From NCBI GenBank assembly GCA_965197865.1, contig CBDANZ010000002.1:72758-136757 (forward strand): a stretch of DNA of 64,000 bases, read 5' to 3'. The stretch comes from Vicinamibacterales bacterium (lineage in GTDB: Bacteria; Acidobacteriota; Vicinamibacteria; Vicinamibacterales; CAVVIG01). Positions within the stretch are counted from its first letter, which is position 1. Every line of letters starts with the position of its first letter. Position numbers and translations under genes: made by a program. Below, piece after piece: positions 1-64,000 of the stretch. Under the pieces are notes generated by a model. The model was not told the DNA's origin and did no database searches. It saw only the letters and a list, made by a program, of their open reading frames with translations.

Positions 1-986
1 TTCGAGCTGGCGATCGCCAATGCCCGGTGGCGCGTGTGGTCGCGCCAGCGACTCAACCGCGCACGGTTCGCCCGCTTTCTCGCGCAGACGCCGCCGACCC
101 ATGTGGTGATGGAGGCGTGTGGCACCGCCCACTACTGGGGGCGGGTCGCCCAGCAACACGGCCATCGCGTCACCCTCGTGCCCCCGGCGTACGTGCGGCC
201 CTACGTGCGGCGCAACAAGACGGACCGGGCGGATGCGGAGGCGATCCGCGAGGCGAGATACCCCGTGTCCCGGTGAAGCGGGTCGAGCAGCAAGCGCTCG
301 TGGCGCTGCACCGGGTGCGCGAGCAGTGGATGACGACGCGGACGGCGCGCATCAATGTGTTACGCGGGCTCTTGCGGGAACAGGGGCTGCTGCTGCCGGC
401 GGGGGCCTGTGCGGCGCTGCGGGCCTTGCCTGTGCTGCTCGACGAGGCGGCCACCGTGTTGCCGAGGCATCTGCGGCAGGTGCTCACGAGCGTCCACGAG
501 GAAGTGCGGGCGATTGAGGCTCGGATTGCCGGCCTGGAACGGGAATTGCGCGCCCTGGCCGACGCCGACCCCGTCGTGATGCGACTGCGGACGATTCCCG
601 GGATTGGGCTGTTGACCGCCACGGCCCTCGTCGGCACCGTCGGGCACATCCACGCATTCCGGCGCGCGCGCCAGTTTGCCAGCTGGCTCGGCCTGACGCC
701 GCGCGAGTACTCGAGTGGGCAGCGGCGGCGCCTCGGGGGGATCAGTAAACGCGGGGACGTGTATCTCCGGTGCTTACTCACCCACGGCGCGCGCGCGGTG
801 CTCGCGTCGGCCCACCGGCGCCGGGCGGCCCAGCAGCCCCTCACGCGTCTGCACCACTGGGCGATGACGGTGCACGCACGGCGCGGCTACAACAAAGCCA
901 CGATTGCCGTGGCGAACAAACTCGGCCGACTCGTTTGGGCGGTTTGGCACAAGGATGTGCCCTGCGCACTGCCGGACGCGGCGTAA
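1..986 (+). pseudogene. DEDD (IS110-type) transposase, frameshifted by a 13-nt deletion
   Basis: The N-terminal part is in the frame of ORF 34..276 and the rest in the frame of ORF 27..986. Copy 2 reads GCGATCCGCGAGGCG-ATCCGGTCGGGCG-AGATACCCC; copy 1 lacks ATCCGGTCGGGCG at about 255/256, between GGCG direct repeats. Confidence 0.85.
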
Positions 987-1238
987 CCCGAGCTACACCT
1001 CCACGCGAGATGCTGAGCGAGTGACCCTGACATGGCCCTTCGGTCCGACCGACACCGCATCAGGCCGATAGCAGCCCTGGCGCTCGACGCCGGCACCACG
1101 ATTGGCCCGCGGTGCGCGACTATCCATGTTGGCCAGGAGGCAAAGGCTCTCCACGGACAGGCCGGATATACGACCGCAACCGACGCGAAGGACCGACCGT
1201 CACGACCCACTCGCTTGATCACCGGGAGGAGTCCATAT
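987..1238 (+). ncRNA. Hypothetical bridge/guide RNA region in the long non-coding right end of the IS1111-like element
   Basis: 252 nt of non-coding DNA lies 3' of the transposase, against only 88 nt 5' of it. It contains CACCACG (1094..1100) and CCACGGAC (1151..1158), which span the insertion point of the target bottom strand GACTTTCACC|ACGGACTG. No structure or expression evidence. Confidence 0.25.
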
Positions 1239-1250
1239 ACGGACTGCTAG
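1239..1250. repeat. Tip of an IS5-type terminal inverted repeat (ACGGACTG) plus CTAG, the target remnant next to IS1111-like copy 1
   Basis: The identical 12 nt flank the right end of copy 2 (36911..36922, reverse complement). Sequence beyond it is unrelated (gtgccgacc here, ggcatcgg at copy 2). Confidence 0.7.
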
Positions 1251-1431
1251 GTGCCGACCAAGCGCCTACGCGGGCTGCTCTGGACCATCGATGTCGAAGA
1301 GACCGGTGCGATAACAACGGGTCGCAGCTGTGGCCCTCAAGACATCACGTAAGCTATTCATCTGCATAGACTTATTTCGATTCTCTCCGCTGGGATCGTG
1401 GGGTGATCTCAGGGAAGAATTGACCATATGG

Positions 1432-1600
1432 CTACGTATCCGTTTGCCTGCGAGCCCCGAAGAGGTGCCGGCTCAGATGGCTCTCGGCCAACAAGAGCCA
1501 GTAGTACCGCGCATGCTTGACCCAGGCGCCCACCGGTCTCGACGAGGCGTTGTTGCAGACTGGGGAATGCTCGACCAGATTAGGCGAGATCTGGCTAATT
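1432..1600 (-). pseudogene. DDE transposase (IS4/IS1380-type) C-terminal remnant, frameshifted
   Basis: Minus-strand frames give FPSLQQRLVETGGRL, then after a shift HARYYWLLLAESHLSRHLFGA followed by a stop. This resembles the conserved C-terminal tail of IS4/IS1380-type transposases. Confidence 0.35.
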
Positions 1601-1839
1601 TCGAAAGGCTCATTTTCCTAGGTTTCCCCAAAGAGATCGGGTCCACGGTCGATTTCAGGCACCACCAAAACCCTTCCCCTCGAAGCGGCTGGGCGTGCAG
1701 GACCAGTGCCGATGTAGTAAATCGTGGTCCGAAGAAGAGTGCCGGTCACCCGTTGGCGCTCTCGGCCCCGCGGAAGCTGTCCGAGCACCTTAACTGAGCG
1801 GGTCGAGTCGATTTCCGACCTCCGCCGGGAAGCCCGCCG

Positions 1840-2217
1840 GTGCGCGGCCGGCTCTGGACACAGAATCCGCAGCGGTTGCGGGAAGTACTAGCCCGTGCGT
1901 GCGCGGCACGAAAGGATCGCAAGTCCGGCCGGGTTCTCCGGGCGGCGATTCCCCATCTTAGCCCTCACGCGCTGCGACACACGTTCGGGTGGCGCTGGCT
2001 GAAGGGCGGGGGCGACATCTACACGTTCTGCAAGATCCTGGGACATGCCAGCGTGGCGGTGACGGAGAAGCATTACGCCCACCTGCTGCAAGAGGACATC
2101 CGTGCCAAGGCGGACGCTGTCGATCTCGGGCTCGGGTTGCCGGCGGTCCGCCCCCAGAAAGCGGGCCGGGTTCTCGGCTGGAAGCAGAGACGCACGGGAA
2201 CCAGCGACCGCCTGTGA
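1840..2217 (+). pseudogene. Tyrosine recombinase (phage-type integrase) C-terminal remnant
   Basis: HALRHTFGWRWLKGGGDIYTFCKILGHASVAVTEKHYAHL carries the HxxR...H...Y catalytic-box pattern. Only about 125 aa remain. An upstream out-of-frame piece (ISGTTKT near 1655) suggests further decay. It abuts the 3' end of tRNA-Pro. Confidence 0.7.
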
Positions 2218-2257
2218 TCCCTTCTGTGATCCCGTTTGTGGTCAACCGTGGTCAACC
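2212..2257. repeat. Two short direct-repeat pairs between the integrase remnant and tRNA-Pro
   Basis: CTGTGATCCC occurs at 2212..2221 and 2224..2233. GTGGTCAACC occurs in exact tandem at 2238..2247 and 2248..2257. Confidence 0.6.
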
Positions 2258-2300
2258 ATAGGGGCGGCCGATGCGGGATTTGCCGAGGAAAATCTAGTAA

Positions 2301-2377
2301 TGGTCGGGGCGACTGGATTCGAACCAGCGACCCCCTGCGCCCAAGGCAGGTGCGCTACCAGGCTGCGCTACGCCCCG
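2301..2377 (-). tRNA. tRNA-Pro (anticodon UGG)
   Basis: Reverse complement is CGGGGCGTAGCGCAGCCTGGTAGCGCACCTGCCTTGGGCGCAGGGGGTCGCTGGTTCGAATCCAGTCGCCCCGACCA. It has a 7-bp acceptor stem, anticodon loop CTTGGGC, a GTTCGAATC T-loop and an encoded CCA. Confidence 0.95.
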
Positions 2378-2410
2378 ACTGGACCGATCTTATCATTCGC
2401 AACTTGACGA

Positions 2411-2438
2411 CCGGGGCAGGTCTAAAGACCAGCGCTAC
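2411..2438 (-). repeat. REP-like hairpin with GTAG head
   Basis: The minus strand reads GTAGCGCTGGTCTTTAGACCTGCCCCGG. It closely matches 29251..29274 (GCGCAGGTCTTCAGACCTGCCCGG) and overlaps the hydrolase TAG stop. Confidence 0.6.
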
Positions 2439-3253
2439 TGCTGCTCTCGAAGGCCTTTGACGAACGCATTGACGGCCGGCCAATACGTGTTCGGGTTGGA
2501 CGGAGACGCGTCGTTGTGACCGCCGCCTCGAATCGCGACGAACTGCTTGGGCCCGTCGATCTGTGCGAACAGTCTGCGACCATGCTCGAAGGAAACCACG
2601 CGGTCGGCATCGCCATGCATCACGAGCGAGGGAACCCTCACCCGCCGCAGAAACTCAATGGTCGAAAACCGGTACGTGGAGAACAGCGCGAGGAAGGCCA
2701 TCGGCGGCGACGCGCGCAGAAGCGATCGCGCGTCGGGAAAGCCGGATTCAAGAATCAAGCCGTCGGGCGGCTCTTTAGAGGCCGCGTAGGCCGCCATCGT
2801 GGCGCCAAGAGACCGCCCCCAGTACACGACAGTGATGTCCCGCTTCGGGATCTTCCGCATGTGATCGAGCACGCCGTCCACATCGCGATACAGGCCGCGC
2901 TCGGATGGCCGCCCCGTGCTGAGGCCGTAGCCGCGGTAGTCGAAGGCGAGCACGAAGTACCGCTGCTCGGCGAGCCTGGCGAGAATCGGTGCCCAGTTCG
3001 ACAGATTTCCCCCGTTGCCGTGAAAGTACACGATGAGCGCACGCGGCTCCCGAACCGGGAGCATCCATCCGAGCAGCCGCTCGCCATCACGGGTCGAGAT
3101 TGTGAACGCCTCGTAGTCGAGGCCGAACTCGCGGGGCGTGGCGGTTTCGCCGGCCGTGGGAAAAAACGCCAGCCGCGGCTCAATGAGCCGGACAATGACG
3201 ATAAGCGCGGCAAGGACGAGGACGAGCGCGAGAAGCGCACGAAACGAAAACAT
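2435..3253 (-). CDS. Alpha/beta-fold hydrolase, membrane-anchored
   Basis: Start chosen at [21 protein letters not shown] (a TM/signal segment). Motifs HGNGGN, GRSLG (GxSxG nucleophile elbow) and HGDAD are present. The upstream part of ORF 2435..3469 has antisense-like composition. Confidence 0.8.
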
Positions 3254-3338
3254 CGCGCTCACGAGATTTGCAGATTGCAAAGCGTTGATTGCAGAGTCAG
3301 TGATGGATCTGAAATCTGCAATCTTCCTGCGCGATCCA

Positions 3339-6300
3339 TTACTGTTTCTTCGCGAGTGATCGGTAGTACTCCTCGATCGCCTGGCGAAAACTGGCGGGAA
3401 TCTCGTCGGAGCCCGACAGCGTGGGCGGCTGGTCAACGCCGTTGACGTTCTTGCGCAGGCCGAACTCAAAGGCCTTCATCCTCTCGAGCGCCGAGGCCTG
3501 CAGCGCCGCCAGCGATCGCGGATCGACGAACGCCTGATCGGTGTCGAACTGGCGAAGATCGCGGAGAATCGCGTCGAGCTCGCGGGGATCGATGCCGGCG
3601 TCCAGGAGATCCCGCCTGAGCGCCTTCACGTCCCCCCGCCACTCCCTGAAATCGCGCCGGAACCGCCGCACATCGTCCGGGCCCCAGAAGCCCCATGAGC
3701 GAGCGTCGCCGGTCCGGCCGCCGCCGTACGGACCGCCGAAGTAGACGCCGCCGGTCGCGCCGCCACCGGCGGCCGAGTGCGAGTCGGCCTGCTGCCCGCC
3801 TTGGCCTTGTTGCTGCCCCCCTTGACCTTGCTGGCCGCGCAGCCGCTGCTGGTTCTGCTGCGCGCGATCGCGCATCCGCTGGCCCAGCGACTCGAGCCCG
3901 CGCACGGCGTCCCTCGTCTCGTCGACGGCGCGCCCGAGCGCGTTTTCCTTCGTCGCCTGACCGAGTGCTGCCTGTGCGTCGGTAATTTTCTGGCGCAAAC
4001 CATCGAGGTTGGTGCCAATCTGCGCTTCGATCGATTGCGCGTAGTCGCTGCCCATGGCGGTTCGCAGCGCTCTTCGCGTATACCGAATCATCTCGCGGAT
4101 GCGCTTGTCGGTGATGCTGCCGGCCGCTTCGTCCAGCTTGCGGGCGGCCGCGCGATCGTTCTGGCTCCGCGCTTCGTTGGCGACCTCCTCGAGCTGGCTC
4201 TGGAGGCCGGCGACCTCAGCGTCCATGGCGTCCTTGCGCTCGGCGATCGCCTGCGCCCGGTCGGGACGCGCGGCCGCCGGCTGTTGTTCGAGCGCATCCA
4301 CTTCGGAAGCGACCTGCCGCTGCTCGTCTACCAGCTCCTCGGCGCGGCGGAGCGCCTCCTGCACGTCGCGCTCGGCGCGGCCGGTCTGATTCTGCTGAAG
4401 TCGTCGCTGCGCCTCTCGAAGGCGGCCGAGCGCGGCCCGCGCCTGGGCGCCGCCGTCACGGCCGTTGGCGGCGGCCGCCTGCCGCATCGCGTTGACCGCT
4501 TCCTGTAGCTGCCTTGTTGCGTCGGTCAGGTTGTGCCGCCGCTCCTCACGCGTCAACTGCTGAAGTCGCCTGACGGCCTCTTCCACTTCCTGCGCCAACT
4601 GCCGCTGCAGATCGCCGCCGCCCGACGCACTGGAACTGGACGCCGCAAGCCGGCGCTGCCGCTCGGCTTCCTGCTGCTGCCGTCGCGCGAGCTCCTTCAA
4701 CCTCTCGACCAGCTCGTCGACCTTCCGGTCGGCGCCTTGCATGTCGGCGCGCTGCTGCATCTCGTACTGGTTGGTCAGCTTGTCGAGCTCGAGCTCGAAC
4801 AGGTCGGCAAGGTCGTTGGCCAACTGGTTCTGACGGCCCCCGCCCCCGCCGCGCTGCGCCTGCACTTGCAGCTCGTACTGCTGCTCGGCCACTTGCAGGA
4901 GCTTCAGCGCGCGCTGCTCGGGGGACAGCGCTTCTTTCGGGTTCTGGACCTTGAGGTCCGCTTCGGCGGACTTCATTTCGGCGGCCGCCTTCGGCAGCGC
5001 CTCGGCAATCGACTTGAACGCCGGGTCGACGACGTCGAGCCGGCTGTTCATCTTCTCGCTGAGCTCCTCCACCTGCTCGCGGAGCCGCGCCTGCGCGAGC
5101 GTGAGGAACACGGTGTTCTCGCGGAACTTGTCGGCCGACATCTTCGGGCGGTCGCGGACCGTGTTGAACGTGGCCGCCACAATCTCGCGCTGCTGCCAGG
5201 AGAGCTGACCCACCGCGCCGCCCCCGCCCCCTCCACCGGCCGAGGGCGCCGGCTTGAAGTCGGTGCGGAATGGTCGAATCTGGACGAAATAGATGTCGCT
5301 CGTCGTCGTCTTCGAACCCTGGACCGCGTCGTTATCCGAGGCCTTCGCGTAGTACGACACAAAGTCGCCGGGCTTCAGCCCGAGCTCCTCGAGGTACAAC
5401 GTGTGGCTCGCGGTCACTTCGGGCAGAGCCTTCGATCCGCCGAACAAGTGCACGGTCTTTTCGCTGTCGCCGTTCACCGAATAGAACAGTTGAACCTGCT
5501 TGACGCCAAAGTCGTCGTCGGCTCGCACCTCGGCGAACACTTCCTCGACTGCCGTGGCTCGCGTGTCGCGACCAGGCTTCGAGAACGCCACAGACGGCGT
5601 CTGATCGGTTAGCACGTCGATCGTGTATTGCGGCGAGGCATTCACCTTCTCGGCTTGCGGGCCCTCGAGCTTGATGCGGTAGAATCCCTGACCGCCGACC
5701 TTGAAGGCGCCCGTGAGCGTGCCGTCTGCCTGCTTCGTCAGCGCCGCCGATCCGGCCTGGTTGAGCAGCACGCTGCCGGCCGGTGTGGCCATCGTCGGCG
5801 TGACCTTGACGTGTACTTCCGTGCCCTTGATGACGGCGATGTCGCCACCAGGATCGATCGTGCGCGGTTCCAGGCCGGTGTAGGCCGGGAAGTGGTACTG
5901 GAGCACGAGCTTCTTGACGGTCGGCAGATCCATCACCGTCAGCGAGAAGGTCGGCGACTTCACGCCGTTGGACTCGACGTAGTACTCGGTCTGCTTCTCG
6001 ACGTGAAATAGGACGCCTTGGAACGAAGTCGGGTCGGCGCCAGGAGCGAGCGGCGCGCGCTCGAACGGTGTGTCCGGCGCGGAGCGGAACATCAGGTTGG
6101 CCTCGCCTGCGGTGAATCCGAAGAGTTCGGCTTTCACCTCCTGATCGGAGTCGCGCGGGATCTTCGCGTGGCCTGGCTGCACCTTGATCAAGTACGGGAT
6201 CGCCTCTACGGCGCTTCGCGAGACGATGAGCAGCGCCGAAAGGCCATGGCGCAGGTACGCAGGGCCAAGCGTGACGAGCAGCGCCGCCACTGTCGCGAGG

Positions 6301-6800
6301 CCCGCCAGCGTGTAGGCGTGGCGTCGGAGCTTTGGCCGCTCGACGGCAAGCCCGTCCTCGATGGCGCCGCAGCGCTCGAGGGCCTGCTCGATAAGGCGCT
6401 CGACGAGCCTGGGCGACGGACCGGTTTCCGGCGCCCCTTCGGTTATCGATGAAGACGATTCGACCGCGCTGAGGATGGCGGCCTGAAGCGACGGGTCAGA
6501 TTCCTCGAGATACAGGGCAACCTGGCTGTCGGTGACGCGCCGCCGCAGCGGACGAACGAACCCCTCATAGGCCAGTAGGCCAAAGATAATGAGGGCTGCG
6601 ATGCGGAACGAGACAATGGCCGCGGGACTGAAACGAAGGGCTTCCAGGCTCGACGCCGACAGAAGCAGGACCAAGAGCGTGCCCCCGACCACGATCACAG
6701 TGCCCCGCAGCACCAGCTTCAGCCGCCAGCGGTTCCTGACACGGCGAATAACATCGACCAGCTCAAGACGACGGTCGGAGCCACGGAATCCGTCAGCCAT
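3339..6800 (-). CDS. Giant membrane protein, DUF4175-like (N-terminal TM segments, beta-rich middle, long Arg/Gln/Ala coiled coil, Gly/Gln-rich tail)
   Basis: Start chosen at MADGFRGSDRRLELVDVIRRVRNRWRLKLVL. A poly-Gly tract (AGGGGGGGAV) is followed by about 450 aa of heptad-like QQ/RR/EA sequence and GQQGQGGQQQGQGGQQ. It sits at the distal end of the MoxR/DUF58/BatA run. Confidence 0.75.
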   Translation of the reverse strand: MADGFRGSDRRLELVDVIRRVRNRWRLKLVLRGTVIVVGGTLLVLLLSASSLEALRFSPAAIVSFRIAALIIFGLLAYEGFVRPLRRRVTDSQVALYLEESDPSLQAAILSAVESSSSITEGAPETGPSPRLVERLIEQALERCGAIEDGLAVERPKLRRHAYTLAGLATVAALLVTLGPAYLRHGLSALLIVSRSAVEAIPYLIKVQPGHAKIPRDSDQEVKAELFGFTAGEANLMFRSAPDTPFERAPLAPGADPTSFQGVLFHVEKQTEYYVESNGVKSPTFSLTVMDLPTVKKLVLQYHFPAYTGLEPRTIDPGGDIAVIKGTEVHVKVTPTMATPAGSVLLNQAGSAALTKQADGTLTGAFKVGGQGFYRIKLEGPQAEKVNASPQYTIDVLTDQTPSVAFSKPGRDTRATAVEEVFAEVRADDDFGVKQVQLFYSVNGDSEKTVHLFGGSKALPEVTASHTLYLEELGLKPGDFVSYYAKASDNDAVQGSKTTTSDIYFVQIRPFRTDFKPAPSAGGGGGGGAVGQLSWQQREIVAATFNTVRDRPKMSADKFRENTVFLTLAQARLREQVEELSEKMNSRLDVVDPAFKSIAEALPKAAAEMKSAEADLKVQNPKEALSPEQRALKLLQVAEQQYELQVQAQRGGGGGRQNQLANDLADLFELELDKLTNQYEMQQRADMQGADRKVDELVERLKELARRQQQEAERQRRLAASSSSASGGGDLQRQLAQEVEEAVRRLQQLTREERRHNLTDATRQLQEAVNAMRQAAAANGRDGGAQARAALGRLREAQRRLQQNQTGRAERDVQEALRRAEELVDEQRQVASEVDALEQQPAAARPDRAQAIAERKDAMDAEVAGLQSQLEEVANEARSQNDRAAARKLDEAAGSITDKRIREMIRYTRRALRTAMGSDYAQSIEAQIGTNLDGLRQKITDAQAALGQATKENALGRAVDETRDAVRGLESLGQRMRDRAQQNQQRLRGQQGQGGQQQGQGGQQADSHSAAGGGATGGVYFGGPYGGGRTGDARSWGFWGPDDVRRFRRDFREWRGDVKALRRDLLDAGIDPRELDAILRDLRQFDTDQAFVDPRSLAALQASALERMKAFEFGLRKNVNGVDQPPTLSGSDEIPASFRQAIEEYYRSLAKKQ

Positions 6801-6865
6801 GTTGGGTCTTTTCCCTACACTAATTAATTGAGGATACACCGAGGCCAGAAATAGGGAAGGGAAGA

Positions 6866-8923
6866 CTACAAGAATCGCTCTTTTCGCGACAGTTGATTGG
6901 CGACAACGGTCTCCGCCGCCAGCAGCCCCATGCCCGCGAGCAGCAGGTACCACCAAAGGCCCTGCTGGCGTTCCTCATCCTGGGGCGCGACTTCGGCCGG
7001 CGCCTGGGCCTGGGGAGCACTGCCCGCGGCGGGCGTGGCGCGGCCGGTGACGGCCGCCACGAGCTCGCGGGGATCCAGCGGGGTAAGATCCGATTCGGTC
7101 GGGTCGAGGTTGACGACCAACCGATCGGCGCGTTCCCTTCGGCCCGTGGCCACTCGAATCTCGTAGACGCCCTGTTCGTCGAGCTCGAGCACGCCCGGGT
7201 CGCTCGAGGAAATGGTTACCCGCTCCCCGCTGGGCGTGATGACCACACGGTCGGCGCGGCCGTTGAGCGTCGCTGACAGATCCACTACCTGACCGACGGT
7301 GAGCCACGACGTCGGTTGCTGGTATCGCGCTAGATACTTCACGAGCTGGTGCACCAGCGGCAGGTACACCGGGCGCCTCGGGAGATCATTCCACCGGTCG
7401 TCGAGCGTCGTGGTCCACGCGATCACGCGCCCGGCGCCGACGCGCCGCTCCACCGCCGCGAGCGCGCCATCGTCGAACCGCGCCAGCACGCGATGGGCGG
7501 GATCCGCCTGCAGCGCGCGGTAGCGAAAGATTCGCACGGCCGAGAAGTCGCCGCTGCGCGGCGCCTTGAAGATCTCAAACACCGGGTGGCTGTAATCGAG
7601 GTACCCAAGCGTCGCCCCTCGGCCGTCCGCTCGATCGACGATCGTGTGGAGGTTTCCCGGCAGCAGGGCCGTTTCGGTATTCGGCCAGACGCTGTACTCG
7701 CCCAGCGCGACGAGCAGGCCGCCGCCTCGCTCGACGAACCGCTTCAGAACGTTCCCCGCGATGCTGGGCGGAACCGCAGCGTTGTTGATAACGACCACTT
7801 CGCGTCGTTCGAGCATGGCGGAGGTCACCCGTCCGGCCGGAGCGAGCTCGACGTCGAACGCGGGCGTGTTGCCGATCGACAGCGCTCGGGCGAGATAGAA
7901 GCTCGAGCTCGGGGCGTTGCCGCTGTCGATGACGAGCACCGAGAGGGGCCGGCTCGGCGTGAGTACGAAGTAGAACGCGTTGTCGGCGGCGAGGGGGTCG
8001 GAACCGGCGCGAACGATGCCGCGGACGGCCGGCTCCGCGAGCGTAAACGGCGCGAAGGTTACCGACGCTGACGCGTTGCCGGCGACACCGACCGGCAGCG
8101 TTTCGAGCTCCCGGCCTTCGATTTCGAGCGTGACCGGGACACTGCCGAGGGCGGTTGCGCTCCGGTTCGTAATACTGGCCGTCAGCGTGATGCGCTCTTG
8201 TCCCGAGAACTCGGAGCGCGCGAAGGCAACCAAAGGGACTGAGAGGTTGGCGACCTCGTCAGACCCGATCGGCACCGGGGTTACCGTCACGGTCTCGTCG
8301 AAACTGATATCCTCGGCGCCGGTCCACCCGGACTTCTGGAAGTCGGAGATGAGAAGCACCTCGCGCCGCGGCCGGGCCGAGCGCGCGAGGATGCTTTCGG
8401 CCAGCTTCAGCGCCGGGCCGAAGCGGGTGCCGTCGGAGGTGACGCGCGCGGCGCCGAGGGCTGCTTCGAGCTGCCCGCGATCGGAGGTGGCGCGGATGGT
8501 CTCTTCGGCGTTGCGCCCGAAGAAGACGAGCGTCGCGCGATCGCTCGCGCCGATCGATCCGATGGCGTTCTGCGCGGCCAGCGTGGCGCGACTCCAGCGA
8601 TCGCCGTAGCCCATGCTCGCCGAGCGATCGAGTAGGATGACGACCTCACGATTGCCGCCCGCTGCTGCCACCGCGGCGGCGCCGCCCAGGAAGAACGGCC
8701 GCGCGAACGCGGCGACCAGCAGGACGATGGCCGCCGCGCGCATCAAGAGCAGGAACCAGTGTCGAAGGCGGCGCCGGCGCACCGACTGGTAGGGAATCCG
8801 CTGCAGGAACATCAGCGACGGGAACTCGACGACGCGCTTGCGCTCGCGCTGGATCAAGTGCACGAGGATCGGAATGACGATCGCGCCTAGACCGAGGAAG
8901 AATAGCGGACTGAGAAAGGACAT
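6866..8923 (-). CDS. BatA-like protein (N-terminal double-TM aerotolerance-regulator domain plus VWA-like region)
   Basis: MSFLSPLFFLGLGAIVIPILVHLIQRERKRVVEFPSLMFL is the typical BatA N-terminus. The VILLDRSASMGY motif is MIDAS-like. Its start overlaps the DUF58 stop. Confidence 0.8.
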   Translation of the reverse strand: MSFLSPLFFLGLGAIVIPILVHLIQRERKRVVEFPSLMFLQRIPYQSVRRRRLRHWFLLLMRAAAIVLLVAAFARPFFLGGAAAVAAAGGNREVVILLDRSASMGYGDRWSRATLAAQNAIGSIGASDRATLVFFGRNAEETIRATSDRGQLEAALGAARVTSDGTRFGPALKLAESILARSARPRREVLLISDFQKSGWTGAEDISFDETVTVTPVPIGSDEVANLSVPLVAFARSEFSGQERITLTASITNRSATALGSVPVTLEIEGRELETLPVGVAGNASASVTFAPFTLAEPAVRGIVRAGSDPLAADNAFYFVLTPSRPLSVLVIDSGNAPSSSFYLARALSIGNTPAFDVELAPAGRVTSAMLERREVVVINNAAVPPSIAGNVLKRFVERGGGLLVALGEYSVWPNTETALLPGNLHTIVDRADGRGATLGYLDYSHPVFEIFKAPRSGDFSAVRIFRYRALQADPAHRVLARFDDGALAAVERRVGAGRVIAWTTTLDDRWNDLPRRPVYLPLVHQLVKYLARYQQPTSWLTVGQVVDLSATLNGRADRVVITPSGERVTISSSDPGVLELDEQGVYEIRVATGRRERADRLVVNLDPTESDLTPLDPRELVAAVTGRATPAAGSAPQAQAPAEVAPQDEERQQGLWWYLLLAGMGLLAAETVVANQLSRKERFL

Positions 8924-9840
8924 TATCGAACTCGCACCAGTTTCTCGCGGCTGGACAGGTAGCTGAACAGCGCGCGATCCAGCGGTTCGGACGTACTGAT
9001 GAGCGCGTAGCCGATGCGCTGTTCGGAAAACTTCGTGGTCAGCGTATTCACGTGCTCCTGAATCAACGCGCGGTACTGGTCCCTGAACGATTGCGGCACC
9101 ACCGGCACCTGCTCGCGGCTCTCGAGGTCCTCGAAGCTCGACGCATCATCGAACTCGAAGCCGATCTCCTTCGGATCGAGCACGTGGAACACGATCAGAT
9201 CGTTGCCGAGGTAGCGCAGCGGCTTGATGGCTTCCAGAATCTGGTCGGGCTCGTCGTAGAAATCAGAAATGAGCAGCAGAAGGCCCCGGTGCTTGAAGTG
9301 CTCCGCCATCTTCTGGAGCGGCTCGCTGAGACGCCCGCGCCGCTCCGCCTTCGCGCGGTCGAGCGTGTGCAGGACCATGTCGAAATGCTTCGCCGACGGC
9401 GGCACGTGCGTGACGATGTTCTCGTCGAAGGTGATGATGCCGACACGGTCGCGCTGGCGGTGCGCCAAATAAGCGAGGCACGCGGCAAGATACGACCCAT
9501 ACTCCAGCTTCGTCACACCGCGCGTCCCGAAGCCCATCGACCGCGACACGTCGAACAGCACCGTAAAGTTCGTGTTCGTGTCGGCTTCGTACTGCTTGAC
9601 GTAAAATCGGTCCGTGCGCGCGTACAAGCGCCAGTCCACCCGCCTGATGTCGTCGCCGGCCACGTAGCCCCGATGCTCGGCGAAGTCGATGGAGGCGCCG
9701 AAGAAGGGCGCGCGGTGCAAGCCGTTGATGAAGCCGTCGACGACGGTCCGGGCCAGTAGCTCGAGGTTGCCCACGCGCGCGAGGATCTTCGGATCGACGA
9801 ATCGCGCCCCGGCCATTTCCTGAGTCGGTGCGATAGTCAT
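8923..9840 (-). CDS. DUF58 family protein (VWA-like, MoxR partner)
   Basis: GASIDFAEHRGYVAGDDIRRVDWRLYARTDRFYVKQYEADTNTNFTVLFDVSRSMGF is the canonical DUF58 core. Confidence 0.85.
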   Translation of the reverse strand: MTIAPTQEMAGARFVDPKILARVGNLELLARTVVDGFINGLHRAPFFGASIDFAEHRGYVAGDDIRRVDWRLYARTDRFYVKQYEADTNTNFTVLFDVSRSMGFGTRGVTKLEYGSYLAACLAYLAHRQRDRVGIITFDENIVTHVPPSAKHFDMVLHTLDRAKAERRGRLSEPLQKMAEHFKHRGLLLLISDFYDEPDQILEAIKPLRYLGNDLIVFHVLDPKEIGFEFDDASSFEDLESREQVPVVPQSFRDQYRALIQEHVNTLTTKFSEQRIGYALISTSEPLDRALFSYLSSREKLVRVR

Positions 9841-9956
9841 TTGGTCTTTCGGCCTTTCAACCCCTCAGTCGTTCGATGCTCTCCGTTTCCGTTGGTGGTT
9901 CGTGTTCTGAGACCTTGAACACGAGGGGAGCACGAAGAACGCAGAACGTCGCGTTA

Positions 9957-10988
9957 CTACATCTCTGAGACCGGAACGGGAACCTGCTCGATCAACTCGT
10001 CGACGATGGTGTCGGTGTGGATGCCCTCGGATTCGGCACGGAAGTTCGTCAGCACGCGGTGACGCATCACCGGGTGCGCCAGCGAGCGGATGTCCTCGAA
10101 GCTCACATGATAGCGGCCGCTGCAGAGCGCCCGCGCCTTGGCGCCGAGCACGAGGTACTGCGCAGCACGGACGCTGGCGCCGAACGCCACCCACTTCTTC
10201 ACCGACTCGGGCGCCTGCGGCGATTTCGGCCGGCTCGTACGGACGAGCGACAGCGCGTAGCGCGTCACCGCGTCGGCAATCGGCACGCGGCGGACCAGCC
10301 GCTGGAACGCGATGAGGTCGGCGCCCGTAACCGGACGCAGGAAGTGCGGATCGATAATCGCCGTCGTCGCCCGCACGACCTCCAGCTCCTCGTGTTCCGG
10401 TGGATGGTCAATGATGATGTGGAAGATGAACCGGTCGAGCTGCGCTTCGGGTAGCGGGTAGGTGCCTTCCAGCTCGATTGGGTTCTGCGTCGCGAAGACG
10501 TAGAAGGGTTCGTCGAGCGTGTAGGTCCGCCCCTGGATCGTGACACGATGCTCCTGCATTGCCTCGAGCAGCGCCGACTGCGTCTTTGGCGGCGTGCGGT
10601 TGATCTCATCTGCGAGCACGATGTTGCTGAAAATCGGTCCGGGTGCGAACACCATTTGCCGGCGCCCGGTCGAGGTGTCCTCCTGGATGATGTCGGTTCC
10701 CGTGATGTCGGACGGCATCAGGTCGGGTGTGAACTGGATGCGCGTGAACTTTAGGTCGAGCACGTGCGCCAACGTCTGGACGAGCAGCGTCTTCGCCAGA
10801 CCGGGGACGCCGATGATGATGCTGTTGCCGCCGACGAAGAGCGTCTGCAGCACGAGCTCGATCACCTCGTTCTGTCCGATGATGCGTTTGCCGAGCTCGG
10901 TGATAATGGCCTTGCGCCCGGCGTTCATGCGGTCGGCGAGCGCGATGTCGTCGGCGGATTCGAGATTGAAGGTCTCCTGATCTGCCAC
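9957..10988 (-). CDS. MoxR-family AAA+ ATPase
   Basis: Walker A GVPGLAKT, Walker B VLADEINRTPPKTQSALLEAMQE, and FATQNPIELEGTYPLPEAQLDRF. Confidence 0.92.
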   Translation of the reverse strand: MADQETFNLESADDIALADRMNAGRKAIITELGKRIIGQNEVIELVLQTLFVGGNSIIIGVPGLAKTLLVQTLAHVLDLKFTRIQFTPDLMPSDITGTDIIQEDTSTGRRQMVFAPGPIFSNIVLADEINRTPPKTQSALLEAMQEHRVTIQGRTYTLDEPFYVFATQNPIELEGTYPLPEAQLDRFIFHIIIDHPPEHEELEVVRATTAIIDPHFLRPVTGADLIAFQRLVRRVPIADAVTRYALSLVRTSRPKSPQAPESVKKWVAFGASVRAAQYLVLGAKARALCSGRYHVSFEDIRSLAHPVMRHRVLTNFRAESEGIHTDTIVDELIEQVPVPVSEM

Positions 10989-11121
10989 GATGATTCCTTT
11001 CCACCAAAGACTTGCTCTACAGCGGTCCAGAAATAGCGGACACGCTCCAGTAGTGCGTCATTCCGTACATGATGTAGTTCACGCCGAGCTTGTACGCTTC
11101 GTTCGTCTCGTGAATCGGCCG

Positions 11122-11826
11122 CTACCCCGCCCTCGAGAACTCCCAGTACTCCGAGATATCCGTGTTGTAGTTGATCATCGCCATCATCCGCTTCCTGGGA
11201 TCGTTGTCCTCGAACACTGCGCGAAGAACGGGTCGGCCTAGGTCGTAGTACTGCGGCAGGATATCAAGAGAGTCGATTTCGAAGAAGGAATGAAAAATCT
11301 GATGCGACGCGTCGAGATCGTAGAAGCGGGCGGCTGGAAGCACCCGCCGGAAAGCAGACTCGAACCTGGCCGACCCGCCACGCAGCTCGGCGAAGTCGTC
11401 GAAGATGACGAAGCCGCCCTTCAACAGATAAGCCTGGAATGCGGCAGCCTCCTCGTCGGTAATCGCCCAGAAGCCCGGCTCGGCCATGTAGGCGATGGGG
11501 TGCTGGAAGAGTTCGGGATCGCCGAGCCCCAGGATGCTCGTCTCGACCATCTTCGGTCTGAGGTTGGTGACCCCGTCGAGGATCTGCATGAAGTGCCGCT
11601 CACCGTCCGGGTAATCGTGCGACCAGGGGATGTTCTGCGAGATCACCTGGGTCTTGGGGCCGTAGCGAAGCCGCGTAAACGTGAACTGCCCGTCGTACCG
11701 GGGATTGGGTTGGACCGGAATGCCGAACCCGAGCCGCCTGTCCTGAGTCCAACCGAAGGGCCCGTCCTCAGCGAACGGCGTTGTGGCGCCTGCAAGGAGC
11801 GCCAGCACGACGACCGCCCGTGTCAT
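11122..11826 (-). CDS. DUF4159-like secreted protein
   Basis: Signal peptide MTRAVVVLALLAGATTPFA, plus FTFTRLRY...WSHDYPDGERHF and GGFVIFDDF motifs remembered from DUF4159 proteins that accompany MoxR/BatA clusters. Confidence 0.65.
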   Translation of the reverse strand: MTRAVVVLALLAGATTPFAEDGPFGWTQDRRLGFGIPVQPNPRYDGQFTFTRLRYGPKTQVISQNIPWSHDYPDGERHFMQILDGVTNLRPKMVETSILGLGDPELFQHPIAYMAEPGFWAITDEEAAAFQAYLLKGGFVIFDDFAELRGGSARFESAFRRVLPAARFYDLDASHQIFHSFFEIDSLDILPQYYDLGRPVLRAVFEDNDPRKRMMAMINYNTDISEYWEFSRAG

Positions 11827-12776
11827 TTTCTCGCCTCAAGCTCGCGGATTGCCTTGTCTTTCAGCGCCAGATCGATCAGAAGCTTTTCGAGCTCTAGCTC
11901 GTAGCGCGCCGGGTCTACGCCGTCCTTGCGCTGCCGCAGCTCGCCAATCTGACGCTCGAGCGCGTCACGCTCGTCGACCAGTGCACGCAACGCGGGGTCG
12001 GCGTTCGCCATCTCCGCGGACCGGGACCGCGGCGGGGCGAGAAACTGTGTCGCCGCGAACTTTCCCTGGCTGCCATCGTCGAGCGCAGCGTGCTCGGTCA
12101 GAATGTGGCCGGCCTGCTCGTACGCCGTCGCGACTTTGTTCTTCGCGTAATCGAAGGCTTCGAGCACTGAGACGCGGCCGTTCCTATCGCGGTCGGCGGC
12201 CTCGCCCTCGAGGGCTTCAACGAAGTAGGCGGGGAAGCGCGGTTCGTTCCACTCGCTGCCGGTCCTGGTCGCGGTAATGATCGTCCGTGCCGGTCCGGCC
12301 AGCGCCGAGAGAAACGCGCCGCTCGAGCTGGCCGTGTTGACGAAGACGATGCGCTGGGTGGTGAACTTGTCCAGCAGCTTCGAGTAGTCGGCCGCAGGCA
12401 GATCGGGTCCGGGCAGGTTGAACGCGCCCTGTCGGCCGTCAAACGTACCGTGACCGATCAGCAGGATGAACACCTCGTCGTTCGACTTGGCGCGGACGGC
12501 GAGGTCGGCAAAGGCGCTGGTCACGTTCTCGCGCGTCGAGCGCGCGCGAATGCGCGCGGAATCGAGCTCCGGCTTTTCGGCGAGATAGGCGATGTTGGCC
12601 TCGACGACACCGAGGCGCTTTGCCGCATCGACCACCGTCGTCGCCCACTTGTGGAACTGGGTCGTGTGCGCCTCGTCGCCCCCGACGCCGGTGATGACGA
12701 GGAGGTGAACGTCCTCGGCGGCGGCCCGCCCCGCCTGAAGCCCGAGCAGGGCGGCCACGCCACAACTCGCGATCAT
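11823..12776 (-). CDS. Clan-CD (C13/caspase-fold)-like secreted protein with Ser at the expected Cys position and a C-terminal coiled coil
   Basis: Start chosen at MIASCGVAALLGLQAGRAAA (signal peptide). ILLIGHGTFDG carries the His-Gly dyad. VFVNTASSSGAF lies where the family has xxCxSG. The tail ALERQIGELRQRK...ELELEKLLIDLALKDKAIRELEARK is coiled-coil-like. Confidence 0.55.
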   Translation of the reverse strand: MIASCGVAALLGLQAGRAAAEDVHLLVITGVGGDEAHTTQFHKWATTVVDAAKRLGVVEANIAYLAEKPELDSARIRARSTRENVTSAFADLAVRAKSNDEVFILLIGHGTFDGRQGAFNLPGPDLPAADYSKLLDKFTTQRIVFVNTASSSGAFLSALAGPARTIITATRTGSEWNEPRFPAYFVEALEGEAADRDRNGRVSVLEAFDYAKNKVATAYEQAGHILTEHAALDDGSQGKFAATQFLAPPRSRSAEMANADPALRALVDERDALERQIGELRQRKDGVDPARYELELEKLLIDLALKDKAIRELEARK

Positions 12777-12782
12777 TCGTAG

Positions 12783-12833
12783 GACGGGCCTAATAGGCCC
12801 GCCAGGTCGCGGCCCGGAAAGGGCCGCCCTACC
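12783..12833 (-). repeat. REP-like hairpin doublet
   Basis: The minus strand reads GTAGGGCGGCCCTTTCCGGGCCGC (7-bp stem GCGGCCC/GGGCCGC) followed by GGCGGGCCTATTAGGCCCGTCC. It lies in a 71-nt intergenic gap. Confidence 0.65.
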
Positions 12834-12847
12834 TACTGTGGGCGCCG

Positions 12848-15148
12848 TCACGCCAGGCCTCGTTTCCGTCGATACCCCCAGTCTGCGCCGATGAGCGCGA
12901 CGAGCAGGATCAGGATGGCCGGCATGTCCCAAAGGTCGCGCTCTTCCACCACGGTGACGCCGCGGCCGGTGTAGCTGATCGCCTCGGGCAGCGACGAGCT
13001 CGTTGCCTGGGTGAAGAACCGGCCGCCGGTGTCTTCGGAGATGCGCGTGAGGAGCGACGAGCGCATCACCGCGTCGAAGTACTCGCCGTCGCCCGCGGAC
13101 ACGCGCGCGTGGATCGCGCTTGATCCGAGCTCCTGAAGGCCCTGGTCTCCGGAGCGGACGGCCGTTGCGCGCACGTCGTACATCCCCGGCTCGTCGGGGA
13201 CAAACGAGCTGCGGTATTCGCCGTCACGCGTCACGGTCCACTCCAGCTTCACCTCGCTCACCTTGCCGGAGGGCGAGGTCACCGTGGCCACGACCTGTGC
13301 GTCGTTGACTTCGACAAACGCTGGATCGACGACCTCCACGGTGAGCCTCATGGGCTCGCCCGGTTCGACGCGATCGACCGCCGTCTGGATCGACACCTGA
13401 TCGGGCACGCCGTCCACGAGCCAGCGAACCATCCGGCGCCAGAACATCTCGTGTGTCATATCGTCGACGGCCACCGGCGCGTCCATCTGCCAGAGCCACG
13501 AGTCCTGGATAGGAAGCGCCAGCGCCTTGCCGCGGCCGTATCGCTGGTACGCCAGCACGACATGTTCCCGTCGGTCGTCGTCGTCTCCCGTCCCGGTGAG
13601 CAGCACCGTGGCGCCCGGCTTGACTTGCCACACGGCGTTGACGGCACTCACTTGCGGCATTTCGTCCCAGCGCGCGCGGGATGCCGGTTCGGTGGCGGCG
13701 AGCTGTGTGACCGGATAGGCTGCGCCGGCACGCGTCGGACGAACGGCGAGGTGTGTGAAGAATTCCGCCGCGTCGCCGCGCGCATTGGCCTCAAACTTAA
13801 CCGGGAGCACGTGAGCGACCGGCGTTCCCGCCCATCCACCCTCCGCAAACGACCGCCGTCCGCCGAGCATCAGCAGCCCACCGCCGCGCTTGCTTACGAA
13901 GTCGGCAAGCATTCGCAACTGGTCTGGGGAAAACGACGCCGCTTCGACGCTGCCGAGGATGATCGCGCGGTAGGCGAAGAGCTCCTCGCGCGTCTTCGGG
14001 AAGCCGCCGACGAGCTCTTCGGGGCTGCCAACGCCTATCCGGTAGTACTTGTCTTCAGCCGTCCGCTGGAGCAGCACCACATCGAGGTTCGTGTCGTCTT
14101 CCACGGCCCGGCGGATGAACTTCGGCTCGAAGCGCGGCTCGCCCTCCATATAGAGGACCTTCTCTCGGCGATCGGCAACTTCGACCAGGACGTCGCGCGT
14201 GTTGTTTTGGGTGACCTGCTCGTCGGGTTGCGGCGGCACTCGGAATCTGAACAGCCGCGGCCCCCCGTCCGAGGCCGTGAAGTTGACGCGGACCGTGGCC
14301 GATTCGCCTTCGCTCGGCAGTTTGAGGTCCTGCGTGCTGACGATCCGCCCTTCGTCTTCCACCTGCAGCGACACCGTCTGGCCTCCGTAGCCCGTGTGGG
14401 ACACGACGACGTCGACCGCGAGCGAGGTGCCCTTGAGCGTCGATCGCGGCGTTTCGACGCGCGAGATCTGGATGTCGCGCGCGAAGCGATTCTGACCGAC
14501 GCCGACGGTGAACACCGGGATCGAGCGCGCCTTGAGGTTGGCGATTGGCTCGTCGAGCGATTGGTCCGACGTATCGGCGCCGTCGGTTACCATGACGAGA
14601 CCCGCGAGCGGCAGCCCCGCGAGCTCGTCGCGCGCGCGCTGAAGCGCGGTGCCCAAACGCGTGGACGTGCCGGCGTACTTGAGGTCGGCGACACTGGCCA
14701 ACCGATCGGCGGACGAGGAGAAGCGGAAGAAACGGAGGACGAACCGGTCGGACAGCGCTTCGCGGAGCGGGCCGTCGGGGCCAAACTGCTTCTGTACGAA
14801 GTCGGTACGCGGCAGCCCGTCGCGATCCGCTATCGTCATGCTGCTCGAGTCGTCGATGAGGATGCCGAGAAAGTTCTGCTGCGGCACGGCCGCTCTCAGC
14901 ACGAGCATGGGCTTGAAGAGGCAGAGCACCAATAGGCCGATCACGCCAAGGCGCAGCGCAACCAGCACGACCCGCTCGCGGATCGGCCCTTCGCCCGCGC
15001 CGGCACGATAGGTCACCAGGGCGCCGGCGGCTAGCGCCGCTACGCCGACAAGCGTTAGCGTCGTCGACCGGGACGCGACGAAGGTGAAATCCCCCTGCTC
15101 GAACACCACCCGAGGATACTTGAAGAGAAATTCGAACAGCCAGCCCAT
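12848..15148 (-). CDS. Large membrane protein with a VWA domain
   Basis: N-terminal TM segments (MGWLFEFLFKYPRVVFEQGDFTF...). ILIDDSSSM is MIDAS-like, followed by VMVTDGADTSD. A C-terminal TM segment and RKRG anchor are present. The middle region resembles class-I-amidotransferase-like (DUF1355-type) proteins from memory. Confidence 0.7.
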   Translation of the reverse strand: MGWLFEFLFKYPRVVFEQGDFTFVASRSTTLTLVGVAALAAGALVTYRAGAGEGPIRERVVLVALRLGVIGLLVLCLFKPMLVLRAAVPQQNFLGILIDDSSSMTIADRDGLPRTDFVQKQFGPDGPLREALSDRFVLRFFRFSSSADRLASVADLKYAGTSTRLGTALQRARDELAGLPLAGLVMVTDGADTSDQSLDEPIANLKARSIPVFTVGVGQNRFARDIQISRVETPRSTLKGTSLAVDVVVSHTGYGGQTVSLQVEDEGRIVSTQDLKLPSEGESATVRVNFTASDGGPRLFRFRVPPQPDEQVTQNNTRDVLVEVADRREKVLYMEGEPRFEPKFIRRAVEDDTNLDVVLLQRTAEDKYYRIGVGSPEELVGGFPKTREELFAYRAIILGSVEAASFSPDQLRMLADFVSKRGGGLLMLGGRRSFAEGGWAGTPVAHVLPVKFEANARGDAAEFFTHLAVRPTRAGAAYPVTQLAATEPASRARWDEMPQVSAVNAVWQVKPGATVLLTGTGDDDDRREHVVLAYQRYGRGKALALPIQDSWLWQMDAPVAVDDMTHEMFWRRMVRWLVDGVPDQVSIQTAVDRVEPGEPMRLTVEVVDPAFVEVNDAQVVATVTSPSGKVSEVKLEWTVTRDGEYRSSFVPDEPGMYDVRATAVRSGDQGLQELGSSAIHARVSAGDGEYFDAVMRSSLLTRISEDTGGRFFTQATSSSLPEAISYTGRGVTVVEERDLWDMPAILILLVALIGADWGYRRKRGLA

Positions 15149-15779
15149 GAGTCGTTCCGAAGGTCATTCTACCGTCACAACGTTGCTCGTCGCCACCACC
15201 AACCCGGGCAAGCTTCGAGAGATCGTTGCGCTGCTCAACGGGCCTGGCCTCGAGCTTCGCACGCTCGCCGACTTTCCCCGGCTCGAGCCACCAGAAGAAA
15301 CCGGTCGGACGTTCGCCGACAACGCGCGCGCCAAGGCGCTTTACTACGCCGAGTGGTCGGGACTGCCGACAGTGGCCGAGGACTCGGGCCTCGAAATCGA
15401 CGCGCTCGGCGGAGTCCCCGGTGTCGAGTCGGCCCGATTCGGTGGCGTCGATGCCTCGTACTCTGACAGATTCGCGCTCATCGACGCCGCGCTTCGCGTA
15501 AAGGGAACCCGATCGAGCCAGGCGCGATTCGTGTGTGCGCTGGCGTTGGCCAAAGGGCAGCGTGTCTTGTTCGAGGCGCGAGGGACGGTCGAAGGCCAGA
15601 TTGCCCCGGAGCCGCGAGGGCAGGGCGGGTTCGGCTATGACCCCATCTTCTTCTATCCCCCATTTAGCTGCACGCTGGCGGAGGCCGGCGACCGAAAATC
15701 GACAGTCAGCCACCGCGGCGAGGCATTCCGCAAGCTCAGGGCGTTTCTGAAAGCTCAGGAGTTAAAAGTGAAAAAGTAG
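15147..15779 (+). CDS. rdgB: RdgB/HAM1 non-canonical purine NTP pyrophosphatase
   Basis: LLVATTNPGKLREI, FGYDPIF, AE....K...SHRGEAF. Start chosen at MSRSEG; the ORF track begins at 15084. Confidence 0.9.
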   Translation: MSRSEGHSTVTTLLVATTNPGKLREIVALLNGPGLELRTLADFPRLEPPEETGRTFADNARAKALYYAEWSGLPTVAEDSGLEIDALGGVPGVESARFGGVDASYSDRFALIDAALRVKGTRSSQARFVCALALAKGQRVLFEARGTVEGQIAPEPRGQGGFGYDPIFFYPPFSCTLAEAGDRKSTVSHRGEAFRKLRAFLKAQELKVKK

Positions 15780-15805
15780 AAGGACCACGTGTTTCGTGTC
15801 CTTCT
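15778..15805. terminator. Hairpin between convergent rdgB and rph (bidirectional terminator candidate)
   Basis: AGAAGGACCACG-TGTTT-CGTGTCCTTCT forms an 11-bp stem with one bulge. It starts within the rdgB stop codon. Confidence 0.5.
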
Positions 15806-15825
15806 AAGCTTCCCCCCTTTCACCT

Positions 15826-16554
<729 letters not shown>

Positions 16555-16559
16555 GAGAG

Positions 16560-17114
16560 TTACGGGAGCTTCTTCGTCAGCGGACGACGCAGGTCCACGT
16601 GGCCGGCCAGCGTGTCGAGCTCTTTGCCGTCGACCAGTAACTGGACCACTGTGACAGCCGGCAGGTTGACGACGAGCGCGTCGAACAGCGTGTAAATCGT
16701 CAGGAGCTCGTTCATCGAGCCACCGGGGTGCGCCGTCACCAGCTCGCGGCTCAGATCGACGTAGGCTTCGCCTGTCGCGGTGATGTACAGCGCGCGCAGC
16801 GTCGTGCCCGGCGGAATGGCCGACACGAGCGGCTCGGCTACCGGCGCGATCTGCTCGTTGATGATGGCTTTGGCCTGCTCGGTGGTGTTCTCGCCGAACG
16901 GCACCTCGCGCTCGACGCTCGTAAGCTTGGTGCCGCCCTCCGCCACATAGAACAGATTCACCTTGATTCTCCGGGCCGGCGGCGTGCTCGAGGGTGCCTG
17001 CTGGCGTGCGGCCGACGGACTGTACCACCGCGGCAGGCCCACGAACAAGAGCCAGGCAAGAGAGACGGCTGCCGCGGCGAAGGCCAGCGCCGCGAGAGCC
17101 TTCTGGCGCGGCAT
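16560..17114 (-). CDS. GerMN-domain protein with signal anchor
   Basis: The N-terminus is hydrophobic. [22 protein letters not shown]...[18 protein letters not shown]...[19 protein letters not shown] matches the GerMN pattern. Its ATG overlaps the amidase TGA. Confidence 0.7.
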
Positions 17115-18511
17115 CACAGCTCGCCTGCCGTACCGGCCAGGTAGGCTCGGAATCGCACCACCGAATCGAACACGGCCTGCACAAACGAGGTCTGGAACTC
17201 GCCGCTCATCAGGAGTTTCGCCTGGTCGGCGTTGGTGAGATACCCCATCTCGACGAGGATGGCTGGCATATTCGCCGACTCCAGCACGCGGAACGACGCG
17301 CGATCTATCGGTCCGACCTCCAGCGGTACGCGATCGTGGAGCTGTTCTTTGAGAAGGCGACCGAGCTCGGCAGACTGACTGATGTACCGAATCTGCGCCA
17401 AATCCCAGGGCACGACCTCAATATCGCGTACGCCGCCGCCGAACACCGCCACGCGCTCGCGTGCCAGCGCCATCGGCGCCTGCTGGCGATCGTCGAACGC
17501 AGTAACATAGATCGTCGCACCAGTGGCCGAACTGCGCACCGACCCATTCGCATGCAAGCTGATGAACACATCAGCCTTGTTGTTGTTGGCGACCGCCGTC
17601 CGCCGGTCCAGGGGCACGTCGCGATCGTCATCTCTCGTCAACAGTACGCGAATGCCGAGGCGACTTTCGATCGCTGTCTTCAATCGGCGGGCGGCGGCGA
17701 GCGTCAGGTCCTTTTCAACGGCGCCCTCGGCGCTTCTGGCGCCGGCGTCGTCTCCACCGTGCCCCGGGTCGATAGCAATCGTGCGAATGCTGGGTGCGGG
17801 ATCACCGAAGACCGGAAGGTCGACCCTCGGCGGTGGCGCTGGCGCGGAAGGCGACGCGGAGGTAGCCGTGGGGGTCGCCAACACCTCGAGAACCAGCCGC
17901 GTCGTGTTGTCGACCGTCTCGGTCGAAGCTCGAAACGAGGCGAACCGTGGGCCGAGATCCACGGCGACGGTCACCGGATCAATCATGCGAATGGCCTGCA
18001 CCAGGTCCTGAGGCTGGAACGCCGGGATGGTGAAGTCGAGCGCATCGGCCTCGAAGCGGATCACCAGCCGGTTCGTTTCTTGCGTGATCCGGCTCGCCGT
18101 CGACGGCGTGGCATCGATGGTGAGCCGCGTCGCGTTTGCAAGCGGCTCGTACCGTGTCATGATCCGCGGCACCCTGATGTCGCCGATGACTACGAGGTGG
18201 GAAGGCCGGCTGAGGACGAGCCGCGCGTCGTACACTAGCGCGAGCGCACGGTTGATGAACTCCAGCGGCACGACCCAGCGGCCGCCAACGCGCGTCGCCG
18301 GCGCCGGCAGCGAGACCAGACGACCTGCAACCGAGGCGAGCGCCCGATCGGGCGTCAGCACGATCGTCCGGCCGCGGTACGAGACCGTGATCGCGCCCGA
18401 TTCCTCGCGGACGATAAGCTGAAACGCCGATGCGAGATCGTCAAGCGCGACAAACTCCTGATTGCCGACTTGCGTCACCGGGAGCTCCAGGCGGCCTTCT
18501 CGCGAAAGCAA
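17114..18511 (-). CDS. N-acetylmuramoyl-L-alanine amidase (Amidase_3, AmiC-like with AMIN-type N-terminal domains)
   Basis: [24 protein letters not shown] and [11 protein letters not shown] are present. The first canonical start is TTG at 18511, but a signal-peptide-like stretch continues in frame upstream (see findings). Confidence 0.85.
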
Positions 18512-18605
18512 GGTGAGCGGCGTGCCGGCGCCCTGACCACTCGGGGCGGCGGCTGACAGCGCGAGCCCGAGTGCGGCGGCGGCGAGAAAAGTTCGGGAAA
18601 GGATT

Positions 18606-20291
18606 TTAGTTCCCCGCCGTGCCCAGCGGGGACGGCACGATCGGTGGCTTTTGCAGAATGTCCCGGTTCGGCTGGATCTCGAGTTCCTCGAACAATAGGC
18701 TCGGCGTGATCAGCGACACGGTCACGTCGCCGGAGCGGTAACTCCGTAGTACGCGTTCCTCCGAGGCCTCGAGGATGTTCCTGAACGCCGACGGCGGGAC
18801 GTTGCCAAAACGCAGACCGCGCACCGGCTCTTCTCGACCGTCTGGCGTCACTTTGACAACGTATCGCAGGACTTGGCCGTCGATCCCGCGCACGATGTAG
18901 CCAAACGGCAGGCCGTGCACGTTCAATAGCTCGACGTACTTCTTTTTAAGCTCGGCAGACGGAATGGCCTGCGCGCTTTGTACCTGGATGACACCCGCCT
19001 GGACCCCACTGCCGCGGCCATGGCCGTTAGACTGCGCCAGTCTCCCCTGCGGCGTGCGACCGGTGAGGAGTGTCATCAAGCGACCGTTCTCGACGAGCGA
19101 GACATCTCGTGCCGGCACTCCTTCATCGTCCACGTCGTACGCACCGGGGACCGGCCTTCCGGCGATCCGCGTGAGCGAAGGCGTATCGGTCACCGAGAAG
19201 CCCTCGGCAAACACCCGCAACCCGATGCGCGTGAGGAACGGCGTCACCCGTTCGCGGGCAGCCTGAGCCACTCGGGCGTTGTCGGAATCGGGCGGCCGCT
19301 CTGAGAGCAGGAGGGGAACCAACGCCTGCGCCAAGAACTCGGCGCTCGCCTGGCCTTCGATGAGGACCGGGCCGGTAAACTCCTCGCCGAGCGGCGCGAC
19401 GCGCTGGGCCGTGACGCGCGCAGCGATGCTCCTCGCGCGCGCGATCAACTTGGCTAAGGGAGGCAGATCCTGAAGGCTGTTCTCGGTGAGCCTGAACCTG
19501 TCGCGCAGCATCATGCCGTCAGCCGCCTGTGAATGGGCGGTCAGGACAAGCGACGCCGATCGAATCGGCGCGACGACCTTGAAACCTTCGCTGTTCAAGT
19601 AGTAGCGGGTCCCGCGCGTCTCGGTGGCCGTCACACTGGAGGAATGAAGGTCGGGACTCGCCGCGAAGGCGCCGGAAATCTTTCGGACGCGGTCGACCCA
19701 TTCCGAGCTCGAGGGAACCGCCGCCACGGGCGGGAGCAGGGTCTGCGCCGGCGTTTCGCGGGAGAAGTCCGGAATGGCCTCGGTGCCGTTGCGATTTTGG
19801 AACGCGGCGTTCTTTCTGGCGAACACGTTGACGGCGCGCTTATACGAGGTGTCGGTCGCGATCCAGATCTCTCGCCGTATGGCGTCGTAGTCGTCGTCGA
19901 GCGGTAGGGTCGTCGCGGCATCTCCTCGTGGAGACGCCCTGCGGCGGCCGTGCGTGACGAACCGGGAGCTGTCGAAGCGGTAGTCACCGACCCGAACCTC
20001 GACGCTCAGCACGCGCGCCCGGATGGCCGGATCGTTGATGGCGATGGCTCCGAGGCGCGCCGAGACGCGCATGGTCGTCGTGTCGTCGACTTGGTACGCG
20101 ACGAAGTAAGGCGGCGGTTCGTCCTTCACGCGCAGGCCGCTCATCGATCGTGACAGCTCATCCTGCATCGCCGCAAGAATGGGCGACTCTTCCGCGCGTG
20201 ACGCGGACGCCGTCAGGAGTATGAGCGCCACGCCAGCGACGGCCGGAACGTAGCGCGGCCCTTTGACGGCCTCGAGCGATCGCCCGCGCAT
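18606..20291 (-). CDS. TldE/PmbA-like member of the TldD/PmbA family, with signal peptide and no HExxxH
   Basis: Start chosen at MRGRSLEAVKGPRYVPAVAGVALILLTASASRA. Family-like C-terminal region (GVPARDVSLVENGRL...NGHGRG). No metal-binding motif was seen. Confidence 0.75.
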   Translation of the reverse strand: MRGRSLEAVKGPRYVPAVAGVALILLTASASRAEESPILAAMQDELSRSMSGLRVKDEPPPYFVAYQVDDTTTMRVSARLGAIAINDPAIRARVLSVEVRVGDYRFDSSRFVTHGRRRASPRGDAATTLPLDDDYDAIRREIWIATDTSYKRAVNVFARKNAAFQNRNGTEAIPDFSRETPAQTLLPPVAAVPSSSEWVDRVRKISGAFAASPDLHSSSVTATETRGTRYYLNSEGFKVVAPIRSASLVLTAHSQAADGMMLRDRFRLTENSLQDLPPLAKLIARARSIAARVTAQRVAPLGEEFTGPVLIEGQASAEFLAQALVPLLLSERPPDSDNARVAQAARERVTPFLTRIGLRVFAEGFSVTDTPSLTRIAGRPVPGAYDVDDEGVPARDVSLVENGRLMTLLTGRTPQGRLAQSNGHGRGSGVQAGVIQVQSAQAIPSAELKKKYVELLNVHGLPFGYIVRGIDGQVLRYVVKVTPDGREEPVRGLRFGNVPPSAFRNILEASEERVLRSYRSGDVTVSLITPSLLFEELEIQPNRDILQKPPIVPSPLGTAGN

Positions 20292-20293
20292 GG

Positions 20294-22006
20294 TCACACT
20301 TTCTTCCTCGGTTGGGGGGCCGACAAAATCGGCTGCGTTTCCTGCGATTGCGCCTTCTTCTGCACCTCGACTTCGCTGACAAGCAGGGCTGGCGACGAAG
20401 CAGAGACGGGCACCCTTCCGCTCTCGGCGCGGCACATGCCGTTGAAGGTCTCCACCGTATCGCTCGTCGCCACAATCTTGCCGAAAGCGGACAACGGCGT
20501 ACCGATGAGATCCACGCCGCGCACGAGATCGGGCGGCCGCCCGTCGACGTAGACGCGGTAGACCACGTTGGGCAGCACGTTGAACGCGCTGGGACTCGAA
20601 CGGTCCGTCGACGTGAAGCCTCCCTCGATGTTGTCGAACAGCAGCCCGAACGGCTTGCCCTGCTTGCGTGCCTCCTCCTTGAGCATGTCCATCAGCTTTT
20701 CGGTGGACACCGTTTGCGTCGATTCGACAATCAGGTTCGACTGGCGAGACACCGGGACGAACCCTGCTTCGGCCCGGCCGTGACCGTTGGATCGCGGGAA
20801 CGAGTTGAGCGGCGCGCGGCCGAGCAGAAACGTCTTGAGAACGCCTTTGTCGACCGCGACGACACGCTGCGCTTTGACGCCCTGATCGTCGTACAGATAG
20901 TAGCCGTGAAGCTCGACCCCGCCGAGAATTCGCCGCGTCGGATCGAACAGGACGCTCAGGAATGACGGCAGGATGCTCTGGTCCACCCTCTTCGCGAACG
21001 TCTGCGCGTCGTCCACATTCCGCTGCCGGTGGCCTTCGACGCGGTGCCCGAAAAGTTCGTGGAAGAACACGCCCGCCGCTCGCCCTGAGAGGATCGCCGG
21101 CCCCGAGAACGGATCCATGAGGGGCGCCCGGCGAAGGTGTGCGAGGAGCGTGACCATGTCACGGACGTCGGCCAGAAGCTGCTCCTCGTCTGGCAGGCCC
21201 TCCGGCGTGCGCGCGAAGTAACTCGCATACATCGGCAGCTCCATCCCATCGTCCGCCTTGGTCATGGCCTGGATGAAGAGCTGGCAGAAGAGCTCGGATG
21301 TTGCGATGGCAGAGCCCTCGCTATTCGTGTAGTAACGATTTGTCGCGTTGATCGTCAGAGAGACGCTGTTGCGGAACACGAGCGGATCGTCGGCAAACGG
21401 AGCGGAGACCCGCCGGAGAAGCTCTTCCCAGCGCTTGGTGTCGATGGAGTAGGTGACCGGCGCATCGGTGTGGGTTTGCGGATCCTCGCGGGAGAAGTCG
21501 CGTGCCGGATCCTCTTCCCTGATCTTGGTCGCAGCGTTGGTCTTCGCGCGCGTCAGGGCTTCGGCCGCCTGCTTGTAAGCCCGGTCGGTAGTGCGCCACA
21601 ATTCCAGCCGGATCGGCTTCTCGCTGTCAGCGAGCGGCAGCCGGACTCGGTTAACACGGCGGCGCGCCGCGCCGAATTCGCCGCGTATCGGGTGGGTGTT
21701 GTCGAACGAGTAGTCGCCGACCCGGACTCTGACCGAGCCCAGTCGGCGCCGCGCCTCGGCGCTCCGCCGCACCGCCCCGAAAGAGGCGAGAATGCGCGTG
21801 GTCTGCGTGTCGTGCACCGTGTAGCTTATGAAATACGCAGGAACCGGCTCCATTTTTAGGACCTGCAGGTTGCGCTGAAGCTCCGATTGCAGGATGCCAA
21901 GGAGGCCGTTGCTAGGGGTGCTGCGAAGCTGCAGCGAGCCAGGTCCGGCCATGAGGCCCAGCGCGATGAGGACGATCGATCTCACCCGGTGCATCATGAC
22001 TATCAT
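20294..22006 (-). CDS. TldD-like metallopeptidase with signal peptide
   Basis: Start chosen near MIVMMHRVRSIVLIALGLMAGPGS. HELFGH (HExxxH) in GVFFHELFGHRVEGHRQ, plus SNGHGRA. The stop lies 2 nt upstream of the partner's start. Confidence 0.8.
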   Translation of the reverse strand: MIVMMHRVRSIVLIALGLMAGPGSLQLRSTPSNGLLGILQSELQRNLQVLKMEPVPAYFISYTVHDTQTTRILASFGAVRRSAEARRRLGSVRVRVGDYSFDNTHPIRGEFGAARRRVNRVRLPLADSEKPIRLELWRTTDRAYKQAAEALTRAKTNAATKIREEDPARDFSREDPQTHTDAPVTYSIDTKRWEELLRRVSAPFADDPLVFRNSVSLTINATNRYYTNSEGSAIATSELFCQLFIQAMTKADDGMELPMYASYFARTPEGLPDEEQLLADVRDMVTLLAHLRRAPLMDPFSGPAILSGRAAGVFFHELFGHRVEGHRQRNVDDAQTFAKRVDQSILPSFLSVLFDPTRRILGGVELHGYYLYDDQGVKAQRVVAVDKGVLKTFLLGRAPLNSFPRSNGHGRAEAGFVPVSRQSNLIVESTQTVSTEKLMDMLKEEARKQGKPFGLLFDNIEGGFTSTDRSSPSAFNVLPNVVYRVYVDGRPPDLVRGVDLIGTPLSAFGKIVATSDTVETFNGMCRAESGRVPVSASSPALLVSEVEVQKKAQSQETQPILSAPQPRKKV

Positions 22007-22435
22007 AATCGATAGTCGACGGGTCCACTTCGGCCGAGCGTGTCGGCGTAGAATATCGGGCCGCCGCGATGTCCCGGGAACACGAAGGCGTACGTAGGTC
22101 ACGTCGATGTTGCCGCGCGAGTGGCGCGGCCATCTTCGAGCACGCGCGCGCCCTCGTTGGCGAGAGCGGTCGTCAGGCGGCGAGAATTTCGTTGTCTGAA
22201 ACCGGACCCCGTGTGACGGCAACGGCCCACTTGATGGGCGGGTTGTCGATCGTCAACACGGCCATGCGATCGTTTTCGTCGTAATGAACGAACTCGGGCA
22301 ACGGGAGAATCGTGAAATTCAGAATGTCGAATTGTGGATTCGTGGGCCGATTGCGTGCCCCTGCCGGCTCAGCGGTCTCCGCGTTCCACGGCCTTTTCAT
22401 GTTCTTGCGTTCTTGTGGTTGCGTTTCTTGTACGC

Positions 22436-22720
22436 ATGACGTTCCGCAAGGACCTACGGACGGTCCTCGCCACGACACGGCGGTCGGTATCGTCGATTGC
22501 GCGGGAGCTCGGACTGAAGCGCCGCAACGTCGAAGAGGATCTTCGCCACGCGATTCGATCGGCTCGCGCAGCCGGCCACCACGTGATGATCGAACTGGCG
22601 CGCTGCCGCGCCTGCGGGTTCACCTTTGGGGAAGAGAAACTGTCGAAGCCCGGGAAATGTCCCGCGTGCCGCAGCACGTGGCTCTATGAAGCGCAAATCA
22701 GCATTCAGCAAGAGCCCTAA
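22436..22720 (+). CDS. Small HTH plus C-terminal zinc-ribbon transcriptional regulator
   Basis: MTFRKDLRTVLATTRRSVSSIARELGLKRRNVEEDLRH... then CRACG...CPACRS (two CxxC pairs). Confidence 0.6.
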   Translation: MTFRKDLRTVLATTRRSVSSIARELGLKRRNVEEDLRHAIRSARAAGHHVMIELARCRACGFTFGEEKLSKPGKCPACRSTWLYEAQISIQQEP

Positions 22721-22756
22721 CACGCAGGGCGCTGTCGTGTTGCTTGGGGTGTAATG

Positions 22757-24001
22757 TCAGAAGAGCAGATAGCAGAGAATCGCCCCGACGATCGTCATCG
22801 ACATCGCCCACGCGAACAGCTTGTTGAACAGGTCCCGACTGACGTCGGCCGGCGCCCCGGCGAGGCAGAGGGCGCCGAGCGTCGAGAGCGGAGACATGTC
22901 GACGAGGTGACCGCCGACGTTCATGGCGGAGGCGATCGCGAGCGGATCGGCGCCGCCGAACTGCTGTGCCAAGCCGGGCACCATCGGGAGAAACGCCGGC
23001 AGTACGACGCCAGATGTGCTGCTGTAGACGGAGACCAAGCCGGTCATGAACGCGACGACCCCGGTCACCGTCTCACGCGACGAGAATCGCGCGACCAGCG
23101 ACACGAGCAGGTCGATCCCTTGCGCGCGCTGGAGCAGCGCAATGAGCACTGTCACGCCGCACACCATCACGATCACCCGCCACGGCATCCGCTTGATCCC
23201 CTCGACATCGTCCCCCGATCGTGAGAGTACCAGGAGGACCGCTCCGAGAAACGCCCCCATCCCGACGTGCACCCCGAACCCGATGACGCTGACCACCAGC
23301 GTGCCAATCACGCCAAGCGTGATCCAGTGCTGCCGCTCAAATGCCAGCCCGGCCGCGGGCCCGTCCGGCGAAACCGACCCCTCGCCTGACCTCCGCGCGA
23401 ACAGCTTCAAGCCACCGAAGAGGAAGTAGGCGGCGAACGCGATCGCCGCGTGCGCGCCGAGGTTGTACAGATAGGTCGGCAGCTCGTAGCCGCCGAGTCC
23501 GTTGAGCGCCATCACGCCGTTGACGATGATTCCGGTGGGCGCGAATGGCGACAGCGAGCCCGCGTTGGCCCCGTTGCCGACCATGATGGCCATCAGAAAT
23601 AGCGGAATTCCCACACGAGTCGCCGTGGCCATGGCCATGGGCGCGAGGATGGCCGCCGTGGCGATGTTGCCGGGACCCATCGACGCGAGGAGGGCGGCGA
23701 GCAGAAAGAACATGATCGGGATCGTCCCGAGGTTGCCGCGGCACATTCGCACCGCGTGATGAGCGAGCCGATCCAGCGTGCCGTTGACTTGCGCGAGCGA
23801 GAAGAGCAGCGTGACGCCGGTGATCGTCAAGAAAAGTTGGGTGGGGAACCCGCTCATGACGGTGGCAACCGGTATCCCACCGACGTACACACCAATGATC
23901 CAGGCGAGCGTCACGGCCAGCACGCCGACGTTCAGCGTCGTCACGCAGCTCACGAGGATGGCGAGGGCGAGCGCGCAGACCGACAGCACCGCGAGGCTCA
24001 T
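22757..24001 (-). CDS. Anion permease of the SLC13/DASS (MatC/CitMHS-like) superfamily
   Basis: 414 aa from MSLAVLSVCALALAILV, hydrophobic throughout. It shows repeated GPGNIATAAILAPMA and SGVVLPAFLPMVPGL hairpin-like motifs. Confidence 0.7.
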   Translation of the reverse strand: MSLAVLSVCALALAILVSCVTTLNVGVLAVTLAWIIGVYVGGIPVATVMSGFPTQLFLTITGVTLLFSLAQVNGTLDRLAHHAVRMCRGNLGTIPIMFFLLAALLASMGPGNIATAAILAPMAMATATRVGIPLFLMAIMVGNGANAGSLSPFAPTGIIVNGVMALNGLGGYELPTYLYNLGAHAAIAFAAYFLFGGLKLFARRSGEGSVSPDGPAAGLAFERQHWITLGVIGTLVVSVIGFGVHVGMGAFLGAVLLVLSRSGDDVEGIKRMPWRVIVMVCGVTVLIALLQRAQGIDLLVSLVARFSSRETVTGVVAFMTGLVSVYSSTSGVVLPAFLPMVPGLAQQFGGADPLAIASAMNVGGHLVDMSPLSTLGALCLAGAPADVSRDLFNKLFAWAMSMTIVGAILCYLLF

Positions 24002-24390
24002 GGACGCTCCGATAGCAAGGACCGGAGAAGCGCGGTGGGATGCAGCGCTTGGATTCCGGTGAAGTCTTCGACCTGATGGCGGCACGAGACGCCACTTACC
24101 ACGAGCAGCGATCCCGCCTCCAGGGTCCGGGCTGCAGGTAGGAGCCGCCGCTCGCCGATGTGATGCGATACGTCGAAGTGTTCGCGCGCGTATCCGAAGG
24201 AGCCGACCCTCTCGCAGCAGCCCGCGTCGAGATCGACGACCGACGAGCCGGGGATGCGCGACAAGAGCACCTTCGCCGGAGCAAGCAGCCCCATCGCTTT
24301 CTGACGGCAGTGTCCGTGCAGCAGGATCTGAAGATCTTGTCGAAGCGGATGTCGCCCTCGGTTCGCGACTCCAGCTCCGGCGCAATGCCT
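23998..24390 (-). pseudogene. C-terminal remnant of an (Fe-S)-binding CCG-domain oxidoreductase (GlcF/GlpC-like)
   Basis: An open frame without a start reads ...DLQILLHGHCRQKAMGLLAPAKVLLSRIPGSSVVDLDAGCCERVGSFGYAREHFDVSHHIGERRLLPAARTLEAGSLLVVSGVSCRHQVEDFTG. This matches the LHGHC...CCGxAGSFGY...SCRxQI pattern. The N-terminal several hundred aa are absent. Confidence 0.55.
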
Positions 24391-24435
24391 CTACGTCGAT
24401 GGCCTAGTTCGTCACGGGGGCGCACGATCCGTTCC

Positions 24436-25130
24436 TCATCGCAACACTTCTCGCTGAAAGAACTTGGTGACTTCACTCCACGTCAGCCGGATCAACATAT
24501 CAGGCACGGGTTCGCGCTCGACGTCCTGAAAATACGTGAACAACTTGGATGAGGTGCAACCGGTGGTGGTTCGCTGCGGCGTACTTCCCCCGAAACAGTT
24601 TCAGAAGGTGCTCGAAGCCGTACTGCCGCGCGACGACATAGACGTCCACGAAATCTCGCCAGGTGCCTCGGCCCGCGATCGCGCCGATCTTCATACAAGC
24701 GATGTCTCTATACAAGCGATGCCTCTCGGGTGGGCCACCTTGAGGCTGGAGGGTTGCATGAACGGGAACAACACGGAATAAGCGCAACGAGGAAACTCAC
24801 CTGACGCCGCCCACATGGAGGTGAAGAGTCTGGCGCCTTGCTCACAACTGACAGGCGGGTCTGAAACCGCAGCTCACTGAGCAGCCGATCTTCATCAAAC
24901 GGCCGTTCCGTGAACCAGTCCAAGTCCACGGAGCGGCGATGCGCGAAATTGAGGGCCAAGGCCGACCCGCCGGCCAGATAGAACGAGCGGGTCACCTCCT
25001 GGCGATCCGAGCTCCTCAACACCTGGTCGACCGCCGGACTCATCGCCTCCAGGTGCCACACGGCTGGTTGTTCATGGAAGGTCTCCAGTCGGTGGGAAGG
25101 GCGAGGAGAAGGTTGCCGCAGCGCCACCAC
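24436..25130 (-). pseudogene. AbiEii/DUF1814-type nucleotidyltransferase toxin, at least two frameshifts
   Basis: Three frames are used. The first gives FYLAGGSALALNFAHRRSVDLDWF. The second gives KIGAIAGRGTWRDFVDVYVVARQYGFEHLLKLFRGKY. The third gives SKLFTYFQDVEREPVPDMLIRLTWSEVTKFFQREVLR followed by a stop. Confidence 0.6.
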
Positions 25131-25587
25131 GTCTTACACGGGGATCTGGTAGATATAGTGTCCAGTAGTTCGCAGAACGCGGCGTGCGGCGTCGATCCTG
25201 GCGAATCACCGCCTTGATCGCTTCCTCGTTGAGTTGCCTCTTCATCCACACAACCGCGTCGAGATCCCCGAATCCCTGGAGGCGAGCAATGGTGTTTTCG
25301 GTACATCCCAGAAGACAACAACGTAAATTTTCACGCATCATAGCATACTTGGCGTTCGGCTTCGGGGTGCTCGGCGTCTTCCGTGGTGGATCACACGCTC
25401 TTGATACGATGGCGATCCGATGCATCGCAGCGGAAGGCATTTTCTCTAGATCCCTGGACCCACCAACATTCCTGAGCGCGTACTCCTGGCGATGGCGCGC
25501 TCGACGATCAACGGTCTAAGGACCTGCGCTACACGTGACGTTCTTGTCCATGATGCTCGTAGCGCGGGTTTTCAGCCCGGCCGTGAT

Positions 25588-26379
25588 TCACCGTCCCTTA
25601 AACACGGGCGACCGCTTGGCCAGAAACGCGGCGACCCCTTCCTTGAAATCCTCACTCAGGTAGCACATCGTGATGAGATCTTCGAGATCTGCGGCGGCCA
25701 GGCGCCGGCTCGCCTGCATCCGCCGCAGCGCCTCCTTCGTCGCCTGGATCGTCAGCGGCGCGTTGGCCGCGATCTTGACGGCGAGCTCCCGAACGGCGCC
25801 GGCAATGGCCGACCGGTCTACCACGCGGGTGACGAGGCCGATGGCAGCCGCTTCGGACGCATCGACGAGCCGTCCGGTCAACATCAGATCTTTCATGCGT
25901 CCGGGCCCGACGGCGTCCACGAGCCGCCCGCAGTTTGCTGCTGACAGGCAGTTGCCAAGCGTCCGCGCGATCGGCACGCCAAATCGTGATTCGGGCGTGC
26001 ACACGCGCAGGTCGCACGCCAGCGCGATGACGCATCCGGCCCCGGCCGCGACCCCCTCCACCTGCGCGATCGTCGCCACCCGCACGCGCTCGAGGCGATC
26101 GAACACTTCGTCGAGACGTCGTTCGTACGAGACGACGTCGTTTCGCGTGGCGAAGCTTGTAAACTGCCCGATGTCGGTCCCCGAGACGAACGCCTGGCCG
26201 CCCGCGCCGCCGAGCACGAGCACGCGGAGCGCCAGGTCGCCGTCCACGCGGTCGCAGGCCTCGACGAGAGCCTGGTACATGTCCCAGGTCATCGCGTTTC
26301 TGGCTTCCGGGCGGTTGAACGTGAGGAACGCAACGGGACCGTCGACATCAAAATTAAATAGGACATGCGAGGTGGACAC
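25588..26379 (-). CDS. Enoyl-CoA hydratase/isomerase (crotonase) family protein
   Basis: VAFLTFNRPEARNAMT and GGAGGQAFVSGTDI are present. Start chosen at GTG (VSTSHVLFNF). The upstream ORF extension to 26481 is Arg-rich and antisense-like. Confidence 0.85.
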   Translation of the reverse strand: MSTSHVLFNFDVDGPVAFLTFNRPEARNAMTWDMYQALVEACDRVDGDLALRVLVLGGAGGQAFVSGTDIGQFTSFATRNDVVSYERRLDEVFDRLERVRVATIAQVEGVAAGAGCVIALACDLRVCTPESRFGVPIARTLGNCLSAANCGRLVDAVGPGRMKDLMLTGRLVDASEAAAIGLVTRVVDRSAIAGAVRELAVKIAANAPLTIQATKEALRRMQASRRLAAADLEDLITMCYLSEDFKEGVAAFLAKRSPVFKGR

Positions 26380-27603
26380 GTGAAGGCTCCTCAAAGAAAA
26401 ACGATTGGCCGGACCGCGCTCGAGGGCGTACGGGTTCTGGACGTCACGCAGGTGATGGCGGGTCCCTTTTGCGCGATGCAACTATGTGACATGGGCGCCG
26501 ATGTGATCAAGGTCGAATCGCCCGGCGGCGACTCGACCCGGCACATGGCGGGAGCCTCGGGCGGCGACAGCGCCAGCTTCAATGCGGTCAATCGCGGGAA
26601 GCGCGACATCGTGCTGGACCTGAAGACCGCGGTGGCGCAGCAAGCGTTTCGCCGGCTGGCGCGAGGGTCGGACATCGTGATCGAAAACTTTCGGCCGGGC
26701 GTCATGCGCGGCTTCGGGCTCGATTACCCGTCGCTGGCCCACGAGCATCCCGAACTGATTTACGCATCGATTTCCGGATACGGCCAGACGGGACCGTACG
26801 CCGCCAAGGGTGGCTACGACCTGGTCGCGCAGGGCGTTTCGGGCCTGATGTCGATCACCGGCGAACCCGGCCGGCCGCCCGTGAAGGTCGGCGTGCCCTT
26901 GACGGACCTCGGCGCTGGTCTGTTCGCGCTGTCGGCGATCCTTGCTGCGCTCTACTACCGGACGCGCACCGGGCGCGGCCAGTACATCGACACGTCTCTC
27001 GTCGAAGCAGGCTTGGCGTTGTCGGTCTGGGAGGCCACCGAATATTTTTCCGGCGCCGGCATTCCCGAGCCGATGGGATCCGCACACCGCATGGCCGCGC
27101 CGTACCAGGCCATTCGCTGCGCCGACGGGTACATCACGCTCGCGGCAGCGAGTGATCGTTTGTTCCTGCGCCTGTGCGAGCTGCTGGCTCATCCTGAATG
27201 GGCGACCGATCCGGACTTCGCCGACAATACACATCGCGTGCGCAATCGCGCGAAGCTGGCCTCGCTCATCGAGTCGATCGCCGTCCGACAGCCCTGCAGC
27301 CACTGGGTTGCCCTCTTTGAGGAGCACGGCGTGCCCTGCGGGCCGATCAACAATTACGAGCAGGTGTTTGCGGATCCGCACATCAGGGCGCGCGAGATGG
27401 TCGTCGAAACCGATCACCCGACGCTCGGGCGCCTTCGCACGCTCGGCCGGCCCGTGAAGATGTCCGAGACGCCGGTGATTGTCGGCCGCCGCGCTCCGCT
27501 CCTCGGCGAGCACACCCGGGAAGTACTGCGAGAGGTCGGCTACGCGGACAGCGAGATGTCTCGGCTACTGCCACCACAGCCGCATGATCGCGACGACTGC
27601 TGA
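26365..27603 (+). CDS. Family III CoA-transferase (CaiB/BaiF type)
   Basis: LEGVRVLDVTQVMAGPFCAMQLCDMGADVIKVESPGGD, SISGYGQTGP, GVPLTDLGAG. Confidence 0.9.
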   Translation: MRGGHVKAPQRKTIGRTALEGVRVLDVTQVMAGPFCAMQLCDMGADVIKVESPGGDSTRHMAGASGGDSASFNAVNRGKRDIVLDLKTAVAQQAFRRLARGSDIVIENFRPGVMRGFGLDYPSLAHEHPELIYASISGYGQTGPYAAKGGYDLVAQGVSGLMSITGEPGRPPVKVGVPLTDLGAGLFALSAILAALYYRTRTGRGQYIDTSLVEAGLALSVWEATEYFSGAGIPEPMGSAHRMAAPYQAIRCADGYITLAAASDRLFLRLCELLAHPEWATDPDFADNTHRVRNRAKLASLIESIAVRQPCSHWVALFEEHGVPCGPINNYEQVFADPHIRAREMVVETDHPTLGRLRTLGRPVKMSETPVIVGRRAPLLGEHTREVLREVGYADSEMSRLLPPQPHDRDDC

Positions 27604-27640
27604 TGTCCCCGTCAACCGGAACAATCTTGAGCCCGAGCCC

Positions 27641-27853
27641 ATGCCGCTCGTAATCGGAACCAAGTTCGGGTCATGCGAAGTCGTCGGCGCGCTCGGTGCA
27701 GGCGGTATGGGCGAGGTCTGCGCGCGCGATGCTCGCCTGGGTAGCGAGATAGAACGCTGGACTTGCAAGAAGGCCGCACCGAGAACGACCTGTGGGTCGG
27801 CGAGCTCTGGAACTGGCGGGCCCAGAAGGTCAGGCTGCGGCGATAGTCGCTAG
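27641..27853 (+). pseudogene. Ser/Thr protein kinase N-terminal remnant
   Basis: MPLVIGTKFGSCEVVGALGAGGMGEVCARDARLGSEI matches the glycine-loop start of Hanks kinases. It then degenerates, so there is no VAIK lysine and no catalytic loop. Confidence 0.5.
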
Positions 27854-27931
27854 TCGGCGGCGCCCGGGCCTCGTGTCTCGTGGCCTGGGCGCTGCGCGTG
27901 TCGGTGAAGACCTCCGGTTGCAAGAGCGCGT

Positions 27932-29176
27932 TCAGCTTGTGCCTGTCACCCGTGCCGACTGAACGCTCGGTGCCTTGTCGAAGCGCGGCGTGCGGGCCAA
28001 GACGAGCAACCCGAAGGCGAGCAAGGCCAGGACGCCCGCTGCATTGAACGCGTAGCGATAGTCACCGAAAGCGTCGAACACTCTGGCTGCAAGGATCGGA
28101 CCGACGATTCCGGCTGTGCCCCAGGCGGTAAACAGAAGACCGTAATTCATGCCGAGGTTGCGCGTTCCATAGAAGTCGGCCGTGGTCGAGGCAAAAACGG
28201 AGAGCTGAGTACCGTAGCACCAGTACACGACCGCCACCAGGACGTAGAAGAACACCGCGTTCTCACGCAGCGCAAACAGCGCGGGCATGGCCACTGCCGA
28301 CAGCAGGACCATCAGGCGTAGGGTTGTCAACCGACCGAAGGTGTCCGACAGCCAACCCGAGAGAATCCGCCCGCCTGCGTTTCCGAACGCACCGATCGAG
28401 ATCGCGAGGGTCGCTGCAGCGGCGCCGAGACCGGCCGCCCGCGCAAACGGCACGAGTTGACTGATCGTCATGAGTCCGGCCGTGGCGCCGAAACAGTACG
28501 CAAGCCAGAGGGCATAGAACGTCGGCGTTCGAAGCATGTCCGCGGTCGAATAATCCCGGGTGTTGTGTTGGGCGGTCGGGCCAGAATGGGACGGCTGCCA
28601 GCCTGGCGGTTGATATCCAGCGGGAGGGTTTTTCAAGAGCCACGTGCCGACCATTCCCATGGCGAAAAACAACACGCCAAGAATCTGGAACGTCGCCCGC
28701 CAGCCGACGGACTCGATGAGGGAGGTTGCGACCGGCCCAAAGATAGCCGAACCCGCTCCGTAACCACCAACCATCAACCCCACGACGAGGCCTCGCTTGT
28801 CCGGAAACCACTTCGATGCAACCGGAATTGGGGTCGCATAGCCGAAGCCGTTGCCAATGCCGACCACGACTCCAAACATCAGGAACAGAAACCAAAGCGA
28901 CGTCGTGAGGCTTGCCAGCAAGAAACCGCAACCCACCAGCGTTCCGCCGATCGCGGCGCAAACGCGCGGTCCTCGACGGTCCTGAATTCGACCTGCCAGG
29001 ACGAACGAAGCGGCGAAGCACACGACAGCGATCGTAAACACCCACGACGTGTCCGCCCTGGTCCATCCGAACTCCTGTTCGAGCGGCAGGACGAAAACGC
29101 TCCAGGCATAGAGCGACCCGAGCGCGAGGTTCATCAAGACACCACCGACGATGGGGAGCCATCGATTCATGATCAA
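27932..29176 (-). CDS. MFS transporter, oxalate/formate antiporter (OFA)-like
   Basis: MIMNRWLPIVGGVLMNLALGSLYAWSVFVLPLEQEFGW, then about 12 TM segments. Confidence 0.85.
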   Translation of the reverse strand: MIMNRWLPIVGGVLMNLALGSLYAWSVFVLPLEQEFGWTRADTSWVFTIAVVCFAASFVLAGRIQDRRGPRVCAAIGGTLVGCGFLLASLTTSLWFLFLMFGVVVGIGNGFGYATPIPVASKWFPDKRGLVVGLMVGGYGAGSAIFGPVATSLIESVGWRATFQILGVLFFAMGMVGTWLLKNPPAGYQPPGWQPSHSGPTAQHNTRDYSTADMLRTPTFYALWLAYCFGATAGLMTISQLVPFARAAGLGAAAATLAISIGAFGNAGGRILSGWLSDTFGRLTTLRLMVLLSAVAMPALFALRENAVFFYVLVAVVYWCYGTQLSVFASTTADFYGTRNLGMNYGLLFTAWGTAGIVGPILAARVFDAFGDYRYAFNAAGVLALLAFGLLVLARTPRFDKAPSVQSARVTGTS

Positions 29177-29228
29177 TCTCCTGACGAATTGTGCTGCCTT
29201 GGCACGCCCAGAGCCTAGTGGAATGTAT

Positions 29229-29330
29229 GCGCTACTTCGGGACCGCTGGAGCGCAGGTCTTCAGACCTGCCCGGCCCGCTTGACAGGCAGGATGAAAGCC
29301 TGCGCTACGGTCTACGGGCCTACCGAGTGG
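29229..29330. repeat. Cluster of REP-like units in both orientations
   Basis: GCGCAGGTCTTCAGACCTGCCCGG lies at 29251..29274 (8-bp perfect stem). GGCAGGATGAAAGCCTGCGCTAC lies at 29286..29308. Additional GCGCTAC/CTAC heads are present. Confidence 0.6.
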
Positions 29331-29859
29331 TACTGAATCAGCGGATACGCTCGACTAGCCCACATTCTTCACAAATGAGTCTGTCACAGTACCATCGCCC
29401 GCTGTGACAACGCATTCGAGGCGTCAAGCACCCGAAGGTATCACAACTTTTCTTGAGGGCGATGGTGTTTTCGCGTGCTCATTCGTGAATGATCCAGGCT
29501 AGTCGGCTTTCTCAGCTGGTTCGAAGGATCTGACCTGGTGTTGGTGAGGCGGCGTGACGAGATGGCACGCCTCGACGAGTATCAGAAACCCTCGCCGCGG
29601 GTTAATGTCTCGAAGGATGCTGGCGTACAGCGTTGCGATCTTTTCCACGTTGGTAGCGACGTCTCTACACACTTTCTCCGCTTCGGGTGGCAAAGCGGTT
29701 CCTGTCGCCACGATGCGCCGCTCGATTGGAACCCGGCCTGGCGTGTTCTTCGTGCCAGGCGAGCAGTTGGACCAGCCCACGCTCTCCCGCAACGGTCGTA
29801 CGATCTGCGTCACGCGCGGGAGCACTGAACCACACCTGAATGGACATTGAAGTCGCATC

Positions 29860-29884
29860 GGCGGCCCTGAAGGGACCGCCCTAC
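29860..29884 (-). repeat. REP-like hairpin with GTAG head overlapping the pcm stop codon
   Basis: The minus strand reads GTAGGGCGGTCCCTTCAGGGCCGCC. Confidence 0.6.
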
Positions 29885-30609
29885 CCAGTGATCATCGGCA
29901 CGAAGCGGACGGGGATCGTGCGCTTCTCGGCGACGCCCTGCGACGTTTTCGTGACGATGGTCATTTCCTGAAACCGCGTGCCGACCGGCAGCACCATCGT
30001 GCCGCCGACGGCAAGCTGTTCGACAAGTGCCGGCGGGATCGTCGGTGGCGCCGCTGTGACAATGATGCGGGGAAATGGCGCGTGAGCGGGCCACCCACGA
30101 TAGCCGTTTCCGGTGAGGACATTGACGTTGCGGTATCCCCTCTCCGCAAGCGTCCGCCGCGCCCGCTCCGCAAGTTCGGGGACGATCTCAATCGTGTAAA
30201 CCTCGCGGACCAGCTCCGCGAGCACCGCAGCCTGATAGCCCGATCCGGTTCCAATCTCCAGAACGGTGAGCTCGGGCGACAACTGCAGCGCTTCGGTCAT
30301 GTAGGCGACGATGAATGGCTGAGAGATGGTCTGGCCCTGGCCGATTGGCAGCGGCGTGTCGTCGTACGCTCGATGTTGGAGGCTCGACGGGACGAACAGG
30401 TGACGCGGCACGCGCGCCATCGCCTCGAGGACCGCCGGGCTGCGGATCCCGCGCGCCCGGATCTGTTCCTCGACCATGCGCAAGCGCGCGGCGGCGTACG
30501 GGTCGGTTCGACCCGCCTGTCGGCCAAGCGACGCCGAGAGCAGCGCACCGCAAGCAAGCGCGCTCGCAACGGCTGCAGCCGCCGACGCTCGACAGAGGCG
30601 CGAGGCCAT
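29881..30609 (-). CDS. pcm: Protein-L-isoaspartate O-methyltransferase with N-terminal signal-like extension
   Basis: QTISQPFIVAYMTEAL, VLEIGTGSGYQAAVLAEL and IIVTAAPPTIPPALVEQLAVGGTMVLPVG. Confidence 0.9.
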   Translation of the reverse strand: MASRLCRASAAAAVASALACGALLSASLGRQAGRTDPYAAARLRMVEEQIRARGIRSPAVLEAMARVPRHLFVPSSLQHRAYDDTPLPIGQGQTISQPFIVAYMTEALQLSPELTVLEIGTGSGYQAAVLAELVREVYTIEIVPELAERARRTLAERGYRNVNVLTGNGYRGWPAHAPFPRIIVTAAPPTIPPALVEQLAVGGTMVLPVGTRFQEMTIVTKTSQGVAEKRTIPVRFVPMITG

Positions 30610-30642
30610 CCCAAGACTAATTGTAAGCTGTGAACCCGCCGT

Positions 30643-30667
30643 GGCGGCCCTAAAAGGACCGCTCTAC
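30643..30667 (-). repeat. REP-like hairpin
   Basis: The minus strand reads GTAGAGCGGTCCTTTTAGGGCCGCC. Confidence 0.55.
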
Positions 30668-30720
30668 AGGTCGTGAAACCGGCCCTTACGGTCTCTTCAG
30701 TAGCCCGCCCAGGTCGCTCT

Positions 30721-32274
30721 TCAATTGTTTCTGTGCCTCCTCTTTCGCGCGGTTCGTGGGGGCGGGCGCTTCACCATGCTGCTGGCGTCAAGGCGGACGC
30801 TCAGGGCACCGGCTGAACCCGAGACAGTGGCCGGGAAGGTGATGCGTCCCCGCTCCTGCGTGTATCGTGCGAGATCGCTGCCGGCCTGCCTGGTGAGCTC
30901 TTCGGAGAGCTGCACCCTGCCCGAAAGGTTGACGGCGCTGCCGTCCAGCTTCGCTGTGCCAGCCGCGTCAATAATGAGGTTGGCTGATTCGAATCGAAGG
31001 TCCTTGGTCGTGGCGGCGCCGTTCGCGACGACGACGGTGGCGCCGAGTCGGGAGAACGGCTCGTCCACGGAGCCGCTTGCCGCCGACGTCGCGGCGCCCG
31101 AGCGCATGGACGTGGCGGTGACGACTGCCCGCGCGAACCCCAACTTTTTCACGACGCCGTCGATGACGTCGATGCGTGCCGTGCCGCGCGCCGTCCTGAT
31201 GGCCATGGCGGGGTCGGCGGCGGTGCCGGTCAGATCAATCTTCCCCGACAGCCGGCCCGTGACCATGAGGGGACTGTCGATAAACGCTGTGGCGGCGGCG
31301 ACGTCGACGACCGACAGCGTCGCGGTCCATCGAAACGTGCTTGCCGAGTCACCTACCCTCAGCGCCAAGGTCCCCTTGGAGCGGCCGCCAAAGAGGCCGA
31401 AGCCGATCGGCTCGACCGTGATCGCCTCGGGAGTGATATGCGCGCGCCCGTTCAGCTTCTCAATTGTCAACGCGCCCAGCGTCGCGCGATCCGCTTCCAC
31501 CGAGAGGGTCATGTTCAGCGCCGAAGGCGTCGGGGGCACGCTCGCGTGGGCCGCCCAAGGCGGAGGAGCCTCTCGGAGCACGCCGTGACTGGCCGCGCGG
31601 ACTCCCACGCCGCCTGAAAAGTCGCCAACGAAGGCGAGGAGCTATTCGACGTTCAACTGCCGAGCCTTGATGCCGAGCTCCTCGGCAGAGGCGTTGAGAT
31701 CGGTGATCCGTCCCGTGGTGCTAATCGTCGTACCCTCGGCCTTGAGCGTGATGTTTCGCAGGGCGAGACCCTGACCTTCCATGGCGGCCTCGATGTCTCC
31801 GCGAAGCGTGCGCCCGCCGCTCACGATTTCTACGTCGGAGAGGACGATGTCGTCGATGGACACAATCGTCACGGGCGGGGCGCTCGGTTCGGTCGCAGAC
31901 GCTGGTGTCGCGGTTTCAAACTGTGTGCCAAGCGGCGGCAGCGGCAGCTCGATGCGCGCGCCAGCCAGACGTAGACCGGCGTGCTCGATACGCCGCGAAA
32001 GCAGTACGCTGACAGCGGTGCCGACGTGCAACGTGTCGATCCGAACCCTCGCGGGCTCACCGACCGTGACCTCGCCGAGGCTTATCGCAACGCGGGGAAA
32101 GATCGTGGCGCTGATACTACCGATGGCTTCCGGGTGCCCGATCGCCTTCGACATCTGTGCCGCGGCCAGCGTGCGAACGCTGTCGCAGGCCAAAATCGCC
32201 TGCGCCCAGAAAAAGACACCGCACACCGTGAGGAGCACGAACACGGCGACGCCGATTAGGATGTTCTTGCGCAT
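30721..32274 (-). pseudogene. AsmA-family protein interrupted by one in-frame TAG (31642..31644)
   Basis: ORFs 31642..32274 (N-terminal TM plus AsmA N-domain) and 30721..31608 (AsmA C-region, GRLSGKIDLTG...IDVIDGVVKKLGF) are in the same frame (offset 36 nt). Only this single stop separates them, and the sequence after it stays open (LLAFVGDFSGGVGV...). Confidence 0.7.
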
Positions 32275-32715
32275 CTGTGATGACTCTCTTGGGGGTCCCT
32301 CAGACGAAACCGTTCTTCCCGGCTATCGGCAGACCGACTCGGTCGCGACAGGCTGCTCGAAACGGCGAATGCCGCAGATCGACGATAGGGAGTCGACCTC
32401 TGTTGGCCCGACCTTGAGGTCGAGCGTGGCGGTGCTCTACCTCCTGGTGCGCGGCAGGCCGGAATCTCGTATTTCATGCGTCGAAGCTTGAACGGCGCGG
32501 ACTGAGCGCTTCGACTCGAGGGTAGGTGGCTTGCAAATCAAGCCAGGAGCCGGGGTGACCCGGTAGCGATGCATGCGGGACTAATCAGAAACGAGGTGTC
32601 GTGTGAAAACCATATTGTCTGGTGTCCTGGTGGGGGCGTTCAAGCCGTCGCCACGAAAAGACAGAGCGAAGGCCGCCTGCGTCGGGCAGATGTTTCGGCG
32701 GACGCCGCGACGACA

Positions 32716-33633
32716 TCAAGATACGGCAGGGATCGTGAGATCCTGAACCGCCGCGAGCGGCGCTTTTTCGGAGCCCGTGTAGACGACACTCACGGCGGTC
32801 GTTGCACCGGGACGGACGCGCACCGGTTGGGTGAGGGTGCCGTACCGCTCGTGCCAAGTCTGGATGTCGTAGGTTCCGACCGGCACGTTTGCAATCTTGA
32901 AGGTACCGTCGGTGCCGGTGACAGCGAAGTGCGGATGACTGACCACGCCGATGTACGCCGTCATCCACCGATGAAGGTCACACTTGAGTTGCAGCATGCC
33001 CTCTTCATCCTTCAGCGTGTAGTCGTAGACCATGTCGGCGACTGGCTGGCCGATGTTGAAGTCGTTGTTGCCGCTCCTTGAGACGGTACGCACGTTGTGC
33101 AGGAGCTGATCGCTGTTATGGACTCGCACCGTCTGGCCCACTTGCGCCCCGACCACGCGCGGCACATAGATGCACCCGCGTTGATCGATCGTCACGGCCT
33201 CGGTTGGCATCGGCAGGGGAGGAAACGTTCCCTGCAGACTCACGAAAATATTGGCCAGGCCGCCGTCGGCGTCCACCAGCGCGGCCTCTTGGATCCGTCG
33301 CTTGCCAGCGTTGATCCGAGAGCACATGGGATCAACGCCCATCCTAATGACGGTGTTGCCTGGCGCCTTTCCGGTCCATCGAACCTGGCCGGTGATGGTG
33401 CCGACGTCTGTCAATGGGGCCGCCGCACTGGGCTGTCCGCCACGGGGAGCGGTCGGCGGTATCTGCTGGGTGGGCTCGGCGTCCGATTGTGGCAGCGGCG
33501 GCTGCCCGGTGGCAGCTGGCGCGTTCTCCGGCTGTTCTCGTTCGGGCTGTTTACTCCTGCACGCGCTGCCGCAAACAAGTGCCACGAGTGCGAGAAGAAC
33601 ACCGATGCATCGCACCTCGACAGATCGTCGCAT
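32716..33633 (-). CDS. Secreted, possibly lipidated cupredoxin-like protein flanked by carboxypeptidase-regulatory-like beta domains (MauL-like)
   Basis: Signal ends in GSAC. The candidate type-1 Cu ligand pattern is VHNSDQLLHN...LKCDLHRWM (H...C-x2-H-x2-M). The C-terminal region GTDGTFKIANVPVGTYDIQTWHERYG is CarboxypepD_reg-like. Confidence 0.6.
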   Translation of the reverse strand: MRRSVEVRCIGVLLALVALVCGSACRSKQPEREQPENAPAATGQPPLPQSDAEPTQQIPPTAPRGGQPSAAAPLTDVGTITGQVRWTGKAPGNTVIRMGVDPMCSRINAGKRRIQEAALVDADGGLANIFVSLQGTFPPLPMPTEAVTIDQRGCIYVPRVVGAQVGQTVRVHNSDQLLHNVRTVSRSGNNDFNIGQPVADMVYDYTLKDEEGMLQLKCDLHRWMTAYIGVVSHPHFAVTGTDGTFKIANVPVGTYDIQTWHERYGTLTQPVRVRPGATTAVSVVYTGSEKAPLAAVQDLTIPAVS

Positions 33634-33665
33634 TAGTCACCTCAGTCGGAACATGTCGGGCCGCC

Positions 33666-34016
33666 TCACACATAGACGCACCCGCGCTGGTCGACGACGA
33701 CCGGCTTGCTCGGAGCCGGTCCGGGCGGCAACGACCCCTGCACCCTTAGGAAGACATTGGCCAGACCGCCGTCCGCACTCGTCACGACGGCTTCCTGAAT
33801 GACTCGCTTTCCCGCATTGATTTTGGCGCACATCGGATCGACACGCGTCCTGATGACCACGTTGCCGGGCGTCTTTCCGCTCAGAGCTACGCGGCCCTTG
33901 ATGGTGCTAACGCCTGCCGATTGGGCGGATGTACGGGGAGGCCAACTCGCGAGGCCGCCGGCAGCAACGAGCGCCGTGACGATCGAATGGAGAGTGCGCC
34001 TCGTTGTGCCGATCAT
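33666..34016 (-). CDS. Truncated paralogue of the N-terminal domain of the downstream cupredoxin-like protein
   Basis: STIKGRVALSGKTPGNVVIRTRVDPMCAKINAGKRVIQEAVVTSADGGLANVFLRVQGSLPP...VVVDQRGCVYV then stop. This aligns with residues of 32716..33633 up to DQRGCIYV. The ATGA overlaps the upstream cytochrome stop. Confidence 0.55.
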   Translation of the reverse strand: MIGTTRRTLHSIVTALVAAGGLASWPPRTSAQSAGVSTIKGRVALSGKTPGNVVIRTRVDPMCAKINAGKRVIQEAVVTSADGGLANVFLRVQGSLPPGPAPSKPVVVDQRGCVYV

Positions 34017-34603
34017 GGGGCGCTGGGTCCGTACCCAGGCGGGAGCGGCTGGTCTGGATACCAGTAATGCGAATGGCAGCTTTCGCAGGCCATCTCCATC
34101 CCGTCGCCGGCGTCCACGATCGCTTCCGGATCCTTCCTTTCGATCGCCTGCAGTGCCACTAAGGTCGCGTCGTGAAGCGCCTTCGCCATTCTGTTCCACG
34201 TCTCCCTGTCCTTGTTGATGTTGGTCTCGATCTCTTCGGGCTCCAGCTCGACACCGGGGGTTTCAGACTTTTCTCCCGGTCGGGCGACGCGGCGACCGGG
34301 CATCATGAGCAGGTTGGCCGCTTCTGCGAGTCTGATCGCGCCGCCGCGTACGTTGAGCCAGTCCTCGTCGGTTTGGGGGACCTGTTCCTCGATTCCCTTC
34401 TCGCTCACCACTGTGACAACAGACGTCCAAACGACGTCCGCAGCTGGATCGACGATCGAGACCATGAGGTCCTTGATCGTGGCGGTCGGCGTGTACTCCG
34501 GCTGCTGAGGCTCCTGCTGTCGGCCCCGGCACGCGCTGCCGAAAAACAGGGACACACTGAAAAGCACAACGCCCAAGAGGAGAAGCCAAGAAAACCTTTG
34601 CAT
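34013..34603 (-). CDS. Class-II-like c-type cytochrome (single C-terminal CxxCH)
   Basis: Start chosen at MQRFSWLLLLGVVLFSVSLFFGSAC. The heme motif CESCH lies near the C-terminus (MEMACESCHSHYW). Confidence 0.65.
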   Translation of the reverse strand: MQRFSWLLLLGVVLFSVSLFFGSACRGRQQEPQQPEYTPTATIKDLMVSIVDPAADVVWTSVVTVVSEKGIEEQVPQTDEDWLNVRGGAIRLAEAANLLMMPGRRVARPGEKSETPGVELEPEEIETNINKDRETWNRMAKALHDATLVALQAIERKDPEAIVDAGDGMEMACESCHSHYWYPDQPLPPGYGPSAP

Positions 34604-34891
34604 ATGCTGCCTCTGCTCAAGTGAAGTTAGCCGCAAAACAGTTAGCCGCAAGATGAGTCGTGCGCCTATCGTACCCCGAGTCAATCCTCGAGGTACTAGT
34701 GAATCTTCCTGACGAAGTCTTCAGAGACAACGCCTACCGCGCGGCTCAGGAGGGCGAGTTCTCACCTCGAGTAGCAACGGTGTGGCAAGGTTCCCACTGA
34801 GTGTGCTCACGTCTGTCGAAGCGCCATCCGGTACGAAGCGGTGTCTAAGTCAAGCTAGAAAGGTGATGGTGCACCGACCAAGAGGTGGAAG

Positions 34892-35749
34892 ATGCCAGAT
34901 GCATGGGATGACGAGGTTCTGAAACGGAGCGATGACCTCCGCGACCCGAAGCCTAGCGGGCGCCCTGCAGGACTCTGGGTCGTCGTCGCGGTGTTGATGG
35001 CGGCGGCCGCCATCACTGCCTACGTGGTCTTCAGCGGGCGACCGGCGTCAGAAGGGATGACGACAACGGTCGAAGTGCCTGAACCGGTCGCCGCGGAGGT
35101 GCCTGTTCAACCGCTCGGCAGCGACACGGCGCCGATCGACCTTCCGCCGCTCGATGAGAGCGATGTTATCGTCCGCGAGATGGTTCGGGCGCTTTCCGGG
35201 CACCCGCAGGTGGCGGCGTGGCTCGCAACCGACGGCCTGATTCGCAATTTCACCGTGGTAGTCGCGAACATCGCGGAAGGGAAGACGCCCGCTCCGGTGT
35301 TGCGGGCGTTACGGCCGTCCGCCGGCTTCCGTGTGACCGAGCTCGGCGACAACCTCTACATTGATCCCCGGAGCTACGAGCGATACACCGGGTTTGCTGA
35401 AGGCGTGGCGTCGATTGATCCAGCTGGGAGCACGCGACTCTATGCGCTGCTCAAGCCGCGCATCGAGGAGGCGTATGCCGAGCTCGGCTATCCAGACAGG
35501 CCCTTCGACCGCACGTTCGAACGCGCGATTGTGGCACTGCTCGAACCTCCCGTGCCAGACGGTCTGATCCGCGTGGAGCCCCGAGGCATCGGCTATGGGT
35601 TCGACGATAGACGATTGCAGGCTCTGACAGCCGCGGAGAAACAGCTCCTGCGCATGGGACCAGAGAATGCTCGCACCGTTCAGCGGAAGCTCCACGAGAT
35701 CGCGCTGGCCCTCAACATTCCGGCCGAACGGCTGCCAGTGTCAGAATGA
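34892..35749 (+). CDS. DUF3014-like membrane-anchored protein
   Basis: One TM segment (LWVVVAVLMAAAAITAYVVF). LPPLDESDVIVREMV..LSGHPQVAAWLATDGLIRNFTVVVANIAEG and AYAELGYPDRPFD match the remembered DUF3014 pattern. Confidence 0.6.
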   Translation: MPDAWDDEVLKRSDDLRDPKPSGRPAGLWVVVAVLMAAAAITAYVVFSGRPASEGMTTTVEVPEPVAAEVPVQPLGSDTAPIDLPPLDESDVIVREMVRALSGHPQVAAWLATDGLIRNFTVVVANIAEGKTPAPVLRALRPSAGFRVTELGDNLYIDPRSYERYTGFAEGVASIDPAGSTRLYALLKPRIEEAYAELGYPDRPFDRTFERAIVALLEPPVPDGLIRVEPRGIGYGFDDRRLQALTAAEKQLLRMGPENARTVQRKLHEIALALNIPAERLPVSE

Positions 35750-35981
35750 TCCCCGGGGTCGCCCTCGAGCACGACGCTGTCAGATCGTCCGTTGCTGCCA
35801 GACAACTGGCCCTTCACGGGTCGGGCTCAAGCGGACATGGCCGATAGTTAACGGCGGGACGACCAGATGTTTTCCGAGACCGAAAAGGGGACCGTCGGAG
35901 GGCCAGTTTGCTCATGGTCTGAGCCGCCGCCTAGGCGAAGATCGGAGGGGGGCTGAGACAGCGTCCGATTTGAGGATCCGT

Positions 35982-36628
35982 TCAGGCCCCGGGCGGCGGG
36001 GCTTGCTCGTCGAAGTGGTGATACCAGTGGGCACCGCTGCAGAATGGTTTGTTCTTGCTTCGCCCGCACCGGCAGAGATGGAAGTGCTCACGTGACGCGC
36101 CCTCGCCCCACTCAACCCCCGGCAACTCGGCGCCGCCCTTGACTGCGTAGGGGCCATTCGGCGCGATCAGAATCATCGGATCGCTGTCGCGATCACGGTG
36201 CTCGACGCCATCGATCGAATAACTGAGCGCACCGGAGGGCACTGTGCGACGGTCGCGATGATCGCGTCCACACTGTCGCCGCGGGGATCGATCCACGGCT
36301 CCTGGCGCATCCGGAACGCTGCCTTCAGGGTGTCTGTGCAACGAGCCGAGTGGGCACAAATGCCGCGATTGTCGTGAATGGTGATTCGCGCGCCGACATA
36401 GGCTTCGCGCTGGTCCGGCACTCTGTCTGGCTCCTCGTCGCCGCTGAAGCCGTTCGTCTTGTGCGTGCCATCGCAGTACGGCTTGTTCTTCGAGCCCCCG
36501 CACCGGCACAACGCGAGCCTTCCCTCTGACTGGTATACCTTGCCGTCGGGGAGCCCCTTGAGCATCCGGTAGTCGGCGACAAGTAGCGGCCCGTTCTCGC
36601 TCGGCGTGATCGTTGGGATATCGCTCAT
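35982..36628 (-). pseudogene. CDGSH iron-sulfur protein (CDGSH, divergent 4Fe-4S mono-cluster, CDGSH), 1-nt frameshift
   Basis: The N-terminal part (36173..36628) has CRCGGSKNKPYCDGTH and ICAHSARC. The C-terminal part is in another frame (SGALSYSIDGVEH...CRCGRSKNKPFCSGAHW). The join is at TGCCCTCCGGT (about 36234..36240). The span is 647 nt, one short of a multiple of 3. Confidence 0.7.
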
Positions 36629-36789
36629 CGTAGTCTACCCATGGCAGTCTACTCCAGGGGGAGACTGTGCCGAAAGCCATGACCCAGCTCAGCAGCCAGT
36701 GATTCGTGACAGCCACCGATGGGCTGTGGCAGATGACACCCGGAGCCGACCTAGCGCGCGCCGCCACCGGCGTCGATCACGTGCCGGTG

Positions 36790-36910
36790 TCGCGGATCGG
36801 CCGCGCCTGCTCAGTGACAACGGGCCGTGCTACCTCTCGGCCCAGCTCGCGACGTATCCCGACACACACGGGCTGCCCCCCCCGCGGAGTGTGCCGTACC
36901 ATCCGATGCC
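36790..36910 (+). pseudogene. rve (DDE integrase-core) transposase fragment cut by the MITE
   Basis: LLSDNGPCYLSAQLATYPDTHGLPPPRSVPYHPMP resembles the DNG..Y.S..F......G......RPYHPQT core region. It ends at the CTAG of the MITE insertion. Confidence 0.5.
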
Positions 36911-36922
36911 CTAGCAGTCCGT

Positions 36923-37174
36923 ATATGGACTCCTCCCGGTGATCAAGCGAGTGGGTCGTGACGGTCGGTCCTTCGCGTCGGTTGCGGTCGTATATCCGGC
37001 CTGTCCGTGGAGAGCCTTTGCCTCCTGGCCAACATGGATAGTCGCGCACCGCGGGCCAATCGTGGTGCCGGCGTCGAGCGCCAGGGCTGCTATCGGCCTG
37101 ATGCGGTGTCGGTCGGACCGAAGGGCCATGTCAGGGTCACTCGCTCAGCATCTCGCGTGGAGGTGTAGCTCGGG
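36923..37174 (-). ncRNA. Hypothetical bridge/guide RNA region (copy 2 equivalent of 987..1238)
   Basis: Same sequence as copy 1's right end; see feature 987..1238. Confidence 0.25.
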
Positions 37175-38215
37175 TTACGCCGCGTCCGGCAGTGCGCAGG
37201 GCACATCCTTGTGCCAAACCGCCCAAACGAGTCGGCCGAGTTTGTTCGCCACGGCAATCGTGGCTTTGTTGTAGCCGCGCCGCGCGTGCACCGTCATCGC
37301 CCAGTGGTGCAGACGCGTGAGGGGCTGCTGGGCCGCCCGGCGCCGGTGGGCCGACGCGAGCACCGCGCGCGCGCCGTGGGTGAGTAAGCACCGGAGATAC
37401 ACGTCCCCGCGTTTACTGATCCCCCCGAGGCGCCGCCGCTGCCCACTCGAGTACTCGCGCGGCGTCAGGCCGAGCCAGCTGGCAAACTGGCGCGCGCGCC
37501 GGAATGCGTGGATGTGCCCGACGGTGCCGACGAGGGCCGTGGCGGTCAACAGCCCAATCCCGGGAATCGTCCGCAGTCGCATCACGACGGGGTCGGCGTC
37601 GGCCAGGGCGCGCAATTCCCGTTCCAGGCCGGCAATCCGAGCCTCAATCGCCCGCACTTCCTCGTGGACGCTCGTGAGCACCTGCCGCAGATGCCTCGGC
37701 AACACGGTGGCCGCCTCGTCGAGCAGCACAGGCAAGGCCCGCAGCGCCGCACAGGCCCCCGCCGGCAGCAGCAGCCCCTGTTCCCGCAAGAGCCCGCGTA
37801 ACACATTGATGCGCGCCGTCCGCGTCGTCATCCACTGCTCGCGCACCCGGTGCAGCGCCACGAGCGCTTGCTGCTCGACCCGCTTCACCGGGACACGGGG
37901 TATCTCGCCCGACCGGATCGCCTCGCGGATCGCCTCCGCATCCGCCCGGTCCGTCTTGTTGCGCCGCACGTAGGGCCGCACGTACGCCGGGGGCACGAGG
38001 GTGACGCGATGGCCGTGTTGCTGGGCAACCCGCCCCCAGTAGTGGGCGGTGCCACACGCCTCCATCACCACATGGGTCGGCGGCGTCTGCGCGAGAAAGC
38101 GGGCGAACCGTGCGCGGTTGAGTCGCTGGCGCGACCACACGCGCCACCGGGCATTGGCGATCGCCAGCTCGAACACGGACTTTGCCAGGTCAACGGCCAC
38201 TGTCGTAGCATCCAT
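37175..38215 (-). CDS. IS110-family DEDD transposase/recombinase (346 aa)
   Basis: Start at MDATTVAVDLAKSVFELAIA, preceded by AGGAGG. The C-terminal region IPGIGLLTATALVGTVG....F...RQFASWLGLTPREYSSG matches the Transposase_20 pattern. Confidence 0.9.
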   Translation of the reverse strand: MDATTVAVDLAKSVFELAIANARWRVWSRQRLNRARFARFLAQTPPTHVVMEACGTAHYWGRVAQQHGHRVTLVPPAYVRPYVRRNKTDRADAEAIREAIRSGEIPRVPVKRVEQQALVALHRVREQWMTTRTARINVLRGLLREQGLLLPAGACAALRALPVLLDEAATVLPRHLRQVLTSVHEEVRAIEARIAGLERELRALADADPVVMRLRTIPGIGLLTATALVGTVGHIHAFRRARQFASWLGLTPREYSSGQRRRLGGISKRGDVYLRCLLTHGARAVLASAHRRRAAQQPLTRLHHWAMTVHARRGYNKATIAVANKLGRLVWAVWHKDVPCALPDAA

Positions 38216-38826
38216 TTCGGTTTCCTCCTGGTTGTGGCTGATGGGCATCAGCTGATGCGGCACATCATGCCGCATCGGAACCGGGAGGAGTCCATACCAT
38301 CATGGTGAAAGTCGGGCGCTGCACCGAGACGAGCGAGGCGCCTCGCGGGCAAGGCGCGACGACCGAGAATACCGCCTGTATTTGATGGAGGAGCAACGCA
38401 GGCCACGAGGATGCATCGCTCGTCGAATGCAGACGGACTTTCACCACGGACTGCTAGCCTTTTGTTCATGGCATTTCTCCGTTCAAAGTGCATGAGCGAT
38501 CTTCGCGCGATGCGGGTGCCCTTGCTCGATCTTCTGCCACTCTCTTTGCATAATTTCACCCAGGATTTCCGGTTTGCCTGCCCCGAACACGCCGATACAA
38601 TACCCACAACCGACTGCCACCGAATCTTCCAGTCGCGGCCCCTCCCGTACCTTGAACGCCAGCCCCGTGACCTGTCCCGAGCCGGAATCGACTGGAGACA
38701 GCTCGGTTCCATCGGGTCCAGGGTCGATTTACGGCACCACCAAGACGCCTCCCCCCGATCGAGTCCTCTCGGTTCCCCCTGATACCACCCCAGTCGGGGA
38801 GATATAGGGGAGACAACACTTCGGTA

Positions 38827-38874
38827 GGTCGTGAATCGCAGGTCGTTGGTTATTAGGATCCACGATTCACGACC
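38827..38874. repeat. 12-bp perfect inverted repeat with GTAG head
   Basis: GGTCGTGAATCG (38827..38838) and CGATTCACGACC (38863..38874) are separated by 24 nt. The left arm is preceded by GTA, so GTAG overlaps its first base. Confidence 0.6.
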
Positions 38875-39134
38875 CTGGAAGGACGCCCCCCTGGCTAGTT
38901 TCCGGTCGTCGCCGTCGGCCAGCCTTCGTCGATCGGCTTCGACGGATGCGCAGTGATTTGCAGGTCAGCGCAGTGGTGGTAGGAATAGCCGCCCGGCTCT
39001 TGGCTACAAGGAAAGGAATACGGACTGCCCGATTCGCTCTTTACCTGGAATCACGTAACCGTATCCTCAGATAGCCACTTACCTTAGTTTGACCTGGCTG
39101 GTCAGGGAGGCAGTCTGACGGAATAATTAACAGC

Positions 39135-39794
39135 ATGAGTTGGCGCCCAGGGTGCCGGACGTCTGAGCATATTACGCACCGTAAAGACTGGTTCGCGAAG
39201 CCGCGACAGGTGTCCGATTCGCTGCGACGACCGCCCCTTGGGCTGCGCCGGACCGGGATCGAGGTGACGTTCATACGGGCGCCACACACACGGAGACGGG
39301 CTCATCCTTCTCGATAAGACATGTTGCGGCGAAACCTTGTCAGAGGCCAGGTGAGGACGCCCAAGAACCACCAGCGGCAACGCGTGGACTTGTCGCAGCA
39401 GTTGCGGGCTGAGCTTCGCCTATGGCGGTGGCGTCAGCGTGCGGTGTGGCTGAAACACGGGCAGCCCTTTCCTGAGTGGGTGTTTCCGTCGGTCACTGGC
39501 ACGGCGCTCGACGAATCGAACGTGCGGAGAGCATTCAACCGGATTCTCGATGCCGCGGGTTTGCATCGGCGAGGTCCACATCAGATGCGGCACACATTCG
39601 CGAGTCTGTTGCTGCAGGACGGCGCCGCCATCACCTACGTGAGCCGGCAACTCGGGCACAAGGACGGCTCAATCACGCTGCGGGTGTACGCGCATTGGGT
39701 CCCCGACGCGTCGGCCGTTCGGGCCGTGGATCTCCTCGACGACACGCAACCATCCGCAACCCAGACGCAACAGGCGTCTGGATCGGGTGAGTGA
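39135..39794 (+). pseudogene. Tyrosine recombinase (integrase) remnant with in-frame TAA at 39315..39317 and no N-terminal domain
   Basis: ORFs 39135..39317 and 39321..39794 share a frame. RGQVRTPKNHQRQRVDLS, HQMRHTFASLLLQDG and LGHKDGSITLRVYAHW carry the R...HxxR...H...Y boxes. Confidence 0.75.
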
Positions 39795-39822
39795 AAAAAC
39801 GCGCTAAGTCCTTACGGGAGAA

Positions 39823-39869
39823 TGGTGAGCCAGGACGGAGTCGAACCGTCAACCCGCAGATTAAGAGTC
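39823..39869 (-). repeat. Duplicated 3' half of tRNA-Lys (att-type direct repeat)
   Basis: 47/47 nt are identical to 42545..42591 (tggtgagccaggacggagtcgaaccgtcaacccgcagattaagagtc). The sequences diverge immediately after. Confidence 0.9.
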
Positions 39870-39892
39870 AACACAAGATCAAAGCCGATCGC

Positions 39893-39925
39893 AGCCGACC
39901 TCTGAAAATCGGGGTCGGCTTTTTC
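39893..39925 (+). terminator. Rho-independent terminator candidate
   Basis: AGCCGACC-(12-nt loop)-GGTCGGCT followed by TTTTC (the stem's final T plus this run gives 5 consecutive Ts). Confidence 0.5.
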
Positions 39926-40091
39926 ATTCACGGGTCATCCACTGCCGATTGAGGTCGCGTCTCTCGGAATCCGTTGCACACCTGTTGCACGCGCGACGGG
40001 GCATTCCTCTACCCCTTGGAAAGACTCGAACTCCTCGCGACACGGGTTCTAATCCCCAAGGGGCGGACTAGAAACGCGCCGGGCAGCTTAA

Positions 40092-41572
40092 CAGCCCGTG
40101 GTGAAAGTCGATCGAGCAGCCCCTTGTTATTGGCGAGGGGATCGACAGGATCGATCCCGCTCCTTACACTGTGGCGCATGGCCATGGGCACCCGCGACCC
40201 CGAACAACCTCCGTTGTGGATTGCCGCGTCGGATCTGCCGGTCTCGCCTGGGCATCCGTTCTACACGCGCTTGAATGCGTTGCTGGATGCCGACGGCTTC
40301 GACACCTTCGTGGAAGACGCCTGTCGATCCTTCTACGCGCCGGTGTTGGGCCGCCCGAGTCTGGCGCCCGGTCGCTACTTCCGCTTGTTGCTGGTTGGGT
40401 ACTTCGAAGGCATCGATTCGGAGCGCGGCATCGCATGGCGTGCGGCGGACTCGCTGGCGGTGCGGAGCTTCCTGCGACTCGGGCTGGAGGAGGCGGCCCC
40501 GGATCACTCGACGATTTCGCGCACCCGCCGCGTGATCGATGTGGAGACGCACCGGGCGGTGTTCACGTGGGTCCAGCAGCGCCTGGCGGCCGCCGGCCTG
40601 TTGAAGGGCCGGACGATCGCGATCGACGCGACGACGTTGGAGGCCAACGCCGCCATGCGGAGTATCGTGCGCCGGGACACGGGGGAAGCCTACCAGGCGT
40701 ATCTGACCCGCCTCGCCGCCGCCTCGGGGATCAAGACGCCGACGCGCGAAGTCTTGGCGCGGTTTGATCGCACGCGGAAGAAGAAAACCTCGAACAGCGA
40801 GTGGACCAGCCCCAGTGATCCTGACGCGAAGGTCGCGAAAATGAAAGACGGCCAGACGCACTTGGCGCACAAAGCCGAGCATGCGATCGATCTGGAGAGC
40901 GGCGCGTTGGTCGCGGTGACGGTGCAGGGCGCCGATCAGGGCGACACGAGGACGCTTGTCACGACGGCGATCACGGCGGCCGAACAGGTGGAAGCCGCGC
41001 ACGCGACGACCGACGCGCGCGGGAGGTTGGAGGACATCGTCGCGGACAAGGGCTATCACAGCAACGAGACGATGGTAGACCTGGCTGCGGTGGGCCTGCG
41101 GTCGTACATTTCGGAACCCGACCGTGGCCGGCGCGATTGGTCCGACGCGCCGGATGCGTACGCGCCCGTCCATGGGAATCGCCGCCGTCTCCGGGGCGCC
41201 CGCGGGCGACGCTTGCGGCGGCGACGGGCGGAACTCGCCGAGCGATCGTTTGCCCACCTCTATGAGACCGGCGGGATGCGACGCACGCACTTGCGGGGAC
41301 ACGACAACATCTTGAAGCGTCTACTGATTCATGGCGGCGGCTTCAACTTGGGGCTCGCGATGCGCCAGTGCCTCGGCATCGGCACGCCACGGCGCTTGCA
41401 GGGCCGCGCCGCAGGCGTCTTGGCTGTCTTCATCGCCGTATGGGCGCGCCTCGGCGCTCTCTGGGGGAACCATGAACCAAGATTCGTTGATCGATCGCCG
41501 GGGTCGTCGCCGCGTCATTGTTTTGAGCTGCTACCCGTCGCCGCGTGAATCGCAGGGTTTAAACACAGACTG
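40092..41572 (+). mobile_element. IS5-superfamily element (InsH-type N-domain plus DDE), copy 1, 1481 bp, TTAA duplication
   Basis: TTAA lies at 40088..40091 and 41573..41576. The TIRs are CAGCCCGTGGTGAAAG... and ...AAACACAGACTG. It is near-identical to 61070..62550 in inverted orientation. Confidence 0.85.
40178..41548 (+). CDS. IS5/IS1182-type DDE transposase (456 aa)
   Basis: Start at MAMGTRDPEQ, inside the element. HPFYTRLNALLDADGFDTFVEDACRSFYA..GRPSLAPGRYFRLLLVGYFEGIDSERGI is an InsH-type N-terminal domain. The DDE region includes IAIDATTLEANA. Confidence 0.9.
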   Translation: MAMGTRDPEQPPLWIAASDLPVSPGHPFYTRLNALLDADGFDTFVEDACRSFYAPVLGRPSLAPGRYFRLLLVGYFEGIDSERGIAWRAADSLAVRSFLRLGLEEAAPDHSTISRTRRVIDVETHRAVFTWVQQRLAAAGLLKGRTIAIDATTLEANAAMRSIVRRDTGEAYQAYLTRLAAASGIKTPTREVLARFDRTRKKKTSNSEWTSPSDPDAKVAKMKDGQTHLAHKAEHAIDLESGALVAVTVQGADQGDTRTLVTTAITAAEQVEAAHATTDARGRLEDIVADKGYHSNETMVDLAAVGLRSYISEPDRGRRDWSDAPDAYAPVHGNRRRLRGARGRRLRRRRAELAERSFAHLYETGGMRRTHLRGHDNILKRLLIHGGGFNLGLAMRQCLGIGTPRRLQGRAAGVLAVFIAVWARLGALWGNHEPRFVDRSPGSSPRHCFELLPVAA

Positions 41573-41642
41573 TTAAGGGAGGCTTTCACGGCGCCGTTGG
41601 GCAGATCACAGTCAACCGCACGGCCGGCCGGGGCGCACCGCA

Positions 41643-42500
41643 CTAGTGAAGAAATACTTTGGCGTACCGGAACTGGACGGCGAGCTGATCGTCGGGCACC
41701 CGCTGAAGCCAGAATTCGAAGTTGCCCAGCGCGCCGACGTTGAGCGTGGCCGTGATGAACGGTTTGTGCTGCCACGCCTCGTCGCCGAACTTGTATGCGG
41801 AGTAGCCGGCACCGGCCTTGAGGCGGGCGAAGTCGTATTCGAGCTTCACGTGCTCGAGCAGGTGCTGCGCACGCCCCGCGTCGTTCAGCGGCACGTACGC
41901 GAGATACGAAGCCTCGAGCGGCACGCTGGGCGCCAGCCGGTAGCTGCCCAAGAAGTAGGGCTGGAAGTACAGCGCACCATTGGCGTGCTCGCCGAACGCT
42001 CTGGCCAGGAAGCCTTCCGTGATCAAGAATCCCCTGCGCCCCTCGAAAGGCACTCCGCCGCCGCCAATCCACATTTCTCGGTGCAGCTTGGGATTGTCGA
42101 AATCGATGTAGCCGATATCGAGCGCAATGAGCCTGCCTCGCTTGTGGCTGACTCCCGCGAAGTGGTAGGCGCCCCGGTCGGTCGCCGTCCGCAGCAGCAG
42201 GAGGGTCTCGTTCGGCGCCTGCGCGCGCGCAGGGACGGCCATCGTTGCCAGCAGAAGCAGGGTTGTCAGGGCGTACGCCGGCACGTGCTCCCGCTCGCGC
42301 CGCCGCCGCTCTCGAGACCGCTCGAACACCGTCACTTCCCACCCACCCGATGTGCTGTCGTTCCGCAGAATGTAGATCCCATCTCCAGTGAGCACCTTGA
42401 AGTACCGATGGTTGGGGGCCAACCAGCAATCGAGGACCTCGTCCACCTCGACGAATCGTCCGTCGCCGTTGCACAGCCGTTGCACACACCCGCTCGACAC
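41643..42500 (-). CDS. Hypothetical protein: probable secreted beta-barrel-like protein (from GTG 42284) fused in frame to a 72-aa upstream segment
   Basis: An internal (M)PAYALTTLLLLATMAVPARAQA|PNE is a clean Sec signal. The C-terminal region alternates hydrophobic residues and ends FRYAKVFLH. The upstream segment CNGDGRFVEVDEVLDCWLAPNHRYFKVLTGDGIYILRND looks like a separate small domain. Confidence 0.45.
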   Translation of the reverse strand: MSSGCVQRLCNGDGRFVEVDEVLDCWLAPNHRYFKVLTGDGIYILRNDSTSGGWEVTVFERSRERRRREREHVPAYALTTLLLLATMAVPARAQAPNETLLLLRTATDRGAYHFAGVSHKRGRLIALDIGYIDFDNPKLHREMWIGGGGVPFEGRRGFLITEGFLARAFGEHANGALYFQPYFLGSYRLAPSVPLEASYLAYVPLNDAGRAQHLLEHVKLEYDFARLKAGAGYSAYKFGDEAWQHKPFITATLNVGALGNFEFWLQRVPDDQLAVQFRYAKVFLH

Positions 42501-42544
42501 GCCCTCCGCCGTACGGCCTGATCGCTGATTTCTCTAGGACAAAG

Positions 42545-42620
42545 TGGTGAGCCAGGACGGAGTCGAACCGTCAACCCGCAGATTAAGAGTCTGCTGCTCT
42601 GCCAATTGAGCTACTGGCCC
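42545..42620 (-). tRNA. tRNA-Lys (anticodon CUU)
   Basis: Reverse complement is GGGCCAGTAGCTCAATTGGCAGAGCAGCAGACTCTTAATCTGCGGGTTGACGGTTCGACTCCGTCCTGGCTCACCA, with anticodon loop CTCTTAA. Confidence 0.95.
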
Positions 42621-42764
42621 CAAACGCGCACGCGAACTGGGTCATCCGGGCACCGGTTCGTTTGGTCAAGGAGTGAATCAGTGACCCAGCGGCGAGATGA
42701 TCAAATGACCGCATTCGAAGGTGAGTAAGAAAGCGATTCTAGTATAGTAGAATTTCGTTGAGAC

Positions 42765-42841
42765 GCGCCCGTAGCTCAGCTGGATAGAGCGACAGGCTTC
42801 GAACCTGTAGGTCGGGGGTTCAACTCCCTCCGGGCGCGCCA
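42765..42841 (+). tRNA. tRNA-Arg (anticodon UCG)
   Basis: GCGCCCGTAGCTCAGCTGGATAGAGCGACAGGCTTCGAACCTGTAGGTCGGGGGTTCAACTCCCTCCGGGCGCGCCA, with anticodon loop CTTCGAA. Confidence 0.95.
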
Positions 42842-43115
42842 GCCTTCGCTCGCGTCCTCCCTCTTCATCGCCGACGCGGAGAATCGTGATCGGTTGTTTC
42901 GTTCGGCAACACCACACACGTGGCTGCACGAGGCGGTCGGGGCCTGCCCCCTGTCGTTCCGACCTGGGCGCGTCGCCCTCCAACCAGCCCCTGATCGGAT
43001 CGACGACGGTGACGGTCGAGCCACACGGACCTCTACGACAGCGGTTTCGATAAACCCTTTCGACCGATTCGCAGGATGATAGAATTCCGATCCGATTCTG
43101 TCATCTCAGATCGGG

Positions 43116-43192
<77 letters not shown>

Positions 43193-43198
43193 CTTCTG

Positions 43199-44284
43199 GG
43201 CGTTGGTGCACGGTCGTCCCGCACCCTCGGTGAGCCACGATCGACCTCCTGGCCATCGTGGCGACAGCAGGTGCATGATCTCGACATGAAGTCGAGAGTG
43301 CACCCGAAGTACAAGACAAAATACCACGTCGGGAATTGGCCGGCATACGACCGAGCGCTGGTCCAGCGAGGCGATATCACCGTGTGGTTGGCCCCGGAGG
43401 CGGTCGCCACCTGGGAGGCCGTGGGCGTCGGCGCGCGTGGCGGGCAACGGCAGTATTCCGATCTCGCCATCGAAACCGCGCTGACGCTCCGGCTCATCTT
43501 CCACCTGCCCCTGCGGCAGACTGAAGGCTTCCTGACGTCGATCTTCGGGATGCTGGGTCTCGATCTGTCCGCGCCCGATCACACCACACTCTCACGGCGT
43601 GGCCAGCATCTCGACCTCACGCTTCGTCGCCTCCCCGCGGGTGCCAGCCTGCATCTCCTCGTCGACAGCACGGGCCTCTCGATCGTGGGCGAGGGTGAAT
43701 GGGCCGCTGTGAAACATGGAGGACGAGGGAGGCGAGGCTGGAAGAAGCTGCATCTCGGTGTCGACCGATCGGGAGTGATCGTCGCCCGAGCCCTGACGGA
43801 GGCACGTGTCGACGACGCGACGACTGGCATCACGCTGATCGAGGCGGTCGACGGCGCCCTCGGACGGGTGACGGCGGATGCCGCCTACGATACGATCGGC
43901 TTCTACGAGGCCGCCGGTGCGCGTGGCGCGACCGTCGTGGTTCCGCCGACGAGTACGGCCCACGTGTCTCGACACGGCCCGCGGTCGAGCGCCCGTGATC
44001 ACACGATCCTGGCGGTCCAGGAGAGAGGACGGCGACGCTGGAAGCAGATGTCTGGCTACCATGGGCAGGCCCGCGTGGAGAACGCGTTCTTCCGGTACAC
44101 GTCGATCATCGGAGACGGCCTTCGAGCGTGCAGTCCCGCAGGGCGGAGGACTGAGGTCGTCCTCACGTGCAACATCCTGAATCAGATGACTGGGCTTGGC
44201 AGGCCAATGTCGTACCGCATCGGTCGGTGAAGGAGCTGTGGATCGGGATCGGTGCGGGCTAGCTCCGATTCATGCAACAACGCC
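43199..44284 (+). mobile_element. IS5-family, IS903-group element
   Basis: IRL is GGCGTTGGTGCACGGTCG (43199..). IRR is ...CCGATTCATGCAACAACGCC (ending 44284). Both resemble the IS903 IR GGCTTTGTTGAATAAATC. It starts 6 nt after tRNA-Arg(CCG). Confidence 0.8.
43286..44230 (+). CDS. IS903-group DDE transposase (314 aa)
   Basis: [35 protein letters not shown]... and [25 protein letters not shown]. Confidence 0.9.
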
Positions 44285-44511
44285 TATCATCGACAGGCCC
44301 GCGTCGAGAACGCGTTCTTCCGGTACAAGTCGATTCTCGGCGATCGACTTCGAAGTCGGACTCGCGCAGCGCAAGCTGTCGAATCGGTGCTTGCGTGCAA
44401 CGTGCTCAATCGAATGACCGAGCTTGGTCGACCAGAGTCGTTTGCGATCGATCGGTGACGAACCTACGCGTGGGAGCGCTCGGCGCCAGTTTCGATTTAC
44501 GCAACAACGCC
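44285..44511 (+). mobile_element. 3' fragment (227 bp) of a second IS903-group element, directly abutting the first
   Basis: Encodes [25 protein letters not shown]...LNRMTELGRPESFAIDR. It ends with IRR ...GATTTACGCAACAACGCC at 44511. Confidence 0.75.
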
Positions 44512-44583
44512 GCGTGCAGTCATCGCGGCGATGCGGTTCTTCGCCGAGTGACCCATTGGCTGGCAGGGACCGTGTGATCCGCG

Positions 44584-44817
44584 ATGGCGAAAGCTGAAGC
44601 CTCGGTCGAGGAGTTGGTCGGGATGATCGAATGTGGCGAGTCGCGGCTGCCCGAAGTGCAGCGACGCTACGTTTGGCGTTCGACTCGAGTTCGGGATCTG
44701 CTCGATTCACTGTATCGCGGCTATCCATCGGGTGCGATTCTCCTCTGGGAGACAGACGAGGATGTCCCGCTGCAGGACTTCGCACGCGATCAGCACGGCA
44801 ATCCTTTAGGATGCTGA
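44584..44817 (+). pseudogene. DUF262 (ParB-like nuclease fold, GmrSD-type) N-terminal fragment
   Basis: VEELVGMIECGESRLPEVQRRYVWRSTRVRDLLDSLYRGYPSGAILLWE is the canonical DUF262 start. It is truncated after 77 aa. Confidence 0.75.
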
Positions 44818-44948
44818 TGGCAATTACCTTGCCGTCTCCTTGGTGCGCCAAGCAGCGGAACAGGTGCTACGCCTTGCTGAAGTCGGCAAATCTATATCGA
44901 TCACTTCCTAAGCTGGAAGGAGCCAGCCTGCCAGGGAGTCGAGCCAAC

Positions 44949-47900
44949 ATGTCTCGTCGGACGTACTGCTTTCCAATCGCGGTACTCGTTTGTCTGCTCG
45001 TTGGTCCTCCGGCGGCTGCTCAAGTGCCTCCCGACGAAACGTGGCGTACGGTCGAGACCGAGCACTTTCGCGTCACCCTTCCTGAGCACCTTGAGGCGCT
45101 GGGCAGGCGGGTGGGAGACTTGGCCGAGCAGGCCTACCGGGAGCTCGCGGCACAGTTTCGCGCGGGGCCAACCGGGCGCATCGACATCGTCCTGACGGAC
45201 CACTACGACGCATCGAACGGCTTCGCCACGGTCTGGCCCTCCAACCGCATCGTCCTTTTCGCCAGGCCTCCCGCCGATCATCTCGCGCTGGCCTACTTCG
45301 ACGACTGGCTCGAGCAGCTGATCACGCACGAGCTGGCGCACGTCTTCCATCTCGACTACGGCGGGACGCTGGGCAGGATTTTCCGCACACTGTTCGGGCG
45401 GGCGCAGACGCTCCTCACGTTCCCGGGCGTCGTCGTCCCCGGCTGGGTCGTCGAGGGACTGGCGACCTGGTACGAATCGGCGCTGACCGGCGCCGGCCGC
45501 GTGCACGGGACGTTCCACGAGATGGTGCTGCGCACGGCCATGCTCGAAGGACGGTTCGAGAGTATGGGGCGGGCGGGCGGCAACTCGCCGCAGTGGCCGG
45601 GCGGCGTCCGCCGCTACGCCTACGGCTCGCTCTTCTTCGACTACCTGCTCGACAAACACGGCCGAGACGGCATGGCCGCGTTCATCGAGGCGGTCGTGCG
45701 CGCGGCGGCGCAACTGCCGCTGCCGCGGTTGAACGCCGCCGGCCGGCGCGCCTTCGGCGCGTCGCTGTCGAGCGAATGGGCCGCCTGGACGAACGGGATG
45801 CGGGCGCGCCTGAAGCACCTCGATGGCGAGCTCGCGGCGTTCGGCCCGATCAGCGAGCCCGAGGCGTTGACGCGGAACGCTCGCTACGGGCTGCACCCGC
45901 TGGCGTCGCCGGACGGCAACGCGCTGATCTACGTTCGGTCGGATGGACGGTCGGATCCTCGGCTCGTGGTCATGGCTCCCGACGGCGGCGATCCGTCCAC
46001 GGTCACGAGGATCAACAACCACACTCCGTTTGACGTCCTGCCGCGCGGGGAGATCGTCTTCGCGCAACGCGATTACATGGACCCCTATCGGGTGTTGAGC
46101 GACCTGCATGTCGCGACCATCGACGGGGCGGTGCGGCGCGTGACCCGGGGTGCCAGGCTTACCGCGCCGTCGGCCGGTCCCGAGGGGGCATGGGCCGTCG
46201 CCGTGGCGGAGGGTGGGGGAACGAACGGCCTGGCCCGGGTCGATCTCCTAGACGGGTCGATCCGGGCGCTGGTGGCGCCGAAAGCCGGTACGTACTGGGT
46301 CTACCCCGCGGTCTCGCCCGACGGACGCTGGATCGCCGCCAGCCGCTGGACGGACCGTCGCCATGACGTGGTCATCCTCGATGCGGACGGGGGCGTGGCG
46401 GACGCGGTGACCCGCGACCGCGCGCTCGACCTGGCGCCGAAATGGAACGCGGATGGCCGCTACCTGGTCTGGTCGTCGGACCGGAACGGCATCCCGAACA
46501 TCCTGGGAGCGGAGGTCGATCCGCTCACCGGCGCCGCCGCCTCCCCCGTCATGCTGACGAACGTGCGCACGGGAGCGGCGTTTCCGAGCATCGGCCCCGC
46601 CGGCGAGTGGTTGTACTTCTCCGGGTACCACGTCGACGGCTGGGAGGTGGAACGGGTCCGGTTCGCTCCCGCCGCCGCCCTGCCTGCTCCTGCCCCGGCG
46701 GCCCGCTTCGACGAGGCCGGCGCTCCCCGGGTCGCGCCGGCCGGAGCCGGCGCGGTCTCCGAGGCCGCAACGGGGGACGCTTCCGCCTGGCTTGCCGAAC
46801 CGCGCGGCTCCACCGCTGCCGCGGGCCCCGGCCCCGTTGCCGCCAGCGGCTCACCGGCCGGTATTGGGGCGCGGGACACCGCCGACCCGGCTGGAACGCC
46901 GTCCCGCGACCGGGAAAGCCCGGCCCATGACTACTCACCGCTGTCGACCCTGTATCCGAGGTACTGGCTGCCGGTGTTCCGGGAGCCTCTGGCGACCGCG
47001 AAGACGACCGTCGGGGGCGTCGAGGTGCCGCGCACGGAGATTCTCGGCTACGCGGTCGGAGGCCGCACCTCGGGCTTCGACCTCGTCCGCAGGCATGCCT
47101 ACGAGGTCGGGGCACAGGTCTTCACGTCGGGCGGCCGGGGAGAGGGCGACGTGTCGTACGAGTATCGGGGCCTGGGGAACCCGACCATCGGCGTGACCGC
47201 CTCGCAGACGTGGGACGACGACGGCGTCCGGGTGCGCCGCCCGGCAACGGGAGCGGAGGGCTCGCCAGAGACCTTCTTCGTCCTGGAACGGGAGCGGCGG
47301 CTGGCCACGTCGGTGCGCGTGCGCCGGCCCGGCGTGCGTATGTCGACGTCACTGAGGTTCTCGGCCGGGCTGGTCCGGAGCGACCGGGAAGTGCTGGATA
47401 AAGCTCTGCGGTCGACGGACGGCTTCCGCCTTACGCGGCCCGGCAGCCTCCAGAGCGAGTACGCCGTATCGTTCAGCGTCTCCACCGCGCGGTCACATGC
47501 GTTCCAGATGGGCAACGCGCGTGGTGCGGCGCTGTACCTGCGCGCCCGGACACGCGACGACCTGGATGTGCCGGACGCGCTCACCGGGCGCAACCGCGTC
47601 GATCTCTCCGTCGACGATCTCATCGGCCGACTGCGGGCCTACGTTCCGTTGCCGGGACCGGGATTCGCGGCGCCGGTGCTGGCTCTGCGCGCGAGCGGCG
47701 GGGTGGCTCGCGGGCCGGGGGCGCAGACCGGCTACTTCGCGGCGGGCGGTGCGTCGGGCGACGGCGTGTCGCTGCCGGGGCTGGTGGGCGGCTCGGTCTT
47801 CCTCCCTGTCCGGGGCTACGAGAGATCCACGCGGTCGGGCCGCTACGCCTGGTCCACCTCGGTGGAGCTGCGCGCGCCGCTCGCGCTCGTCAATCGCGGA

Positions 47901-48155
47901 CTCGGGGCGTTGCCGCTGCACCTTGACCGCATCTTCGGGTCGGTCTTCCTCGACGGCGGCAACGCGTGGGGGGGCGCGTCGTCTGCCGGAGAGGAGAGTC
48001 CCAGGCTCCGGGCCCTGCTGTCGGCCGGGTTCGAGGTCAGCACCGACCTGCTCGTCCTGTACTCGGTTCCGTTGCGACTGCGCGCCGGTGTCGCCTTCCC
48101 CCTGGTCGAGCAGGAGGGGGCGCGATACTACGTTCGAGTGGGTCTGCCGTTCTGA
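44949..48155 (+). CDS. 1068-aa outer-membrane protein: N-terminal HExxH metalloprotease-like domain, TolB/PD40-type beta-propeller repeats, C-terminal Omp85-like barrel
   Basis: Signal peptide MSRRTYCFPIAVLVCLLVGPPAAAQ. ITHELAHVFH carries HExxH. The repeats are PLASPDGNALIYVRSDG, PAVSPDGRWIAASRW and PKWNADGRYLVWSSDRNG. The C-terminus ...YYVRVGLPF ends in Phe. Confidence 0.75.
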   Translation: MSRRTYCFPIAVLVCLLVGPPAAAQVPPDETWRTVETEHFRVTLPEHLEALGRRVGDLAEQAYRELAAQFRAGPTGRIDIVLTDHYDASNGFATVWPSNRIVLFARPPADHLALAYFDDWLEQLITHELAHVFHLDYGGTLGRIFRTLFGRAQTLLTFPGVVVPGWVVEGLATWYESALTGAGRVHGTFHEMVLRTAMLEGRFESMGRAGGNSPQWPGGVRRYAYGSLFFDYLLDKHGRDGMAAFIEAVVRAAAQLPLPRLNAAGRRAFGASLSSEWAAWTNGMRARLKHLDGELAAFGPISEPEALTRNARYGLHPLASPDGNALIYVRSDGRSDPRLVVMAPDGGDPSTVTRINNHTPFDVLPRGEIVFAQRDYMDPYRVLSDLHVATIDGAVRRVTRGARLTAPSAGPEGAWAVAVAEGGGTNGLARVDLLDGSIRALVAPKAGTYWVYPAVSPDGRWIAASRWTDRRHDVVILDADGGVADAVTRDRALDLAPKWNADGRYLVWSSDRNGIPNILGAEVDPLTGAAASPVMLTNVRTGAAFPSIGPAGEWLYFSGYHVDGWEVERVRFAPAAALPAPAPAARFDEAGAPRVAPAGAGAVSEAATGDASAWLAEPRGSTAAAGPGPVAASGSPAGIGARDTADPAGTPSRDRESPAHDYSPLSTLYPRYWLPVFREPLATAKTTVGGVEVPRTEILGYAVGGRTSGFDLVRRHAYEVGAQVFTSGGRGEGDVSYEYRGLGNPTIGVTASQTWDDDGVRVRRPATGAEGSPETFFVLERERRLATSVRVRRPGVRMSTSLRFSAGLVRSDREVLDKALRSTDGFRLTRPGSLQSEYAVSFSVSTARSHAFQMGNARGAALYLRARTRDDLDVPDALTGRNRVDLSVDDLIGRLRAYVPLPGPGFAAPVLALRASGGVARGPGAQTGYFAAGGASGDGVSLPGLVGGSVFLPVRGYERSTRSGRYAWSTSVELRAPLALVNRGLGALPLHLDRIFGSVFLDGGNAWGGASSAGEESPRLRALLSAGFEVSTDLLVLYSVPLRLRAGVAFPLVEQEGARYYVRVGLPF

Positions 48156-48226
48156 CGCCCGTCGCGCTGACATGACCTGCTCGTGTTGCGCCAGAGGAAC
48201 TCGAAGGCCGCAGCCAACGCAGCGCC

Positions 48227-48445
48227 CTCTTCAAGACGATGTTCCTCGCTTTCCGCGATGCGGAGGCCCGCGACTGGCGTTCGAACCTCGCCATCGCGCT
48301 GGGACACCGCGGGGCTCAACATCGGCTCCAGTTTCACCACATTTTCCCGAAGACGGTCTTGAGGGGCAGCTACAAGGTGAACTCTGTTCGTTACCCACCG
48401 ACCATGCATCACGCGCGTTCCACCCTGGTACTCTCTCCGGCTAGG
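48227..48445 (+). pseudogene. C-terminal remnant of a DUF262-associated HNH/DUF1524-type domain
   Basis: LFKTMFLAFRDAEARDWRSNLAIALGHRGAQHRLQFHHIFPKTVLRGSYKVN contains the xxHHIFPK motif typical of the C-terminal part of DUF262 proteins. It degenerates afterwards. Confidence 0.55.
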
Positions 48446-48570
48446 TACGCCTCCCAGTCGTCCATGAGCCGCCGACGCACGCTGCGAACCAGACCCGGAT
48501 TCCGGCCCGCCAAACGCGCCAGATTCCCCAGGAGTTCGAGCACTGGGAGTCTGACCCCGCAGCGAAGCAA

Positions 48571-48599
48571 CCGGCCGTGGTGTTATCCACCACGGCCGG
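48571..48599. terminator. Strong hairpin between convergent remnants
   Basis: CCGGCCGTGGTG-TTATC-CACCACGGCCGG is a 12-bp perfect stem. No U tract follows on either strand. Confidence 0.35.
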
Positions 48600-48628
48600 G
48601 CCTGCCTAGTGCAAGAACGGCGAAACCC

Positions 48629-49190
48629 CTATGGCATGCAGATCTTGGTGTACTCGGGGTCGGGAGCGGCGTGATCAGCCGCCGCAGACTTCGTTGTTCC
48701 ACCGTACATTACGTCGGCGGATACCGAGAAGCCTCCTGACGGGTGGCCGTTCGTGGCTGCGCACGAGACGGTGAATATGCCCGGGTAGCGCGTACTCTCG
48801 GTCAGTGTCGGATGATCGACGGTTGCCGATTCATCTGGCGAGAAGTCCCACGTCGGGTCGGAGAGCCCCCACGAACCATAGTCGTTGTCGCCGTACGACA
48901 GATCTTGTGCATGAGTGTTGCCGAAATGCAGGTAAACCCTGTACCCGAAGTCGTTGTCGCCAGATGTTCCCACCGCGAGACTGACATTTGCCGTTGGAGG
49001 GTTGTCGTCGTCGGTGATAGTACCGTAGGCGAGCCGGTCCGCGAGGGATACCACATCCGAGCTCGAAGCGGCTGAGGCATTGGACAGCCGCACTGCAAAC
49101 CGCTCAGTGGACTCGTTCGTGCTGTCCTCTCTGGTGGCGATCGTGAATGTCTCCGAATCGTCGCCAGACGTGAACGTCAGCACACCCGAG
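48629..49190 (-). pseudogene. 5'-truncated Calx-beta-type repeat protein, cut by IS6
   Basis: LTFTSGDDSETFTIATREDSTNESTERFAVRLSNAS...AYGTITDDDNPP follows the Calx-beta pattern. G+C is lower than the surroundings. The ORF-track start at 49273 lies inside the IS6 IR region. Confidence 0.55.
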
Positions 49191-49996
49191 GGTATTGTCA
49201 GGTTGAGGCGACGAGTGGCAGAGTAGGCCGATGAGGAGCCAGTCGGCCAGCTATCACGGATATCGATTCCCACCCGACATCATCAGCCACGCGGTCTGGC
49301 TCTACTATCGATTCTGCCTCAGCTTCCGCGATGCTGAAGATCTCCTCGCGCAACGAGGCGTGACGGTCACCTACGAGACGATTCGGCAGTGGTGCCAGCG
49401 GTTCGGTCCGGTCTACGCTCGGCAGCTGCGGCGCCGGCGCGGTCGGATGGGAGACACCTGGCATCTCGACGAGGTGTTCGTCACGATCCAGGGTCGCCAG
49501 CAGTACTTGTGGCGCGCCGTGGATGAGGACGATGACGTCCTGGACCTCCTCGTGCAACCACGACGGAATCGGCACGCCGCGGTGCGATTCTTTCGCAGGT
49601 TACTGAAGAACCAGCAGCACGTGCCGCGACGCTTGATCACCGACAAGCTGCGCAGTTACTCGGCCGCCTGTCGCGCGGTGATGCCATCGGTGCTCCACTG
49701 CACCGATCAGTACGCGAACAACCGCGCGGAGGTCTCTCATCAACCGACACGACAGCGGGAGCGCCAGATGCGGTGTTTCACGTCGGCCGCTCAGCTCCAA
49801 CGGTTCGCGTCGGTTCACGGTATCGTGCAGAATCTCTTCCGAGTCGGTCGGCACCTCTTGCGGTCGGCTCACCACCGTCTGCTCCGCACCCGCGCGTTCG
49901 TTGAATGGGATGCGGTGACGTGCGCCTGCTGAGAACGATCGGAGGCACCGATTTCACGGGGCAAGAGCGTGCTGCCCTCAACAAGTTGACAATGCC
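49191..49996 (+). mobile_element. IS6-family element (806 bp)
   Basis: IRL is GGTATTGTCAGGTTGAGG (49191..). The reverse complement of IRR is GGCATTGTCAACTTGTTGAGGG (ending 49996). Confidence 0.8.
49231..49932 (+). CDS. IS6-family transposase (233 aa)
   Basis: YRFPPDIISHAVWLYYRFCLSFRDAEDLLAQRGVTVTYETIRQWCQRFG, WHLDEVFVTIQGRQQYLWRAVD and ITDKLRSYSAA. Confidence 0.92.
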   Translation: MRSQSASYHGYRFPPDIISHAVWLYYRFCLSFRDAEDLLAQRGVTVTYETIRQWCQRFGPVYARQLRRRRGRMGDTWHLDEVFVTIQGRQQYLWRAVDEDDDVLDLLVQPRRNRHAAVRFFRRLLKNQQHVPRRLITDKLRSYSAACRAVMPSVLHCTDQYANNRAEVSHQPTRQRERQMRCFTSAAQLQRFASVHGIVQNLFRVGRHLLRSAHHRLLRTRAFVEWDAVTCAC

Positions 49997-50110
49997 GTCC
50001 CTGGACACCGTCACGCCCGCCGACGTCTACCACGGGCGGCGGCCAGCGATCCTGGCCGTCGGGAGCAGATCAAGCAGCTGACGTTAACCGCACGACGGCG
50101 AGAGAATCTG
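49997..50110 (+). pseudogene. C-terminal tail remnant of an rve-type transposase
   Basis: SLDTVTPADVYHGRRPAILA, then after a shift REQIKQLTLTARRRENL. This resembles the LTPADVY.GR....L..R..IK tail of IS3/IS481-type integrases. Confidence 0.45.
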
Positions 50111-50216
50111 AGGACGCCGCATCGCGCGGCACAACGGCGGGAAGTGTCTCTTCCCAAACAGCCTCAGTGGTCCGGATTGGTTTGACGACGTACAGTCGCC
50201 AGCCGTGCCAACGAAC

Positions 50217-52475
50217 ATGAACGTCTCGACGCCCCGACTGACCCGGGCCGGGCTTTCCGCACTGGTCCTCATCGTAGCTCTACTCGTGACTTCCGAAACG
50301 GGTTCAGGGCAGGAGGTGAACCGTGGCCAGAACGATACCTCTCCGGCGGAAGCCCCGGTCCTCCGGGCCGCACCCGTACCCGCGGGCCAGGGTGTCGACC
50401 TCGATGGTTACCTCGGCGAGTCCGCTTGGCAGACGGCCACGCCCATCACCGAGTTCAAGCAACAAGACCCGGTCGAGGGCGCCGAGCCCACCGAGGCATC
50501 CGAGATCCGGATCCTCATCGATGGCGTGGCACTCTACATCGGCGCGATGTTCTTCGATGACCCGGACGGAATCCTGGCATACCAAAAGCGCCGCGACGAG
50601 GGCCTGGGTACCGACGACCGATTCATGTGGATCCTGGATACCTTCCTGGACGGTCGGACCGGATACTTCTTCGAGATCAACCCAGCCGGTCTGATGGGAG
50701 ACGGTCTTCTCAGAGCAGGAGGAAACGTCAACAAGGCCTGGGACGGCGTGTGGGAGGCGCGCGTCCAGCGTCTCGACAATGGGTGGTCTGCCGAGATCCG
50801 GATTCCTTGGAGCACCCTGAACTTCAACCCCGAGTCGGACACATGGGGTATCAACTTCCAACGAACCATACGTCGCAAACAGGAGGAGATCCTCTGGACG
50901 GCGCACCGGAGAACCGAGGGGTTGTGGCGACCCATCCACGCCGGACGCCTGACGGGCCTCTCGGACATGTCCCAGGGCATAGGTCTCGAGGTGAAGCCCT
51001 ACGTTGTCGCAGGTTGGACTCGACAAACGACGCTGGCGGACTCGACGAGTTACCCACGAGACCTGGGGTTCGACGTCGGGTATTCGATCACCCCAAGCCT
51101 GCGAGCCGCGGCGTCCTTCAATACCGACTTTGCGGAAGTGGAAGTCGACCAACGGCGAGTGAACCTCACTCGGTTTCCCCTTCGGTTCCCCGAACAACGC
51201 GATTTCTTCCTCGAAGGGTCGGGAGTCTTCACCTTCGCACCCCGAAACGGCGTGGAGCCCTATTTCAGCCGGCGTATCGGACTTCGCGGCGGCAACCCGG
51301 TCCCCATCCAGTTCGGTACCCGACTCGGTGGGCAAGCCGGGCGCTACGAGATCGGATTCCTCCAGGTAGGAACGGAAGACCACCTGGGCATCGGAGGCGA
51401 AGAGTTCACCGTGTCTCGAGTGAAGAGACAGATCTTCGAAGAGTCCACGATCGGCGCGATCTATACGAGACGCGCAGGCGGTGCCGACATCCAGGGCACC
51501 CGCCCCGCCGACAACCATACGGCGGGCATCGATCTGGACTTCCGGACCTCACGGTTTCTCGGCGACAAGAATCTCCAGGTCGACGGCTTCTTCGTCTGGA
51601 ACTCGAACTCCGAGCCCACCGTGGACCGGACACTTTCCGACCTCTCGGCGCGGGGGATTCGGTTCGACTTCCCGAACGACATCTGGCAGATGCACCTCTC
51701 CTACCGAGAGTTCGGGAACTTCTACGATCCGGCCGTGGGCTTCGTCACCCGAAACGGATTTCGGCGGGTGGAGCCCAACGTGACCTGGCGTCCCCGTCCC
51801 GACATCTCGTGGATCCGTCAGTTCGAGTTTGGCACTCAGTTCAGATACCTGGCGTCCATCGAGACCGGGCGTCCCGAGGAGCGACAGTGGCAGTTCGACA
51901 TCCTCAATATCGACTTCGAGAACAGTGCCGACCTCGACTTCGGTGTCACTCGCCAGTTCGAGTATCTCGACCGTGTGTTCGAGATCAGCGACGGTATAGT
52001 CATCCAGCCTGGCGAGTACTGGACGTGGGAGTGGGAGGTGAGCGGAGGAACGCCGAATCAGGAGCGAATCAGCCTGGACGCGGGCGTCGGGGGCGGTAGC
52101 TTCTGGAACGGAGACTGGTTCGGCTACGAGCTCGAGTTTGGCTACCGTCCAACCCCAGGCGTCGAGCTCGGTCTCGAGTATGAACGCGACGAGGTCGCCC
52201 TTCCTCAGGGCGCCTTCGATACGAATCTGTTCCGACTGAACACAGCCTGGGATATCAGCCCCTGGTCCTCCGTCACCGGCAACGTCCAGTACGACGACGT
52301 CTCTGAGATCTTCGGTCTCTTTCTCAAGACGCGATGGATCATCGCTCCCGGGAACGACCTCTACTTGGTCTACACCCAGAACTGGCAGAAGCTGAGAGCG
52401 GATCAGCTCGACCAGCGTTTCACGACGCTGAGCCAGGGCGGGATCACCAAGCTGAACTACACGTTCCGGTTCTAA
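50217..52475 (+). CDS. DUF5916 / CBM9-like outer-membrane protein
   Basis: Signal peptide MNVSTPRLTRAGLSALVLIVALLVTS (an alternative GTG lies at 50205). DGYLGESAWQTATPITEFKQQDPVEGAEPTE...DDRFMWILDTFLDGRTGYFFEINPAG..GD. The C-terminus is KLNYTFRF. Confidence 0.75.
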   Translation: MNVSTPRLTRAGLSALVLIVALLVTSETGSGQEVNRGQNDTSPAEAPVLRAAPVPAGQGVDLDGYLGESAWQTATPITEFKQQDPVEGAEPTEASEIRILIDGVALYIGAMFFDDPDGILAYQKRRDEGLGTDDRFMWILDTFLDGRTGYFFEINPAGLMGDGLLRAGGNVNKAWDGVWEARVQRLDNGWSAEIRIPWSTLNFNPESDTWGINFQRTIRRKQEEILWTAHRRTEGLWRPIHAGRLTGLSDMSQGIGLEVKPYVVAGWTRQTTLADSTSYPRDLGFDVGYSITPSLRAAASFNTDFAEVEVDQRRVNLTRFPLRFPEQRDFFLEGSGVFTFAPRNGVEPYFSRRIGLRGGNPVPIQFGTRLGGQAGRYEIGFLQVGTEDHLGIGGEEFTVSRVKRQIFEESTIGAIYTRRAGGADIQGTRPADNHTAGIDLDFRTSRFLGDKNLQVDGFFVWNSNSEPTVDRTLSDLSARGIRFDFPNDIWQMHLSYREFGNFYDPAVGFVTRNGFRRVEPNVTWRPRPDISWIRQFEFGTQFRYLASIETGRPEERQWQFDILNIDFENSADLDFGVTRQFEYLDRVFEISDGIVIQPGEYWTWEWEVSGGTPNQERISLDAGVGGGSFWNGDWFGYELEFGYRPTPGVELGLEYERDEVALPQGAFDTNLFRLNTAWDISPWSSVTGNVQYDDVSEIFGLFLKTRWIIAPGNDLYLVYTQNWQKLRADQLDQRFTTLSQGGITKLNYTFRF

Positions 52476-52476
52476 A

Positions 52477-54376
52477 GGGGTCGTGTCTGTCAACTGGTGG
52501 AAAAGTAGAAAGCGCGTCATCATCCGGCGCAGTTCAACCACGAGCTGTGCGCCCGCTTGGCGGCGGGTGCCGAAGGAGGCCGCAATGCAGGACTCTACGA
52601 CCAAGACGGCCGCCGGCGGAAGGCTGCCGACGTTCGGGCCGGACACGATCGAAACCCTGATGCGGGCGCGGGTGCGGACCACGATCGAGGCCATCGTGCA
52701 GGAAGAACTCGATGCGGCGTTGGGCGCGGCGAAGTCGGCGCGCGTCGGTGAGACGCGCCAGGGCTACCGTCACGGGAGTCGCGAGCGGACGCTGACGACC
52801 AGCCTGGAGCCGGCGACGATCCCGATGCCCCGCGCGCGGATTCAGGCGGCTGACGGCACAACCGCGGAGTGGCGCAGTGCGCCGGTCACGCGCTATCAGC
52901 GGCGGACCGTGCGTGTAGACGAGATGATCCTGGGCGTGTATTTGGCGGGCACGAATACGCGGCGCATCAAGGGCGCCCTCGCCCCGCTGCTGCGGAATGG
53001 GCCCCTCTCGAAAGATGCCGTATCGTGGCTCGTGGGTCGGCGGCGCGAGGACTTCGACACGTGGCGCAGTCGCGACCTGGCCGACGAGGACATTCGCTAC
53101 GTGTTCATGGATGGGTGGTATCCCAAGGTGCGGATCGGCGGTCGACGTGCGCGGGTGCCGGTGCTAAAGCGCTTTTCAAATAGGCCTTGTACCACCTAGG
53201 GCGGTCGTGGTACTTCTGCGCGCACTGATGTCGGAGGACCGATGCGTGCCTCTTCGATGGATCTGCGAGAGCGGGCGCGACTCGACAGCGAGGCCGGGAT
53301 GACGGCGGCCGAGGTGGCGGCGAAGTCCCGCGTGAGCGGGTCGTGGGTGCGGCTCTTGCAACAGCGGCGGCGCGAAACGGGCGAGCTGGCGCCTCGCGTC
53401 CAGCGACATGGACGGCGCGGCATGCTCGATCCGCACCTGCACACCTTGGCCGATCTGATGGCGGCGCACCCGGATCGCACGCTGGCTGAGCGGAAGGACG
53501 CCCTCGCCACGCCCGCGAGTGTGCCGACGGTCTGGCGCGCCGGGCGGGCCCTCGGCCTGACCGTTAAAAAACACGGTCCGCCCGTCCGAACACGATCGGC
53601 CTGACGTCGCGGCAGCGCGGGTCGCGTGGCACGCGGCGGCGCCGACCTGGGACGTCGCCCACCTCGTGTTTCTGGACAAAACCGACCTCACCACCAAGCT
53701 GCTTCGGCGGTACGGCCGGGCACCGCGTGGCGCGCGCGTCCACGACCACGCCCCCTGCGGGCGCTGGCAGACCAGCACGTTTCTCGCCGCGTTGCGGGTC
53801 ACGGGGCTGACCGCACCGGGTGTCTTCGACGGCGCGATCGATGGCGAGAGCTTCCGCGCCTACATCGAACAGATCCTGGTGCCGACCTTGCCGCCAGGCG
53901 ACATCGTCATCGCCGACAACCTCGGGGGCCCACAAGGTCGCCGGCATCCAGCGGGCCCGCCAGGCCGCCGGGGCCACACTCTGGTACTTGCCACCCTATA
54001 GCCCGGACCTCAATCCCATCGAGCTCTGCTTCGCGAAGCTCAAGGCCCTCGTGCGCACCGCACGCTGTCGCAGCAGCGAGACGCTCTGGCCGTTCCTCGG
54101 TACCTGTCTCGAGCACTTCAGTCCTGACGAATGCCGCAACTCTTTTCGGCACGGCGGGTACTCGGCCGCCACACGGTCATGAAAAGCGCTTTAGTGACCT
54201 TGGGCGTCCGCGTGAACGGGCAGCGTGTCGTGTTAGATCTGCGGTTGGCTGGCGAAGAAAGTGCCGCGAGTTGGGGCGAGGTCGTCGCCAGCCTTGTGGC
54301 CCGGCACCTGACTCGACCGGTGTTGGCCATGATCGACGGGAATCCCGGGCTCGCCACGGCGCTCCTGGCGCACTGG
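52477..54376 (+). mobile_element. IS256-family element (type b), 3'-truncated and interrupted by IS630
   Basis: IRL-like GGGGTCGTGTCTGTCAACTGG starts 1 nt after the DUF5916 stop. The transposase pieces are 52585..53166 (MQDSTTK...RARVPVL) and 54194..54376 (VTLGVRVNGQRVVLDLRLAGEESAASW...IDGNPGL). They join in frame once IS630 plus one TA are removed. Confidence 0.75.
53167..54191 (+). mobile_element. IS630-family element (1025 bp) with TA duplication; transposase spread over 3 frames
   Basis: TA lies at 53165..53166 and 54192..54193. The terminal IRs are AAGCGCTTTTCA.../...TGAAAAGCGCTT. The HTH part is at 53242..53604. The DDE part is split between frames (53666..53930 and 53930..54182, with DNLGAHK and YSPDLNPIE). 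Confidence 0.8.
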
Positions 54377-55457
54377 GGCGTTGTTGCATGAATACCGTCT
54401 GCGGGTGGGGCGGCGTGGCCCGCACTTCTCGGGACCCTCCGCAGGAGCCACACTACGGGATGCAGTCGAAGGTTCATCCCAGGTATAAGACGAAGTATCG
54501 GGTGGCGAACTGGGCGGCCTACAATCAGGCCCTTGTTCGACGCGGCGATGTGACGGTGTGGGTGTCCTCGGAAGCGATCGCTGCCTGGACGCCCGGCCGG
54601 AGTGGCCGGCGGGGCGGGCAGCGGCGCTACTCGGATCTCGCCACCGAGACCGCCCTGACCCTGCGGCTCCTCTCCCATCTCCCGCTGCGCCAAGCCGAAG
54701 GATTCCTGCACGCCCTGTTCGGGATAATGCGCCTCGACCTCTCCGTCCCCGACTCTACGACGCTCTCCCGGCGCAGTCAGCATCTGCGGCGCTGTCTGCG
54801 ACCGGTCCCGGCCGGCGAGGGCCTCCATCTCGTGCTCGACAGCACGGGGTTGTCCATCGTCGGGGCAGGTGAGTGGGCAGCTGCGACACACGGTGGCCGC
54901 GGCCGGCGTGGCTGGCGGAAGCTCCACCTTGGCGTCGATCAATCAGGAGTGATCCGTGTCCACACGTTGACTGAGGAGACGGGCGATGATGCGACCATTG
55001 CCATCGATCTGCTCACCGCGGTCAAGGGCCCTCTCGTGCGCGTCACCGCTGACGCCGCCTCTGACACGGTCGCCATCTACGAGACTGCAAGGGCGCGGGG
55101 TGTGACGGTCGTCGTCCCACCGGTCAGGACGGCGAACGTCTCTGGCCACGGCCCGCGGTCGCCCGCGCGGGATCGAACGATCCCGTTGGTAAAGACGCTC
55201 GGCCGGTGCCGCTGGAAGAAGGTGTCAGGGTACCATCGTCAGGGCCGGGTGGAGAACACGTTCTTCCGCTACCAGTCCATCATCGGCGATGGCCTTCGCG
55301 CCCGGAGTCCAGCCAGGCAGGGGAGTGAGGTCGTCCTCGGCTGCGAGATCCTGAATCGGATGACCGCCCTCGGCCGACCCGTGTCATATCGCCTCGGCAG
55401 GTGAGGATCCTGTCGGTGGGCATCGTGCGGGCCAGTCACGATTCGTGCAACAACGCC
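54377..55457 (+). mobile_element. IS903-group element no. 2 (1081 bp), inserted in IS256 type b
   Basis: IRL is GGCGTTGTTGCATGAATACCG. IRR is ...CACGATTCGTGCAACAACGCC. The flanking 9-mers differ (gcgcactgg vs tatctaccg). Confidence 0.8.
54460..55404 (+). CDS. IS903-group DDE transposase (314 aa), diverged paralogue of 43286..44230
   Basis: MQSKVHPRYKTKYRVANWAAYNQALVRRGDVTVWV... and [25 protein letters not shown]. The ORF-track entry 53626..55404 is an upstream read-through. Confidence 0.9.
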   Translation: MQSKVHPRYKTKYRVANWAAYNQALVRRGDVTVWVSSEAIAAWTPGRSGRRGGQRRYSDLATETALTLRLLSHLPLRQAEGFLHALFGIMRLDLSVPDSTTLSRRSQHLRRCLRPVPAGEGLHLVLDSTGLSIVGAGEWAAATHGGRGRRGWRKLHLGVDQSGVIRVHTLTEETGDDATIAIDLLTAVKGPLVRVTADAASDTVAIYETARARGVTVVVPPVRTANVSGHGPRSPARDRTIPLVKTLGRCRWKKVSGYHRQGRVENTFFRYQSIIGDGLRARSPARQGSEVVLGCEILNRMTALGRPVSYRLGR

Positions 55458-55791
55458 TATCTACCGCTACACGTACGCGTGGACGCTTCGTGACACGAAA
55501 ATCCTGCCATCACACTACCGATCACATACCGACTGCCCGTACGTTCACGTGAAGCTGTATGTGATCGACAGGGAGGTTGCGTTTCTGGGTAGCCTGAATT
55601 TCACGAAGCCCGGACTATGTGACAACTTCGAGACGTGCCTTCGCGTGGGCAAGCGCGACGACGTTCGAGCGCTAGAACTCCTGATCAAGAGCCAGCTCAA
55701 GGAGATAGAGTCGTGGTCCCTCGCGCCCTCAGATGTAGGCGCGTTGCTTGTCAACGCTCGCGTGTGGCACGAACGACGCGCGGTCGGGTGA
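55458..55791 (+). pseudogene. 3' fragment of a phospholipase-D-fold (HKD) protein
   Basis: The frame is open from the IS903 end: ...DCPYVHVKLYVIDREVAFLGSLNFTKPG, which fits HxK(x)4D(x)6GSxN. No start codon or N-terminal half is present. Confidence 0.6.
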
Positions 55792-56086
55792 CTGCGAGCT
55801 CACCCAGTCGGGTAAGGACGTTGTAGAAGCGGATACGCAAAGAGGGGTTGGTGGCGATGAAGGTGTGTATCTCGATGAACAATCAGACACGATCGTCCCA
55901 TTGACCATGTTGCACATTCGGCGGCAGCGGCCTCGCCGCCCTCACGGACAAACCATCCAGATCCTTGCCGACACGGATGCCGCGGCGCGCCTGCCGCTCT
56001 TCAGCGGTAACCCTGATGGTGTTCGTGATTCTCGTGCGGCGGTCAACATGGTGGTGAGGGGCTCCGGGTTTTTCAGACCATTGCCA

Positions 56087-57237
56087 GGGTGAGTCTTGCG
56101 GCACAATCAGGCCGATCGGCCAGGAGGGTGTGCCGTGAAGAGAACGCGCTTTTCCGTCGAGCAGATCACCGGCGTGTTGCAGCAGGTCGGGGCCGGGGTA
56201 CCGGTCGGGGACGTCTGCCGCCAGGTCGGCGTGTCCGAGCAGACGCTCTACCGCTGGAAGAAGGAATACGGCGGCATGCTGCCCAGTGAGGCCCGCGAGC
56301 TGAAACAACTGCGGGACGAAAATACGAAGCTCAAGCGTCTCGTCGCCGACCTGTCCCTGGACAAGGTCATGCTCCAGGATGTCGTCGAAAAAAAGTTCTG
56401 AAGCCCGTCAAACAGCGTGAGGTCATGCAGTATTTGATGGGCCGCTACGGCGTGAGCATCCGCCGCGCCTGCCGCGTCGTGAAGACGACGCGGTCATCGG
56501 TGTACTACACGCGCCGGAAGGATCCGCTCACGGCTCTGCGTCAGCGGGCGCGCGAACTGGCCCAGGCGCGCGTCCGGTTCGGCTATCGCCGGCTGCTGGT
56601 GTTGCTGCGGCGCGAAGGCTGGGACGTCGGCAAAGAGCGCTTCTATCGCGTGTACATCGAGGAAGGCCTAGCGCTCCGGCGGAAGCGCCCGTGGCGCCAC
56701 GCGACGGCCGGCCATCGCGAGCAGCGACGGCCAGCCATGACCCGCAACGATATCTGGAGCATGGATTTCGTGGCGGACGAGCTGGCCGACGGCCGCCGCT
56801 TCCGGACGCTCACCGTCATAGACCTGTTTACCCGCGAATGCCTGGCGATCGAGGTCGAACAGGGCCTTCGCGGACAGGATGTCGCGGCGACGCTGGAGCA
56901 TCTCCGATTCGAGCGCGGGTTGCCCCAACGGATCTACTGCGACAACGGGACCGAGTTCGTCAGCTCGGCGATGGAGCGCTGGGCCTACACCAACGGCGTC
57001 ATCCTGGACTTCAGCCGGCCCGGCAAGCCCACGGACAACGCCACCATCGAATCGTTCAACGGGCGGTTCCGGGAGGAATGTCTGAACGTGCATTGGTTCG
57101 CGTCGCTCGAGGACGCGCAGCAGAAGATCGACGCGTTTCGGTGGGACTACAATGAGAATCATCCTCACCGGGCTCTCAAGGGGCTCAGCCCCAATGAATA
57201 CGCCCGGCGAACGATGACAACGGCTGCGGACTCACCC
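56087..57237 (+). mobile_element. IS3-family (IS407-group-like) element
   Basis: The inverted termini are GGGTGAGTCTTGCGG (56087..) and GCGGACTCACCC (..57237). It has orfA/orfB organisation. No matching target duplication was seen, so the ends are approximate. Confidence 0.7.
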
Positions 57238-57243
57238 GCGTAG
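56135..57243 (+). CDS. IS3-family transposase OrfAB (orfA 56135..56401; orfB in the -1 frame to 57243)
   Basis: orfA starts at GTG after GGAGGG: VKRTRFSVEQITGVLQQVGAGVPVGDVCRQVGVSEQTLYRWKKEYGGM...LKRLVADLSLDKVML. orfB contains DIWSMDFV...TVIDLFTRECL...CDNGTEFVS...KPTDNATIESFNGRFREE (DDE). Confidence 0.9.
56388..56395 (+). promoter_or_regulatory. -1 programmed ribosomal frameshift slippery site A AAA AAG
   Basis: Seven A residues followed by G lie 4 nt before the orfA stop. The -1 frame is open from here (KKVLKPVKQREVMQYL) into orfB. Confidence 0.7.
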
Positions 57244-57263
57244 TGGTCCGAAAAAGCCGGTCC

Positions 57264-58692
57264 GGGCTTGTCCCATCCGCTGTTGAAATTCAGCGGCGGC
57301 TCGGGTGACGACTACGCAACCATCCCCGACGATTCATCGAGCCCCAGCTGAGCGTCACGTGCTCGCAACGCGGCGACCAGCACGGGCATGTCCTTACACC
57401 CCTTCACCCGCCGGAATCCTTTGGCCGCTTCCAGCACACCGGCAGCGACCCAGCGGAGCACCATCGTACCCCCGCGCCAGCGTTTCACGTTCCGCTTCAC
57501 GTGGCGTGTCCGGCTCAGGAGGCTCTCGACGGCGTTGGTCGTCGCCAGCGATCGGCGGAGCCGCTCCGAGAGCGGCAACTCGACTACGGTGAGCGTCTCG
57601 TCGAGCCCTTCCCGTATGCTGGCGGCTGCACTCGGATAATCGACGTCCACCCGCCGGGCCAAGTCCTGCAACAAGCGCCGGGCCGCCTTGATGTCGGTGT
57701 GCGTATAGGCGCGCGTGAGGGTCGCCTTCACCCACGGACGCTGGGCCTCGGGCAGATACTCGAGCACGTTGCGCCGTTTATGCACCTGGCATCGTTGTAC
57801 CAGGGCTGCGGGGCCGAAGGTCTGCATCACCGCAGTGTGGAGCGCTTGCGCTCCATCGAGGATGACGAGCAGACTGCGGTCGGTCCGCAGCCCACGGCTC
57901 TGCAGATTGGTCAGCAAGCCCTGACACACGGTCGTGTTCTCCGCTGACCCTTCCCAGAGGCCCAGCGGGTGTTTGGCGCCCGTTTTATCGAGGCCCAGCG
58001 CCACGACGATGCAGTGGCCGCCGACGTGGACCCCATCGATCAGTAGCGCCACCAGCTCGAGGTCGTCGAGCGGCGTCGCCCGCCACGCATCGAGTTGCGC
58101 CTGCGTCTGCGCCACAAACCGCCGACTCACGGCACTCTTGCTTGTGCCCCGCGTGCGGACGTCGGCCCCCAGCGGTTCTAGACTCCGGCCATACTGGCGC
58201 GTGGCCACGCCGATGAGCATCTGTTCGACCACGCGCCGGGTGAGCGGATCCGTGTTCGTACAGGCCTGGACGGATGGCAGCGCGACCTCCTGCCCGTCGC
58301 GCCGCACCCGCGGCCGACGCAGGGCGACCTTGCGGCCCCCCAGCACGACTTCGCTGGGCGCATGGCCCGCCCGAGACGCCCGCCGCGCGGGCTGATGCGC
58401 ATACCGCGGACCGCACACGGCCACGCGATCCGCTTCCAACATCGCCGCGAGGACCTTCAGGCCCGACGCGACGACCAGCTCTTGGAGCTCGGCCTGTGCA
58501 TCGACCAGGATGTCGACCAATGGAAGGTGCCGTGGTGCCGGCAATGCTGATTGGCGCCCACGAACGCCTGTGCCAAACTTCTTCATGGCGGCTCCTTTCT
58601 GGGGGCTTCAGCCCCAGGTTTTCCCACCGGCCGTCTATCACGACCAGCAGGGAGCCGCCGCTTTAAATTTCAACAGCTAGAGGGACATCCCC
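57264..58692 (-). mobile_element. IS256-family element (type a), copy A, 1429 bp
   Basis: The termini are GGGCTTGTCCCATCCGCTGTTGAAATTCAGCGGCGGC (57264..) and the reverse complement of GGGGATGTCCCTCTAGCTGTTGAAATTTAAAGCGGCGGC (..58692). It is near-identical to copy B. Confidence 0.9.
57312..58586 (-). CDS. IS256-family (Mutator-type) transposase, 424 aa
   Basis: LLIDGVHVGGHCIVVALGLDKTG, LVILDGAQALHTAV and VQRCQVHKRRNVLEYLPE. It differs from copy B at one residue (SVQACTN vs SVQAFTN). Confidence 0.92.
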   Translation of the reverse strand: MKKFGTGVRGRQSALPAPRHLPLVDILVDAQAELQELVVASGLKVLAAMLEADRVAVCGPRYAHQPARRASRAGHAPSEVVLGGRKVALRRPRVRRDGQEVALPSVQACTNTDPLTRRVVEQMLIGVATRQYGRSLEPLGADVRTRGTSKSAVSRRFVAQTQAQLDAWRATPLDDLELVALLIDGVHVGGHCIVVALGLDKTGAKHPLGLWEGSAENTTVCQGLLTNLQSRGLRTDRSLLVILDGAQALHTAVMQTFGPAALVQRCQVHKRRNVLEYLPEAQRPWVKATLTRAYTHTDIKAARRLLQDLARRVDVDYPSAAASIREGLDETLTVVELPLSERLRRSLATTNAVESLLSRTRHVKRNVKRWRGGTMVLRWVAAGVLEAAKGFRRVKGCKDMPVLVAALRARDAQLGLDESSGMVA

Positions 58693-59394
58693 CGCCGGCG
58701 GCCGCAAGTCGTCAGCTGACACAAACCCTCCTGCTAACGCGCTGGCGCTGACTTTCTTCGTATCTCCCAAGACACCAACGCCCCGGCCAACGGCAGCATT
58801 CGGCATCTGCCGCTGGCGGATGCTATAGCTGCGGACGATGTTTCCTGTTTTCGCATCCACAAAGAAACGCACGCTGTCGGCTAAACTCGCAACCTCACCC
58901 ACCCATGCCAGTCGAAACTGCCCACCGTCTGTCGGCAGAATGACGAGTTCTGGTAGACGGTCAGCGCCTAGCAGTGCGCGGCCGGCACGCTCAATCGCTG
59001 CCTTCGCTTCCTGGCTCGTCAGTGTCGGAGTGGTGTCGATGTTGACGTCCACATACAGCGTGCCAAAGACAGAAACAGCTAGCAGGCCATCAAGTTGGCG
59101 ACTAAGGCTACCGCCCCAGACGCGGACACCCTTGTAGTACTGATCGAGTTGCTCAATGGTGCGCCCAGGCAGCAAGGCGTCCTCTCGCTGCAGGCGGACC
59201 CTTAGTTCTTCTGTACGCAACATGCTGTTAACAGTGTTGTCCCATACGCGCACGTTGTCGTCGCTTGTCGCCGCAATCGTGCGCACCCGTGCTTGTCCTT
59301 GGACCACGTGCTGCCTCAAGACAACTGTCGAGGCAACTATCACAATGACCGCGGAACTACCAATGACCCTTTGAAACCGCATGCTGTTCCTCAT
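58693..59394 (-). pseudogene. M4 (thermolysin-like) metalloprotease, 5' part: signal, FTP/PepSY-type propeptide and start of the mature region
   Basis: MRNSMRFQRVIGSSAVIVIVAS...TLTSQEAKAAIERAG...GRGVGVLGDTKKVSASALAGGFVSADDLRPPA. The reading then runs into the IS256 end (GDVPLAVEI, stop). Confidence 0.8.
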
Positions 59395-59415
59395 GTTGCC
59401 TCTGAGAGGACCGGC

Positions 59416-60844
59416 GGGGATGTCCCTCTAGCTGTTGAAATTTAAAGCGGCGGCTCCCTGCTGGTCGTGATAGACGGCCGGTGGGAAAACCTGGGGCTGA
59501 AGCCCCCAGAAAGGAGCCGCCATGAAGAAGTTTGGCACAGGCGTTCGTGGGCGCCAATCAGCATTGCCGGCACCACGGCACCTTCCATTGGTCGACATCC
59601 TGGTCGATGCACAGGCCGAGCTCCAAGAGCTGGTCGTCGCGTCGGGCCTGAAGGTCCTCGCGGCGATGTTGGAAGCGGATCGCGTGGCCGTGTGCGGTCC
59701 GCGGTATGCGCATCAGCCCGCGCGGCGGGCGTCTCGGGCGGGCCATGCGCCCAGCGAAGTCGTGCTGGGGGGCCGCAAGGTCGCCCTGCGTCGGCCGCGG
59801 GTGCGGCGCGACGGGCAGGAGGTCGCGCTGCCATCCGTCCAGGCCTTTACGAACACGGATCCGCTCACCCGGCGCGTGGTCGAACAGATGCTCATCGGCG
59901 TGGCCACGCGCCAGTATGGCCGGAGTCTAGAACCGCTGGGGGCCGACGTCCGCACGCGGGGCACAAGCAAGAGTGCCGTGAGTCGGCGGTTTGTGGCGCA
60001 GACGCAGGCGCAACTCGATGCGTGGCGGGCAACGCCGCTCGACGACCTCGAGCTGGTGGCGCTACTGATCGATGGGGTCCACGTCGGCGGCCACTGCATC
60101 GTCGTGGCGCTGGGCCTCGATAAAACGGGCGCCAAACACCCGCTGGGCCTCTGGGAAGGGTCAGCGGAGAACACGACCGTGTGTCAGGGCTTGCTGACCA
60201 ATCTGCAGAGCCGTGGGCTGCGGACCGACCGCAGTCTGCTCGTCATCCTCGATGGAGCGCAAGCGCTCCACACTGCGGTGATGCAGACCTTCGGCCCCGC
60301 AGCCCTGGTACAACGATGCCAGGTGCATAAACGGCGCAACGTGCTCGAGTATCTGCCCGAGGCCCAGCGTCCGTGGGTGAAGGCGACCCTCACGCGCGCC
60401 TATACGCACACCGACATCAAGGCGGCCCGGCGCTTGTTGCAGGACTTGGCCCGGCGGGTGGACGTCGATTATCCGAGTGCAGCCGCCAGCATACGGGAAG
60501 GGCTCGACGAGACGCTCACCGTAGTCGAGTTGCCGCTCTCGGAGCGGCTCCGCCGATCGCTGGCGACGACCAACGCCGTCGAGAGCCTCCTGAGCCGGAC
60601 ACGCCACGTGAAGCGGAACGTGAAACGCTGGCGCGGGGGTACGATGGTGCTCCGCTGGGTCGCTGCCGGTGTGCTGGAAGCGGCCAAAGGATTCCGGCGG
60701 GTGAAGGGGTGTAAGGACATGCCCGTGCTGGTCGCCGCGTTGCGAGCACGTGACGCTCAGCTGGGGCTCGATGAATCGTCGGGGATGGTTGCGTAGTCGT
60801 CACCCGAGCCGCCGCTGAATTTCAACAGCGGATGGGACAAGCCC
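59416..60844 (+). mobile_element. IS256-family element (type a), copy B, 1429 bp, inverted relative to copy A
   Basis: It has the same termini as copy A. The flanks are GGACCGGC (59408..59415) and CGCCGGCG (60845..60852). Confidence 0.9.
59522..60796 (+). CDS. IS256-family transposase, 424 aa
   Basis: Identical to 57312..58586 except for one residue. Confidence 0.92.
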   Translation: MKKFGTGVRGRQSALPAPRHLPLVDILVDAQAELQELVVASGLKVLAAMLEADRVAVCGPRYAHQPARRASRAGHAPSEVVLGGRKVALRRPRVRRDGQEVALPSVQAFTNTDPLTRRVVEQMLIGVATRQYGRSLEPLGADVRTRGTSKSAVSRRFVAQTQAQLDAWRATPLDDLELVALLIDGVHVGGHCIVVALGLDKTGAKHPLGLWEGSAENTTVCQGLLTNLQSRGLRTDRSLLVILDGAQALHTAVMQTFGPAALVQRCQVHKRRNVLEYLPEAQRPWVKATLTRAYTHTDIKAARRLLQDLARRVDVDYPSAAASIREGLDETLTVVELPLSERLRRSLATTNAVESLLSRTRHVKRNVKRWRGGTMVLRWVAAGVLEAAKGFRRVKGCKDMPVLVAALRARDAQLGLDESSGMVA

Positions 60845-61069
60845 CGCCGGCGCTGAACACATATGACATGCGGTCGAATCTGACGCGTGTTGTGCGGTTT
60901 CTGAATGGCCTGATACCGCTATTCCCGAGTGATCTTGGTACTGATTCCGACAACGATTGGACAGATGCAGCAGTGGTAGATGCTCACGCGTATACGGGCT
61001 ACACCTACGATTATTATTTTGAACGATTTAGCCGTCGCGGTCTCGACAATGCGAATATTCGGATCCTAA
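60845..61069 (+). pseudogene. M4 metalloprotease, second fragment
   Basis: (PPA)LNTYDMRSNLTRVVRFLNG...DNDWTDAAVVDAHAYTGYTYDYYFERFSRRGLDNANIRIL matches the thermolysin N-domain pattern. It continues the 5' part across the CGCCGGCG duplication. Confidence 0.8.
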
Positions 61070-62550
61070 CAGTCTGTGTTTAAACCCTGCGATTCACGCG
61101 GCGACGGGTAGCAGCTCAAAACAATGACGCGGCGACGACCCCGGCGATCGATCAACGAATCTTGGTTCATGGTTCCCCCAGAGAGCGCCGAGGCGCGCCC
61201 ATACGGCGATGAAGACAGCCAAGACGCCTGCGGCGCGGCCCTGCAAGCGCCGTGGCGTGCCGATGCCGAGGCACTGGCGCATCGCGAGCCCCAAGTTGAA
61301 GCCGCCGCCATGAATCAGTAGACGCTTCAAGATGTTGTCGTGTCCCCGCAAGTGCGTGCGTCGCATCCCGCCGGTCTCATAGAGGTGGGCAAACGATCGC
61401 TCGGCGAGTTCCGCCCGTCGCCGCCGCAAGCGTCGCCCGCGGGCGCCCCGGAGACGGCGGCGATTCCCATGGACGGGCGCGTACGCATCCGGCGCGTCGG
61501 ACCAATCGCGCCGGCCACGGTCGGGTTCCGAAATGTACGACCGCAGACCCACCGCAGCCAGGTCTACCATCGTCTCGTTGCTGTGATAGCCCTTGTCCGC
61601 GACGATGTCCTCCAACCTCCCGCGCGCGTCGGTCGTCGCGTGCGCGGCTTCCACCTGTTCGGCCGCCGTGATCGCCGTCGTGACAAGCGTCCTCGTGTCG
61701 CCCTGATCGGCGCCCTGCACCGTCACCGCGACCAACGCGCCGCTCTCCAGATCGATCGCATGCTCGGCTTTGTGCGCCAAGTGCGTCTGGCCGTCTTTCA
61801 TTTTCGCGACCTTCGCATCAGGATCGCTGGGGCTGGTCCACTCGCTGTTCGAGGTTTTCTTCTTCCGCGTGCGATCAAACCGCGCCAAGACTTCGCGCGT
61901 CGGCGTCTTGATCCCCGAGGCGGCGGCGAGGCGGGTCAGATACGCCTGGTAGGCTTCCCCCGTGTCCCGGCGCACGATACTCCGCATGGCGGCGTTGGCC
62001 TCCAACGTCGTCGCGTCGATCGCGATCGTCCGGCCCTTCAACAGGCCGGCGGCCGCCAGGCGCTGCTGGACCCACGTGAACACCGCCCGGTGCGTCTCCA
62101 CATCGATCACGCGGCGGGTGCGCGAAATCGTCGAGTGATCCGGGGCCGCCTCCTCCAGCCCGAGTCGCAGGAAGCTCCGCACCGCCAGCGAGTCCGCCGC
62201 ACGCCATGCGATGCCGCGCTCCGAATCGATGCCTTCGAAGTACCCAACCAGCAACAAGCGGAAGTAGCGACCGGGCGCCAGACTCGGGCGGCCCAACACC
62301 GGCGCGTAGAAGGATCGACAGGCGTCTTCCACGAAGGTGTCGAAGCCGTCGGCATCCAGCAACGCATTCAAGCGCGTGTAGAACGGATGCCCAGGCGAGA
62401 CCGGCAGATCCGACGCGGCAATCCACAACGGAGGTTGTTCGGGGTCGCGGGTGCCCATGGCCATGCGCCACAGTGTAAGGAGCGGGATCGATCCTGTCGA
62501 TCCCCTCGCCAATAACAAGGGGCTGCTCGATCGACTTTCACCACGGGCTG
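61070..62550 (-). mobile_element. IS5-superfamily element, copy 2 (1481 bp), CTAA duplication
   Basis: CTAA lies at 61066..61069 and 62551..62554. Removing the IS plus one CTAA (1485 nt, 3x495) restores the M4 frame ...NIRILSLVHPV.... Confidence 0.88.
61094..62464 (-). CDS. IS5/IS1182-type DDE transposase (456 aa)
   Basis: The amino-acid sequence is identical to 40178..41548 as far as it was read. The nucleotide differences seen are synonymous (for example GGC/GGT). Confidence 0.9.
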   Translation of the reverse strand: MAMGTRDPEQPPLWIAASDLPVSPGHPFYTRLNALLDADGFDTFVEDACRSFYAPVLGRPSLAPGRYFRLLLVGYFEGIDSERGIAWRAADSLAVRSFLRLGLEEAAPDHSTISRTRRVIDVETHRAVFTWVQQRLAAAGLLKGRTIAIDATTLEANAAMRSIVRRDTGEAYQAYLTRLAAASGIKTPTREVLARFDRTRKKKTSNSEWTSPSDPDAKVAKMKDGQTHLAHKAEHAIDLESGALVAVTVQGADQGDTRTLVTTAITAAEQVEAAHATTDARGRLEDIVADKGYHSNETMVDLAAVGLRSYISEPDRGRRDWSDAPDAYAPVHGNRRRLRGARGRRLRRRRAELAERSFAHLYETGGMRRTHLRGHDNILKRLLIHGGGFNLGLAMRQCLGIGTPRRLQGRAAGVLAVFIAVWARLGALWGNHEPRFVDRSPGSSPRHCFELLPVAA

Positions 62551-62722
62551 CTAAGCCTCGTGCATCCGGTACAAAGGCAGGACGTCTTCGACGCTCCACT
62601 GGATGTGCTTTTCAGTTTCTACCTAAACGCCTTCTATTCGCATCGATCTGGAGTGATGGTCTATGGCGAAGGTCTGCCCAGCGGCGTGTACTTCGCGGGT
62701 CAACACTGGAATTACCTTTCTG
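62551..62722 (+). pseudogene. M4 metalloprotease, third fragment
   Basis: SLVHPVQRQDVFDAPLDVLFSFYLNAFYSHRSGVMVYGEGLPSGVYFAGQHWNYLSG follows the NAF...M.YGDG pattern. It is cut before the HExxH by the next IS256-family element. Confidence 0.7.
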
Positions 62723-64000
62723 GGGGAGTGAGTGCTAGTCTCAGTTGAAATTCGGGGGGCGACCCCGTATAGGAATGAGCGTTCCGCCAAGAACGGCACA
62801 TTCCAGGAGGTCACCACCCAGGGCGCGCAAAGTACGACAGATGCGAGGAAAAGGAAGCCACATCGGCCTGGTGCCGGTACCGTCGATGGCGGCCCCGGAC
62901 CTGGACACGCGCATTGCGTTGATCCAGGCGCTGATTCCGGTGGCGCTCGAGAAGGTGCACGTCGAGTGGCAGGCCGATGTGGAGCGGCTCGCTGGCGAGC
63001 GGTATGTGCGGGAGGGCCGGCGGCTGGGCCGCGTGCGCTGAACGGCGCAACGGGGGTCGATTTACTTGGCCGATCAGAAGATTCCGCTCGCGGTGCCGCG
63101 GGTGCGCGATCGCCTGCGGAACCAGGAGGTGCCGCTGCCCACCTACGAGCGGTTGCAGGCACCGCGCACCCGCGACGCCGGGCTGCTGCACAAGGTCCTC
63201 GGCGGCTTGTCCACCCGAGAATACGAGCGGTGCGCGGAGGCGGTCCCGGAGGCCTTCGGCTTGAGCGCCTCGACGGTGTCGCGTCGCTTCAAGCGGGCCA
63301 GTGCGCGAAAGCTGCAGGAACGGCTGGAACGGCGCCTCGACCGCGACGACGTGGTCGCCCTGCTCCTCGACGGCAAGACGTTTGCGGAGGATGAGAGGGT
63401 CGCGGCCGTCGGCATCACGATCACCGGGGAGAAAGTGCTCCTCGGGTTCGTGCAAACGGCCACCGAGAATCGGAAGGTCTGTGCGGCATTCCTCCGCGAG
63501 CTCGTGGACCGCGGGCTGCGCACGGACCTCGGCCTCCTCGTCGTGACCGACGGCGCCAAAGGGTTGCACGCGGCGGTCCGCGAGGTGTTCGGGACGGCGG
63601 CCCGGCTGCAGCGCTGTCAGTGGCATAAGCGCGAGAATGTCCTGGCCTATCTTCCGGAGCGTCACCGGCCGACCCTGCGCCGGAAGCTGCAGGCGGCGTA
63701 TGAGCAGCCGACGTACGAGGCCGCCAAGCGCGCGCTGGGAAAGGTCCGCGCCGAACGGGTCCTTCTCAATGCCTCCGCAGTGGCGAGCTTGGACGAGGGC
63801 CTGGAGGAGACGCTCACCCTTCATCACCTCGGCGTCTTTCGCGAGCTGGGCACGAGCTTGAAAACGACCAGTGCGCTCGAGTCGATCCACGCCCGTGTCG
63901 AGAGCCGCATCGCCAAGGTCGATCACTGGAAGAACAGCGAGCAGAAGCAGCGCTGGTTGGCCACCGCATTGCTCGATCTCGAGCCGCGGCTGCACCGCAT
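62723..64000 (+). mobile_element. IS256-family element (type c), runs off the window; transposase has an in-frame TGA at 63039..63041
   Basis: IRL-like GGGGAGTGAGTGCTAGTCTCAGTTGAAATTCGGGG. The frame from 62745 reads ...DLDTRIALIQALIPVALEKV...GRRLGRVR, stop, TAQRGSIYLADQKIPLAVPRVR...LLLDGKTFAEDE...LVVTDGAKGLHAAV...LQRCQWHKRENVLAYLPE. It stays open to the window end (checked codon by codon to about 63360). Confidence 0.8.

What the first reader, a model, noticed from the sequence alone, without database searches (positions are those of the whole stretch)
36911..38457. IS1111-like (IS110-family) element occupies the same offset inside the terminal inverted repeat of an IS5-type MITE at two loci; its long 3' end carries target-spanning matches (candidate bridge RNA)
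Seen in sequence: excising 36923..38303 rejoins CTAG-CAGTCCGT (36911..36922) with GGTGAAAGTCGGG (38304..). This yields a 158-bp element with 18-nt perfect TIRs (CAGTCCGTGGTGAAAGTC) flanked by CTAG at both sides. The two 1481-bp IS5-like copies have the same TIR (1 mismatch) and also YTAR 4-bp duplications (TTAA, CTAA). The truncated copy at the window start is followed by the identical ACGGACTG-CTAG (1239..1250) and then by unrelated DNA. That indicates an independent insertion at the same position, 8 nt from the TIR tip. The element has 17-bp subterminal IRs, an 88-nt 5' leader and a 252-nt non-coding 3' end, which is the IS1111-subgroup layout. Within that 3' end, CACCACG (1094..1100) and CCACGGAC (1151..1158) both span the insertion point of the target strand GACTTTCACC|ACGGACTG. 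Established knowledge: IS110-family recombinases use an element-encoded bridge RNA with target- and donor-binding loops, and some IS1111 members insert specifically into IRs of other transposons. Inference: this element is programmed to parasitise the TIR of a resident IS5/MITE family.
Basis: partly seen in the sequence, partly recalled or inferred. Interest (0 to 1): 0.7.

Follow-up and report, generated by a model that had tools for sequence, protein, structure and literature searches.

The report
RNA-guided IS targeting IS5-type ends
This is a previously unnamed IS1111-type (IS110-family) insertion sequence from uncultured soil Acidobacteria that uses its own guide RNA to insert at one fixed position in the terminal repeat of IS5-type elements and their miniature derivative; this kind of behaviour and mechanism is already known, so it is a clean new example rather than a new system.

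Summary
A 1381-bp IS110-family element (window 36923..38303, minus strand; a second, truncated copy at 1..1238) splits the 18-bp terminal repeat of a 158-bp MITE, 8-9 nt from its tip. Fourteen related insertions with distinct outer flanks, in the window and in public assemblies, sit at the same offset and in the same orientation in the same about 22-bp target. That target is the end of IS5/IS1182-like elements, or of the MITE, plus part of the flanking CTAG.

The element meets every tested IS1111 criterion. These are the DEDD transposase, 16-17-bp subterminal repeats, 7-bp and 3-bp terminal extensions, a 252-nt 3' non-coding region and no target duplication.

The 3' region matches a covariance model built only from relatives with other targets (119.5 bits). 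It folds into a two-loop bridge/seekRNA supported by covariation.

The second (CCACGGAC) is a chance match. The real second guide is UAGCAGCCC (37084..37092), which is complementary to the repeat tip plus TA of the flank.

Both the mechanism (seekRNA/bridge RNA, 2024) and the habit of targeting other transposons' end repeats (IS1383 into IS1384; IS4321/IS5075 into Tn21-type) are published. Verdict: new member of a known kind, moderate interest.

The parts
36923..38303 (-). Complete IS1111-type element, copy 2 (1381 bp). With the 7-bp/3-bp extension convention it is 36922..38302.
   Evidence: Excision restores the MITE repeat. Identical elements with the same ends occur in L001-L003.
37175..38215 (-). 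Transposase/recombinase gene, 346 aa, with a DEDD N-terminal domain and a C-terminal domain carrying GLTPREYSSG
   Evidence: Pfam PF01548 (3.5e-14) and PF02371 (3.8e-26). NCBIfam NF033542, 309.6 bits. Translation.
38280..38303 (-). Left end: terminal extension (A)TGATGGT followed by the subterminal inverted repeat ATGGACTCCTCCCGGT
   Evidence: The repeat is conserved across more than 80 relatives.
38237..38276 (-). Two perfect hairpins in the 88-nt leader (GATGCGGCA..TGCCGCATC and AGCTGATG..CATCAGC), upstream of the ribosome-binding site AGGAGGA (38223..38229)
   Evidence: Read from the sequence. Their function was not tested.
36976..37121 (-). Bridge/seekRNA region, copy 2: a small 5' hairpin, the target-binding loop and the donor-binding loop
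   Evidence: Covariance model R1, built without family A, scores 119.5 bits (E 1.4e-29). Consensus structure and covariation.
37083..37094 (-). 5' strand of the target-binding loop, GAUAGCAGCCCU. UAGCAGCCC (37084..37092) is complementary to the top strand of the right flank, GGGCTGCTA (repeat tip plus TA of the flank).
   Evidence: The homologous segment is the reverse complement of the right flank in about 30 target families.
37058..37069 (-). 3' strand of the target-binding loop, GGCACCACGAUU. CACCACG (37061..37067) has the same sense as the left flank plus CG.
   Evidence: In family B, C/T covaries with the left flank (TTCCCG versus TTCCTG).
37031..37043 (-). 5' strand of the donor-binding loop, GACUAUCCAUGUU. 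CCAU pairs with ATGG of the left terminal extension.
   Evidence: Covariation across families: CCAU/ATGG, UCAU/ATGA, ACAG/CTGT, ACAU/ATGT (read by eye).
36987..36997 (-). 3' strand of the donor-binding loop, GGAUAUACGAC, with the same sense as the right-end extension plus CG (ATAT-ACG)
   Evidence: AUAUGCG variants co-occur with right junctions ...ATATGCG (L042-L044, L048, L161).
37003..37010 (-). Judged not to be a guide.
   Evidence: It varies among relatives with the identical target.
36923..36946 (-). Right end: -35-like TTGATC (36941..36946), subterminal repeat ACCGGGAGGAGTCCAT, extension AT(A). Together with the left end it would form TTGATC-17 nt-T|ATGAT on a circle junction.
   Evidence: A TTGNNN hexamer is enriched at this fixed offset in 89 relatives (mean 3.0 matches to TTGACA against 1.0-1.8 at other offsets).
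1..1238 (+). Copy 1 of the element, cut by the window start. A 13-nt deletion near 251 frameshifts the transposase gene. The RNA region 1040..1185 is intact, with guides at 1069..1077 and 1094..1100.
1239..1250 (+). Right flank of copy 1, ACGGACTG-CTAG (repeat tip plus flank), followed by DNA unrelated to the flank of copy 2
36911..36922 (+). CTAG duplication plus the outer 8 nt (CAGTCCGT) of the split MITE repeat
38304..38457 (+). Rest of the 158-bp MITE (38304..38453), including its intact, unoccupied second repeat (38436..38453), and the CTAG duplication (38454..38457)
   Evidence: MITE copies about 82% identical carry the same insertion in L005, L050 and L109.
40092..41572 (+). IS5/IS1182-like element, copy A (1481 bp, TTAA duplication). 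Its left end, 40088..40109, is an unoccupied target with 2 mismatches.
61070..62550 (-). IS5/IS1182-like element, copy B (CTAA duplication). Its left end, 62533..62554, is an unoccupied target that matches the 9-nt guide fully.

Best explanation
The element is an autonomous IS1111-type member of the IS110 family. It comes from Vicinamibacterales (Acidobacteriota).

**Encoded parts.** It encodes a DEDD recombinase. Downstream of that gene it encodes a guide RNA of about 145 nt with two internal loops, of the kind called bridge RNA or seekRNA.

**Target-binding loop.**
- The 5' strand, UAGCAGCCC, pairs with the top strand of GGGCTGCTA. That sequence is the outer 7 nt of the host element's terminal repeat (the last G of the crossover triplet ACG plus GGCTG) plus TA of the flanking YTAR duplication.
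- The 3' strand, CACCACG, pairs with the bottom strand opposite CACC-ACG, just inside the crossover.
- The two matches overlap by one base.

**Donor-binding loop.** It reads the element's own abutted ends. CCAU pairs with ATGG of the left extension, and AUAUACG has the same sense as the right extension plus CG.

**Recombination.** Exchange occurs at A|CG, between a circular copy of the element and the target GACTTTCACCA|CGGGCTGCTAG. The element is inserted in one orientation, with the transposase gene reading outward towards the repeat tip. No target duplication is made.

**Consequence for the host.** The insertion separates the outer 8-9 bp of the host element's terminal repeat from the rest. 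This presumably disables that end.

**Shown here:** family membership, element anatomy, the fixed target, offset and orientation, a conserved RNA structure with covariation, and guide-flank covariation across families.

**Inferred from published work on the family:** the circular intermediate, a junction promoter, RNA expression and processing, the catalytic serine, and inactivation of the host element.
For: **Family membership.** Pfam and NCBIfam hits. Named relatives at 48-51% identity are ISPa25 and ISPpu25.

**Fixed target.** The two window copies plus L001, L002, L003, L004, L016, L017, L050, L060, L072, L109, L122 and L184 all carry the right flank ACGG[G/A]CTG[C/T]TA. Where the left side is held, the left flank is ..TTT[C/A]ACC or ..TTGCACC. 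Outer flanks differ, and transposase identity ranges from 65 to 99%.

**Host elements.** The IS5-like transposase gene starts just inside the occupied end in L001 and L017. In L060 the hit lies on the other strand, so the element there appears to occupy the opposite end. L002 holds both an IS5-like copy and the disrupted larger element ISX. MITE copies are occupied in L005, L050 and L109.

**RNA structure.** RNAalifold on 48 sequences gave 18 pairs, 11 of them with compensatory changes. 94.5% of cells are paired. The covariation score is 0.444, against 0.148 in shuffles (0 of 500 reach it) and 0.03-0.06 for slid structures. A model built from 38 sequences of other target families hits the window only at the two 3' ends, at 119.5 bits.

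**Guide-flank matches across about 30 target families.**
- Antisense 10-mer of the right flank: at least 9/10 matches in 18% of own pairings against 0.1% of cross-family pairings.
- Sense 9-mer of the left flank plus CG: at least 8/9 in 15% against 0.6%.
- Explicit covariation was read in family B (TTCCCG/TTCCTG and CCCTGC/CCTTGC), family C and many metagenome families.

**Agreement with the literature.** The order, top-strand complement 5' of the bottom-strand match with the two overlapping in the target, is the published IS1111 seekRNA rule (PMC11187229).
Against: - No expression data exist, so the RNA, the circle and the promoter are inferred.
- The single-sequence fold is not more stable than shuffles (z = -0.65). 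The structural support therefore comes from covariation only.
- The left-flank guide is short, about 4 nt plus ACG. A first left-flank test that left out the core showed no enrichment.
- Three good targets in the window are unoccupied.
- The left core triplet in the window element is ATG while the guide has ACG. This needs a crossover after the first base, or mismatch tolerance.
- The left flank of copy 1 lies outside the window.
Confidence: 0.88

Rival explanations
1. One reading: both CACCACG (1094..1100) and CCACGGAC (1151..1158) are target guides, each spanning the insertion point.
For: Both strings are present and match the MITE-type target GACTTTCACC|ACGGACTG. CCACGGAC carries the MITE-specific GGAC variant.
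Against: - CCACGGAC is the 3' end of the inner hairpin (..CUCC) plus a linker. Only two to three positions are free.
- Relatives with the same target carry GTA, TCA, ACA, GCA or AGA there.
- It lies in the donor-loop half of the RNA.
- Both strings have the same sense, whereas the family rule needs one antisense and one sense segment. The antisense segment, UAGCAGCCC, exists elsewhere.
- An 8-mer match to an 18-nt target somewhere in 252 nt has a chance of roughly 0.08 (my estimate).
Confidence: 0.04
2. Target choice is made by the protein alone, which recognises the IS5-type terminal repeat. The 3' non-coding region would serve another role, for example end recognition or regulation.
For: The target is conserved across relatives with 65-99% identical transposases. 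No experiment was done here.
Against: The loop strands change together with both flanks in about 30 families, while the protein scaffold and the stems stay conserved. seekRNA/bridge RNA dependence and reprogramming have been shown experimentally for IS1111 and IS110 members (PMC11187229, PMC11208160).
Confidence: 0.04
3. The shared junctions do not reflect repeated site-specific insertion. Instead, one ancestral composite (the element inside the repeat) was copied by duplication, homologous recombination or co-mobilisation with its host element.
For: The two window copies share 13 nt of right flank and are near-identical. MITEs and IS5-like elements are themselves mobile and could carry the insert along.
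Against: - The same offset is occupied in at least three different host elements: the 1481-bp IS5-like type and relatives only 54-67% identical to it, the larger element ISX, and MITE copies about 82% identical.
- The occupied hosts have CTAG, CTAA, TTAG and CTAC flanks and sit in different genomes.
- A host repeat split 8-9 nt from its tip is unlikely to remain mobile.
Confidence: 0.04

Closest known systems
IS1383 of Pseudomonas putida H, which integrates specifically into the inverted repeats of IS1384 (Muller, Lauf & Herrmann 2001, Mol Genet Genomics 265:1004; cited in PMC11208160)
   Same: An IS1111-group element whose specific target is the terminal inverted repeat of another insertion sequence. 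It is site- and orientation-specific.
   Different: - The host phylum differs (Acidobacteriota versus Pseudomonas).
- The target sequence differs. Here both guide strands are identified, and the target runs into the flanking duplication.
- The paper itself is not held, so sequence-level comparison with IS1383 was not possible.
- The Pseudomonas relatives found here are only about 48-51% identical.
[quoted passage not shown]
   Same: IS1111 family with subterminal repeats and a long 3' non-coding region. Insertion is at one position and orientation inside another transposon's terminal repeat, with no target duplication.
   Different: The target here is the repeat of an IS5/IS1182-type insertion sequence and its MITE, not of a Tn3-family transposon. 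Sequence relatedness is distant (below 51%).
IS1111-family seekRNA elements ISEc11, ISKpn4, ISPst6, ISPa11 and ISPa25 (Siddiquee et al. 2024, PMC11187229)
   Same: - The RNA is encoded downstream of the transposase gene.
- The top-strand complement lies 5' of the bottom-strand match, and the two overlap in the target.
- The terminal extensions are 7 bp and 3 bp.
- The GL-P----SG motif is present.
- ISPa25 is the closest named relative (51% identity).
   Different: Their targets are a short linear site, attC sites or REP sequences. Here the target is an IS end. No biochemical evidence exists for this element.
IS621 / IS110-group bridge RNA (Durrant et al. 2024, PMC11208160; Hiraizumi et al. 2024, PMC11208158)
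   Same: A two-loop RNA reads the target and the donor on both strands. The recombinase has a DEDD domain and a serine-bearing domain, and the donor is circular.
   Different: In the IS110 group the RNA is in the left end and the guide order is reversed. Subterminal repeats there are only 2-3 bp. The core here behaves as A|CG rather than CT.

Membership tests
IS110 family (DEDD RNA-guided recombinases) | Transposase with an N-terminal DEDD/RuvC-like domain (PF01548) and a C-terminal PF02371 domain | tested here: met
   (E 3.5e-14 and 3.8e-26). NCBIfam NF033542 scores 309.6 bits against a cut-off of 140.
IS1111 group | Subterminal inverted repeats of 11 bp or more | tested here: met
   TATGGACTCCTCCCGGT pairs with ACCGGGAGGAGTCCATA over 16-17 bp. 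Conserved in relatives.
IS1111 group | Asymmetric terminal extensions, 7 bp on the left and 3 bp on the right (PMC11187229, Introduction) | tested here: met
   TGATGGT lies before the left repeat and ATA after the right repeat, once the 1-nt ambiguity is resolved this way.
IS1111 group | Long non-coding region downstream of the transposase gene, with a short leader upstream | tested here: met
   252 nt downstream against 88 nt upstream.
IS1111 group | GL-P----S(T)G motif in the C-terminal domain | tested here: met
   GLTPREYSSG is present in the translation. The motif definition comes from PMC11187229.
IS1111 group | Site- and orientation-specific insertion without target duplication | tested here: met
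   14 insertions share offset and orientation. Excision restores an intact repeat with no duplicated bases beyond the 1-nt ambiguity.
seekRNA / bridge RNA of the IS1111 type | Conserved structured RNA in the 3' non-coding region with internal loops | tested here: met
   (covariation 0.444 against 0.148). (119.5 bits with a model built from other target families). No Rfam family exists or matches.
seekRNA / bridge RNA of the IS1111 type | A segment complementary to the target's top strand lies 5' of a segment complementary to its bottom strand, and the two overlap in the target | tested here: met
   UAGCAGCCC (37084..37092) lies 5' of CACCACG (37061..37067), and they overlap at one G.
seekRNA / bridge RNA of the IS1111 type | The RNA is expressed, binds the transposase and is required for transposition | not testable with these tools
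   This needs RNA-seq, co-purification or transposition assays.
IS1111 group | Circular intermediate with abutted ends that creates a junction promoter | tested here: inconclusive
   At the sequence level only: TTGATC-17 nt-T|ATGAT would form, matching 9 of 12 consensus positions. A TTGNNN hexamer is enriched at this offset in relatives. No circle junction reads are available.
IS5 / IS1182 superfamily (host element) | DDE_Tnp_1-type transposase, terminal inverted repeats and a 4-bp YTAR duplication | tested here: met
   DUF772 and DDE_Tnp_1 domains. TTAA and CTAA duplications. However, NCBIfam IS1182 and IS5 models score below their cut-offs (166 against 270; 82 against 140), so the subfamily is left open.

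The most novel reading that the evidence does not exclude
A wide clade of IS1111-type elements may be specialised as RNA-guided hyperparasites of IS5/IS1182-type elements. Their first guide strand starts with a near-constant GAUA(A/G)C, which would read the (Y)TA of the host's YTAR target duplication plus the repeat tip. The rest of the guide would then be reprogrammed as host repeats diverge.

Hints:
- Family A keeps this target across relatives with 65-99% identical transposases.
- A second lineage (L057/L084, about 72% identical) sits about 90 nt upstream of a very different IS5-superfamily transposase gene, with right flank ..GAACGCGT-type tip plus TTAG.
- Dozens of metagenomic relatives have right flanks ending GTTAG.

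The alternative is that GAUAAC is a scaffold constraint that simply forces GTTA into any target.
Probability: 0.25. Interest if true: 0.55.

Novelty: new member of a known kind. Interest (0 to 1): 0.35.

Why it matters
- It adds a naturally programmed RNA-guided recombinase from an uncultured phylum, with both target and donor guides assigned and many natural reprogramming examples around it. This is useful comparative material for defining guide rules in the IS1111 branch, which is less studied than IS621.
- It documents transposon-on-transposon parasitism in soil Acidobacteria, including three-level nesting.
- It shows that the recognised site runs across the junction between the host's terminal repeat and its target duplication. 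Only integrated host copies in certain flanks are therefore perfect targets.
- It does not open a new mechanism.

Tried and rejected
- **Rfam scan of the region.** Only chance-level hits. No bridge/seekRNA family matched.
- **Exact-protein look-up of the 366-aa ORF version.** Nothing on record. The 346-aa version gave L001 and L002.
- **Longest-common-substring and 8-mer left-flank tests.** These were too crude. The left-flank test without the core showed no enrichment. It became informative only when the two core bases were included.
- **My early pairing GCGGU/ACCGC as the closing stem of the donor loop.** Dropped, because covariation supports CACCGC/GCGGUG closing the target loop.
- **Single-sequence folding.** It reproduces the target loop but is not significant.
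- **Whether the Pseudomonas relatives also target an IS end.** An IS1182 transposase gene lies about 600 nt away in L034 and none is present in L030 or L038. Left unresolved.
- **Partridge & Hall 2003.** Could not be read.
- **A short rve-like fragment just upstream of the MITE (36609..36911).** No Pfam hit.
Full report
**1. The observation**

On the minus strand, window 36923..38303 holds a 1381-bp element. It has one long ORF (37175..38215, 346 aa), an 88-nt leader and a 252-nt 3' non-coding region.

Removing the element joins CTAG-CAGTCCGT to GGTGAAAGTC. This restores a 158-bp element with perfect 18-nt terminal repeats (CAGTCCGTGGTGAAAGTC) and CTAG on both sides.

A second copy runs from the window start to 1238 on the plus strand. 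It is followed by ACGGACTG-CTAG-G, after which its flank no longer matches that of copy 2. Copy 1 differs from copy 2 by two substitutions and a 13-nt deletion that frameshifts the ORF.

The 22-nt target plus flank is found intact three more times in the window, against 0.00 expected:
- the MITE's other end (38436..38457);
- the left end of one 1481-bp IS5-like copy (40088..40109, TTAA flank);
- the left end of the other copy (62533..62554, CTAA flank).

- Only the left end of the IS5-like element resembles the MITE repeat.
- The boundary has a 1-nt (A) ambiguity.
- Copy 1 is a pseudogene copy.

**2. What the element is**

The ORF carries PF01548 and PF02371. It scores 309.6 bits on the NCBIfam model 'IS110 family RNA-guided transposase'.

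The element has 16-17-bp subterminal inverted repeats. It has a 7-bp left extension (TGATGGT) and a 3-bp right extension (ATA). The long non-coding region lies downstream of the gene. The protein contains GLTPREYSSG. There is no target duplication. These are the published criteria for the IS1111 group (PMC11187229).

The closest named relatives are ISPa25 (51% identity) and ISPpu25 (48.6%). More than 7,900 relatives exist in public protein data, many at 79-90% identity. The genomes that carry close relatives are Vicinamibacterales/Vicinamibacteria MAGs.

**3. Is the target really fixed?**

Exact-protein look-up and the genome and metagenome scans gave further members of this lineage, here called family A (65-99% transposase identity).

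Together with the two window copies there are 14 insertions with distinct outer flanks. The public loci are L001, L002, L003, L004, L016, L017, L050, L060, L072, L109, L122 and L184. All carry ...CCATAT|ACGG[G/A]CTG[C/T]TA on the right. Where the left side is held, it reads ..TTT[C/A]ACC or ..TTGCACC. L005 has the same left flank, but its right flank is cut off by the contig end. Orientation is always the same, with the right end of the element facing the repeat tip.

The occupied hosts differ:
- IS5-like elements whose transposases are 54-67% identical to the window's (L001, L017, L060).
- A larger IS5-family element (here ISX, with SWIM and DDE_Tnp_1 domains) in L002. ISX is itself interrupted by the 1481-bp IS5-like element at a TTAA.
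- MITE copies about 82% identical to the window's, in L005, L050 and L109.

The window MITE matches the terminal 100 bp of ISX, so it is a deletion derivative of that type of element. This rules out a single ancestral composite as the general explanation.

**4. The RNA**

The 3' regions of 48 diverse relatives align. RNAalifold gives 18 consensus pairs, 11 of them with compensatory changes.

On that structure 94.5% of cells pair. The covariation score is 0.444, against 0.148 in column shuffles (0 of 500 reach it) and 0.03-0.06 when partners are slid by 1-3 columns.

The architecture, in order:
- a small 5' hairpin;
- a closing stem (CACCGC/GCGGUG);
- a GCC/GGC stem;
- a 12+12-nt internal loop around a short hairpin;
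- a second internal loop closed by GCG/YGC and GGCC/GGCC around a second hairpin.

A covariance model built from 38 sequences, none of them from family A, hits the window at exactly two places: 1040..1185 (+) and 36976..37121 (-). Both score 119.5 bits (E about 1e-29). Nothing else scores better than E = 0.1. Rfam has no matching family. The single-sequence fold reproduces the first loop but is not more stable than shuffles.

**5. The guides**

*Target loop, 5' strand.* In the window element the 5' strand of loop 1 is GAUAGCAGCCCU. UAGCAGCCC is the exact reverse complement of GGGCTGCTA. That sequence is the last base of the crossover triplet, the outer bases of the IS5-like repeat, and TA of the flanking duplication.

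*Target loop, 3' strand.* The 3' strand is GGCACCACGAUU. CACCACG has the same sense as the left flank plus CG.

*Agreement with the published rule.* The order and the one-base overlap match the rule for IS1111 seekRNAs.

*The same positions follow the flanks in other families:*
- Family B elements with left flank CTTCCCG carry UUCCCG, and those with CTTCCTG carry UUCCUG. Their 5' strands (CCCUGC or CCUUGC) follow right flanks GCAGGG or GCAAGG.
- Family C has GCUCGCUCG for left flank GCTCGCTCG, and CGACUG for right flank CAGTCG.
- About 30 target families in all show the pattern. Examples are L123 at 10/10, and L119 and L172 at 9/10.

*Numbers.* At least 9/10 antisense matches occur in 18% of own pairings against 0.1% of cross-family pairings. 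At least 8/9 sense matches occur in 15% against 0.6%.

*Donor loop.* The second loop reads the element's own ends:
- CCAU pairs with ATGG of the left extension. Across families this covaries as UCAU/ATGA, ACAG/CTGT and ACAU/ATGT.
- AUAUACG has the same sense as the right extension plus CG. AUAUGCG variants occur where the right junction reads ATATGCG.

Family A members with the identical target carry different bases there. It is best explained as chance.

*Best-matched target.* The guide matches the IS5-like end perfectly. The MITE/ISX end (GGAC instead of GGGC) gives one C-A mismatch. The best-matched target is therefore the IS5-like repeat, and the MITE is a tolerated variant.

**6. The crossover**

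Left junctions usually read LT-A-TG-extension, and right junctions read extension-A-CG-RT. The guides carry ACG.

Variants with a GCG right junction and an AGG left junction occur in L042-L048. These fit exchange after the first base of a three-base core, with the remaining two bases staying with their original partner. This is an inference from junction sequences only.

**7. Expression**

Joining the ends would create TTGATC-17 nt-T|ATGAT. A TTGNNN hexamer is enriched at this fixed offset in 89 relatives. This agrees with junction promoters reported for the family. It was not tested here.

**8. Comparison with what is known**

- RNA-guided target choice in IS1111/IS110 elements (PMC11187229; PMC11208160).
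- IS1111-group elements that specifically enter the terminal repeats of other mobile elements: IS1383 into IS1384, and IS4321/IS5075 into Tn21-family transposons (references).

New here:
- the element itself, which has no named relative above 51% identity;
- its phylum;
- the particular IS5/IS1182-like host family and its MITE;
- the fact that the recognised site runs into the host's target duplication.

I file it as a new member of a known kind.

**9. Open side question**

Many metagenomic relatives have first-strand guides beginning GAUAAC and right flanks ending GTTAG. One further lineage (L057/L084) sits about 90 nt upstream of a distant IS5-superfamily transposase gene.

Two readings remain open. 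The pattern may reflect a broad specialisation on IS5-type ends next to YTAR duplications. Or it may be a scaffold constraint on the guide. In the Pseudomonas relatives the nature of the target could not be settled.

Noticed in passing
window 39823-39901 and 42545-42620 (minus strand): Two tRNA-Lys(CTT) genes share an identical 47-nt 3' part. They flank 2.7 kb that contains IS5-like copy A. This looks like an att-type duplication left by an integrated element, or a local duplication.
   Followed up: no
window 57264-58692 and 59416-60844: Two identical 1429-bp copies of an IS256-type element (Transposase_mut, E 2.7e-42) lie in inverted orientation 723 bp apart. This may be a composite structure.
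   Followed up: partly
window about 251 (copy 1): Relative to copy 2, 13 nt (GGCGATCCGGTCG) are missing between short direct repeats. This frameshifts the transposase gene, while the guide-RNA region stays intact. Copy 1 could still supply RNA or ends in trans.
   Followed up: partly
L002 1-4300: Three-level nesting. The IS1111-type element sits in the right end of a larger IS5-family element (SWIM and DDE_Tnp_1 domains). That element's gene is itself split by the 1481-bp IS5-like element at a TTAA. The unoccupied IS5-like left end lies only about 500 bp from the occupied end.
   Followed up: yes
L081-L200 (metagenome sample), for example L082, L089, L096, L150, L162, L167, L200: Many IS1111 relatives share a first guide strand starting GAUAAC and right flanks ending GTTAG(G). 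Several guide-target pairs are complete only if G-U wobble is allowed. It is unclear whether these targets are IS ends, REP-like repeats or a scaffold constraint.
   Followed up: partly
L006-L015, L023 (family B, 70% identity): These relatives carry about 200 extra nt between the guide RNA and the right end. Two loci (L007, L010) have a 40-nt duplication of the right end. Their left junction does not show the usual core triplet, so their exact crossover is unresolved.
   Followed up: no
window 38237-38276 (minus strand): Two back-to-back perfect hairpins lie in the leader between the left repeat and the ribosome-binding site. They are conserved in close relatives. They may block read-through or regulate translation.
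   Followed up: no
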